DNA of 64,000 nucleotides, taken from the NCBI GenBank assembly GCA_003971905.1, contig RSEE01000090.1:62001-126000 (forward strand), given 5' to 3'. Below the pieces are notes generated by a model. The model worked only from the letters and a program-made list of their open reading frames with translations. It was not told the origin of the DNA and did no database searches. Positions within the stretch are counted from its first letter, which is position 1. Each line of letters starts with the position of its first letter. The DNA is from Moniliella sp. 'wahieum'. Taxonomy: Eukaryota. The position numbers were made by a program, and so were the translations under genes. Below are positions 1 to 64,000 of the stretch, piece after piece.

Positions 1-3000
1 GGAGACGGTGGTGCCAGTGCCCCCTCGTGGTCCCCGTGCTCGCTCCACCACCTCTCCCCTCGACATGGGCTTATCTGACGTACTAGCATTCAAGTGGCCG
101 AAGCGAGAATGAGTATGCGCTGGACGAGTTTTACTTTCTCCATTTTGCTCCCAACGTGACCACCTTGTCGATCGGCTGCTCCAGGCACTTGACGAGTATG
201 CCCAGCCACCCAAGCCTGCGCCGGTGCCGTTGCCGTTGCCGTTGGGCTTGGTGGAGCAGGAAGAGGTCAGCTCCGACCCAGCTCACGTGTCGGATCCCCT
301 CCTGCTCCCCGGCACTCAGCCCATCAACATCCCCCGCGCAGTCGCCGCTGCTACCTCGGAACCTCTTGACGGAAGTGGCGGTAGCCACCTATCCTACTCG
401 GTCACCCCTCGCCAGTCTACCATCTTCCGCCCACCTCCTTCCCTCCTATCGGCACCTTCCAGCCCATGGGGCGCTGGAACCCCACCCGCGGGCATGGGCA
501 CGGCCACAGGCACGACCACGACCACGGGCAGCAGCATGGCCAGCACCCAATGGTCCACCGCGGGCAAAGTGTCCCGCTGGGTCTCTCGTTCTTCCTCCAG
601 CGCCAAGCGGTTGCTCCGCCGTGCCCCCTCGGCGGCCCAGGCAGCGATGCAGGGCCCACGCACTCGCTTGAGCGCCTTGGTCCTCGGCACCTTATCCGAA
701 ACCGAACGGCAAGCACGCAAGGTGCACGAAGTGTGGGACCACCCGGGCCCGTGGGCTGCGCCTCACCTGTCTCTCCCCTCCGACCAGATCGGCCCGGCGT
801 TAGCTTCGCTCCAGGGGGGGGAAGGTACACAGCAGGACCTGTCTGATGCATGGTCCGATTCGTCAAGCGAAATGTACTCCGTCATGAGCCCGCCAGCTCC
901 CGGTCAAGCCCACGACCCCGTCCCGGCCGACAAGGCCGATGCGTTCCGTCGCGCTTTCCCCTTTGCAAGGAAAGAGTCCATCCAATTGACCGTACGGTGC
1001 TACCTCTACCGCGTCATTCCTACCCGTGGCCGACTGTGGATCACCAATCGTCACCTCTGTTTCCAGTCTTCGGCCCTCGCCACGTCCACCCTCGGACGTA
1101 CCTTGATGCAGTTGCCCCTGGCTGACGTGATCAGCGTTACCCGCCACCACGCCTTGCAGCCCAACACCCACGGCCTCATCGTCGTCGTCCGCGGTCACGA
1201 AGAGATCTTCCTCGAGTTTGCCACCGTCGGCGCGCGCGAAGCCGCCGTACAGACCATCCAACCGTTGTTGGAGGCCGTGCAGGACGAGCAACTGGCCGCG
1301 GTGCAAGCCCAAACCCAAGCTCAAGCTCAAACCCAAGCGCGGAAAGGAGGACGCGGTGATACGGATGCCTCTTCCACCACGACGGGGGAGACGTTGCAAC
1401 TGGATGCTTTGACTGCCGAATTCGCCGCTGCCACCCAACCGGAATACGAATCGTCGTCGCTCGCCAACTCTCGCGTGTCCCTCGCTGCTTCCGAGGCAGA
1501 CCCTTCGGCGCGATCGGGATCGGGATCGGGCTCAGGATCCGGATCCCGCTCCAACTCCCGCTCCCACTCCCGTTCGGGATCGGGATCGGGATCGGGACTC
1601 GACTCGGCTGCCAGCAGCGGTATGCTCAGTGGCATCTCCTTTCACTCCTCGGCCATGCTCCAGTTTCAACCTCCGGTGCCGCTGCACTTTACCCTGCTCA
1701 CCATTGGCTCGCGCGGCGACGTGCAGCCGTACATTTCGCTGGCCAAGGCGTTGCAGCAGGACGGACACCAGGTCCGGATCGCTACCCATGCCGAGTTTGG
1801 ACCCTGGATCGAAAGCTTGGACATTGGCTTTTATGCCGTCGGTGGCGACCCGGCCGAACTGATGCGCGTCTGCGTCGATAACGGGACTTTTTCCCTTGGC
1901 TTTTTGCGCGAAGGCGTCACCAAGTTCCGCGGATGGCTCGACGACCTCCTCGTCTCGGCTTGGCAAGCTTGCCAAGGTACCGACGTGATCATCGAGGCTC
2001 CTTCGGCCATTGCTGGAATCCACATTGCTGCCGCACTGCAGGTACCCTACTACCGCGCCTTTACCATGCCCTGGTCCCGCACCCGTGCCTACCCTCACGC
2101 ATTTGCCGTCCCAGGCCACCGTGCCGGCGGGAGCTACAATTACTTGACCCACGTCATCTTTGACCAAGTGTTCTGGCGTGCTTCGGCATCCCAGATCAAC
2201 CAGTGGCGTCAAGACGTGCTCCACATCCCTCCCACTTCGTACGACCAACTCGCCGCTCACCGTACCCCGTTCCTGTACAACTTCTCCCCGGCCCTCGTGC
2301 CCAAACCACTGGATTGGCCCGAATGGATCCACGTCACTGGCTACTGGTTCTTGGACAACCCGCCCACCTGGCACCCGCCATCCGACTTGGTCGCCTTCCT
2401 TGCTCGCGCACGACAACAAAAGAAGAAGGTCGTCTACATTGGTTGGGGGTCCATCGTCGTCCAGGACGCTCAGGCTATGGACCGTTGCGTCGCCGAGGCC
2501 GTACGTATCAGTGGCGTCCGCGCTATCGTCTCCCGTGGCTGGTCCGACCGTCTGGCTTCCACTTCTACTTCTACTTCCACTTCTACTTCCACTTCTACTT
2601 CCACTTCTACTTCCACCGCTGCCCACGACGCCGTCTCGCCCTTAGCCAGCTCCACCGACATTTTCCGCGTCGACGCCGTCCCGCACGACTGGCTCTTCCC
2701 GCACCTCGACGCGGCGTGCCACCACGGCGGATCGGGCACGGTAGGCGCCTCGCTTCGCGCGGGCATCCCGACCGTGATCAAACCTTACTTTGGTGACCAA
2801 TTCTTTTGGGCGAACCAAGTGGAAGCACTAGGCGTCGGTACCCACGTTCGATCTGCCCCCCCTCCCGAACTGGCTAAAGCTCTCGTACGCGCTACCACCG
2901 ACCCAGCCCAAATCGCCCGCGCGGCCAAGTTGGGCGAACGCATTCGCTCCGAACGCGGAACTCACGTCGCGGTCCAGGCTATTTATCGAGAAATGGCCTA

Positions 3001-3585
3001 TGCCCGCTCGTTGGTACCGTGCTTTGCCCCGTCCGATCGGCCCACCACCCCGCCACAGCCACTACCGCTACCGACGCGCCCCTCCACCAGCCTGATCCAT
3101 CTCCGAGCCACAACGTCAGCCTACCCACGCAGGCCTCTACGCACCGCGCTTCCCCTGCCCCTGTGCCTGCCGATGCTCCTGTCGGCTCTCCGAACGTTCT
3201 GGCCTGTCAGGAAGTTGCTCCGGTTGCTACCCCGCTCCCGGGCTATGACGGCCAGGTGACTCCTGCGCCCCCTGGTCTGCTCGGTCCGCTCGTCACGGCG
3301 CAACAGCCCCACGCTGAGCCTCTGCCGGTCTCACGCATTCCCGCCAATAGGGAAGGAGAGACTAAGAGCCAAGCCGAGACCGAGGCCGAGGTCGAAGGCG
3401 AGCGTGAGTGTGAGCGTGAGCGTGAGGGTAAGGGTGAGGGTAAGGGTGAGGGTGAAGATCAAGGTCACGATGACGGTAATGGTGAAGGAAAGGGTGAGAC
3501 GCACAACCCCCAACAACGCAGCAGTCGTCCCGCCAGCTGCCATTCCCGTAGCTCTTCTGGCTCGTCCCACTGGTCCATCGTCTAA
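1..3585 (+). CDS. ATG26: Sterol 3-beta-glucosyltransferase (UGT51/ATG26 family, GT1), 5' end lies before the window
   Basis: ORF 224-3259 has a GRAM-like segment (CYLYRVIPTRGRLWIT...CFQS), LTIGSRGDVQPYI, IATHAEF, FTMPWSRTRAYPHAF, VYIGWGSI, VPHDWLFP, HHGGSGT and PYFGDQFFW. The low-complexity C-tail probably continues through a frameshift into ORF 3019-3585. Confidence 0.92.
2558..2616 (+). repeat. Coding (TCY ACT)n microsatellite, Ser-Thr repeat inside ATG26
   Basis: tccacttctacttctacttcc... encodes STSTSTST. Confidence 0.9.
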
Positions 3586-4742
3586 GATCTCTCGGGACCG
3601 GGGACCGGGTACGGCTCCCCGCTGTTGGTCTTCTGATCGCTCAAGGCTGAAGATGAACGGTCACGGTCACGGTCACGGCGGCACGTCGAGTCCACCCCCC
3701 CCCCCCCCCCCCCCTTTCTTTTCCCACAACTATACGACTCGGTTGGGTCCTGGTGCGATTGCGATTTGCGATTTGCGTTTGATAGCCGGCCCTCTTGTCT
3801 CTCTGTCCTATGTTGCTCCCTTTTTTTTCTGTCACCACTTGAGATTGCCATGAGATATATGAGATCTGAATTCTACCCCATCTGTACCTCCAACCACCCT
3901 TTGCCCCTTGCCCCCCTTGCCCCTCTTACCCGCTTGTCCCCTTACCCCTCGACCTTCTCCTGTAGCGCGATGTCGATCCAGTATCTCCACCTGCCCGACA
4001 CCGGAGGCTTGAACGTTCACTGAACACTCAGTCTGAGTATTGAGACTCAGTGTTGAACTCCCTTGTTATTCTTCCGCAGTCGTCCTGGGCCCGTTCCGTT
4101 GACCCCCCGGGCCACTACACTGCTTGGCGCACATAGGCTCAGCTCTCCTCGGCTCCCCTCGGCTCCCCTCGACGTCCCTCGGTTCCCCTCCAAATGGTCC
4201 CTGCCTTCCATATTGATCTGAATACATCTGCCCCCTTAATGTTGACCGCTGACCGTTGACCAGCAGGATTTTGGTGTGTCAGTCGCTTTCTCACGCTGTT
4301 CGTAGATATGAACGAAGCGTGAAGTTGGTATGCTTGAAAGTCGTTCCAACGTACGGGTGGGTATACGTGGCTCGTGCGTGACTCGTGATTGACTGTATTC
4401 ATTCCAGACTCGTGGCGGACTGTATTCATGAAATTCATGTCCAGCCACAACTGGGATTTGGGTAACCGGTAATTATTGGATTCTTTATTGGTAGACTGGA
4501 GCCTCTGCCCCCGTTTCACGAGAGGCTAATGAGGTACCGGACTACAGCACTCAAGATCCAAACACTGGTGAAGCTCTCATCATCATGTTGGCAATCTTGG
4601 CTGCGCGGGGGTCAGCGCCCGGGTCAGCTGTGGAGTAGGGGGCCACTGGCAGGCAAGCGCCACGGGCGCTGGTGAAAAATTAATATTTTGCTTAGATGAC
4701 CCATCACCCAAAAATGAGTAAATTTTTACGAATATTACCTTG

Positions 4743-4911
4743 GCACTTTGGCCACATGAGGTTAAGCGCTTTGGCCCAAGAGATCAAGCGCTTTGGCCAC
4801 ATGAGATCAAGCGCTTTGACCACATGAGATCAAGCGCTTTGGCCACATGCGTTCAATGGCTTTGGCCACATGCGCTCAAGCGCTTAGCCCAAATGCGCCC
4901 AAACGCTTAGC
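4743..4911. repeat. Tandem minisatellite, ~7.4 copies of a 23-bp unit (consensus GCGCTTTGGCCACATGAGATCAA)
   Basis: Units start at 4743, 4766, 4788, 4811, 4834, 4857 and 4880, with a partial unit at 4903. No spacers. Confidence 0.92.
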
Positions 4912-6124
4912 TGTTGATTGGATGCGTGCTTGTAGGCTTTCTAACCGGCTGGTTGGATGGGGCTGGCATCGATCCAGAACTACTAGATTTATAGGCAGGG
5001 TAGGTATTTTTAGGTATAGAATGCATTCGAAGATCGCTGGGAAGCGATGACACGGCAACCACTGTTAGGTGTGACGTCAGACGGAAGCACCACAACGTAG
5101 TAGAGCAGCGAGCGGTTCAAAAAGTGGCAGGTTAGTGTGAGGGGAGTGTGCACTAGGGAGACGCTGGCCAAGTCAGCAGCAGCATAGGGTTAGCGAGAGA
5201 CACAGAAAATGTGCGACGGACTCACGGGTCAGGCGATGAAGACGGCCAGTAGCGAGGGCAAGCGGGATGAAGTCGGAATGTACACTGATAGGGCGAACAA
5301 GGTTAGGAACAGCGTTGGCATATAACACAAGGGACTTACGACCGCGAAACAGGTCAGGTGAGTTGAGGCGAGCAAGGCGAGATGAACCAACCGTGGGATT
5401 CCGTGCATGCAGCAGCTGGGCAGACAGTGTCAGTGGGCAGGATATAACTTCAAGCGCGAAGTACGGGGACGTACGATAGCAAAAGGCAGACCAGCCAAGC
5501 GAGAGACCACAGTCGAGTCAAAAAGTGAGAAGACGGACAAGGGTGGGCCGAAGGCGAGCGAAACGGTGCATGCACGTCACGCATGCGACCCACAAGGTCA
5601 GCAGAAGTGAGGGGAATGCGGAGGAAGCGGGCACGTACGATGACACTGCGCGACCAGAGGTGAAACGAGGGCAAGATGACCCGAGGGGGAGTCTGTGTAG
5701 GCGGGGTCAGCAACAGAGCTCTGGCGGGCAAAAGAACACGTACGACAAAAGCAATGCAGACAGTGAGAGGGGGACGGGGGAGAGGCAGAGGGGGCGTCCA
5801 ACAGCGATACTGACGAGGCGAGGAGGACGGAGTGTGGCGGGAGAGGTGCAAGCAGCAACGATGGTGATATTGATGGCCAGGGGAAGAAGATGGTGCTTTT
5901 GCGCCGTGGCACAGAGCACTCTGCGATGTGTTGGCTGCAGAGATGGGATACTGGTTGCTACGGGCGCAATGAGAGGGGCGGTGGTGAAGAGACAGGATGC
6001 AACCACAGAGGAGCAGGAGGTTAAAAGGAGGCGCGCGTGTGGCGCAGCCAATCTGTGCGCACAGGCCAATCTGGGCCACGCCAGGGGCCTAGGTAAGCTA
6101 TAGTATATGTCTAACGCCTCAACA
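4912..6124 (-). mobile_element. Putative long solo-LTR-like element (TGTTGA...TCAACA) containing an intron-dense, apparently non-coding unit
   Basis: 6-bp terminal inverted repeat TGTTGA/TCAACA, flanks TTAGC (4907-4911) and CTAGC (6125-6129). The minus strand has five consensus donors with branch points, four with CAG acceptors. Confidence 0.45.
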
Positions 6125-7558
6125 CTAGCGGCCCCCTGCAGCAGTGTTCGAGGGTCTAATCATCTCAATCAAGAGCGCCATTTTGACTTTGCCTATTTGC
6201 GACTTGCTGTGGTACTAGTTGTCTGTTTCGACGGTGACTGGCTTCATCGAACGCGGCGCACTTGCGGCCTCTCTAGCCCCGAGACTCCAAGGGCTCCCCG
6301 AAGGTTGCTGATGCGCGCGTAAGTCAACGACTAGTAGCCTTGTCCAGTAGCCTCGTCCTGCTTCCTACCACCAACGCCTATCTCTCGCCCGCAATCGATC
6401 GCCTACGCTACTGTCCCAAACGCTTCAGCATCCATTGCGGTCTCCATAACCGGGTGAATCGCTATACAGGTCACGATTATCCTCACTTGAGCTTTACTAG
6501 TGACTAGTGACCTATGGTGTTACATCAAGTGTTACGTCAAGCTTCAAGTGAATGGGCACCACATGACTTTTTACAAGCTGGGGCGAAGCCCCAGCTGCCC
6601 GGGCCGTAGGCCCGGTGGTCGCCTTGTGACTTGTTATGTTCAACGTTCACGCAAGATGCACCAAAGTGCTGCGATATACGTGAGACGAACCGCATCAGTA
6701 TGGTCTGTGTGTTTCGACCAGGGGCTATCGTCCCTGATCGAGGTGAAGGAGCTCCGGTGTTGTAACCATTCCATTTAGCTTTGTGTTGGCTTTGTCCATG
6801 ATCTCCGCAGCCCTAAGGTATATAGCCTCTGTGGCTCTTTCATGCTCCTTGCATTAGGCGTGTCGTTGGCTGGCGTATTCGACCATCACACTGCCAACAC
6901 TATAGTGCTACCGCATCACCCATCAGGGTGGCCATCTGGACTGCTCCACTCTCATCTTCAGATAGGGGATCACGAATGTAATACGCCTTGGAAGAGCATC
7001 AACGAAGCGGGAGAGCGTGCGTCTCTGGGAGAGGGGGCAAGTTTTAATGTTAGAGGGGACAAGGGTTAAGGTTAGAGAGGGCCGCGATCGTCTGCCGGAC
7101 CTGTGACAAAAAAAGCACCCAGCAATCCATATCATATGTACAACCCATCTCGCCCATAGTTTTACCAAGTCGCCACCGCCATGTTTCGACGTCGGCTCAC
7201 CAAAATGCCGACCGATGGAACGAGCCGCACGCGTGCACAATAGGACAGACGCATCTGCTGTACCTTTTCCCGCGGCCTGGTTCACGATGAAGCAGGACGA
7301 GAGGTTGCTGTACCAGTTGCCTGCTTGCCCAGTTCGACCGATGTCCGGTTTCATGCACTCAAGCACACGAAGGTGCGCAGGTACAGCCAAAACGTGGTGC
7401 TGGGTGCGGATGGGGGCCAATCACGCCATTGACGAGGTGGCCGAAGATGCGAGCATGCCCCAGCCACCTGACGCATGCTCGCCTTCCCTGTGCTTCCCGT
7501 GCCTCCTCGCCTGTAGACACTACCATGGCCGAGGACGACTTATGCCAGACGTAGCCCA

Positions 7559-9320
7559 GTGTTTCCTATGGACCACCCTCAAGAGCCCACGGGCGTGTCC
7601 TTTGCCGCCCGTGGGCGCATGACAACCCTCGGCGCCCCGAATGAGCGTGTCGAGCAAATCCGCAACCAAGAGACTGATATCATCAGCGATCTCAACACGG
7701 AGGGCATCCCTGGCGCAGAGGGCACCAATATCCGAGCTAGGGGTTTGTTGGCTAACCTAAAGACTGGGGTTGGGAAGGATGTGCGCTCTATGCTTGTGGC
7801 TCTCCCATTCGCGGCACTCCCCATCCTCGAGACCGGAAAAAAAGAGGCCAACGATGAGAAGGAGTTCACGTTTCCGGTTCCGCTTTATGACGCTATCGTC
7901 GCGGCAGCCGACCTGCATGGTTTGCTTTCCAGGACATGGTACCCGGCTGCCGGGCAGGCCAGGGCGCAGTTCATGGTACGTCCCACAGCCTTGGTTGATA
8001 TACGGGTTTAGACGCTGACATGCCTGTTATGGCTGGAATAGTACCGGGCGACCCAGACTGCATACCGACTGATCGAACGCCTTTCGAGACTCGGCCCCGA
8101 CAGCGCCATGGTCGCGACACGACCGAAGCTCCATCTCCTCCTGGCGCATACGTCTGATGCGCTCAAATTGTTCGGCCCTCTCCAGAACACGGACTCTGCC
8201 AGATTCGAGGGTCGCGTGAAGCACATCCGTGCGTCCGTTGCCCATTGCAACTTCCAGAACCTCCCGCGTGACACCTTGTACAACGTTATGGTCGCAGAGA
8301 AGATTCTGCACCACTCTTCACCGGGGTACGATGTGTCTAGTGACGGCTCGGTGGTGGATCGGCCTGGGGCTCCTCCCGGGGTGCTGGAGCAAGGGAAGGA
8401 AGAGCCCGACTACAACTCTGATGGCATGGCGATTCCACGAGTGGTGCTGGCCCCAGCCAAGAACCAATCCTCGGTGGGTTGCAACAACCTCACCGACGAG
8501 GAGCTGGGTCGTTTCCAGTTGGCGGACCGTGTCAAGGTGCGGGCGCAGTACCTGGTGGGCAAGGCGGCTGTTATCGCTACAGGGGAGATGATCCGTGTGG
8601 GGATGAACGTGACGATCGGCCAGAAGTCGGCCGAGTACAGCGCGTCCGCCGACTTTGTTATTGGCAAAATCCTCCGGATTGGGCGCGATCCGTTGGATGA
8701 GAAGGCTGCCTGGGTCGGGTACAGGCCGTACATCATCACGGGTAGCACGCATCGCTCAGGCTGCCGCATTGTCCGCGAACTCGATGATGGTGATGCTCCT
8801 GAAGAGTTTGCCCTATTGACGGTGAGCACCGATGAGTGCTGAATCCTCCGGCTGCGTGACGATTGCTCATCAAGTACTGACACTGGGACATTCACCACAG
8901 GATGTTGGCAGCGAGGCGCCTCTCCAGCACGCCTGCACCAAGAAGTGCATGATAGAGCAGGACGGCCAGAAAGTACTGGTGCACAACTACGAGAAGGACC
9001 CGATCTCGGGGGAGAACGAGGCGATTGAGTACTTCATCCCGGCGGCGTCTCATTTTAAAGCCAAGAACGGGAAGCGGCTGGTATTGAACGAATACGCTAT
9101 GCGAAGTCCACCACACCACAAGCCGCACATGGACTTGAGGATCAGCTGGAAGTCCCCCAAACTGAGCGCCAACGCGCTGAGCAAAGACGTGGCCCAGAGG
9201 ATTGCAACGAACGGTGCCATGCACCTGTGGGACAAGCGCGCCAAGAAGAAAGCACCTGCCGTGGCTGCTGTCGGAGGAGGGGGCAAGAGCGACGACTCTT
9301 CGGACAGTGACAGTGATTGA
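7559..9320 (+). mobile_element. CACTA/EnSpm(CMC)-like transposase-related gene, C-terminal half only, two intact introns (7976-8041, 8822-8900)
   Basis: Removing GTACGT..GCTGAC..TAG and GTGAGC..ACTGAC..CAG joins three ORFs in frame. Motifs GKDVRSMLVALPF, KLHLLLAH..DALKLFGP....SARFE....IRASVAHCNFQNLPRD and QHAC resemble, from recall and not a search, a widespread basidiomycete transposon protein family. Start uncertain. Confidence 0.6.
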
Positions 9321-11767
9321 TGCGAGAACCAAATGGACATGCATTGCGCGATGAGGATGAGTATAGGTTTGGTGGCAGTCGTCAGTCATCAGTAGCCAGG
9401 CCACAGGGTGGTGCGCATCCCGGACCCATCAGCCGGAACCTCTCGAGACGTGAGATCTGAGATGGGGCCATGGGCGGCGCTTTGATATGATGCGAAGCTT
9501 CTTTTGCCGGCGAACGAGCCAGGTGACGGATAACAGTCATGCGTCCCATGCGCAGGGGCATGGCCGAAGCGAAGGGGCGGTTATGGAGTAAGAGGCCAGA
9601 CGGTGAGGCGTGGGTTGCAGCCCCAAATGCCTGTCGCCACAAGCGTCGGGTTTCTGCCACCGGCCTCTTCAGCCCCACTCCGCTTATCCAGCCCATCTAC
9701 CCATTTTCCAATCCCGCCATGACCCATGTTTCAATTTTCACACCCGCCCGTGGCTTGTGATGTTGGAAGGGGCTCGATCGTGGATTTACTCTTGAGAGAA
9801 AAGGTTGTGTTCTAGAAGTTGTCCATGAGGCCGTGGTATTGGGACACAGCTAACCGCACCCCCTATACCTGGCAGGAACACAAGGTGTGGAGGGGAGAAA
9901 GGCTGAGCCCACCCCTGTCATGTGTGTAGCATATAGTTATTTGGCTGAGCGGCGCTGATCTCGCTACCATTTCCACGTTCTTTGTCTCGAGCATGGTGCC
10001 CTAAACTGCCGACTGTCTTTCTGCTTTAGTTTGCACCATATGTTCTCTGTGCTTGCTTCTTCCCCACGAAGGTCTCCATGACTCTTCCTTGATCTAGGCT
10101 CGAGTCTGACCTCCATCTCCTTATAACATATTGGCCGACTACGTCGCCCAGCGTGACGCTCAGTGGATAGCAGAGCGAACAATGGTGATTGGAGGTGGGA
10201 CTAGTCGGCCCAGTAAAGAAAAGAAGGAGAGAGAGGGATCATGGGATCGGGTATTATTAGACTATAGTCTGGGGCTCGGATCGAACACAGTCAAATCCAG
10301 GCTCAGCTTAGTAGCGCGGTCCAATCGGGTGAGAGAGGACTCAGTCCGCATGGGCGTATAGAGGTGATCACCCCCCCATGGACCCCCCCCCGAGGATGTG
10401 CAGTGCAGGCGGCCTTCGGTTGGGTCAGCCCATCTCAGATCCAACACAACCCGTAACAGCCACAGAGTAGTGTAGGTCAGGGAGCCTCCGATCTCAATGC
10501 TCTTCATAGGCCAAGAACCCTAAATCCCAACCATCAGCTCATCAGCAACTTACTCCTCGATAACATACTAGTAGTGAACAAAAAACTGTCAGTGAACCTT
10601 GTCCATCTAACGACTGCAATGAAAGTTCCTGCGCGTGAGGAGCTGTGGGCCAGTAGAGTAGAATTGCTACTGGTATAAAGGAGGGGATGGAAGGGATGAT
10701 GGTGCATAAACCCTCTGTTGAGAGTCTGTCCTTGGAACTTGTCATGGTCATGCCAAAGCGCGTATTCGCCGCCTCGTCCATTACTGAAGTTCATCATAAA
10801 TCATGGAACCCATGATCCTTTTGGCACCATCGCCACACCGTTGTTCCACACTCGCCTCTTGCTCTACCCCTCTTCTTTGCGCCGCCACTGTGATAAAATT
10901 GCATGACGAGCACGACTACTAATACTTGCCTTGCAGGGTCGTACACGAATCTTATTGCCCAGAGTCTGGACATTGCCTTTGTGTGGTTGCGCTTCCTCGT
11001 GATGCACCCCTTCCGGAACACAATTTTGGCCTCGCTTCTCGCGGGTTACGCGCGCGGCAATCATAGTCGCTCCATGATGATCAAGCGGAAGAGTGAGTCG
11101 CTGCAATCGTGCCACGGAATTGTCCGTATTCTGCGACAATAGTCGCCCCTCCGCGCCCGTGTTTACCTTACCTTTCTAGATTGCCCGTGCGGCAATCCTC
11201 GCCCCCCCTCCCTGTTGTTCCTTGTACCCTGTTGTTCCTCTATGATTGCATTATTTCCCATTTAGTTCCTGTTTGTAAGCAATGGTTTTTAGGTGCCCCC
11301 ACGGTCCATTGGCTTCTTTCTTTCCTGTCCTCGCCAGTTGATCCAGTGTAGGCAATGTCGTCCCCTCCTCTTACCTAGCCTCCTCCTCGCTACCTCGCTA
11401 GCCACACTCTCAGTCATCTTCCAGCTCTCGTCTTCCCGCTCTCAGATCGCTAGCACTGGTCAAAGTCGCTCAGTCCCTCCTCACGAAGTCTCAGTCAAGC
11501 CGCGTGGGCCATTCTGTTCCAGCAACACCTCGTATAGTCGCACTGGCTCTGGCAGTGTTTTCTGTCTCTCACTGCCTTCCCTATCCCTGAACGCCGAAAG
11601 CTTCAGACATGGTACTATAACTCACGCTGTGGTGCATATACGAAAGCTTCTCGCATCTGCAGTCGCCTCTTGTCGGGATGAGACCCACTTGATCACCGTT
11701 TGTTCACCAAGTGACTGCTCAGTGGTCCCTGATTTGTTCTAGACCCTGGTTTCCCCCTTTGACTATG

Positions 11768-11935
11768 TGTCGGCCTCGCTACTACGATAGGATATGAGCA
11801 CTGAACGTCGTATTGGACTAAGGTCGGAGCTTTTGCGACTGAATCGTCTAGAAGACTGGTGCGAGCTCGGGAGGAATGAAAACTAATGGAGCACGTGACT
11901 CAGGGTCCGCGCGGTCCTAGGACGGATGTCAACCA
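11768..11935 (-). mobile_element. Solo LTR of the copia family found at 49238-54297
   Basis: Reverse complement of the copia LTR (e.g. cacgtgactcagggtccgcgcggtcctaggacggatgtcaac) with scattered substitutions and indels. 5-bp TSD CTATG at 11763-11767 and 11936-11940. Confidence 0.93.
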
Positions 11936-14900
11936 CTATGTTCCCCTTCTTCCTCCGTGTGATTCATAGTCGCCGTGGTTTATATCGTTAACCTTTTTCT
12001 CTGCCCCCAACGCAGCCAGTCGCGGCCAAATGCGTTTTCTTATCCTTCTTCCGTGCATCCGACTTAACGAGAATGTCAATGTTCGGAATGAAATATGCAC
12101 ATACCTGGCGAGACGATCGAGCTTACGCGCTACTGCAGTGCCTCAAGCGATGGGGGAAGACCAGGGGATGTACCACTGTTCCAGCAATGACATCAGTGCG
12201 GCACACTCTTCTTGCCCTTGTGACGAAATCAGCAGCGCACAGTGGGGGGAGCTGGAGCATAATAGTCTAACAGAATGAATGAAACAACTAAAAAGCATGT
12301 CGGGAAATGGTATCAACACGCAAAACCATTAGAGGCTTTAAATTCCCACACCTTTCTTCCCATTTACTGTGCGATTGAGTTGGGATGCGCCGCAGACAAG
12401 CGGAGTGCGTTAGTGCTATTGGCGCCACACTGTACACTCGGAGGGAAATCGGATCAACGCATGCAACACATTACCCGGATGCGAAACTTGCCAGGTAGAT
12501 TCAAGGGTGATTCCAGAGAGAGATCGAGATGGCACTCATCGGAACATTCGCTCGGCCAGAATCACATAGTTACTACGTCGACTCACCAGAGAGGGAGCAA
12601 CTTGTAATGAATTGCATTGTGTGCATATGGGCCCATACGCCGGAGGCAATAGTGTGCAAACTTGGGCTGCGAGACGATAATGGTACTGGCTGCGTCAAGC
12701 AATGCACCCGAAAAATAAGCATGCGGAATCGGCACTACTGCCCAGTGCGCTGTCATATTTCCACCAGACCAAGGACAATCCATGCCAGTTTCTCTCAGAA
12801 TTATTCAACTCCCTCTTCCCAAATAACTCCAGCTCCTGAATTTTGACCTGACGGTGAAGAAGGGGAAGAATCGACCCCAGAAATATGTCGTGCAACAGCT
12901 CAAACCAGATGACTACCGAAAGACTTTTGGTTCATATTGTTGTGCAGATTCATTGCCTGTTACATTGGTGGCACACAGTGCCACTGCTGCAACAGTGTTG
13001 TGATTTTCTTCTCCTTATCCTTTTCTGCAACTGGGACCATGGTTCTTGTGGTGGGAGCTATTCAGTGAAGGTAATGACTTTACGGCCTCCATCTACGGTG
13101 AGCTGCACAACACACATATTGCACATTCTCCGACCATATTTCAGCAACGATGACAGCGCGGTTACCCTAAATGTAGGCCCGAGGAAAAAAAAAACGTGAT
13201 AATTGGGCGTACGAGAAAGGAACCATTTGCCTTTTGCTGACCCGTAATTGATGGTGTCACTGTGTCATCGGTCTAGAGCCCATCGGCCTTCAGTGACACG
13301 TGGCCCGATGCCCACAGTGCACCGAGGCAGTGAGTTCCGGACCTTCCACGAGCTTCCATTGGCCTCCAGGCCAGGAGCCAATCAAGGCCCATAGCTATAG
13401 CTCTCCTTAGCTCTTGAATGCCATCTCCATTCCTCATCGCCAGCATCGCTAGTTAGGCCTGTGACAATCGGAACGGGAGAGTCATCTTGATTGGCAGAAG
13501 TTCAGATCAGGCAGCTTCGTACTTGATGAATACGGCACTTCACCAGACATATCGACCGCCACTGGTTAACTCTTTCCGGCTTCCAAAGGCACCAAAAGAA
13601 TATAAAGAAGACCTGAGATGGCATTGTTGTTCTATGCAGGATGCACATTGCCAGCGTCAAAATTTAGTGACGATTGATATGACGGTAGCTATGACCTTCT
13701 CACGGCTTTGCTCACTTAGCCAAACGACCGCAGCTATCGACATACCTCCTAAATCGCGCTATGCCCGACTTACTACTGGCAAGTGCACATTAAAAATGAT
13801 TTGCACTATGCTCATTTGTACCCACCAAAACCATTTCAGTGTTGGAGAAAGGAGTAGCCGCTCCTGATCTACTGGCAACATTACTGACTTTCCGATGGGA
13901 TCGGTATAATGTAAGAGCACACGCAGGGGATTGGATAATTAATTTGTCTGCTTAATGTAATAGAACAAGCTTAGGGCGCACTGATGTCGCAAACATACTG
14001 GGTGTTGTTATCCCCACTTTCGTCGGCCCGTCTGATTCGTGCTCGCTAGACACGAGTCATATCTATACACCCGATAAGGCTATCCAATCTCAGATACTGC
14101 TTGCCATTCAGATCGCAACATTTTATCATGGTAAGGGGGGTCACGCCTACGGGGCTTGTTCAAGAGCGGTCTTTCCTACCTTCGTTTTCAGAACATTCGG
14201 TTTGGTAATGCCCGGTAGTAAATTGGCTGAAACATTGTTAGTCGACCTTGAATATGGCACACTATTGAGACGCAAAGCATGCCCCACCTCCAGTTGAGAA
14301 ACCCGAAATGCAGTAGATAAAATGGATGGCATCAACTGAGGAGGGCGGAGCTTCAAGGATCTGTAGCTCTCGAACGGAAAGAAATAGGAAATGCAATCAT
14401 GAACTGATCGAGGAATGAATAAATCCTGGTTATCAAAGCCCGAAAGGAGGACGTTCCGGCGCTAATCAATAACATGCGCGCGGCCAACCAATAGGGGATA
14501 GATGACTATGATGAATAAGATGACACGCACGCAAACCCTTCTTCCGTGAGCGACGCCTTCAAATTTTTCCAATGTTGTTTTGAGCAAAATCAGTAAAATG
14601 CATTGCAACACCGAAATGAACGCACGTGTAATCTACGCGTGCAAATGAATCCGTCTCAATAAGAAATAAGAGGCCTGCGTCCGACGAGTGGGGGAGACCG
14701 CTTAACATCATGAAGTTCAATGGACTAGCAGAGATGGAAATATCATTGTCAAATCAAATTTTCTATTGACGGATCCACGTTCGACAGGTATCTCATAACT
14801 CCGTCTAAACTGTTGCAAATTGAGTTCTTTCCAACATTTGTAATATCGAGGTGTAAGATCTTGTTCCTACTGATTTCTAGATTCCCTCAACATAACCCGC

Positions 14901-16931
14901 TTCCCGTGCTGACAAAATCGGATAAAATATGAAGGTGGCAACAAGCTACTCAGTTTCATCTCACAAGTTGCCGCGAACAAGAGAACCATGTTCCAACGGG
15001 AAGGAGGGCAATATCTACGGCATCTGGAATCCATGACAGTTACAGACCTTTACGCCCTGGGCCAAAAGAAATCCAAATAAAGCGGGGAACCTGGGCATCT
15101 TGTGTGTATTGTTGGCGCCAAAAAAAGAAAAGTAGCTGCCAGCAGATCAAGTGTACCCTCTAGCAAGCAAACAGCTCAATGTCACAATGTATCGAACGTG
15201 AAAAAGTACTCTCCGGGTGACACCCTGAGGCCTGATCCTTTCTGCACAACCGCTGGGAATTCAATAGCCCGGAACAATTCCCAATGTACAAGTGACCATA
15301 GGTCAGTGCATTATGAAATGATGGAAAGGTCCAACAGTGGACTCTATCACGGCAGGATACAGAATGCTCGAATGCCATGGGCCACCTAACCAATCATACG
15401 CCATGCTGGGACGCGCATGTTGAGTGAGACGCCACCTGCGGTCCAGCCCATTCCGCCTCCGGTTTATTCCGGAGTAGATCTTCCCGAGACTTCTGCCCCC
15501 AGTAATTCATTTCCTTAGTCCACCATCTCCCTCCTCACCGGTAGCAGACCGCTGGGCAGATCTCCTCCGACAGCGCAGGTCGGCGATGCTCCCATGGTGT
15601 GGAAAAAAACCGATACTGCGCCGACACGGATGATACATCGCATATCTGCAGAATAGCCCCCAATTCCTCCACATACAGCATTTACCCATTCACGCGCTTG
15701 TTTATACGTTTGATGTTAAACGCTGTCGTATCCTGAAAAGACATTCTCTTACGAGGAATTCGCAGTATTCAATCACTTCTCGGTCATTCTTCTTCTAGTT
15801 AAAGCAACATAAGGCAAGCAAGAATAGGAAGGTTATGTCTGCTGGTTTCTGGGGCATGGGACGCGAGGAGCCGTCTGATTTCGAAATTGGCCTTTTAGTA
15901 ATTGAAGGAGATGCGTCGTACGACCTCCCTTACGGTTCCCGTCAATAGATTATCCTTATCCTTAACCACCTACATCCCAGATCCCCACGTTGCACATTTG
16001 CTCGAACGATGTTTTGTCGCTCACGCCATGACTCACATATGTACATGGTTTGCGGTTGGACGGGAATTTTATGGGCTAAAGGTGGAAGAGCCAACTGGAG
16101 AATCTTAATGACCAGAGGGCTGAGAGAGAGACAACAGAGGGCAAAAAGATTAGAAAATGAGAGGGGGTACTTAGGCAGACGAGACCCGATAGATGAGATT
16201 GGATTTTACTTGACTATACTACTGCTATGCCCGCAGGCAGACGTGTAAGAGAATCCGCCCTGTATGTGGCCGATCTGTTGATCAAGCTCGAAACGGGGAT
16301 ACGACTTGGCCTCTTCGATTTGTGCCGTGGCAAGCTCAAGACCCAGACCCTTTGGGCATGCCTAATCATAAAAGGCGCCGGTCATGTGCCCGATCGGGCA
16401 GACTCCAAACAGCCTAATACTTTCTGAAGACGACACCTTGCTTGATACATGAGATGAGGTCGATGAGGATACCCCGGCTTGTTCAGTATGCAAAGAAATA
16501 CCTCTGAAACCCGGTCCGCAAGTCAGGCACCGGGCCACAAGTGCCATCCCAGCATACGGCGCCTTGAATGTACCACTTCACATGTTTACGCATTCGCTGC
16601 GCGTATTTTCCATCCAGGGGATCCATGTTCCGGTTCCATATCTTTTGCCTCTACTACCCCCAGCTCAACGATCCACAGCCCAGCTACTTTATCATCCGCA
16701 TTAGACCGCCTCTCAAGACTCTTTTTCCCATTACCACACCCATTTACTATCGTGCTCAGCCCCATCCTTCCCTCGGTCCGGAGGAAAAGATCCGACCCTC
16801 CAGCCCCTCCCACCCCACCCCCCGGTTCGTGCGGCAAACACCCCGTACTTTCACTTTCGAGCAATCGTAGCCGCTCCTGTCTCTAGCTACCTATTAGCCC
16901 TGCCGAAACCCCCTGGAAATGCATGCGTTCT

Positions 16932-18543
16932 TTATTCGACCAACACAATGCGCGGCTCTTGCTTCCCGATCCGCAAGTGTAGCGCGCGGGGACCGGCCGT
17001 ATCAGCAAGAGAGAGAGTACGACGTGAGTCAGCCTGTCGCTCCCCATTGAGCGTCACGCCGCCGTTCTTGATCAAGCGCTGGGCCTCGGCTAGTGGGTGA
17101 TCATAAACATACAAGGTCAGTCGTAGGAGCATAGGAGAGACCAGAAAGGGGGGGTGCGTACCTTTAGACTTTGCGTTGCCCACTTGGACGACCAAGTCGG
17201 CCAGAGTCCAAGATGCAAGTGTGGCTTCAGGTACGTAGACTAGCTTGGCAGCGCGCCTGGCCGCTTCAGGATCAGTGGTTTTAGAGGGGTCAACAGCTGG
17301 GGCCAGGACAGCTTCGATGTCTTGGCGAGATGCGGTGCGCCACGCTTCGCCTCCCAGCAACTCTTCCGCCAGTCGCACATCTTCCACCGCCTTGTCTCCA
17401 CGCACAAGGCGTGTCGCCTCGTCCGCCAACAGGCGCTGTAGTCCTCGTTCGGACGCCTTAGCCTTACCGTGGGATAGATGTTTTCTTCCGCAGCGCGGAT
17501 CGCAGTCTCTGGGAGTAAGGTCAAAGCACGCAACGCCTTGCCCGCATCCACGTCACCCAAGCGATAAAAGTATTGATAAAAGTCCACGTGCGGCAAAAGG
17601 GTGGGGGTCAGCCAGAGCGCATTCCCGGCCGACTTGCCGATCTTTTGCCCAGACGAGGTAAGGAGGAGGGGAAGGGTGATGCCATAGGCCGGCTCATGCC
17701 CGACGTCGGCCGCCGACTCATTCGAAGACGAGGCCCGTTTGCGCAAAATGAGCTCTACGCCAGCCATAATATTGCCCATCTGGTCCGACCCACCCAACTG
17801 GATGGTACAGCCGCGGTGGGCGTGGAGGTGGTAGAAATCAAAGGCCTGCAAGAGCTGGTAGGTGAATTCGGTAAGCTCATCCCAGCCGCCTGTCCACCAT
17901 CACTGCGACTCAGGCGTGAGGCGACGACTCCCTGGCGAGCATATCGGACATGCGAGCGTGCTTGCCCACGTCTCTGAGAAACTCCAGCAGGCTCACCCCG
18001 GCGGTCCAGTCGGTATTGTCGGTAACGTCAATGGCGAGCGGAGTAGGTCCAAACAGGGCGTTGGTCCGATCCTGGATATGTAGCAGGAGCTCATCGACCT
18101 GGGCACGCAGCGCACGTGCGTTGCGATGAAGGGTTTCACTGTCGAGCTGGTTGCGTTCGGTGTTGCGGCCCGAGGGATCGCCGATCGAGCCGGTTGCGCT
18201 GCCAATGACGACGATGCCTCGGTGCCCGGCGCGAGCGAGGTGGGCGAGGCAAGATGGGAATCAAGTGGCCGACATGCAGCGACGCGGCGGTGGGGTCGAC
18301 GCCGACGTAGATGGTGCGGGCGGCGGTGGCCATGGTGTGGGGTCGACGGCTCGGGAGGACACGTCCTGCACCAGCCCGCGTGCGCGCAGCCGCGAGCCCG
18401 AGGCGAGCGCGGCGGGTGGGGAGGCGGCGGAGGTGAGGTGCGGTGTGTGGGGGCGGTGCGAGAGCGGGTGGGAGAGCAAGTGGGCGAGAGGGGGCACGCA
18501 GGCTGCCCCGCGGCGCACAACGCAGGCTGCGCGCAGCAAGCAT
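16932..18543 (-). CDS. MSY1: Tyrosyl-tRNA synthetase, mitochondrial/bacterial type (frameshifted in assembly; short introns)
   Basis: YVGVDPTAASLHVGHL (HIGH motif), IGDPSGRSTER, QAFDFYHL, QLGGSDQMGNI, KIGKSAGNALWL (KMSKS motif), C-terminal S4-like AQRLIKNGGVTLNG. Arg-rich presequence MLAARSLRC. Confidence 0.93.
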
Positions 18544-18638
18544 GGCGCGGAGGAGATGGAGGTGGTGGGGCTGGGGAATGTATTTACCCCACCCGTCACT
18601 GAGAAGGTTCCCAGCCGCTTCGACCTTCCTGGTGCAGG

Positions 18639-18871
18639 TCACGTGCTCACGTGCTCACGTGCTCACGTGCCGGCGGGGGTTGGCGGTAGGGATGTGACAT
18701 GTGACATGTGACGCGTCACCTGACTCGTCCTGGATGATCGATCCAATCGATGATCGATAAAAGATGAAACCAAACTTGAGTCCAAGGGGGAGAATATATT
18801 CGAGTACCCCCCTGCCCAGCACCCTCAGCTTCCTTCAAGATTCACATCGAGCGTCAAGCGTCAAGCGTCAA
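18639..18871. promoter_or_regulatory. Divergent MSY1/EF-1beta promoter with tandem motif arrays
   Basis: (TCACGTGC)x4 at 18639-18670, (ATGTGAC)x3 at 18692-18712, (GCGTCAA)x3 at 18851-18871. Confidence 0.55.
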
Positions 18872-19133
18872 GTTTTAGTATCAGTCAGAGTTCTGGCATT
18901 CGAGGTGGCATACGGAGGCGGCACAGCGGGGAGATGGCAGCCTCAGCACCGTCGGCCTCTGCGCCACCCACCCCCCTCTCCTGCTCCTTCGGTCTTTCTT
19001 CGTCACCGTGTGATACCTGCAACGAATCAACACAAAAAAATGTATGGAAGCCACTTGCCAGTGGAAAAGTATTTAAGCCGTCCATTCCATCCATCTTCGC
19101 CTTCGAACCTACGTCCCTCCATCTCTAAGTACC

Positions 19134-20032
19134 ATGTCACTCCCGACTTCCGCAACACGGCTGCCCTTGCTGGTCTTGACAAGGTCCTTGCCGAGAAGCC
19201 CTACATTGCCGGGTACGTGGCATTTTCGCCCTTCCCTTTCTTCTCTCCCCTCTCTCTGATGACCACAGCGTGCTATGGTGCATGTTTCCGAGCCCACAGC
19301 GGATTAAGACCCGGCGACTTTTTTTACGCTGTGAAGACAACCACTTCTATGGTACTCGGCTATCTCAACCCTTCCTCCTCCGCCTCGTGTTTTACCAGTG
19401 TGGCTGACACCGTGACTCTGTTGACAGGACTGAGCTTTCTCAGGCTGATGTAGCAGCCTACGAAGCTGTCGCCACAGGTGTGTTTGCCCAGTACCCCCAC
19501 GTCGGCCGCTGGTTTGCCCACATTGGCTCGTACGAGGCTGAGCACCCGTCCCTCAAAGGCGACAAGGCCGCTGCAGCTACGGCCTGTCTACATGTAGTGC
19601 TACAACAGGCGGTGTTGCTGCTACGTCTGCACCTGCTGAGGAAGGGAATGACGAGATTGACCTCTTGGCTCGGACGAGGAGGTGGACCCTGAAGCGGAGC
19701 GGATCAAGGCCGAGCGTGTAGCCGAATACGAAAGAAGAAGGCAGCTAAGGGCCCTAAGGGCCCGGCCAAGTCGGTTGTCACTCTCGAGGTCAAGCCGTGG
19801 GACGACGAGACGCCAATGGCAGAGCTGGAGAAGACGGTGCGCTCTGTTGAGCGCGATGGCTTGATCTGGGGATCCTCCAGGCTTGTTCCTGTTGGCTATG
19901 GTGTGCACAAGCTCCAGATCACGCTCGTCGTTGAGGATGACAAGGTATCGCTGGACGACGTGCAGGAGAGTATCGAAACAGATGGTGAGGACTATGTCCA
20001 GTCAATGACATTGCCGCCATGCAAAGCTCTGA
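19134..20032 (+). CDS. EFB1: Translation elongation factor 1-beta (intron 19213-19427)
   Basis: [13 protein letters not shown] | [19 protein letters not shown], acidic DEIDL(F)[48 protein letters not shown]. Several homopolymer frameshifts. Confidence 0.95.
19252..19370 (+). ncRNA. Candidate intronic box C/D snoRNA, U18/snR18-like
   Basis: Box C TGATGA 19257-19262, guide-like TGGTGCATGTTT 19276-19287, D' CCGA 19288-19291, C'-like TGAAGA 19332-19337, imperfect D (CTCA) 19364-19367. The yeast EFB1 intron hosts snR18. Confidence 0.5.
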
Positions 20033-23000
20033 GGCGGCATGCTTGAGTTTGTATTGGGGGTACTCTCTCGTTTTGGCTCTGGGGCTGATATGAGGCGCTG
20101 GTGAACCCATCCTCAATTCTCTCTCTCTCCCATATATATCCATCCAACTAACCATTGCCCCAGGGCGGGCGCCGCCATGGGGCCCGCCCTGGGGTTTTGG
20201 GGTACAGTCCCTTAGGCGACGGTAGGTCGACTCACGGTAGTTTCGGGCTTGGGTGGTTGGTGGATCCGAGTGGAGCTAGGGACGAGGAGAGGCCTTTGGT
20301 GGGGCGGCTGCTCGTGTGGCAAGGCTGCGTCTGCACAGGCTTGGGCCGTAGTAACGTGTCTGAAGCCTCCGAGACTTAGGGACGGGAGGATACAGAGGGG
20401 GACAAACATTGCCTCAACTGAGACTGGAAATCGACGCGACCACAGAGGAGGGCTCCCGCGACTGGGCTGACGGGTTGCTGAAGGACGAGAGGTCGGAGGA
20501 GAAGTCGGACACTAACAAGAGGAAGCTGCCTGTCCCGGATCAATTGGCTGGAAAACGGGCAGGGGTCGGATAGGATAGGCGGGAAGGACGAGGATAGAGA
20601 GTGGACGAGAATGGACGGTGGGGAAAGGATCCATCAACCAGGGGTACAGGCAAGATCAAAAGGGAATTAAACGGATACAAGAAGGGGTGTAGAAAGGAAG
20701 AGAGTCAAAGGTGGGGTTGTTCGCCGCAGGCGCCACTGAGAAAGGAAAAGGAAACGGGGACAGAGGCGACAGTCGTCGCAACGACACTGGAAGCTCGGTG
20801 GCCTTATTTAGGCCAGCCGACTTGGACTTGGGCGGAAGGCCACAATTGTTGCGCGGATGCATGGCCCCTCGGGCCATGGCGCCTAATTTAACCAACCATC
20901 ATCACACTTGGTTGGCCTGCGGTGCACGCTCTACTGGGCATGTGCAGAGCAGGCGGGCCTTAGCTTGGGTCGGACCATCTCGGGTCCGCCGCAGCCCGTG
21001 ACATTACGCTCCCTTCACAAGGCGTGTCCGCACGCCTTCCATGGATGGGCTTCTCTCTCTCCCAACAACGGGGGGGAGAGGATAAAGGAGTGTACGCTTA
21101 TACCCGTGCGCACATCTTCCTTTCACGGGAAAGTAATCGCGAGGTATGCCCTTTTCTCCTTTCGTTTGGGCATACAATCGGCGTCAAACTCCTTCCTGCG
21201 CCGACCAAACTTGGAACGGGGACTGGGTACTGGATACTTGGCACGCCCTTCCTTCCTTCGAGCGTCGGGGGTGCGAATCATAGCCATCTTGAGAGCAGGG
21301 AAACAGGTGGGGTAGAGGCGCTGTTGGCCCGCTGGCCAATGGTCGCCTCCTCTGAGACTTGGGGAGAGTACGAGCTCCGCTGGCCTGCCTGCCAGCGTTC
21401 GTACTGTTCAACATCCACTTCTGGGGTCCTATTTCAGTATCACCATCTCATGAATCTCTTTCTGTGAACGCACGCGCTGTCGCCCCCCCCCCCCCCCCCT
21501 ATTAGCCGTTTTGGTGTAGGTACGGCCTACCGTCCGCAGAACGTCAAGCGGGCAAAAGGGTACGAGGGTTACAATAGCCCTACGGGTGAGTGGTGTACAT
21601 ATGGCACAGCCTGCACGCTATAGACGCAGCGTTGGATATGTGAGTTGAGCCCGCCGAGACTTCGAAGCACTTGACTGTTATCTATTTTCCGCAATAACAA
21701 AAACCGTCGTCGACACATCATCCCCGCAATCATCATCGCAATCGCAATCGCTATAGCCATCTTCGTCACTCGCGCTGACAGTCAAGCCCTGGAGACTGAG
21801 CGCGCTGGCGCGCTCTAGTTTTCCCTCTCGGGCGACGACGGTAATAGTAAACCTTCAACTAATCTTCCTCTATATTATCCGCCCTCCTCTAGGCAGCAAG
21901 GGCGCTAATGTGGCGAACCTGGCATGTTAATTCAAAGCCAAGATCGTGTGTCATATCTCTTCGGCTTCTGGCCCACAAAGAGAAAGCTACTACTGTAGTG
22001 TTCCCATGGTCGGTACCTGTTTGACGTCATGGCGAATCTTGAGTACCTGTTATGCGGGAGATAGATACATCGGAGGAATAATACCATGCATATAACTCAC
22101 TTTCCTCACTGTTGACGGTTGACGCACACTCTAAGAGTATTTTGTAGTCTGTTCTCGTGGTTGCTTAGCAGCGACAAGGGACAAGTGACAGGTCACACAG
22201 ATACACTGGCTGTACGTATATGGGCCGTTTTGGTCTTCCTTAGTTGTTGACCCTCTTAGGGTATGTGTGTGTCTCTCATCAGGCGTTGCTGATCGTGGGA
22301 TCATTTCGATCATTGCTTCTCCTTCTTCTGGTACCAACATGACATCATTCCATGCAGCCTGAATGAATATGCCCCTCCCTTCGACGAGGGAGAAGGGGCG
22401 TCTGATCGAGTCTTCCAACTGCTATCCTCTCCAGTCTGTTCGCCCCAACCCGGCCGATGCGGCACTCCAAGGACAGGGAGAGACGGAGATCTAGCGGGGG
22501 GGCATATTGATCTGGAGCATTATGGTTTGATTTATGATAGAACAGTTGTTTGTTGGGCAGTAGTGCGGCGGGATTGCTCACTATGTGTTGCGGTGGACCG
22601 TGCGTGCGTAGGAGCTTGCCATCTATACATCCCCCGTGCTTTTTTCTCTTTGCTTCTTTCTTTCTGAAGCTTGACTTCTATGAAGCTCCACACATGATGC
22701 CACACACGCAGTACCCCGCAGACCTGTGTTTTTGTCTTCGTCGTCCGGAAAGGGGTGTTTTGGTTGCTCGATTCGGTATAAAACAGGCGATCGAGTCGCG
22801 AGGAGCTGAGGGGGGCAGGCGGAGAGAGGCGGCGGGGGATCTAGATCTAGATACACAGACTAAAACGGGGGGGGCTGGGCTGGCCTGCGGTTACTGATGA
22901 TCGATAAAGGGAGCAGCGGCAAATCAGAAGGCGGTGGGCTGCGAGGGCTGCTTGCGGTCGTCTGCCCGTCGCTGCAGAGCCAGGAACGGTGTGCGGGCGG

Positions 23001-23888
23001 GATGCATGATGGCGGCCAGGAGTGGATGATGCCGGTCCGTGGCAGGCAGCAGCAGCACCCCGCCGCAGCCGGGAGGTCATTTTCAGCGCGCAGCGTACGT
23101 ACGCACGCACCCCGCATGCATGGCTGCTGTCGCAGCAGCGCAGGGGGGCACTCTTCCGCGCGGGTCCTGCGGTCCGAAGCGGAGGGGTGCCGGTGCAGGC
23201 ACGAGCACAGCGCTGTCGTCCGCGCAGCGTTGGGGCAACCCAACGCGCAACGCAGTGCCGTGCCTCACGTAGAGCGTGGGGGGGGGGCGCGTAGGCAGGC
23301 CCAGGCCCACTGGCCTCCGCTTCGGCTGCAGGAGCACGACGCGCAATGCATGCAAGGGGGCTGCTGGCTACAAGCGAACCGCACGCAGCACGCCGCACGC
23401 AGGCCACGGTGGAATGCGTGCTGGCTGTGCCTCGGCGAGCGCGGCAGCGGCTAGCGCGCTGCATATGAATACCGCGGCGGCAGGCTGTGCCCGTGCAGCA
23501 CGCGGCACAAACGCACACCGCACCGCGCACAAACACCGGCGCCCAGCGCTGCCAGGACGCAGCGCAGGCCCGCTCAGGACGCAGCACTCGCTTGGTGCGG
23601 GCAGGCCGCCAGGGTGCAGCGGCGTTGCTTGGGACGCAGCTGCATTATGCATTGCCACCCGAGCAGCACTCCACAGTGCCCGGTGCCGCACGGCGCATGG
23701 GCCCTGCGTCACCAACTCCCCATCATCATCCTGCGCCAATTTAAGCCGCGCATATAACGCTTCTCCGGCCGCCGCCCGCATCCATCCATCCACATCCCTC
23801 TATCTCCTGTGTATATGCCTCGTCCTCTCTTCTCCTCTCTTCTCCTCTCTTCTCTCCCTCCCGCCACCCCCCCCCAAGCACGCCCGCC

Positions 23889-26499
23889 ATGCCCGCCCCC
23901 CGCTCCTCTGCAGCGACCGCCGCCCCTCGCCTCCACCGCTGCCCGTCCCACTGCCCCCGCCACCGCCACCGCCACCTCCATCGCCACACACCCCGCCCCC
24001 TGCCCCCCCCCCGCACGTTATCGTATCCCATATCGGCTCTAGTGGTCAGTCCTGCTCTCTTCGACCAACCCATGCGCCTTCCTCATGCTGACCCGTCTCC
24101 CTCTGCCTCCCCCCCCCCACAGCATGCGAGAAGCAGCTCCGCCTCCTCTTTGGCCAGTGCGGCCAGGTTTCTCGTTCCCAGTTCATCCACTCTCCCCCCA
24201 GGACCCAGCTCCCCCCGCACCTCCTCCGTGGCCGAGATTGGATTCGCCACAGCCGACGAAGCCCTCGCTGCTACCCGCCGTCTCTCGGGCTTGGTCATGT
24301 TTGGCGAGCCCATGTCGGTCGAGCTTGTTGGCACCCCCCCGCCCCCCTCTCTTCTACCTCCTCTTCATCTTCGGGCCACGCGAGCAAGCCGCACAACGTC
24401 CCCACCTGCATCTGCCCACGCTCTCGATTCCCGGTCCAAGACGAACTATACTCCAGCTGCCACTACTGCTTCTTCCTCGACGGCCACCTGCAACATGATC
24501 TTGACAGCCAGCACGACACAAACCTGTATGTGCTCAACTTGCCCATCGAGGTGGCCACTGAGGACCTCGAAGCGCTGGTTTCTCAGTTTGGTCGTGTGAC
24601 CCACTGCATGATTCTAGCAATGCTTGATGCCCAAGCCCGTCGTCGCGGATTTATCGATATGGCAACGCCAGATGAGGCGCGCCAGGTGATCAAGAAGTTG
24701 AACCAGTATGTCTGGGCTGGTACGCACTGGATGTGTCGTATGCCATTGTCCAGCGCAGCCCCGCATCAGTCGCACCGTCCGATAAGGAGACCCCGCCCCT
24801 GCCTGGGCCCCAGGAGGGCCACATGCAAAATTCTCGCTACCGTCGCGAGTCGGACCCGGTCAATAATGTCAGAGAGAATGCCTATCTCTGTGAACGGATG
24901 GCCCACGATCGTCCCCGTTCATCGTCGGACGCCACAACCTATTCTAACTGGCTGCATGATCTCTTTGCTTCGTCGATGCCAGCTGGCTTGAATCCCAACG
25001 TTGCACCAGGGCCGGCTTGCCCCAGTCTGTCCTTAATTCCCGGGGAAGAAACCATTGACCCCTTGTACGACCATGGTCCTCCTGTCGAGCAACCTGAAAC
25101 AATTCATTGACGGCCTCTACTCACTCGGTTTGATGAGTTGATGCTTTGGCAGCTGGGATCCCAGTTTGGCCATATGACTGCCGCTGGCTTTCACTGGTGA
25201 TAATCCGTCGCATGATCGCGTTGCTTCTTTTACCTATGCTCGGAGCATCGATGCCAGGCACGCCACACAGCAATTGGATGGCCAATTGGTCTCAGCACCC
25301 AACCAACAGAGAGCGCCGTCGTGCGTGTGTATGTTGGCCCAGAATGGCACTGCCCCTCGCTTAGTCGCATGGTGCCCACGGGCTCACTGAACTGGAACAT
25401 GTCCCCGCAAGTGATGGCTACGGGCCTGTGGGCGAGGACACTAGTACCCCTGCTACGGGCGTGCACCCGTCGAGAGCTACTGGATCAGACCAATTCGGTC
25501 AAGCACATGGACAGTCATTATTCATGCCCCCCGTTACCCTTCTTCACGGGCAAACATGGCCCCCAAGAGCACCCCCACCCAAGCCAGCCACGGCATGCCT
25601 GCCTGGAGCCCGCAACCGCCGACCCAATCCCTACACCGCACTGGATCCCTGACTGCCCTACACCCCGACCCGTGGAAGCCATTTAACTCTGCGAAGGGGT
25701 CGCTGAATCCGCTGGCGCCAGCCATGTCAAGCACGTCTTCTGCGTTGCAATTCGAGCCCTCTTTGCTCGACCACATTGGTCTTCCGTCGCCGGGCTCAAG
25801 CCGTCGCTCAAGCGCAGACGCTCTCCCCAGTACTCCCATGAATGACTTCTTCCTTCTCGACCGTGGTCACGGTGGTAATATGTGGCCGTCCAATATCAAC
25901 CCTTCTGGACAACAGGCAATGGCTGGCAGCGGGAACCGCATGCCTCCTCCCAGTGGCAATGACTGGAAATCTTCCAACAAGACCACCATCTCTGCTCATG
26001 CTGCCCCGTTTCACCCCCGTTCCCACACCGTTCAGCGGACCGGCTCCTTGACTGCACTTGAGGCGCGGCCTACTGCCGCTGCTTGGGCTGACACCCACTT
26101 GGCCAACAACACGGGCCGGTTTCCTTGGCCCACCTCGTCGTCGTCGTTGGTGTGGATGGACTCGGTCGCGACAAACCCTACTGTTGGAAGTGCTGGTCCT
26201 AGTCGATCGCAGTTGGGCAGGCACTCGGTGAGTGTGGCGGGTCTCGCGGCGCCCAGCCCTCTCGTCCGTTGCCCCTGCGCTCCTCGGGGGAGGGCACATT
26301 GGCGCCGATTGGAGCAGAGCGGAATGTGACTTCCTTGGACGTGCCCCCTGTGGGACCGAGCGTCCTGCCGAGCCCGATCCTCATGGGTCATGACGGAGGA
26401 GGGTTTGTTTCGTCGCCCCTGCCTCACGTCCCTCCCTTCCAACCGAATGAGCCTAGACACGGATCCGGCTCTGTCCCAGCGGTTGCAGCGCCAAGCTAA
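23889..26499 (+). CDS. RRM-domain RNA-binding protein with long low-complexity C-terminus (frameshifted; start approximate)
   Basis: EIGFATADEALAATRRLSG...MSVEL; NLYVLNLP (RNP2), RRRGFIDM (RNP1), LDVSYAIVQRS. Confidence 0.75.
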
Positions 26500-28103
26500 C
26501 ATTGAGTAACTTTCCCTATGCCCGCTCGCTCTATGCTTTTGATTGATGGGGTTTGCTACGGTACAGCATCCTGTCTCTCTTGTGCACTTATCGCTCTCGT
26601 CTGTGCACCTTTCATCATCGCATTTCCTGCCTCTTTTCAGGCCTTGTTGCATCGCGTCTACCCCCCCCCCCCCCCCCCACCCTTCCTCCCGGATCCCAGT
26701 CCCGCTACTGTTCTATTGTCCTCGGTTCATTGTTCCAGGTCTCGCTCTCGTTCCCGCTCTCATCGCTCTGCTATGCACCCATGTTCTGTGTCTCCTCCAT
26801 CCTCACCTTGAAGTTTGACCCTGTTACACCTCATCGCACCCATTCCATGAGACCTTTCTCTCACCCCCTCTTTTGTTGATGGCCTGTGCACCCTTCTGTA
26901 GATATCGATCGTGCTGTGAGAACATGAGTGGGGTAGTATTCATCTCTCTCTCCCCAACTCTTTTCCCTCTCTGGTGCACATTTTTTTCTGGAGTGGGGGA
27001 GACTACCGTTCGCTTTTTTCTGGGGGAGGAAGGGAGGAGGCTGGGCGAGATTGAAGCCGTCGAAGCCCGTCGAAGCCCGTCGAAGCCCGCCCACAACTCT
27101 CAACAGACAACAGAGGATGGGTTTTTTGTCGCTCGTTGGTCGTTCGTACAGTTTAGTGTCTTGCGCTGCTTTCTGTATCCCACATTTCGTTCGTTTCGTT
27201 TTGTTTTGATTGTGTTTCTCCTCCCTCTCCTCTCCTCTCTCATCCTCTCTCATTTTTCTCCTTTCCTCCTTTCTACCCCTTCTTTCCTCTCCCACCCTCT
27301 CCTCTTTGCATCCCTCGCGCTGTTGGTACCCCTCGCGCTGAGGCCATCCTAGTATGATTCAATGGTTTTGTGCGTTTGGTAGCTGTGGTCGGATGTGGGT
27401 GCGGCATAGGGAGACAGTAGATGCGGTCATGTCATGGTGCTAATTGAAGTACGTGATGGTTCTCAGATCCAAAGTTCAAGGCACACCAGCGGCATGACAA
27501 TGGAGGGTGGGGAGTAGCAGTGCTTTAATCAGTGCTACTAGTCGTTGCGCAGAACCAGGCATCAGTGGTTGAAAGGTGGGGCTTATGGAAGTCCGCGTGA
27601 AAGGGGGTATAGGGGGAGGGCAGTGAGCTTGATCAAAGTGTGGTTCTTCTAGGATGTGCCTAGAATAAGTGGAAAGGGGGGAAAGAAACGGTGGGCATCT
27701 TGGCCATCACAATTGAGATCCAAGATCAGAAAGGTTTTATAGAAGAAAAGACGAGAAGGGAGAGGGCCCAGGAGAGGACGAGAGAAACATGGAAGGGGAA
27801 ACGAGTCTAAGGGCAGGAAGCGAGAACCAAGCACGAAAAGCACGAGGGAGAGAACGAGGCGAGAAACCGAGTCGGAACCATATGTAGAGTTTTGAAGTTT
27901 TTTAGACGGAGAGCGAAACAGAGAGAGAAGAGAAGCAGTAAGCCGAGTCGAGATCACGAGTGAGCCAGAGGGAGAGAGAATGATCCAAGTAGTGATATAG
28001 GAGGAGACACCGAGAGAAGGGGAGAGAAGGCTCCCCAAGGCTTCTTGACGCCCACCCGTGACAGAGCAGGCGTTTGAAAGGGAAAGACCAAAGAAAGAGA
28101 ACG

Positions 28104-30125
28104 TTACGCTCCTGGTGAAGTTGGTCGGGGGTAAGTACTGCACGCCGCGGAAGGTTGGGCACGACAGCGATTGCGTCATTGTCCTCCGAGGACGCATCGT
28201 CCGCGGGCTTGGCACCGTCCCAACCCGACATTGTGGTCCCCAAGGTCGACGGTTTTTCCTCGTTGTCTCCTAAGCCCTCCACTACACCCACCTGAGCACG
28301 CCACTGGCGTACCAAAGTGAGGAGCGCACAACGACGTTTCACGCATGCGCATAAGTTGCGCTTGACCCTCTGCGTCGGCGGCGTTGAGACCGGTGATGAG
28401 GATTGCATCAAGAACGATTCCAGGACGCCAGGCGGGTTGTTGCAGATCAGTTGGCCTGTCACGGACCACTTGAGGCCCGAGGCGGCAGCCACCAAGCCCA
28501 GAATCAACACCATATCCGCCACGACAGCGTACTTGTGTGCACACACGGCCAACAGCACATCGGAAACGGTGTGAGTCCAACGGGTGAGGAAGGAACGTTG
28601 AGCCAACCGAGTTGGGTCCAATGCGGCACGGGCGTCGTTTTTTCTCCTCGGCCCAACGGTCTGGATCCGTCAAGCCAAGCATTTGCTCGTCCATGTCCAC
28701 CACCTCTTGGCTCCACCGATCCGCCCAACGGCCACAGCGCATCTGCATGTGCCGGAGCACAAAGCTATCGTGCAAGCCAATGATACCGGCGTAGGTGCCA
28801 ATGATCAGCCACCAGTTGGCATCAAAGTGCATCACGGGTCCAATGGCGATCCAAATGGTAATCACAAGGATCAGGACAACAATGCCCACCAGGGTGCCCA
28901 CGATATACGCGTAGCAGGCGATCGCGCTCTCCAGCCACGTCGAAGGCGTCAAGGCCAGTTTCACGACCGGGTTGGGAGCCTGGTCACCCGTCATCAAGCC
29001 TGCAGTAGAAACGGAACCGCAAAACACGCCAGAAGATCCAAAAGAGTTAGCCCCATCATCATTCGAACACAAAACACAGCACGAGCAAACCTAGCAGCAG
29101 ACAGAGGGAAGGGGGAGAAAAGGGTACGTACGCAGTTCCAGTTCGATCTCACGGTCCATCTTGGTGATCGAGGCAAGGCAAGCGCGACGGTAAGCAGCGT
29201 ACGTCTCGCCCGTTACAGCCAACAGTGAAAAGAGAAGGACCATGTAACCTGAGCAAGCAGCATTGTAATACAACTGCCATGTGTCCGACCACTGGTTGGT
29301 CCGCCCATTGCGATCCACACCACAAAGCCAGCCAAAAGACCATCACGGCACCCAAGTGGCCCATTACCAACGACGCTTTGCGAATCCCCTTGACCAGTCT
29401 GCCTTCCTTGGGCAATTCACCCATTTGGTTGTCGGCCACGCTAGGCGGGGGGAAGAGGAAGGTGTTGAGCGCGGGGTGGCCTGGTTTTCCCACTCACAGC
29501 CACCGGCTTCATTTCCCTGACGAGACTTGGCGCAGGCCGGCACGACGTCGGTCGAAGTGGTGCTTTTGTGGTCGGATGAGGAGGCCGAGGGAAGCAAGGA
29601 AGGGTACATGCGCGCAACGGTATTGAGCATGCGCAGCTTGGAGGCGTTCCTCGAGGTGAGCTGACCGTACATGGCGCGCGATGCCTCGAGTTCGGAGAGT
29701 TGGTGGTGCATCAAGACAGAATCGAGCGCATAGGAGTAGATGGCTTGTGCATCCGAAATCACCACCTGCCACCAATCTTGGCTGTGGAAGCCAATCGCCA
29801 GCAAGGCCCACGCCCAAAGGAGGCTCTGCGTCACAAAAAACATCGGCACACTTCCCGACGCGGCCACCACCTTGTCCAACGTGACAGCGAACTTGTCTTT
29901 CTCTGCATGAGAGCCGCATCCTGTCCTTGTTGGATTGGGAGTGTGCTGAGGGGGCATCTTTCAGCTCCGATGTCTTGTCCTGCTCGGTAGCTGAAAAGGG
30001 AGCCTTCTTGTTCAGAGCCCATTGGGACGGGTAGAGCGTCTCGGCGACCGTCTGCACCTCGGGCTGGATGGTGAGCCAGCGGGCCCAGCCGGAGCGAGCG
30101 GGGGAGGGAGGGAGGGTTAACACAT
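28104..30125 (-). CDS. FET4: Low-affinity iron/zinc permease, FET4 family (frameshifted; ends approximate)
   Basis: Repeated permease units: LDKVVAASGS...WQVVISDAQAIYSYALDSVLM; WSDTWQLYYN; IWIAIGPVMHFDANWWLIIGTYAGIIG; WSVTGQLICNNPPGVLESF. Confidence 0.85.
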
Positions 30126-32342
30126 CTTGGTGTCGCCCTTGGGCGAGAGGACGGAGTTGGAAACGTGTTCAGAGCAGGAGGCGGGCATCGCGGCAGTCGT
30201 GGCAAGTATAGAGGTGGAAAGAGGAGCAAGGGCTGGCCATCAAGGGGAAGCGTGGCGGCGGCTGGTGGGGATGGAAAAGCGACGAAGGATGGGGTTCATC
30301 GATCTCGGATGGGATGTGGGAAGGAGAGAGGGGGGGGAAAGAGGGGTGTTTTTATAAATCTTTGTTTGTCTTCCATCGCAATATGCTACCTGCATTACGA
30401 AGACGAGGGAGCGAGTAAAAAAAATTCGCGTGGGGACCTTGTCGGCTGCATTGTGTCTGAGGACTCAGACTGTCAGACGGACAACAACAGACTGAGTACT
30501 GGGTTACTGAGTATGACTGAGTATACTGAGTTGAGCAACTGAGTCTGAGTCCCCTGACTCACTCCTCACATAACACTGTTGCAGAGCGCCAAGATAACCC
30601 TAGCTCTCCGGCCTGAGTTGCTAATCTGGCATTCCTTGGCGCCTTGGCCGTTGCCTCAGGCGAGGCTTCACTCAATCACTGGACCTCAAAAACTTCAGGA
30701 ACAACATAATTTGTCGGGCCGTGTCTGCTAGAGTGCGGCAAGGGAACGCTATGGGCAGCACAAGAGATGAGCTTCAAGGCGCGCAAGAAGGCGGGGAAGT
30801 CACTACTAGTTAGCCACAAGTCCTTCAAGCAAGCTGAAGGGAAGAAGACAAGAGCCAGGCAAACAAGTCGGAACAGACAAAGGGGTGGTGCAGCCCGCGC
30901 AAGGGGCGAATCACCCGAACCACAGCGAGCGTCACCGATCCATGGGAGAGGTGTGCAAGTGACCTTAGCACTACCCTCTGTCAGTGTCGCCCCAATATCG
31001 CAGGCCAGAACGAGTGGAGCGGTTGTCATTGGTATAAGCGAGCTAATGACATCCCCTGTGTGGTGCCCCGCGCCAAGAAAAAGTCAATCCACTGGCCAGA
31101 CAACGCCCATTATACGCGTGTGACCATGTGACATCCTTGTGGCTGTGGCTCCACTTTTTGACGTTGTCTTGGCAGGAAAAGATGGCCAGCAAGAGGAAGG
31201 TTACGGCTGGGTTGGATCTGAGATGGCCCGGTTCAATATAAGGCCATGCCCAGCAGAGCGCGGTCAGTAGTCCAACCAAGTTTGATGATCGACGATGGTT
31301 GGTTAAACCATGTATGGTGTCGCTTCGTTGAGCAGTGGCCATGCATCCGCGTGACAAAACCCGCCCAAGTCCAAGTCAGATCTCTATACTGTAACCATAT
31401 CATTGACATGGATTAAGGCTGATGGCGCTGATGGGACAAAGAATAGCTGCGCTTAAACCGACCCCCGTAGGAGGCCACACTGGGCCTACGGCCTGGTCAT
31501 GGGGCTTTGCCCCAGCCTGTCCTTGTGCTGAGATGGTGACGGTACTGGGTGGACGTTTCCCCCTGGCCACCGTTCCATTGGCCCCTTTCCCCCCTGGTCC
31601 ACCTTTCCATATGTCCCTTATTTTGCATCGTCACTGCAACGCTGTCTACTGTTCCAACATCCACGAAACCTTGACTCCAACTCTCGTGGAATAGTACACC
31701 GTCCGGTAGGCAGTAGCAGGGAAGCATGGTCCGCATGTGACACCCAGAGGATCGCGTAGAGGAGGCCGGGTGGACGAGTGGCCGCTGCCTCTTGGCTCCG
31801 CCGCCGGGGTGCTCCTTCGTGGCTACACCTTTAAGGGCCAGCGGAACCACAGCCCTTTCGGTCCGGGGGAGATCTTCACCATCGTTCCATTGTCTACCCT
31901 TGATGGTTAACCGCAGCCAGCAGGCACCGTTTCGTAGTCGCCACACCTTGGCCACGGGCAATTGACCCCCATTGATCAGAAGCCGCCGTCGCCGCAGAAC
32001 GGGTTCCGTCGGTCCGGGCGCTCTCTCTTGGCCGCTTCCCCCTCCGTCTGGGTGCACATTTGTGGCTGCCGCCTTTGGCTAGCCCCCTGGCGGGGCCCGC
32101 CCGTGACACAGAGGGAAGAGGACGGGGCGGAAGGAGAAGTGCAGCGATTGAAAGCGGAGGAGGTTAGATAGGCAGAGACGGAACAGTGAAATCTTGAATG
32201 TTGCAATGGAAGTGCAGATGAAATTTCCGTTTGCACTGCAACATTGCAATGCCCAGCCTGCCGAGTAATTCGCTTTGTCCGAATCATTTGGCCGGCCAAG
32301 AAGACGCAAACATCCACGCCTTACCAGCTGGTCTGCTCCATC

Positions 32343-34030
32343 ATGCTGGTGCGGATCAGGCGAGCCAGCCCAGGGGCCATGGCGCCCGGCGTTGCTGCGC
32401 TGGCGACAGGTCCACTTCCACGGCGGCCCATCTCCTTCCGCACCATGGCCACCAGTGCTGCCCCCCGCTCTTGCACCTTTGCCCGCCCCGCCACGGGCCT
32501 TCCCTCGATCCACGACCCGATGGAGATGTTGTCGAATGAACTCTTCACCTTGCGTCGGCACGTTACTGCACTTTTGACTGGGACTCCCACCCCCTCTTCG
32601 TCCGGGAGCTCCACTGCTCAGCTATGGTCCCAACGCCGTTCTCTCCTTGCCAATCCACGGCACTGGCATACGCTGCAGCAAGCGCGTGCGCAGATGGTAC
32701 TCTTGATGGCGCGCGCGACGAATGGAGTTGGGCCTGGGTGGAGTGAGCGATTGCGATCGATGGAGAATGGCGGGGCGTACGTCTATCCTCCGCAAGTGAG
32801 TGTGGAGGAGCAAGAGCCAGACTGGGCGCCCATCTTGCCCTCGCAGCAACGGCTGGCTCAAATTGTGGAAATGATCCATGTGGCCTCCGTCCTGCACAAT
32901 CGCATTACCGACCTACCGCCTCCCCCCGAGGGCAGCACGCCCGAATCTGAGAAAGAGGTCAATGTGGGCATCTACAATAAAGTTGCGATTCTCGGGGGGA
33001 TTTCCTATTGGGACGGACATCGGTCCTACTGGCTTCGCTACGAGATCCCGAGGTGGTGGAGCTGATTGCGGCTGTGATTGCGAATATGGGCGAGGGGGGC
33101 ATGCGGCAGATGGCTTCGTCGCCGTCGCCAGGCGTGCTGCCTGAGCCCGCTTTGGTTGAAGAACGGGGGGACCGGTTTACTCCGACTGTGTTGCCTGTGC
33201 CTGCGATTTTGGCCTCGCTGGGCAGGACGTCTTCGTCCGCACCCTTTTCTTGCAATCCTTGGGTGGAGGAGAGCTTAGAAAACGTCCTAGCCCAGGCCTA
33301 TCTCCGAACAGGCTCGCTCTTTGCCAAATCCGCACGAGCTGCCACGGTGCTCGGTGGGTTTGGCAGCTCCGAGGCGGATGGGGAGGCAGGCGAGATGCGA
33401 GATGCTGCGTACCGGTATGGGGCGCATTTAGGCCTCGCGGTTCAACTGACGGACGATGCGTTACGGGTGCAAGAAAGGATGGGGCGGTTTGTTGGTCGCC
33501 CTCGAGCGACAACGTCGGTCTGGTCGCGTCTGTTTGGCGCTTCTCCACCGAGGCTGACGCCCGAACTAGCCCAGTCCTTCCGCCTCGCCCTGGCCGGGCG
33601 GGTACGCTTCCATCCCCGCTCTCTTTGCTGCAGACGAGGCTGGGGCAACAGTACGCGAGGCACTGCAGCGCAACCTAACCACGAAAATGACGTGCAAGTG
33701 GTACGTCATTCCCTTTGGTATCGTGTTGGTGGATGGTGTATCTGTTTTTTCATGTTTTTTTTGTTCCGTACCACTGACACCATTTGCCCGCCCTAGCTTT
33801 TCTCTGCACTGGCCTCCACCTCGGCATTGACGCGCATGGCCACGTTGGCGCGCAGCCATGCGGAGCAAGCCCGCACGTTGCTTGCTATGCTTCCTGTGTC
33901 AGATGCGTGTCGGGCACTGGACAGGATGGCAGAGCGGTCGGTCGAGGCGTTGGATGCGCTGGTGCCGGCGACCGACAAAACGGTCCCCCTCGCCTCGGTG
34001 GCAACGACAAAAGAAAAGATGCATGCCTAG
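32343..34030 (+). CDS. Trans-polyprenyl diphosphate synthase homolog with degenerate DDxxD motifs (COQ1 paralog / Dlp1-like subunit); intron 33701-33796
   Basis: QQRLAQIVEMIHVASVLHNRITD, NKVAILGG(D)FLLGR, RDPEVVELIA, YLRTGSLFAKSARA, AYRYGAHLGLAVQLTDDALR. Confidence 0.8.
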
Positions 34031-34957
34031 GCGGAGCATCCTCTTGCTCTCTCTCCCACTCACTTTCATGCCGAATGGGAAGGGGGGAGGGGGGGGGGGC
34101 ATCTACGGTATCTATTGCCTATGCGCTACCCATCATGGCATGTTGAAGATCTGGCGGAGGCAACTGGGAAGAGAGAGAGAGAGGCTTTTGACTGCGCTTG
34201 GTAGGTGGAGGTGGTAGGACGCCGAGCACGATGCTGACCTGTCGACACATTCGTGGCTCGGGCGCGAATGCAGTAGTGGCAGCAGATGGGCGCGGTGGGC
34301 GGCGTGGGCGGCGTGCTGAGGATCGAGTGCGGCGTCTGGCTACCGGCCCTACCCCACCCTAACCCTGCCCTGCCATGGCCGTGGCGCGTGGCGGTGCCCA
34401 GGATTGCTCATTTGGTACCAGAAGGATTAAAAGACCCTCCGCTGGGCCATTCGACCGACGGATGACGATCATTCCACTCGCCGCCCAGCCGAGCGCCCAG
34501 CCGATCAGCCGATCCGATCCGCCGAGCAGGCTGAGGCTAAGATCCGAGACCGCTCGCGTAAGCCAAGTCGCCCGCCCGGCGAGAGCGCGTCCGTGCACGC
34601 TAGGTTACGTCAGCGGCGCGGGGGCGCGCGGCCGGCCGACACACTGGCGCGGTGCGCGAGGCAGATGAGACGGACCGCCCGACACGTGGCCAGCCGAGGC
34701 GTGGCGCAGATGGCCCCCCGAGCAGCCGCGCGGCGATGGGTCGATCATCCACCACGCTCCAGGCCAGGCTCACGCGTCAACCGTCAAGCTTCACCGGCAC
34801 CCAAGGCCTGCCCGCAGCCGCAGCAGCGCAGCCAACCGACACCACCCCGTCCAAGCCCTTGCGCTCGCCCACGCTGCCTTCTCTCCACCATCGCCCGTGC
34901 CCCTCTGCCTGCGCTTCTGCCCCTGCCGCTGCCTCCCCACCACCCTCACCCCGTACC

Positions 34958-35551
34958 ATGGGCGACCACATCCGTGACGAGGAGCTCCAGCCTTCCCAGA
35001 CCGCCGGCTTCAAGCTCGGGAGAAGAAGACGCTGGACGAGTACACCCAGCTGGACGCCAACGACGAGTCGCTGAACAAGTGGAAAGCTTCGCTGGGCATT
35101 ACTGGCGATGCCAAGGCGGTGGGAGGCCCCAAGCTCACTGTCCACACGCTGGCGTTTGAGTCTGCCACCGCCCCGGGTGGGAGCGTGCAGATCCGGCTCG
35201 ATGGCTCTCCCGAGGCGTTGGAGGCGCTGCGCAAGAACCCGCTGATCATCAAGGAAGGCGTCGAGTACAACATTGCCATCACCTTCTCCGGGGGGCGACG
35301 GTGCTATCGGGACTGAAGTATTTGCACGTGGTCAAGCGGGCGGGTGTGACGGTGGACAAGTTGGAGGAAATGATGGGTCGTATGGTCCGCGCGCCGAACC
35401 GTATACCAAGCGCTTCATCACCGAGGAGGCACCTTCCGGTATGCTTGCCCGTTCGGGCACCAACGTTGTCCGCAGCAGGATCATTGACGATGACGGCAAT
35501 GTCTACACGGACTTTACTTGGTCGTTCAAGATCGCCAAGGATTGGAAGTAA
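34958..35551 (+). CDS. RDI1: Rho GDP-dissociation inhibitor
   Basis: GFKLGEKKTLDEYTQLDANDESLNKWKASLG, IIKEGVEY, SGLKYLHVVKRAG, GSYGP, EEAPSGMLARSG, WSFKIAKDW*. Confidence 0.95.
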
Positions 35552-36372
35552 GCGTGAGCCTGATCGGGGGCTGCTCCAACCGCCTTGCCTACTCTTTCCC
35601 CTATCATCCCGGACCGTTGAACGTTGAACGTGTGCACATGCACCTGCCAGAGCCCAAAATCTATATTTCGTCGTATTTGCCCGGCATGCCAGGCCCGCGT
35701 TTGCACTTCTCTTCGTTGGGAGAGAGTGGGTGGGACGGGTGACGCTCGTGATGACTGGGATGGGGTTGAAAGCGTGTACTGCGGAATAGACAGGCGAAGC
35801 GGGTAAGTAGCGTGCATTGGGGAGAGGCCAGAGCGCGAGCAGGTGGTAGGGCAAGTGCATCCGCTTGTTACTGGAGCTAACGACTCCTGATGGGGCCGCC
35901 CCGCGAAAAATACAAATGCGTCCGAGGGAGCCAGCTGGGGCCTAGCGAGTCACGTGCCAGGTGGTGGCGCTGGTGCGGAGGGGCACACGGCAAGGGTTAG
36001 CGCCATGTGGGTTACTCGCAATGGGTGGTTAATTGGCGCGAGACAGCATCCGAACAAAGCGCTGCACACACACTCGATAGGCTTCCCCCCCCTTGTTTGT
36101 CCACGCCACTCGCCCTTGCAGCAGCTGCGCGCCAGCAGGGCCTACTGTGCAAACGTACACCACAGCTGGCACGGGGGCTGTCTGATCGAGGGCACAGTGT
36201 ACACTGCATTATATATGCCACACTGACCATACATGCCTTCGCGCATTCAGGCCTCGTACCTTTGCTTCCCCCCCGACCACCTCCCCCTCGGCTGCTGTTC
36301 TTTGCTCCTTTGCTCCACCACCATCTGCATCCCCCAACTTTCTCTCTCGCACCCCGTGTCAGAGCAAGTATA

Positions 36373-38790
36373 ATGCTGCCGCATACAACCCTCCTCTCCC
36401 TCGCCCCGCTCCTCGCGGCCACCCTCCTTGCCTCCCCCGCCCATGTCCATGCCCAGCACATGACCGTCGTCAACCCAACGCCGGCATCTCTGCCCAGATG
36501 ATGTTTCTAGGTACGTGTTTCCCTGCTGGCTCGCTACTAGTCTCTACTCCAATTGGGGGCCCAAATTTTGCCATCATACTACGAGGAGAATCTCATGTCC
36601 CGACCCGCCGCTCGGCTGTGCACGGCCCTCTTTTGTTCAAGCTCTTCACTATATAGTACTACGGATGCCTGACGAATGCAACTCTCCAGTTTCCATCCTT
36701 GCAGGCGCCGACGACAAGGTCTACATGCTGGACAAGGCCGAAAACAACCCTGCCCAAATCGATGGCCATCCCGCCTGGGCCACCAGTACAACACAGTCAC
36801 AACAACTATACCACCATGGCCGTTCGTGCCAATCCCTTTTGTGCGGGCGGGGCCGCGATGGGCGACGGCCGCTGGATCGTTACGGGCGGGAACAAGGCGG
36901 TAGGGTACCACGGAGATGCCGTACCCGAGGGTACTGCGCCCTATGATGACTACAACGGTGGTCATGCCATTCGCTTTCTCCATCCCAACGGTCAGGATGG
37001 GTCTGGTGACAGGGTGCCCGAATGGAACAGAATAGTACGGGGTTGGACAAGGAACGGTGGTACCCCTCGGTCGAGACGCTGGGGGACGGATCGGTGATTA
37101 TATTGGGTGGGATGCGCGAGTGAGTGGTTGAGGAGACCCCAATGCAACGGTGACGACGAGAGAGGGGGAGAGGAGAGGAAGGAAAATGAGACTGCCCAAA
37201 CAAATCCATTCATGTGATCTCAACAGCGGAGGCTACGTTCCTTCTCGACCTCCAACGAGCCAACGTACGAATTTTCCCGCCCCGTAATGGGGGCAAGGCA
37301 CAATACATGGATCTGCTGAATCGGACCGTGCCCCTATCGCTCTACCCGCTCACAACGCTCTTGTCCAATGGTATGCTTTTGATCCAGGCGGGATACGAAG
37401 CTGTTGTATTCAGCCTAATATCCCAGAGAGAGTACCCACTTCCCCGTGCGAGTGTGCCTCGGGTCTACCCTGCCTCAGGGGCGATGGTACTCCTTCCCCT
37501 CACGCCCGAAAATTTCTACCAGGAGACGGTTGTTGTTCTGTGGAGGGATGGAGCTGGCGTCGGAGAGTGAGTGGGGGAACGAAAGTGGGGTCAACACCTC
37601 CATCACTACCACTTCAGCAAGTACAGTGTGCGAGCAAATTTCTCCCCTAACCCGCGCGCCGCAGTGGGAACGAACCGACCCGCTTCCTAGCCCGCGCAGC
37701 ATGGGCCAATTCATCCTCCTCCCGGACGGCAAGATCTGGTTTGGCAATGGCGTTACCAAAGGTACCGCGGGGTACAATACTGATCCCAAACTCAATTGGC
37801 AAGGTACGTTTTCTTTCCGTTTCTTGCTTCATCATTACATAAAGAGTGCCTGCCTCCTGCTCGTTTCTTTGGCGGGTGAACTATGGGTGATTGGCATGGG
37901 GGCGTATGGGCTGAACGGATCTACTATGGCATGGGGACGGTCCAGCCTGTGGGACAAAGCTATGGTGATGACCCAGAGCTGGAGGTGCATGTATACGATC
38001 CCTCTGCTCCCCTGGGCGAGCGGTTTACGCCAGCAGGGCGTTTGACGACGGGAAGAATGTACCATTCCTCAGCTACGCTGTGGCCGATGGTTCGGTGCTC
38101 GTGGCTGGATCCAACCCGAATGCGGACCAATCGGACGTGCACTGGGCACGGTTCGTTCGGTTGAGCGCTGGTACCCATCCTGGTATAATCAGGAACGACC
38201 TACGTTTGAAGGGACGCTGCCCCAAACGGTTTAGCTACGGCTTACTGGACGGGGATTCACCTTGGCATTTGATTCGGCCTAACCAGGCATGAATGCTGAA
38301 GTCAAGCTGATTCGGACAGGGTTCTCGACCCATGGGATGAACAGGGCCAACGCTCTTTCACTCTCCTTCCTCGAACAGAGGAAGACGACTGGACGTAAAA
38401 CCACTGGAGGCGGACGAAAACAACATATTCCCTCCCGGTCCTGCATTGGGTTTGTGGTGGTCAATGGGGTGCCCACCATTGGCTCGCACGTCATGATCGT
38501 TGATGAAAATAGCACCATTACACCCAATGCAAAGAAGCGCATGGACATGGACATGGACCACCCCCTCAAAGCCAATCTTCATCGTTCCCACCACCGGCGC
38601 TCCTCCTGCTTGGGATCTGATGGGGATCGGGGTAGACAACAGGGGGGTTTTGGTTCTGATTTGGTTACAAATTCGCTGACGGTAGTCAAGATGGCAATTC
38701 TGGCCACACAACGGTTTCTTTTTGGCTACCACGGAAAGGACTTATGGGATACGACTATATTACACGAGATTGTCGTGAGCGGTGTTAGTG
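36373..38790 (+). CDS. Secreted copper-radical oxidase (glyoxal oxidase family, AA5_1); several introns and frameshifts, 3' end approximate
   Basis: Signal peptide MLPHTTLLSLAPLLAATLLA; SAQMMFL; DKAENNP..IDGHPAWA; catalytic-site motifs FCAGG, RWYPS, RMYHSSA, TGFSTH; VLVAGSNPN. Confidence 0.88.
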
Positions 38791-39305
38791 CTTTGGGATG
38801 TCCACGAAGATACACTCTCGACTCTTTTTTTCCGTGTTGGGGTCTCTTCTTTTTTCTACCTGTTCTCTCTCTCCAAGTCTCTTTGTTCGCTGTGTTTTGG
38901 CCAAGTGGCTTGTCAGGTTCCCAATATATGGTTCATGACGGCAGCGTCTCATTCTAAGGAGCATTTTGCAGGACAGATAACATGTGAACTGAACGTGCCG
39001 CGCGCGCGGGACAAAAGCTCACAGACTCTATGGCTGCGATAGCGTCAAGTGGTGCATTGGATGGAGCGTGATCAGAGCTAAGAGGGGGTAGTAGAATGTG
39101 GGAGAGAGAGTGAGTGCGTGCTGATGGTCACCCGGCATCATGGCAAGGGAATCGGCAAGGCATTGCCTACACAGTTTGATTTGAGGACAAGAGTGCTCGA
39201 GCAGAGGAGAGAATGGAAACGGACGTTGCAGCTGAGAGGGTTGGGGAGGAGGTAGGGAGGTGGTTAGGCGTTAGATGTTAGGTGGTAGGTGTTAGGCCTT
39301 AGACG

Positions 39306-40417
39306 TTAGGCGCCTTGGACTGTTCCGGTGTCCGAGCTGCCGAGGCTGAGGTGGCAGTGCGGACGGCCCAGGCGGAAGCCTACTTCAAAGAGGCACCAAG
39401 CAATGGGGAGGAAGCGGCCTTGCGTGCGCAGCGCAATCCAATGCCATCAAGGAAGGCGCCTGGTTCCGATGCGAGCATAGCGCGAGCTGTTTGTACCATG
39501 CCCGGTGCTCGGTATTGGGGCACCGAGCCAGCTGCCCCGCGCCCGAGGGCCCAGGGGGACGGTACGTCTGGGCGCGGGTTTTGAGCACGTCAAAGGGGTG
39601 AGTGAGGATGGTGGCTAAGGTGCCTGCTACGACGCCGGCCGAGGCCGACTGCCAAGCGAGAGCTTGGTGTGATACGGCAGCGAGACCGGAATGACTGTGT
39701 TGGGCATGGGACGCGGCCGAGGCAAGAAGACGTTTGGTATGTTGGTACAGGGCGAGGTAGAGTCCAGCATAGGGTGCGTCACGCACTGCCGTCGCGCCAA
39801 ACCCTTGCCACAGCCCACGGATTCCTTGGGTGGTGTAGATGGCACGGAGGGATCCCCAGACGGTACGGTAGGCTGAATTGTGGCCACCAAAGTGGGCGCT
39901 TTCCATTCGCGTCTTGGCCACTGTGAAGGGGGCCAAGACAAAGCCCACTGCTACCCGCATCGCCCCCCCCGTGAGCAAGTCACCCTGTGTCGTCAACCCC
40001 CCTCCCGGGCGCTTGAGAAAGGAAAGCAGCGGGAGGTGACCATGACCGATCGCGCGTCGCACCTCGGCCACCGAGGTGAGGTAGAGCGCGACGCCAGGCA
40101 CGTTGCGCACGATCGTCGGTGCTGTCCCGCCACAGCCCACGCAGTCCGTCGGTACGTACAATCTCCCCTGTCACGCGCACAATGCGCGCGGTGCGTCCCT
40201 CGAGGCGTGGGGGGCCCGCGGAGGAGCGCACGGCGCGGCGGGCATCTTCTTGCAAGCGCGTCTTGAGCAAGTCGGCGGGCTGGAGCGTGACGCAGGCCAC
40301 GAGGCCCGAGAGGGCGCCGGTAGCGAGCTTGGCGCGTGTCGAGGCCGAGGCCGCAGAGACGGTGGGCGGGGAGAGGGGGGCGGAGGCGGAGGCGGAGGTG
40401 GAGGGGGCAGATGCCAT
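39306..40417 (-). CDS. HEM25: Mitochondrial carrier, SLC25A38/HEM25-like
   Basis: Three carrier repeats: LQPADLLKTRLQ, PFTVAKTRMES, THPFDVLKTRAQ. RNVPGVALY and RDAPYAGLY are typical of the SLC25A38 clade. Confidence 0.82.
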
Positions 40418-40954
40418 GAGGAGGGAGGGGGCCGCGGAGGCAAAGGACGGCAGGCGGGACGCAACAGCGGCCGATCCATCGCCTGCTGGCTGGGCTGGGT
40501 GTCTTGGTGTTGGGAATCTCCCCGCCCTTCTCGGAACGCAGCGCCGGAATTACGTGTTTAATGAGGGCCGGCGGCCAAATGACGTCACCAGCGCAGTGCT
40601 GAGCTCAGCAATCAATTCAATATTCAGCGCGCGTTACCATTGCATCACGTGCGTCACGTGCGTGCGGTGAACCCACGGGTGAAAGTTGAAACGCAGGTGC
40701 GCTGGGCCACGTGCTCATGCATCATACACCATGCATCATGCCTGATGGGAACTTGAACGCTGATGTTGAACGTTCAATCATGCATCAATGCCCGTGGGCA
40801 TCACAGCCCCCCTGCCCCGCGCCCCAAGGCGGGCAGCAGTAGGGTTGGCTGCTCTGCGCTGGGCGCTTATCATCGCCTCTCGCCTCCGCCCGCCGCCCCC
40901 TGTCGAGCTAACCCCACCCCCCCCCACCACCTGCCTCCCGCGCCCCTCTTCCCC

Positions 40955-41331
40955 ATGCGATCAAGTTTAAGGAGGAGCACACTTCGAGAAGCGCCAGGCC
41001 GAGGCGCAGCGCATCCGCGCCAAGTACCCCACCGCATCCCCGTCATCTGCGAAAAGGCAGACAAGACCGACATCCCGACGATTGACAAGAAAAAGTACTT
41101 GGTCCCTAGCGACCTGACCGTGGGGCAGTTTGTCTATGTCATCCGCAAGCGCATTCGCCTTGCGCCCGAGAAGGCCATTTTCATCTTTGTCGACGACGTC
41201 TTGCCTGCCACAGCCGCCCTGATGAGCGCCATCTACGACGAGCACCGCGACGAGGATGGCTTTCTCTACGTCTCGTACAGTGGGGAGAATGTGTTTGGCG
41301 AAGCGGTGGACGACGCATCAATCCCAGTTTG
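40955..41331 (+). CDS. ATG8: Autophagy ubiquitin-like protein Atg8 (final codons probably follow an intron starting at 41332)
   Basis: [41 protein letters not shown]...[15 protein letters not shown]. Two homopolymer frameshifts near the start. Confidence 0.97.
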
Positions 41332-42230
41332 GTATGTCCCACCTCCCACTTACCCCTCCTGTTCTCCTTCTCCCTCTTGTTACTTGTCCTCGTTCCCTGT
41401 TCACCGTCTCTGGTCTCGCTTGTTTGTTTGGTTAAGGTGGGCTAACCAGGATCTGACAGATGTCCCGCCTGTCCTTTGGTCCCTGTTGGGCATGCGCCCC
41501 AAGGCTGTGCTTACCCCCTTTTTCCGCCTTCCTTTCAGCCCGAAGCTCTTTTGTTTGTACCATGTACCCTTTTCTCCTTGCCTTGTGGCGGATGTGTCGC
41601 CCGGGCGGAGATACGACCCCGTGTGGATGGTGGACATGCCATGCGACCCTGTTGCAACGTTCCGCGTTACTACCCTACCTTGACATAGCTGAGTGCTGAC
41701 AGCTTCCAACTATGGACTGGCCTACCCATCCAACCAACCAGCCAATTACGCTGCCATACTCTGCGGCATACCATGCTAATGCGCGATCGGGCGTGGAGAG
41801 GCGCTGTAGAAACCAGGAGGTGAGGGCATGTGTAGCGCGTTGTGGTCTAACCCACTCTCAGATCTCATCGATCTCCTCAAGCCTCGTATTGAGGTTACAC
41901 GCCAAGGGCAGGAGGTGCACACCCTGCGGGGCACAGTGAAGGTCAGTTGGCGCCTGAGGCCTGGTGCCTCAGCGAGTGGATCGAGTTGCATCGTTCCCAC
42001 TCGTCCGGCACAGCGGGGGACGCTGCGGATGAGAGGGAAGGAGTTCTGTTGGAGATGGGGGGAAGGTCATACCACATGGACCAGAATTAGGTTGTGGGCT
42101 TCGATCGTTGTGGGAGATGCCAAGAGCAAGGAAGATGGGCGGCGGGCCATGTGGTCGACGAAGCGGGCATGCTGAGTTGGAAGCGGTGGGAATGAAAGGC
42201 AGGGCCTGGGGCGGGAACTGCCAAAAAAAG

Positions 42231-42319
42231 GGGGTCCGCCCGGGATCGAACCGAGGACCACCTCTACGAGTCTAATCAAGAAACCCTAAAGAGGCATGAT
42301 ACCACTACACCACGAACCC
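42231..42319 (-). tRNA. tRNA-Pro(AGG) with 17-nt intron
   Basis: GGGTTCG TGGTGTAGTGGTATCATG CCTCT TT AGG G [tttcttgattagactcg] T AGAGG TGGTC CTCGG TTCGATC CCGGG CGGACCC C. Mature length 72 nt, followed by a T7 Pol III terminator. Confidence 0.95.
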
Positions 42320-42497
42320 ACGTTAATGTCACACGATTATCTCGAGTATTTCCAAGTGCCTTTGTCCTGGCTCGATAAGCGGGTGCTTGATCATCATATG
42401 ATCGATCGGTCATCGCTGCCACAACCCACCGATCTGCCCCTCAGCTGACGGTCACCACAGCAGCTAGTCCCCGACGCGCCCTAACCCCACCACGTCC

Positions 42498-44642
42498 ATG
42501 CCTCCCTCGCTCACTCCGCCCCCTGTGCCGAAGACGATCAAGGTGGCCGTGATCGGCGGCGGCCCTGCTGGCATCGTCGCGCTTAAGACGCTACTCGAAG
42601 GCCCCAGCAAGCCTCTGGCCAACGTGCCTTCGCCCGCGTGGAAGCCGTTCTGTTTGAGGCAGAGGACGAGTTGGGAGGAACGTTCCGCTACCGGCAGTAC
42701 GAAAATGGGACCCTCGTGTCCAGCAGCTTTCTTACCTGTTTCTCTGACTTTCGGCATTGGCGTTCGTCTGGCCATCAGCCCCATCCTCCTCCCAGCCCGG
42801 GGAGTGGGAGCGGCACAGTCCGGACCATATGACGATGGAAGAGTATGTGGCGTACCTCGAAGCGTATGTCGAGCACTTTCACCTTCGTGACAAGAGCGAT
42901 GTCCGGACCCACACCCGTGTGGTCAGCGTGGACAAAGTTCCGATACAGGGTGGACACCTTCACCGGCTTACCTCGCGGGATACCCACACGGGCGAAGAAC
43001 GGACAGAAGAGTTTACCCCCTTGCCATCTGCTCGGGATTGCACGTGACGCCCTCTGTCCCATCCATTCCGGGGCTGCCCGTGCCGCTGGGTGCGAGGTGA
43101 AAGACGCGCCTGTGCTCCTGGACGATGCGGGGCGGAACTTGCGCATTCGCGGGTATGGGTGGAGCAGACCCTGAGCCCTGCCCAAACGGACATTGTGGCG
43201 ATTCACTCGAGCGCGTACAAGGACGGCAAGGTGCTCCAAGGAAAGCGGGTGATGATCCTGGGTACAGGGGAGACGGGGATGGACCTGGCGTATGCGGCTG
43301 TTAAGGCCCGGCCAAGGAGATTGTCCTCTGTACCCGAGGAGGTTTCCTCTCTTTTCCTGCGGTACTACAAGATTTTCGCGTGCTGGGGGTAACGTTTGAT
43401 GGTGCGTTGCCGATTGATACGCTGATCACAGCGCTGTTTGAAGCGGTGTTGGTGCACCGGTTTTGCGGGCAAGTCGGTTGCGTTGGTTTTGAGCGACTTT
43501 ATGATCCGGTTTGTGCTCTGGTTTTTGACGGGCACCCAAGCCGGGTGCAACCAATGGGTCGGCTCGCCCCCCCCGAGCGGCTCGGGCGGGCGTACACCTT
43601 CTCAACAAGTCGGCCCGAGCGATGCCCTACATCAATCGCGGATGGAAGCACAGGAGCAAGCTGATGGAGAGCATTGCCAGCTATCTCGACCCACCTTCGT
43701 ACGCGGCGAGTGAGCCGGCGGTCGCACTTTCTTCTTTCCCTGCGCGTATCAGCGCCGATGGTTCGGTGGTCTGGCGTGACACGGGACGGGAAGAGGCCAC
43801 GTTTATGCGGGAGCATTATACTGCGTTTCGACCCGAGGTGGTGTTGTATGCGACGGGATACCAGCACCAGTTTGACTTTTTGAGCGCCAGCTACGCTGTG
43901 CCGACCAATCCTATCGATGCCAAGGATTTGTGAGGGATTTGTTTAGCCACCGATCCACGGTGGCCTTTATCGGCTTTGTCCGGCCCGGGTGGGCGCGATC
44001 CCGCCGCTAGCGGAACTGCAGGCACAGCTTTGGACCTGATTGTGCGTGGGCAGCTGTCGGCGCAAGGGTGGGACCGCCTGCAAGGGTGGGGCTGGGCAGT
44101 ACGAGTTGATTGTGCCGGATGCGCAAGCGCGGATCACCCACGGGGTGGACCATTCGGCCTACTCGGTGACATTGGCCAACGATATGGGGGCGGTACCGAG
44201 TGTAGCGGAGCTACTCCGGCGATTTGGACTGTATACGAGGGGGGTGTTTTGTCTCGCTGCCACGTTTCCTACGCTCTACCGTCTTACGGGCCGTACGAGT
44301 GGGAAGGGGCAGCAAGGTAGCCAACACGGAGCTGGCATCGTCGATTGGTCGGCGCGGTGGGTGGGGAACGTGGTGATGGGGGTGATCCCTATGTGCTTCT
44401 ACGCACTGGTGAATCTACTGGCGCTGGTGGTGGAAGGACTGGTGCGTCTGGCGGTGCAACTGGGGCTAGTCGAGTCGGTCGAGAAGGTGGAACTACGGTT
44501 GAGCCAGTGGGCGGGCTCGTGGCGCGCTTGGGACGAGGGCGGCCTGACCAAGCCCATCTCGCCTGCGCGACAGCAGACGCTGAGGGAGGGTGGGTTCCAT
44601 GCATTGGGCTTTGCCCAGCGCCGAGTACCACCAGCTGTTTGA
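42498..44642 (+). CDS. Flavin-containing monooxygenase (FMO-like), frameshifted
   Basis: VAVIGGGPAG (FAD site), FEAEDELGGTF, IHSSAYK, MILGTGETGMDLA (NADPH site), LYATGY, hydrophobic C-terminus. Confidence 0.88.
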
Positions 44643-45371
44643 CCAATCAGGCCCTCTAAGTAGTGACCAACCGTGTACGTCTCCTCTGGTAAGTCTCCTG
44701 TTGCAGAAGGGCGAGAGCAATCAACCGACCATTTAGAGTACATAACCGACATGACCCCTCGCTAGTCCACCAAAGCAATCTGTTTGACAATAGAGACGGG
44801 CAAGCCACAACATGGGGGCCAAGCGACAGTAGCGTGTGGGCTGTACTACTTCGCCATGCCGCGAGCCCCAAAGAAGGAGCGAGGATTGGGGACAGGAGGC
44901 AAATCCCGCCCAGGGTGATGGGCTTGGCGTCGTAGAGTGGGTTAAGCTAAGCCAGGCGCGCTGTTGGAAGCGGCTGAGGCCACCATAGATATCTAGGCTA
45001 GTACGCAGCATCATAACCTCTTCCATCCACAAAAGGTTTGCAGTGGAAAATTTGCTGTAAAGTACCCGATTGAGTACCCCGAGACCGGTGAGCTGAGTGA
45101 TTGCCGGTGTGATATGCGATAGCCTGTGATCATGTGATGCATGTTTGCATCATGGTAGCCTCGGCCGAAAGGATATTTTGAGTACTTCCTGCTGCATGTT
45201 AAGTCCGCTGCTCGCTAGCACGCCATCCGACAGCCACCGGCCACCCCTCCTCGCCTCTCCGGACCCGATGGCCGTCGAGATGGGCAGGTTCAGAGTGCTG
45301 GAGGCATGGAGAGCTAGCCATCCTGTCCCCTATCTTGCGCGCCCACCACCCCCGCCTCTACCACTTGCACC

Positions 45372-47341
45372 ATGTCCCTTCCCTTGGCACGCGCGGTCCG
45401 CTTCCGCTGCGAGCCAGGTGTGCCCTCTCGCTGCTCCAGCGCGACTCGCCTCTGTGGGTCCCCCCAGCTCGCCCAGTACACCCCCATGACAGCCACATTG
45501 GCGGCCACCACTCCCCACGGCACAGCCCGCAGAGCAAGGTAGGCTTTACACCTGCGGTCTCCTCGCCTCTGGGCGTCTGTTCGGTGGGTACTTCCTCGCC
45601 GTCGTTCCCCTGTGTGAACGCCAATGCCGAACGGGAAGCGCGGCTGCGTTCCCAAGGTCTGCACTGTTTGCCTGCGCGTGTTGGTCCGGGGGACAGCGAC
45701 CCGATTCTAGGAGACAATGCGACGACCCAGACGCCCAACAAGGAACCCAGCTACACGTCCAACCATTCGGGGTACCAGACTTACCTCCATACCCAGCCGT
45801 ATCGACTGGACTATGGCGGCGTTCTGCCGCAGTTCCAACTTGCGTACGAGACGTGGGGGCAGCTGAATGAGGCGCGAGACAATGTGGTGCTTCTGCATAC
45901 AGGCTTAAGTGCCAGTTCGCATGCCGCTTCGTCCGAGGCCAATCCTTCGCGGGGCTGGTGGGAGGATTTTTTAGGCCCAGGCAAGGCGGTGGACACGACC
46001 AAGTACTTTGTCATTTGTACTAACGTCCTAGGTGGATGCTATGGAAGTACCGGACCCTCTTCGCCCTACCCTGCGCCAGCTGGCTCAACTGAATCCGGTG
46101 CCTGGGGCACGCGCTTCCCCATCCTCAGTCTGTTCGATATGGTGCGAGCCCAATTTCTCCTCCTCGACTCGTTGGGCATCAAGCAGGTGTACGCCAGTGT
46201 GGGCAGCAGCATGGGTGGGATGCAGAGTATTGCGGCGGCCCACTTGTTTCCTGAGCGGGTAGAACGAGTGGTGAGTATTAGTGGTTGTGCGCGTTCGGGA
46301 CCGGCGAGCGTGGCGCTTCGGTACGCGCAACGAAGTGTGCTTATGGCCGATCCCAATTGGCAACCGGCTTTTACTATGGTCCGGGTCAGATCCCCCCGCA
46401 CACGGGGATGAAGTTGGCGCGGCAAATCGCGACGATTACTTACCGCAGTGGGCCAGAGTGGGAGCAGCGATTTGGACGGCGTCGTCGAAGAGCAGCTACC
46501 CAAAGGGACGTGGCCGCACCCGCCCCTTTGCCTACCCACTCGACCACGCCAGCGACGATGCGGCGCGCTTGGCCGAGCAGGAGGCACCGTTTGAATCGGA
46601 CCGCGTTGTGCCCTGATTTCTTGATTGAGACCTACCTCGACCACCAGGGAGAATCGTTTTGCTTAAAGTACGATGCCAACTCGCTGATCTATGTGAGCAA
46701 GGCAATGGACTTGTTTGACATGAGCGATTATGCGCTGCGCGACCTCGATCGACGAAAAGAGATGCGGCGCAAAATCGAAGAGGGCATGCCATCGGAGCAA
46801 GCGGTAGCAGAGATGCAACGGCAAGCGCAGGAGGAAACGGGGAAGAAGAGCAAGAGCAGGACTTTGCTCTGTCTTCCTCCTCCCCCTCGCGCCACCGTCG
46901 TCAACACATCTCAACCCTCACCTCCCTGCTGCGCATGCGTATGTCCGGCCTTGGCCCGCGGCCTGGCCAACTTGCGCGCCACGCCAACGCTTGTCATTGG
47001 CGTCCAGTCCGACGTGCTCTTCCCCGTTGGCCAGCAACGTGAACTGGCCGAATGTCTCCGCATGATTGGCAACGACAGGGTGAGCTATTACGAGCTGGAC
47101 CCCCCTATGGCCACGATAGTTTCTGTATGTACCTCTTTCTCTCCAGTGGCCATCCCTTACGAGTTGAAACGGCACCTGTCTTGTTGCTCTGGCATGCTCG
47201 TATGCTGACCGTGGGTTTCCAGTCTCGACGTGGCTTCTGTTGGCACGACTGTGCGTGGTTTCTTGGGGTGAGTGCTGGCCGATCGCGCACCCCCGGCTAT
47301 CTGTATACGACCGCCTCTGGGACATTGGATCTACAGTGTAA
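45372..47341 (+). CDS. MetX-family acyltransferase, Cys2/serine O-succinyltransferase-like clade (ends approximate)
   Basis: [104 protein letters not shown]. Confidence 0.85.
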
Positions 47342-49237
47342 CATGCAATGGATAGTCGCCGGGGCGAAGCGACGGAGATGACTCAAGCTGAATACGTGAG
47401 TGGGGATGGGCGGAAAGCATCCCGACCGTAGAAGTATACCCCAGCCAGCCACCGTCCATAGCCGAGGAGGTGCGCGGAGCCCCGCAGCAGCCCAGCCCCC
47501 AATACTCAGTCCCCTCGGTTGCACCGATCCCAAGACACTGTCGATGCGTGCGCCCCAGCCCCCAACCAGCGACTGATTCGATTACCGTTACCAGTTACCC
47601 CAGTACTCAGCCCCCCACCGGCCCAGCCGCACTCCGGCTGCCGGGTCCTCCTTGCCGTCTCCTCCCGAAATACATCCCCTCTACTTCCCCGCGCTTCTCC
47701 CTGCTTTCCCTCGCCTCCCCCCTCCGTCCCCACTGGCATCTCCGCCGGCACCACAAGCATAAGCATGAGCACGAGCAACGCCCCCCGCGCAACAGGAGCC
47801 GCGCGCGCCGAGCAAGGTGCGCTGGTGTGGACCCCAAGCCGCTGGCCCAAACGGCACCGGGCGTCTACTCCACTACATCCAGCAGCACCATGGCATCCAT
47901 CTTTCGTCGTACGACGAGTTGTGGCGCTGGTCCGTGGCGCAGCCAGCTCTGTTCTGGGAATGTGTATGGGACCATGTGGGCATTTTGTCGTCGCGGCGCT
48001 GGGACAGTGCTGTGGCGGGAGCTGCGCGTGGCCTGGTCCAGCCTGGGGAGGGCATGACTGACCCGATCGATCCGCGTCCACCGCTCTTCCCCCGCCACGC
48101 TGGTTCAGCGGAAGCGAGCTGAACTTTGCTGAGAATTGCTGCGGTACTGCTCGCCCGGGCAGGCGGGGCGGGACAAGTTGGCGCTGGTATCTGCGAGCGA
48201 GGGCCGTGCTGGGCGACAAGGTGACCAGTGCTTTACCCGTGCCGAGTTGTGGGAGCAAGTGGGCAAAGTGAAGGACGCACTGGACGCAATGGGCGTCCGA
48301 CCGGGCGACCGAGTAGCAAGTTATGCCATCAACATTGCAAGTAACTTGATTGCCTTTCTTGCCGCCTCGGCGCTGGGTGCGATTTGGGTGTCGGCCGCTG
48401 CTGATTTGGCGCCCGACGCGTACTCGACCGTTTGGCCACCGTTCGTCCAAGGTCTTGTTTGCCGTCACGTCGGCGCCGTACGCAGGCAAGGTTCATGACC
48501 ACCTGGCCAAGGTGGACGATGTGGTCAGCCGCCTGGTGGCGCTCCCGCCTGTGCAGGAGGCCCAGCAAGGCCACGGCCTCGAGGACGTTCCGCCCGGCCT
48601 GTGCTGTTCGCCCCAAGACAAATTGCAAACGGTGGTGCTGATGGAAGATGTCGCAGTTCGGTGCCGCTTACTACGTTGGTCCAAGAGCGGGATGGGCGGG
48701 ACGGGGTGCAGTATGCGGGGTGGGACGCGCTTCTGAGCTCGAGTTCGTTTGACCAGCACCACCCGATCCAATTTACGCCTGTCGAGTTCAACTTTCCTTT
48801 GTGGATATTGTTTTCGAGTGGGACGACCGGGGTGCCCAAGGCGATCGTGCACCGGAGTGGAGGGATGCTGTTGCAAGCTGCCAAGGAACACTTGATCCAG
48901 GGCGACCTGAATGAGGACGATGTATTTTTCTACTACACCTCGGTGGGTTGGATGATGTGGAACTGGAGCATCAGCGCACTTCTTTCGGGGGCCACGGTGG
49001 TGCTGTACAATGGGGCACCGTTGTCGCCGGTGGGGGTGCTATGGGACTTGGTCAACCGATGGGGCGTAACTGTGTTTGGTACGTCGGCAGCGTACCTCTC
49101 CTTCCTTGCTGGGAGCGGGTACGTTCCGCGCAAAGTTTATCCCAACCTGAAAGTCCACACTGTCCTCTCCACCGCCAGCCCGCTCCGGGCCGACCTGTAC
49201 CCGTTTATCCAAGACGCGATTGGGGATGTGCTGATTG

Positions 49238-49397
49238 TGTTGACATCCGTCCTAGGACCGCGCGGACCCTGAGTCACGTGAGTCAGCTTTCATTCCTTCC
49301 GAGCTCGCACCAGTCTTCTGGACGAGTCAGTCGCAGAAGCTTCTTAGTCCAATACGACGTTCAGTGCTCACATTCTGTGGTAGTAGCGAGGCCGACA
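49238..49397 (+). repeat. 5' LTR (160 bp)
   Basis: tgttgacatcc...gaggccgaca, repeated at 54135. Confidence 0.97.
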
Positions 49398-49451
49398 GAG
49401 TTACATCCTTATCTGCTCATCCCTGAGCTGGCCAAAACTACACCCACAACC

Positions 49452-50699
49452 ATGGGCGCCAACGCTAACACCGATCTCTCGGTCAGCGACACCACAATGG
49501 TGAACAAGCGCGATTACTGGACACCAACCGGTCGCGATCCGCCACCGATTGGCACCGACAACGAGGAACTCATGATGCTTTGCGCCGAAGCGCACCTGTG
49601 GTTCAAGAAGACGAACGACATCGATGTCGTTAAAGAGAAGATCAACAGAGCTATACACGACAGAGCCGAGTGGCTTGGATGGAAGGACGAACCTACGTCT
49701 ATCACGACAAACTGGGTTCGACGGGCTACGAATTTTGTGGTGCAAAACATCCACCAAATGGAAACTCAACCCAACGCAACTTTGGGGGCACCTACAGGCG
49801 CAGCCTCGCGACCCGAGTACGACCTTTACAGATCACTACGCGAGTCTCCCACCAAGAATATCAAGTGGCCTGATCTGAACAAAGACCCGTCCGCCTACAG
49901 CGCTTGGGAAGACGAATTTCTCTTCGCGATAACAGATGCCCACCCCCACGCAAGCGACGTCGTCCAGAATGGTCGCAGCTCCCGCTACTTCACCGAGGAC
50001 CTCGACAGACGCTTGCACAACCTTCTTAGGGAAGCCATGCCGTCAACCCTCTTCCGGACGATCCGCACCCACCACGAAATATCATGCACCCAGGACACGC
50101 TGAACATGCTGCGTCAGCGGTATGGATATACGCCTACCGCAAACAGAGGGCCTCTACTCATTCGCTACTTTTCGGCCGACCAAGGAAACCGATCGGGTCG
50201 AGACTACCTCGACTACATGGAAGAGATCAGTGCAAGCCTGACGCGAGCGGGCATCCCACTTACGGAAGAGCAGGAACGCACTGGGATCCTACTCGGCTTA
50301 CGCGACATGAGCATTCGCCAGCGTGAAGAGCGCTCGAGTCTAGACAAGTTACGGCAGGCCGTGATGGACATACCAGCCGCCACGTATCCCGGTGGAGAAA
50401 GGAAGAGAAACGGAGGCAAGCCGGTCAACGGAGGAACGCCTTGGACTCGACCCGACAGCGGGGGACGACCCACCAGCGGGGGAAAAAACTCCAGCGGGGG
50501 CAAAGCCGGCGACGACAACCTCGCGGACACAAAGACCAAGGGGCAAGACCGCACCAACCAACCCTGGCGCAGCGCGACGTCTAATAAACCTGTTGTCCCT
50601 CCGCGCAACCCAGGCCGAGCCAACGCTCACGTCGCTCAGAGAGCGAGCTCTCCCGAGTCTGAAGTGATTGACGTTGATGCGGGCACAGCTGACTACTAG
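49452..50699 (+). CDS. gag: Copia Gag (415 aa from ATG 49452; no CCHC knuckle visible)
   Basis: Open frame between the PBS region and TAG 50697-50699. Capsid-like YSAWEDEF and YLDYMEEISASL..AG..LTEE segments, basic G/K-rich C-terminus. Confidence 0.85.
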   Translation: MGANANTDLSVSDTTMVNKRDYWTPTGRDPPPIGTDNEELMMLCAEAHLWFKKTNDIDVVKEKINRAIHDRAEWLGWKDEPTSITTNWVRRATNFVVQNIHQMETQPNATLGAPTGAASRPEYDLYRSLRESPTKNIKWPDLNKDPSAYSAWEDEFLFAITDAHPHASDVVQNGRSSRYFTEDLDRRLHNLLREAMPSTLFRTIRTHHEISCTQDTLNMLRQRYGYTPTANRGPLLIRYFSADQGNRSGRDYLDYMEEISASLTRAGIPLTEEQERTGILLGLRDMSIRQREERSSLDKLRQAVMDIPAATYPGGERKRNGGKPVNGGTPWTRPDSGGRPTSGGKNSSGGKAGDDNLADTKTKGQDRTNQPWRSATSNKPVVPPRNPGRANAHVAQRASSPESEVIDVDAGTADY

Positions 50700-53600
50700 G
50701 AACTCGGGGGCGAAATGCGAATCATCCGGGCATTATATGACAGTGGGGCATTCCCATCCATTTGGAAAGACAAATCCGTCTTCACATCCATGACCCCTTG
50801 CGACGACGAGATAGAGGTTGCTAACGGGACACATGTAAAGGCGGAAGGACGAGGCACGGCCACAATCCGTATCCGATGCTTAGGAGGACACCAAATGGAG
50901 ATAAAACTCCCCAACAGCCTATACATGCCCCGTTTCAGCCGAAATCTCGTCAGTGTAGCACACCTGTCGAACACCGGAATCGCATCATACTTCGCCCCAC
51001 ACCAGAAGGGTATCTGGCTTGGTAACCCAGGATCCACCCTACGAAAAGTAACCGGCAGTGACTATCAATTCACGATCTTACACAACCCGCGAACGCCACC
51101 CACACCCCTGCGGGCCATGGCGACCAAACCGATCAAACCGGCCGACCCACCCTCAACCCCAAACTCCCTCGCAGCATCCCTGGCCCTGGACCACGTCTCT
51201 AAAGCCCACAAACGCTGGAACCACGCAGCCATCGACCTCCTCCCCTGGCTTACACGATCGGAAACCGCAGGCCTCCGCGTCACAGCCAAGCATATCTCCC
51301 TCTGTCGTTCAGAGTGGGATTGCCCAACATGCGCGGTGGCACTAGCGACAGCATCGCCCCATCCGAGCCGGGACCGCCTCCGATCCAAAAGACCTTTCGA
51401 GGTCCTCCACGTCGACGTAGTAGACCTCCCCCGGGTAACCGGCATGGGGCACGGATACGCCCTCGTCGCCGTTGATGACTTCACGCGGTACGTCTTCACC
51501 ACAGCGATCCCGACAAAGGGCGCTGCAACGAAGGAACTGCGGAACCTCATATTGCGGGAGCAACGCTACGGCCCGGACAGACTGCTGCGGACTTTGCGCA
51601 CGGACAACGCCCCCGAATTGACAAGCGCACTGCAACCTTTTCTGGACGAGCAAGGCATCACGTCAGAACGGACAATCCCGGGGCAGAGTGCTAGCAACGG
51701 TGTGGCTGAGCGTGCCATCCGAACCATAACGACTCGTGCAAGGCAGTTGCTCTTGGGTACAGGTCTTCCGACGTCGGACTGGTGGGAACACAGCCTCCAC
51801 GCTGCGTGCTTCACCCAAAACCAAATGCCACTCAAAACATCCGGGGAAGACAACAAATCGCGATTTGAGCGATACAAAGGCCACGCATACTCGTTACCGA
51901 TGCAACCCTTTGGCCGCGTTGCATACCTCCATCTGCCCGAGTCACGCCGCGAGCACAAGCTCAGCGCGCGGGCAGAGGAAGGTATGCTGGTAGGATACCA
52001 CCATCAGCGCGGATCAAAGGGATGGCTCTTCGCCACATACCAACCATCCCTGGGTACCTTCACCTACCGCTGGTCGAAACCGTACAAATGGGGCAACGCC
52101 ATCCCCCATCTCCACCCCGACCACTTCCCACCCGACATCTCCAAATCACCTCAAATTAAAATCGACAGTGAAAAAGACGCTAACCCTACTCCGCCAGCCG
52201 CGGCAGCACCCATGCCCCGAACCGCCGCCACACCCCAGACACCCGCTCCCACCACCACCCCCCCTCCGCGCCGCTACCCCCTCCGCCAGCGCACCACCCG
52301 CACCTCCCTCGACCTGCACACACTCCCAATCGCTGACGACCCCACCGACACGACCTACCATGCTCGTGCTGCAGCCGCCACGCCCCACTGCGCCGCACCA
52401 GAGATCGGCATCGCCCGCCCCCTACCTGACACATCCGCCCCCCCGTTTGCCGACACAGTTCAACCTCCCGAATACGCCGCCATGACTGCTCTCAGCGCAC
52501 CCATCCACCCGGACACGGTTCAGCTCACCAAGGATGGCGTACCCCTCGCTCCCAAGACGCTCAAGGGTCTCGAGACTCACCCCTCCTTTGCCATGGTCAA
52601 GCAGGCTATGGCCGACGAGGTGGCCACACTCGCGCGATACGGCACCTACGAGGCTACGTACCCACCACCGGGTGCACAAATCCTCATAGGACTATGGCGC
52701 ATCACCACAAAGACGGACGCCGAGGGCCGGTTCCTGCGCCACCGCGCGCGCTTTGTCGCGGGCGGACACCAACAATCGGCCGAGACTTGGGGCCAGACGT
52801 TCGCACCATCGGTGCGCACACCTGCCATCCTGACCCTCGTCGTGCTGGCCGAGAAGTATAAGTTTGGCCTCTTCTCGGCGGACGTCAATGCAGCGTACCT
52901 GAACGCCCCCCTCGAAGAAGCAGTCTACATCCGCCCACCCCCCTACTTCCCCGAAGCGGGTGGTCGCGTGTGGCGTCTCAAGAAGAGTCTATACGGGCTA
53001 CATCAGAGCGGAGCAAACTGGGCACGATACATCCGGAACCTGCTGCGTGACAAGCTCGGCTTCACGCAAAGCTTGACCGAGCCCTGCTTGTTCGTGCGCG
53101 CTGCACCACCGGGTGAGCAGATCCTCCTGGCGGTCCACACCGACGATCTGCTCCTCGCATGCAAGTCACACCAAAAGTACGAGGAGTTTATGGCCGAGAT
53201 AAACACACACATTGATGTTCGTGGTAACGGTCCCCTTCACTACCACCTGGGATGCCAATACGATCGGATCGGTGGGGAGCTGTACCTGAGCCAACCAAAG
53301 TTCATCGAGGAAGTGGTGGCAAAGCACCACATCAAAGCCCCGTGGATCCGGACTCTCCCACATCCCGTACGGATGATACCGCCCCGTGCCGACCCTGAAC
53401 CCCCATCCCTCCCAGCCTTGCGCAAGGCATATCAGGGGAAGATCGGATCGGGACTGTGGGCTGCACGAATGGGCCGGCCTGACTCCCTCTTCGCTATCAC
53501 GGCCCTCAGCAGAGCCGCTGCCGACCCATCGCAGCAGCATCATCAAGCAGTCGATGACTTCCTTCGCTACCTGTACCATACTCGAGGAAAGGGCCTGAGG

Positions 53601-54140
53601 TTGACCCCAACATCAGATGCACCGGCCATTGCGCTGTATACAGATTCCGACTTGGCGGGAGATCCCATCCAGGCACGCTCCACATCTGGATGCCTACTGA
53701 TGGTGTACGGTGTGCCGGTGTCGTGGCGATCCATTCTTCAGCCGAAGAGCGTTACCAGTACCGCCGCCGCCGAATATACGGCAGGATATGATGGACTGGT
53801 TGACGCCAACTATGTCAAGAACATCATGATCGAGCTTGGGGCCATCGGCGAGGGTACACCCATTCATTGGTATTGCGACAATAAGTCTGTCGTCGATCTC
53901 GCCCACAAATTTGGCAGCACCGGCAAGCTCCGAGAGCTGAAGATCCGGTACCACAATGTACGGCAACACGTGGACTCGGGCGAGGCCATACTTGTACACA
54001 TCCCCGGCGAAAGGAACCCAGCGGACGTCCTCACCAAGCCTCTCGGCCGTCCCGCCCTGACAAGCCATCTTGCTCAACTCCGCGTCGAGGAGATGGATCC
54101 AGTCCACATGACTGGGCCCTCCGGTCAGCGGGGGTGTTGA
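50700..54140 (+). CDS. pol: Copia Pol (protease, integrase, reverse transcriptase, RNase H), same frame as gag
   Basis: YDSGA; HKRWNH...CPTC; LHVD, RTDNAPE, NGVAER; ADVNAAYLNA, LKKSLYGLHQSG, HTDD; YTDSD, AEY, CDN, NPADVLTKPL. The stop TGA lies inside the 3' LTR. Confidence 0.97.
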   Translation, partial: ELGGEMRIIRALYDSGAFPSIWKDKSVFTSMTPCDDEIEVANGTHVKAEGRGTATIRIRCLGGHQMEIKLPNSLYMPRFSRNLVSVAHLSNTGIASYFAPHQKGIWLGNPGSTLRKVTGSDYQFTILHNPRTPPTPLRAMATKPIKPADPPSTPNSLAASLALDHVSKAHKRWNHAAIDLLPWLTRSETAGLRVTAKHISLCRSEWDCPTCAVALATASPHPSRDRLRSKRPFEVLHVDVVDLPRVTGMGHGYALVAVDDFTRYVFTTAIPTKGAATKELRNLILREQRYGPDRLLRTLRTDNAPELTSALQPFLDEQGITSERTIPGQSASNGVAERAIRTITTRARQLLLGTGLPTSDWWEHSLHAACFTQNQMPLKTSGEDNKSRFERYKGHAYSLPMQPFGRVAYLHLPESRREHKLSARAEEGMLVGYHHQRGSKGWLFATYQPSLGTFTYRWSKPYKWGNAIPHLHPDHFPPDISKSPQIKIDSEKDANPTPPAAAAPMPRTAATPQTPAPTTTPPPRRYPLRQRTTRTSLDLHTLPIADDPTDTTYHARAAAATPHCAAPEIGIARPLPDTSAPPFADTVQPPEYAAMTALSAPIHPDTVQLTKDGVPLAPKTLKGLETHPSFAMVKQAMADEVATLARYGTYEATYPPPGAQILIGLWRITTKTDAEGRFLRHRARFVAGGHQQSAETWGQTFAPSVRTPAILTLVVLAEKYKFGLFSADVNAAYLNAPLEEAVYIRPPPYFPEAGGRVWRLKKSLYGLHQSGANWARYIRNLLRDKLGFTQSLTEPCLFVRAAPPGEQILLAVHTDDLLLACKSHQKYEEFMAEINTHIDVRGNGPLHYHLGCQYDRIGGELYLSQPKFIEEVVAKHHIKAPWIRTLPHPVRMIPPRADPEPPSLPALRKAYQGKIGSGLWAARMGRPDSLFAITALSRAAADPSQQHHQAVDDFLRYLYHTRGKGLRLTPTSDAPAIALYTDSDLAGDPIQARSTSGCLLMVYGVPVSWRSILQPKSVTSTAAAEYTAGYDGLVDANYVKNIMIELGAIGEGTPIHWYCDNKSVVDLAHKFGSTGKLRELKIRYHNVRQHVDSGEAILVHIPGERNPADVLTKPLGRPALTSHLAQLRVEEMDPVHMTGPSGQRGC

Positions 54141-54297
54141 CATCCGTCCTAGGACCGCGCGGACCCTGAGTCACGTGAGTCAGCTTTCATTCCTTCCGAG
54201 CTCGCACCAGTCTTCTGGACGAGTCAGTCGCAGAAGCTTCTTAGTCCAATACGACGTTCAGTGCTCACATTCTGTGGTAGTAGCGACGAGGCCGACA
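54135..54297 (+). repeat. 3' LTR (163 bp)
   Basis: Identical by eye to the 5' LTR except a 3-bp duplication (agcgaCGAggcc). Confidence 0.97.
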
Positions 54298-55149
54298 GAT
54301 TGGTTCGATTTCCGGTGGGACGGACCTGTGTGGGGCGTTGGGCGGGCACTGTACGGCGCTGCCAGTGTACGCGGGGGAAGTGCAGTGCCGCGCATTGGGC
54401 ATGCACGTCGAAGTGGACGATGGAGCGGGAGGGAGCTTGCCGCCGGAGACCGAGGGCGACTTGGTTTGTCGTACCTTCTTTCCCTCGCAGCCGCTGGGAT
54501 TTTGGAACCAGCCATGGCAACGGTACTTTGATGCGTACTATGCTCAGACGCCCGGCAGCTGGCACCACGGCGACTTTATCTTGCTTACGTGCCATGGGGG
54601 CTTGGTCATGCGGGGCCGGTCGGATGGCGTGTTGAATCCGAGCGGGATCCGGTTTGGATCGTCGGACTTGTACGAGGTGATCGAGGCGGTACAGGGTTGG
54701 TAGCGGCGATCCAGGATTCGGTGGCGGTGGAGTAACGTGTGCCAGCGGCGGACGATGAGGTGGTGTGTGTTGGTGGAGGTGGATGGGGCGGTGGTGAAGG
54801 ACGAAGCGACATGGCGCAAGTTGGTGCACGAAGTGAAAGAGTTGATTCGAGCGCGGCGCAGTGCGCGCCACGTGCCCCGGTTCGTTGTGCGCCTGAGCGA
54901 GGGCGGGGTGTGCAAGACGTTGAATGGCAAGAAGATCGAGGTGCCAATCAAGAAGATCCTTAATGGCCAGCCAATCAGCATTGTTAGTCCAGCGACGCTG
55001 CAGAACCCAGAAGCGCTGCCGCAGTATGCTGTCATTGCCCAGCGCTTGCAGCATGCGCTGCGGGCAAAGGCACACCTGAAAAGGGCAAGGAAGAAATGCG
55101 ACTAGGAGCACGTATCAAGATTGTGAAGAGGGATACATGTAGGAGGGAT

Positions 55150-56153
55150 CCATGAGAAAGGGAAGGGGAAGACGCATTTAGTTGCGTGCTGGAAGGGAGC
55201 AGGGGGAGCAACGTCAACGTTAGTACATTTACATGCATGCAAGGGAAACCAGGACGAGGGGGGCAAGCCAACGCGACGTACCTCCCAATTCGCGAATCTG
55301 GCGCTCCGAGGAAGCAATCGAGCGTTCGAGAGGAACGTGATAGTCCCGCGCCGGCCGCAATGGACCACCAAGCGGCATTGTTGTTGCTACCCGCGCCAAA
55401 GACCATGAGCGGCAAGGGAAGCATGAGGATCCAAAGGAAAAAGGTATACATCACACGCGGCGCCACCGTCTTGACCACCAGTTCCTGCGGAGGGCGGATC
55501 CCATCGGGACCGGCCTTGCCCGGCGCCCACTTCATTGTCGACAAGACTTCCACCACAAAATCGGGGGCCGTGCCAAACGCATGAGGCTGGGCCGGGAAGG
55601 CAAACTTTTTCCTCCGGTTCACGACGAAGCGCACACCCATCGCGTCGGCAATCTCCCATGCCATGGCGTACAGAAGGGTGCCTTGCACACAGAGGAAGAA
55701 GAGATAGAAGGGCAGGGCAGGGAGGTACAGCAGATCGTCGAGGGTGCCGATGTGCTTGCCATGGAACATGGTGTAGTGCATCTGGGAGTGGGTGCCGAGG
55801 ATGTAGGAAGGGATCGGGGTCAAGTAGAGCACGCCCGTGCCCAGGAGCAAGACGAGCGAGACGAAGCGGTAGCGGTAGGCGATCTTGCGGCTGCGGGCAC
55901 TCAGGCGCTGGACGGTGGCGTTCTGGGCTGGTGATGAGGAAGAAGAGGAGGGGAGGGGACCGTCAGTACGCGGGGCATGCATGGGCGGGGAGCGCCGAGG
56001 CAGGCAGAGCCAGAGGCAGAGACAGCCGACGTACCAGCGGGGTCGATGCCGCTGGTGCCCATAGGCGCTTCGTCCAGCACGGCGAGGGGGTCGTCTGCGG
56101 TGCCGTCGGCATAGTCGGGCCGGGGAGCAGGGCGGGCACGAAGGGTGGACATG
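55150..56153 (-). CDS. Hypothetical multi-pass membrane protein (two probable introns; 3' end uncertain)
   Basis: MSTLRARPAPRPDYADGTADDPLAVLDE, then a GTACGT intron, then hydrophobic segments (FVSLVLLLGTGVLYL; LPFYLFFLCVQG; FFLWILMLPLPLMVFG). Second intron GTACGT..ACTAAC..CAG near 55280-55190. Confidence 0.55.
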
Positions 56154-56607
56154 GTGGGGACGGGCAGAGGCTGGCGGGCGACACCCACAGGGCAGCAGAG
56201 TGGGTTTTCTTGGGGCGGAAGCGCGGCGCGCTCGTTTGCCTGGGCCTGGCTGGGGAGGGCTTGAAGCTTGAAGCTTGAAGCTTGATCGATGATCTGGCCT
56301 GCCTGGTGCGCTTCCAGGGCGCACGTAAGCAGCCCCGTCATCCAGACTGACTGGGTAACCCACCAGTCACGCCCACTGGTCCACTCCAGTCACTCAGCCA
56401 CTAGCCGTCGTCACACATCATGATCGTCGCCTCGCGTCTCCCATGCCAACGCACACGATGCATCAGCGCTCAGCCTCCCGCGCTCACGCCCTCTTGAACG
56501 GCCGCCGCCTGCCATCCGTCTCCCCCCTCAAAAATTCGGTCCTGCTGGTTCCACGTTCCACAGGGAGGACGACCCTGGGGGGACTTGAGGAAAAGAAAAA
56601 GACTCAA

Positions 56608-56692
56608 GGGGTCCGCCCGGGATCGAACCGAGGACCACCTCTACGAGTTGGAGAAACCCTAAAGAGGCATGATACCACTACACCACGAACCC
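56608..56692 (-). tRNA. tRNA-Pro(AGG) with 13-nt intron
   Basis: Exons identical to the copy at 42231-42319; intron tttctccaactcg; T5 run a few nt downstream. Confidence 0.95.
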
Positions 56693-57112
56693 TCGATGTG
56701 TCTTCCGCGCCGCGTAGCCTTCTTTGGCTAGAGTGTTCCAGCATCACCCGTTCCCATATTGGCTCGGTGATCAGTCGGCCTCTCCATCCTCGCTGCGCTG
56801 CGATAATCACCGATCATGGGTTAGATCTTAGACCATCCCCGTACCGCGTAACCTGCCCGAGATCGCCGATTTTCAACTACCGCCGCGCAGTCACCACCCT
56901 TGGCTCTGTGCACCTACTTCCCAGCCTGCAACCACCAAGCCCATCGTGACCAAAGAATACAACAACAACCGGATCTCGTTGCTCGGCTCGGTACGCGGGG
57001 TTAGCTTGGCATCGTTGGGCGTGAAAAACCGTGTAAGGAGCGGGGGTAGTAGAGGGAGGGAGTGGGAGTCGGGAGTGGAGGGGGAAAAGATAGGAGGGAA
57101 GGGGGGGGGGGG

Positions 57113-57834
57113 CTATCCGCCCGCCTCCAATCGTGCTAGGACCTCATCAAACCCCCACTCCTTGGCCTCGTCTTCCGCCGCCAACGAGCCATCAGCCGGG
57201 AGCTCTACCTCGTCCCGTTCGGCACGCACGACCTGAGGCTGTACCCGAGCCACATCTGCTTCGGGCAGGGGTTTGATCGTCATGGGTCGATGCAAGTTGC
57301 GGGGTGGCTGTGCGGGAGGAGGAGGGCGCATGCAAGCACGGTCGTCTGCGCTGGGCAAGGCAAAGGGGGAGTAGGGGAAGTACGGGAAGTACGGGAAGTG
57401 GGGGAAGTAGCGGGACAAGGACAAGAGCAAGGGCAAGGAGGAGGGGAGGCGAGGGAGGTGCTTGCCATGTGCTGTGTGAGCGCATGGAGTTTGCGTTGGT
57501 CCAGTTCCAGTTCCAGGGATGTGGCCAAGGCGACGAAATGGGCACGACAGCGCGGGGGTAAAGGTTGGAGCAGTAGCGCGCGTAGTTGGGCGAGTTTGCG
57601 TTCGAGCGTGGGCGTGGCCAGGTCGGTTCGCCTGCGTCGCGGAACAAAGGCCGATGCGCGCGCACGCGCTTGGCTCGTCTCCTCGACCGGGCGCTCGGGG
57701 GGAGACGGTGATGTACATGCAGTACTAGCTGGAGAGGAGCGCCCCGAGACAGAGGCACAGGCCGACTGGATCAGGGGGCTGGAGGGGGGCGTGGCCCGGG
57801 TGGGCAGGCCCTGTAAGGCAATGCACGATGCCAT
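57113..57834 (-). CDS. Small hypothetical protein, probably two exons
   Basis: TATAAAAG upstream (~57979-57986). Helical LERKLAQLRALL...LELELDQRKL joins in frame to PPRNLHRPMTIKP...WGFDEVLARLEAGG* if 57465-57308 is a GC-AG intron. Confidence 0.4.
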
Positions 57835-58990
57835 GCACGTTGCGTCTTCGTCGTCCGGTTGGAGGAGGGTGGGGCGATGGGCGTTGGGCGTTGGAGTGGC
57901 GATAGGGACAGAGCAGGCCACACACCGGGGGGTCGGATGAAGAAGAACGACGGCGGGGACGGGGCAGGGGAGGGGCTGCTTTTATAGCGTCCCGGCTGTC
58001 GAGGCGAGGCGGGCGGCACGTTTAATGAGCGAGGGGGCATGCAGTATCGTTCGCTCAAGCCGGCGCGGGAGAGGCGGAGCAGAGACTGGGCTGCTGCGGG
58101 CGCCGGGAGGGGCTGGAGCGGCACAGAGGCAGTGTGCCGCACGGCCAGGCGGACGCTCAGGCCGAGTCACGCGTGACTGCCGCCTCCCGCCCCGGCCTCG
58201 GCCTCAGGCAGCAGCCGCACGGCGCCTGTGCGTGGCCCGCCAGCCCGGTGCTGCGGGCAGGTGGGGCGAGGGAGGGGTTGCGTACGTCAGCGCAACTCAG
58301 CCCGCCAAGCGCGCTGATTAATGATTCGATGCCCAGCAACCAGCAAGCAACGAGCAACGCGCACTCAGCCGCTCCCGCATTCCGCCCTGGCTCAATCCGC
58401 TCCGCCCCTGCAGGGCCAGGGGCCAATCCCGACAAGATCAGTCATAGTCATGTCCCCACACACCAACACCAACCGCTTGATTTGAAAATGGCATGGCCAT
58501 CAACTACTGCGCAGCATGTCCATCTTCGTCTGGTCATCCATAATGCATAACCAGCTGCTACTCGGGACCTCGTCATGCCCATTCTACTTGAATGTTCATC
58601 CCTGTGGCAATGTGTTCCGAAGGCTGTCGCCCACCCGCTTCGCTCCTTCCCATGTCGCATCGGCCAGACGGCCAGACTGCCTCTCCAGAATCGCACATGA
58701 ATGCGCAGTCAGTACTATCAGTGCTTGAGACAGCAGCCTACTTTTCTTTGCGCCTTGTTCCCACTAGTACTAGTAGGGATGTGGCAGTCTCATCTGTGGT
58801 AGTCTCTCAATAGTAATAAAAGCGTAGTACCACTGAAGCTACAAGTCGACCGATGAATGGCCTGGCCAGCAAGGGAAGATGAGCAACGTTATTCTATTGT
58901 CCATGATGCAGTGAGCGTCACAAGGATCACGCAAAATGAGAGGGAAAGGTACGGAAAATAGGGGGGAACTGTCCACTGGTCGGAGACTTT

Positions 58991-60446
58991 TTAAGCGTCA
59001 TCATGATGTCCACTGTGCAAGTCCGTGTGCGACGACGTAGGGGAACGATTCAGGAGAGGGAGAAGCCAAGTCCCTCGCTCGGTGAGGGTGTGCGAGCGGT
59101 ATCGGTTGCGGTACGCTGAGACGGGGCGGACAACATTGCCTCGTGCTCATGTTGCTGCCGCTCAGTGCGTATAGAAAAGTGGGTCGGAGTGAGCGGGTAA
59201 GTTTCCGCCTGGTTTGGCAACAGCGTTTCTTCCTCCTCGTCCTCTTCAGGGTGGATGTCCAAAGACGGTCTCGGTCGTCTGTCCCCGCCCGACCACAGCG
59301 CACGATGTGCACCACTCGTCCCACCGAAGGCACCAGCTTGGCCCGTTGCAGTAGTCCGTAGATGACCACGCCAAGGCCCAGGAGGAAGAGGTACTTCCCC
59401 CCCCGGCCCAACGCTTTGATCCACCCGGCATCGTTGGCGTGCCAAGAAGAGCCGTAGAAGTGTTTGAAGAACGCAGTTTGCCGAGCCACCTTAGGCGGAA
59501 GGTTTTTGCCGTACAAGGATTTAGGAAGGACGCGGATTCCGTTCAACGCGGGCGGGTGCTCCGTGTCGGAAGGGAGGGTGACGCCGTTGGCATCGACCCA
59601 AAGCGCGTAGCTAGCACTGACCAGCATCGGTCCGGTGGAGAACATGACGGTGGGGTAGTTGAGCAAGTAGTTGTGGTTGAAGAGGAGGAGGTGGATCAAA
59701 AGTCGCTCCATAAATGGGTGCCTGGGCGTGATGAAGATCAAGTCGTTCGATACCCCGACCGGTATCGTCTGAGGCAAGATGGCGTCAAAGCTCAGCAGTG
59801 GGTCCATGGGTTTGAGACAGCCCATATCCAAGTCCATGTACACGCCGCCAAGTGATGCAGGACAAAGTAGCGGATTGCATCGGCACGCTGGATGGGGTAA
59901 GGATAGGCATCAAAGGTCGAGAGAAACCAGTGGTAGTGCTCCTCAATAAACGCGCGCGAGCTCTCGTCCGTCCAGAGAATGTAGTCACTGAGTGATCTCA
60001 CAAAGTCAGGGCCTGAGAGCGGGTGCGGGGGAGGTGAAGTACCTGTTCCCTCCTCCGAGCAAGGAAAAGTAGGAGACGTACTAGTCAGGATGCATCTCCC
60101 GGCACTCTTCCCGCACCGGGACCCACTTATCCGGAAGAGTATCTGTCTTCCACGTCTGGTGGATTAGCCGAGGAATCTTCTCGCCTGGGTGAGTCTTCTT
60201 GGGCGCCACGCCCGGGGTAAAGTGACCACCGTACATGGCAAAGTCCGGGGAAGAGGAGGAGTTGCTGGGTGGTGCAGTCTGAGCCCAGGAAGAGACGATC
60301 ATCTGCACCTCCTCGGGGGTAATCATGGCGCGCTTGTCGACATGATACAAACTCCAGACAGAGCCAAGGACAACGCAGGTGCCGAGCAAGACGAGGACGA
60401 TACAACCGATCAGAACTGAGATGATGCGCCGTGAATTCACGGCCAT
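58991..60446 (-). CDS. SUR1: Mannosylinositol phosphorylceramide synthase catalytic subunit (GT32, SUR1/CSH1-like); intron 60081-59988
   Basis: N-terminal TM, KIPRLIHQTWK, YILWTD, YPYPIQRADAIRYFVL, YMDLD (DxD), PVGVSND, NYPTVMFSTGPM, GSSWH. Confidence 0.92.
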
Positions 60447-63400
60447 ATCAGACGAAAGGAACAGTAATCGTCGAGTGCTAGAAGGCGTTCGTGTGTGGCA
60501 CGGGTGGGGGGGGGTGCAGATGTTGTGTGGTGGTGATGACCCTGGTCGTAATAACCGCGATTATTGATCGATCAGCACAGCGCCCATCAGCCTGAGCGAT
60601 CATCGGTTACCGCTCCGTCTTTGTCGACGCACATGTATACAGTGCGGCGTGGTGGGGCCGCTGGGGCCCAGCATTTGCCGCTCAGGTAGGCGCCTGTAGG
60701 CGCTCAGGCTGAAGAGTGGCACAGCGCAGCCTGAAGACTGCGACCGACAACTGCGAGGCGATTATCGATTATCAATTACCGAGCGCCCACAAGAACGAAC
60801 GCCGGGCACACGCCGCATAGATAAACGGTGATGCATGCATGATGTACGATGCTCGCTTGGGGCTTGAGCACACGGAGTATACGCAGACGGAGTACTGACT
60901 GTACTGGGGAGTGAACGTTGAACTGAGTACTGCTTATAGCCTTGGAGCGCCTGGGCGCTGAGTGCTCAATTTGGCCGGCGTGGTTGGAGGAAAGCCTGGG
61001 TACACTGTCCCCATGCCTCCGCCCCTCCGCCAATTTCCCCAAAAGAGGCTGAGCGTTTGGGCTGAGCTTGAGGGGCGAGCCCGAGCAGCTGGCAGGTGGC
61101 TGTGACTGGCCTGAGGCCTGATGCCTCGTCTGTGGGTATCGTCCCTGTGCGAGAGTTGTTCGGAATGTGGCTGGCTGAAGTGGGTTGCTGATGCGATGCG
61201 TCGCCCACGTGCCCCAAAACGACACCTAGCTAGCTATAGCTACTAGGCCACTCCTCGTCAGCTGATCCACATGTCAGAGGGGGGCAGCATCAGGGCCAGC
61301 AGGCTGGGGCAGCCACCACTCTCCACAGGTACACTGAGTATACTGACTTTGAATATATGTCTTCGATTCTACAAGCTTCAGACTATAATAGCTTCAAGCT
61401 TCAAGCTTCAAGCAGTACACCAAAAAAGCCATGCAGTTTGCCCCTCCCTCTCAAGAAGCGCAGAGTCTTATCTGGTGCCACTTCCCACTCGTCTTCTTCT
61501 CCCATCCGATCCTAGATCCTAACCCTCAACAGTTTTAGTAGGCTCGATCTCTGCCCCTCTGCTTCTCGCCACTGCCACATTGCGCACAACTGCTCATATA
61601 CAACCTCGCTATTATAGGAGGGAAGCCAAGATGTCATCACGTTTAGCGCTTAGCCCAACAGGAACCAGTACCTGCTACGGGCCCATACGCACTTACATCG
61701 GTCCTAGGTCCTATTAAGGTTCGGTGCTTTGTCCGCAATCTTATTATTAACATATTATCTAGAGATTGAACGTTCAACAGAGCTCGCTCTCAAGCCCAAT
61801 CAAGTTCGGGAGGGTAAAGCTTTCGAGCCATGGCCGGGGTTCCGAGCGGCCATAACATGCATAATCGACCTACGCATCCTTGACGACGACAGTCTGTTAC
61901 TAGGGTTCTCCTGCGCGGCCCTCAATGGATCGGTGACGCTCGCCTAGCCGAGCGGAAGAGTTCCGCTCGCAGGCCGCGCACGCCCTGCTCGCTCCATCTC
62001 CCTTCTCTCTCTCCTTTCTCCTTCCCTTCAGACGTTGTTTGAAGACTTGTGGCTCACCACTTTGCCTTCACGCCTTGTCTGAAGCTGCTTTGCAGCTGAT
62101 CCATAGGATCGCGAGTGCTCCCAAGTCGCACTCTAGCACAGTCGCCCCTTGCCCCTTTATATTTTCTGTTTTGTTATTACCCAATTATATAGTACCTCTC
62201 GTTCCTATTACGGACAGAGCGCTACGGATAAGTTTGTTTCTTTGTTCCTCTCGCCCGCGAACGGTCTCCCCTGTGGTAAGATTTCACTGCACCCCAGTGC
62301 CTTGTTTATCCCCCCACCATTCCCCCTCCACTGCATTGTGTCCCTGCCTGTAAACAGTCAATGGTCCGTATTGGATTTTCCCCACCATCCATTCTTGGCA
62401 TCTTTCAACAAGCTTCACCTCCTGTCTTCGCTTATATATCCCATCAGCGTGTCTACACCTTCATCGTCAACTAATCCGTACGGTAGAGGCAACTCCGCCT
62501 CTTAGTTGCCTTTAACCCCTATAGACACCGACGGTCAGCCTTCAGGTCAGCGCTCAGCGTCCCGGCAAATGGATCAACAGGTCCACACGTTACATCCGGC
62601 GTATATCACGCGGAGCGCCCCCTATTGTGCATAAGGAAAGCGGTGTAAAATGCACACAGGCGCCAACACTCCTTAGATCCCCCAAGAGAATCAGGTCGTT
62701 GCAGGGAGCTTCGGTCCAACAATATTCTCCTCATCCTTGTTCCTTCAGTAGAGGGGCGTACTAAGAGACCTGTTAATGGTTCCTTTACTCCCATATTTCT
62801 TGCGTTGAGTCTATTCCCTTCTTTTATATAGATCCTGGTTGCATACCCCTTGAACCGGAATGTTTTCCCTTGGTGGGCCATCACTTCAATCAGTCCTTGA
62901 GCCCGAACGACTTCTATATTTACCTTCTGTAGGAGCTTTTTTACACAACTATAACTACGCCCGTTTAGTTCTAACGACCAACACATATATGTATGTAGTG
63001 GACGGCAGTCACTACCAGATGAGTTGCGAAGAAACGACAGAGGGTTGACCTGACATAACACTGCAGAACCACGTCTCATGAGAAAGATTTCGGACACCGT
63101 TGCGCTTGACAGGAAGGTCCTGTATCATTGTCCGCAGATTCTTGTTCCCGAAAGTAATAGTTGTACTGGCATGCCTGACAAAGATTGGTAGGCATGTATT
63201 CTGACTCTGAAAACGTTGAATCCATATGTAGCTGGGAACGTCTTGCTGCTTCCCCTTTTGATTTCTTGGCGGATTTGGTTCAGCGTATATACCGGGTGGG
63301 AATTTTATGTTCGCCAAGCTTACCAGCGGTTCGTGAGGAGCAAGAGGAGCTCTTTCCTGGCAGCAAGAGAATGGATACAAATATCGAAGAGTGTTATGAA

Positions 63401-64000
63401 AGACTTTCAGAATTCACTGAATCTAGCAGGAGTGTGGAGGAAGACATGGGGTCAGAAGTGAATGGATGCATATCATCAGTGGGTAGGCACATTATAAGAG
63501 TGTGGATCTAAAGACACCCGCTTCTTCCCGTTTTGCTGTGTGCGTGGGATTTTAAGAAATTAAAGGCTGTTCGAGGTTCTTGATAGTGAGTTCGGACGCA
63601 TGTGCTCTCGCCTTTCATCCCTTCCGATAACTGAAACTCAGATTCGTAGGGTCATCGGGCGCTTATAGCCTGTCAATACCGTAGCATCTATCGAGTTCAT
63701 CTTCCCACATACTTCCTCGGAACCGTCATCGTCCGATATGTGTTATTACTCCTCTCGGACTGTCTCTCCGAAGAACGTCTTCCCGAAGAACCTCTTGAGC
63801 TTGGGTTTCCAAACATTGGGCATTCTAATCCGAAGCGTTCACGGAAGACCTGGCACGGTGCGGGCGCTTGGAAAGTGACCCCCCATAATAGTTTTTGTAG
63901 GCGGGCGGAGGGCGAAGTAGCGGTGTTTTAGTAATTGCAGTGCCAACGGTGCGGTGCCCTCATCCTCCCCCCTCTTGCGCTTTATGGGCCAGGGCGGTTG

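Follow-up and report, generated by a model that had tools for sequence, protein, structure and literature searches.

An inherited in-frame UAG codon between gag and pol in a clade of Ty1/copia elements of a basidiomycete, and its repeated loss in one family

A Ty1/copia element of Moniliella sp. 'wahieum' carries gag and pol in a single frame split by one TAG codon, and this stop is inherited throughout a deeply diverged copia clade in the same genome. As judged from the alignments, the bases 3' of the stop are conserved beyond what the protein needs, and low-level ribosomal readthrough of the UAG is probably the way in which pol is expressed. The stop was lost three independent times in one family, only in copies that also lack an N-terminal module of Gag, a pattern that has to be read with the caveat that three events are few.

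The element lies in a window of 64,000 nucleotides (contig RSEE01000090.1, positions 62,001 to 126,000), the whole stretch of DNA that was analysed, and its features are all on the forward strand of the window. Its family is called A here, and the further families, lettered B, C, D, E and F, were found by searching the genome with pol proteins. The LTRs are of the TG...CA type, 160 nt long at the 5' end (49238-49397) and 163 nt at the 3' end (54135-54297), 100% identical over 153 nt gap-free and with a spacing of 4897, and they are flanked by a GATTG target-site duplication (49233-49237 and 54298-54302). The gag frame has 415 codons counted from the first ATG (49452-50696), without a Pfam match, and its product is 16-26% identical to sister-family Gags in the alignment. 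The pol frame (50700-54140, 1,146 codons) encodes protease, with its DSG at 50739-50747, integrase, an SH3 domain, reverse transcriptase and a putative RNase H-like end assigned from position and motifs; the Pfam domains above cut-off were, in this order, PF22936, PF00665, PF25597 and PF07727, and the protease region matched no solved structure. A polypurine tract-like run, AGCGGGGG (54127-54134), stands immediately 5' of the 3' LTR, and the TGA of pol sits within this LTR (54135-54140), into which the family B pol frame extends further. The LTR termini and the target-site duplication, the PR-IN-RT order and a copia-type reverse transcriptase thus assign the element to Ty1/copia. A first sequence-only reading had described it as a young copia element of a basidiomycete, and both parts of this description are supported, the former by the identical LTRs, the duplication and the domain order, and the latter by a neighbouring host gene whose best named matches come from Ustilaginomycotina (70-76% identity).

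Directly after the 5' LTR there is a putative primer-binding site, GAGTTACA (49398-49405), and GAGYTACA is found at this place in all five aligned families although their LTRs are unrelated. The search for a primer found no matching tRNA in a tRNA set that is incomplete. This non-canonical site (window 49398-49408; also in L034, L039, L052 and L062) has a complement that resembles tRNA positions ~6-13 or the anticodon arm. The insertion lies within a host gene for an AMP-binding enzyme (48499-49237 and 54298-55105 of the window), whose reading, DVLI/GSISGG, continues across the GATTG duplication; by its motifs, we take this gene to be acetoacetyl-CoA synthetase-like. Further upstream, 45203-47400 holds a gene resembling homoserine O-acetyltransferase, broken up by frame changes of the kind typical of this assembly and with a putative 98-nt intron at 47126-47223. 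A near-identical pair of intron-bearing tRNA genes (42230-42319 and 56608-56692, minus strand) was called Lys by ARAGORN, a call that is doubtful because the pre-intron bases match the AGC/AGT anticodon position in the alignment. About 40 equal-scoring tRNA genes, an unusually large set, are spread over many contigs, and the three that were typed are tRNA-Ala(AGC).

The junction reads GAC TAC TAG GAA CTC GGG GGC GAA ATG CGA, with the TAG at 50697-50699. Translation of 49452-54140, with X at the TAG, gave 1,563 codons in which the only stops are that TAG and the final TGA, bearing out the earlier statement that gag and pol share one frame with the TAG as sole interruption; the distance of 12 codons given then between TAG and DSG has to be corrected, since 13 codons precede the D (50739). 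Exact matches to the junction were searched genome-wide with 0-6 free bases allowed, and all 56 carried TAG (56/56; none in a reversed-pattern control). The protease pattern found 58 family A copies, and the two beyond those 56 also have TAG, in such a way that the alignment of copies proposed in the sequence-only reading finds a sense codon in 0/58 and the stop is inherited rather than private. When 29 other family A copies were compared with the window copy over ~3.26 kb, each differed by 0-2 substitutions and had its own small indels, so that the copies look separately assembled, although in this comparison of assembled sequence polishing toward a common sequence may have acted on them. These private indels mark an error-prone assembly, yet the TAG codon is constant.

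The sister families behave in the same way. TAG was kept in 20/20 copies of family B, 2/2 of family E and, at the aligned place, 17/17 of the D/F group, several of which carry 1-2-nt indels ahead of DSG. Compared with family A, identity is 19-26% for the Gags of B, C, E and F and 39-58% for the N-terminal part of pol, and the codon preceding the stop differs among families (TAC, AAA, TTC, GAA, GAC). Excluded from these counts were L072 and L073, which are decayed and show no TAG where the others align, L081, whose TAG precedes that place by one codon, L070 (no protease match), L082 (junction past the contig end), L221, L223 and L226 (unrelated matches), and L075, a single distant copy whose TAG-G is out of frame with DSG by one base. 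This lone copia copy, 30% identical, shows GAA TAG GAT 68 nt upstream of DSG (L075:4469-4540, minus strand). Copia proteins in the databases are more distant and mostly have gag and pol domains on one chain; one database protein, from elsewhere, corresponds to family B pol, and its first Met lies downstream of the protease. Relatives in metagenomes (80 loci) are all 21-39% identical, and a search of viral contigs for outside relatives found none.

Conservation at the junction is on the 3' side. The bases after the family A stop, GAACTCGGGGGC (50700-50711), follow a clade pattern TAG-G-R-N-N-N-C-G-S-G from which old copies depart, and in the alignment TAGGAACTCG is invariant among A, E and B. 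G follows UAG in all A, B and E copies, in the TAG-bearing C copies and in 16/17 of the D/F group. Where two families share a residue, the codons used are identical by eye in 3/3 cases right after the stop versus 5/14 further on for A and E, in 3/3 versus 2/10 for A and B, and in 8/9 within the first 42 nt versus 4/13 beyond for C and F, the last contrast giving a hand-computed Fisher p of about 0.01 with a window picked post hoc. This excess of identical codons right after the stop argues that selection acts on nucleotides 3' of it. The clade motif by itself is not rare, with 1 match in the window versus 0.31 expected. UAG-G is described as a Type III readthrough context (PMC3159437), and the hexamers listed as Type III in the text of PMC13517186 are UAGGGV, UAGGUA or UAGGAU; D and some F-group copies match this list (UAGGGA or UAGGAU), and UAGGAA (A, B, E) and UAGGAC (C, F) do not appear in it.

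RNA structure contributes much less. Folding downstream of the family A stop was unremarkable against shuffles in 5/5 windows (z -0.67 to +1.34), and no significant fold was found in any of 12 junction windows (0/12). A stimulatory structure had been suggested from two complementary pairs, CTCGG/CCGGG and AATGC/GCATT. Both helices need G50730 and leave no room for loop 3, and because of this they cannot form together as a pseudoknot; the second, in addition, is missing in families B and E. The first, a weak 6-bp hairpin (50703-50708 pairing with 50725-50730), is kept in A and E through one-sided changes and has 3/6 pairs broken in B. In the C/D/F group, a possible GC stem of 7-10 bp starts 4 nt past the stop; its 10-bp form is 87% paired, with covariation not above that of shuffles (239/500). 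The stretch reported to lie in the ribosome channel covers about 11-12 nt downstream of the A site (PMC13517186), in such a way that the start of this stem falls inside it, and the linear motif is for this reason a better candidate signal than the hairpin. An upstream partner of the 3' motif, present in A and, by eye, in E, was considered and discarded, as the pairing would be opened by a ribosome that has reached the stop.

A candidate Gag/protease cleavage site, RANAH-VA (50616-50636), lies 22 codons upstream of the stop, its role being one that we carry over from Ty1. In the gag alignment, RAHIA, RANVA and AHAV of families B, E and C resemble it. With such a site upstream, the stop would fall within the protease, as described for Ty1, whose protease is encoded across the gag-pol junction (PMC10002725).

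Constraint 3' of the stop, the UAG-G context, the lack of a conserved start and this upstream motif together make low-level readthrough of the UAG the best fit, and we consider it probable. Ribosomes that stop at the UAG would make Gag and a low rate of readthrough would make Gag-Pol. Most of the signal would reside in the first 12 nt, as the linear 3' context UAG-G-R...C-G-S-G, perhaps with help from a distant partner or a GC-rich hairpin, and the protease would cut itself free upstream of the stop. A translational bypass is what we infer, and likewise its rate, the inserted residue and the cleavage site. Several observations count against readthrough: the lack of a significant fold, the position of UAGGAA and UAGGAC outside the published list, the spread of 18 young copies that have no stop, and the case of Tca2, whose junction gave background readthrough only (0.3%) in S. 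cerevisiae according to PMC2194720. Moreover, a strict TAG followed by G would be equally expected of a splice acceptor or of an editing site.

Splicing is unlikely but has concrete signals to offer. The TAG itself would be a 3' acceptor (YAG/G), with a minor splice from an upstream in-frame donor joining gag to pol, in accordance with a stop that is always TAG and nearly always followed by G. In family A (50664-50693), an in-frame GTGATT (50664) lies 36 nt upstream and a branch-like CTGAC (50689) 7 nt before the end, defining a 36-nt intron that would end at the TAG; CTGAC is also present in B, a perfect in-frame GTGAGT is found 48 nt upstream in D, and the putative host intron at 47126-47223 has GCTGAC as a branch-like site. 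However, neither donor nor branch motif is conserved among families, a CAG 9 nt upstream in F-group copies would compete, and conservation is 3' rather than 5' of the TAG. The host intron, a single example, is 98 nt long and has its branch A 14 nt from its end, and GT-AG splicing does not account for the deletion that removes the stop in family C.

There is a small chance that the stop is passed by some other non-canonical bypass that depends on a host factor or on cis elements at a distance, as was proposed for Tca2 (PMC2194720); that precedent and the absence of strong local structure speak for it, and the clear local 3' conservation at this junction speaks against it. Expression of pol apart from Gag, from its own RNA or start (an internal promoter, reinitiation or a non-AUG codon), is improbable. 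The sequence-only reading had offered reinitiation at the ATG at 50715 as an alternative, and family A does have this codon; likewise, a weak promoter is described at the Tca2 junction (PMC2194720). However, none of B, C, D, E or F has an ATG in the interval from the stop to DSG, so that reinitiation there falls away and, on the aligned sequences, no pol start codon is conserved across families. The family B database protein begins at a Met downstream of the protease, and a separate start would leave the one-frame arrangement of gag and pol across families without a reason. A-to-I editing, by which UAG would become UIG (Trp) in a fraction of the RNAs, is very improbable. The preferences described for fungal editing (U at -1, A/G at +1 and +3, correction of UAG stops; PMC11156358) fit TAG-G-R, but the same source describes the process for the sexual stage of filamentous ascomycetes, whereas this host is Ustilaginomycotina-like, and the family A adenosine folds into a stem and not into the preferred loop. 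That the stop is an assembly error, a mark of dead copies or a sense codon in this host is scarcely tenable: many small indels are indeed present in the assembly (in a comparison of assembled copies), but five families share this codon at the corresponding position, no further in-frame TAG occurs in 1,562 codons of A, 1,202 + 460 of B, or 1,504 and 529 of C, and a tRNA with a CUA anticodon was absent among the 10 loci typed (63 of 2,133 tRNA candidates scored).

Family C is where the stop is lost. All 29 copies found by pattern could be read at the junction: six have TAG, 18 an 81-nt in-frame deletion that removes it (one of them with an additional missing base), three TCG and two AGG. A full gag with its ATG was found in four copies, and TAG is present in 4/4 of them. 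At the 5' end, each of the 18 deletion copies is missing about 239 nt, ATG included. The three TCG copies have 5' deletions of a different kind that likewise remove the ATG, and the two AGG copies (L085, L086) form a diverged subfamily; they are ~3 kb long with a diverged gag, lack the module and end after integrase, without reverse transcriptase. The N-terminal module of Gag is therefore missing in 23/23 stop-less copies, and the stop is missing in 0/4 full-Gag copies. The other two TAG copies (L088, L102) carry the same 5' gag deletion as the 18 and retain the stop; their LTR spacing is ~50 nt below what this deletion explains, making a further deletion likely, and these intermediates could be recombinants. 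Part of the lost module (residues 48-108) can be aligned to the beginning of the family F Gag.

The deletion copies have near-identical LTRs, and all 8 aligned 5' flanks are different. In one of them the frame stays open for 1,504 codons, through pol, and the frame breaks in others fall at G/C runs and vary by copy. The 81-nt deletion ends within an imperfect direct repeat instead of at GT-AG borders. We suggest that the stop-less copies would have spread by borrowing Gag from stop-bearing ones, on the grounds that a fused single ORF of Tj1 was inactive: removal of its gag stop abolished transposition (PMC4600332). This requirement fits the TAG found in every full-Gag copy of family C. On the other side, the Gags of A, B and E (~410-435 residues) have no obvious counterpart of the module, from which it follows that a C Gag shortened in this way may remain functional and that the stop-less form could be autonomous.

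The layout gag-stop-pol is already known from Tca2, VdLTRE5 and the fission-yeast gypsy elements including Tj1. Tca2 of Candida albicans is also Ty1/copia, with gag and pol in frame, one stop and a bypass that is unproven (PMC2194720), and in the elements studied here the two genes likewise share a frame split by one inherited stop. Its description differs in having UGA, an 8-nt purine spacer and a predicted pseudoknot, whereas here the stop is UAG-G, neither this spacer nor a pseudoknot was found at the junction, the host is a basidiomycete and many diverged families are involved; the likeness is one of layout, Tca2 having been compared by description. VdLTRE5 of Verticillium dahliae is likewise a copia element from a fungus, without CARYYA and with an in-frame stop, a feature called very rare; it has UGA instead of UAG-G and 2 copies, with no conserved context reported in the available text of PMC3441728. 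The fission-yeast elements Tj1, Tosmo1-3 and Tcry1 share with ours a clade-wide stop context and a pol without AUG (PMC4600332; bioRxiv 10.1101/2022.12.06.519325), and in Tj1 the stop is required for mobility (PMC4600332). They are Ty3/gypsy chromoviruses with the context GAA-TGA-CT, and the available parts of these two sources describe no naturally amplified stop-less derivatives. Gammaretroviruses (MoMLV) and Type III sites likewise have UAG-G at the gag-protease junction (PMC3159437, PMC13517186, PMC4917968), but here there is no H-type pseudoknot at +9 and the hexamer UAGGAA lies outside the Type III list (PMC3159437, PMC13517186). Drosophila copia and Ty1 share the PR-IN-RT order and the need for excess Gag, reached by splicing of a single ORF or by a +1 frameshift instead (PMC2194720, PMC10002725). 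The main text of the open-access papers searched contained no smut-fungus case, no stop-less derivative, no clade-wide UAG-G signal and no repeated stop loss. Against this literature, three things are new: how often the stop occurs genome-wide, the 3' motif that the families share, and the fact that loss of the stop has recurred together with a shortened Gag.

A bolder reading, put forward tentatively, is that the clade has a UAG-G readthrough signal of its own, made of the linear motif and a short hairpin, and that the stop would be needed only for full Gag, in such a way that shortened-Gag derivatives repeatedly shed it. One stop-less, Gag-Pol-only form would then have become a parasite dependent on helper copies, with 18 copies against 4 of its full-length parent, possibly because its RNA, free of a premature stop, escapes nonsense-mediated decay. 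Readthrough in MoMLV has been tied to escape from this decay (PMC4917968), and on that link losing the stop could pay. Alternatively, family C may have been caught midway in a return from readthrough to single-ORF expression.

How a copia element passes an in-frame gag stop has been an open question since Tca2, whose junction failed reporter tests. Five diverged natural versions of one junction in one genome pin down the conserved bases for mutagenesis, and the natural stop-less alleles, together with the intermediates, offer a comparison for the role of the stop in Gag:Pol balance, in RNA stability or in both.
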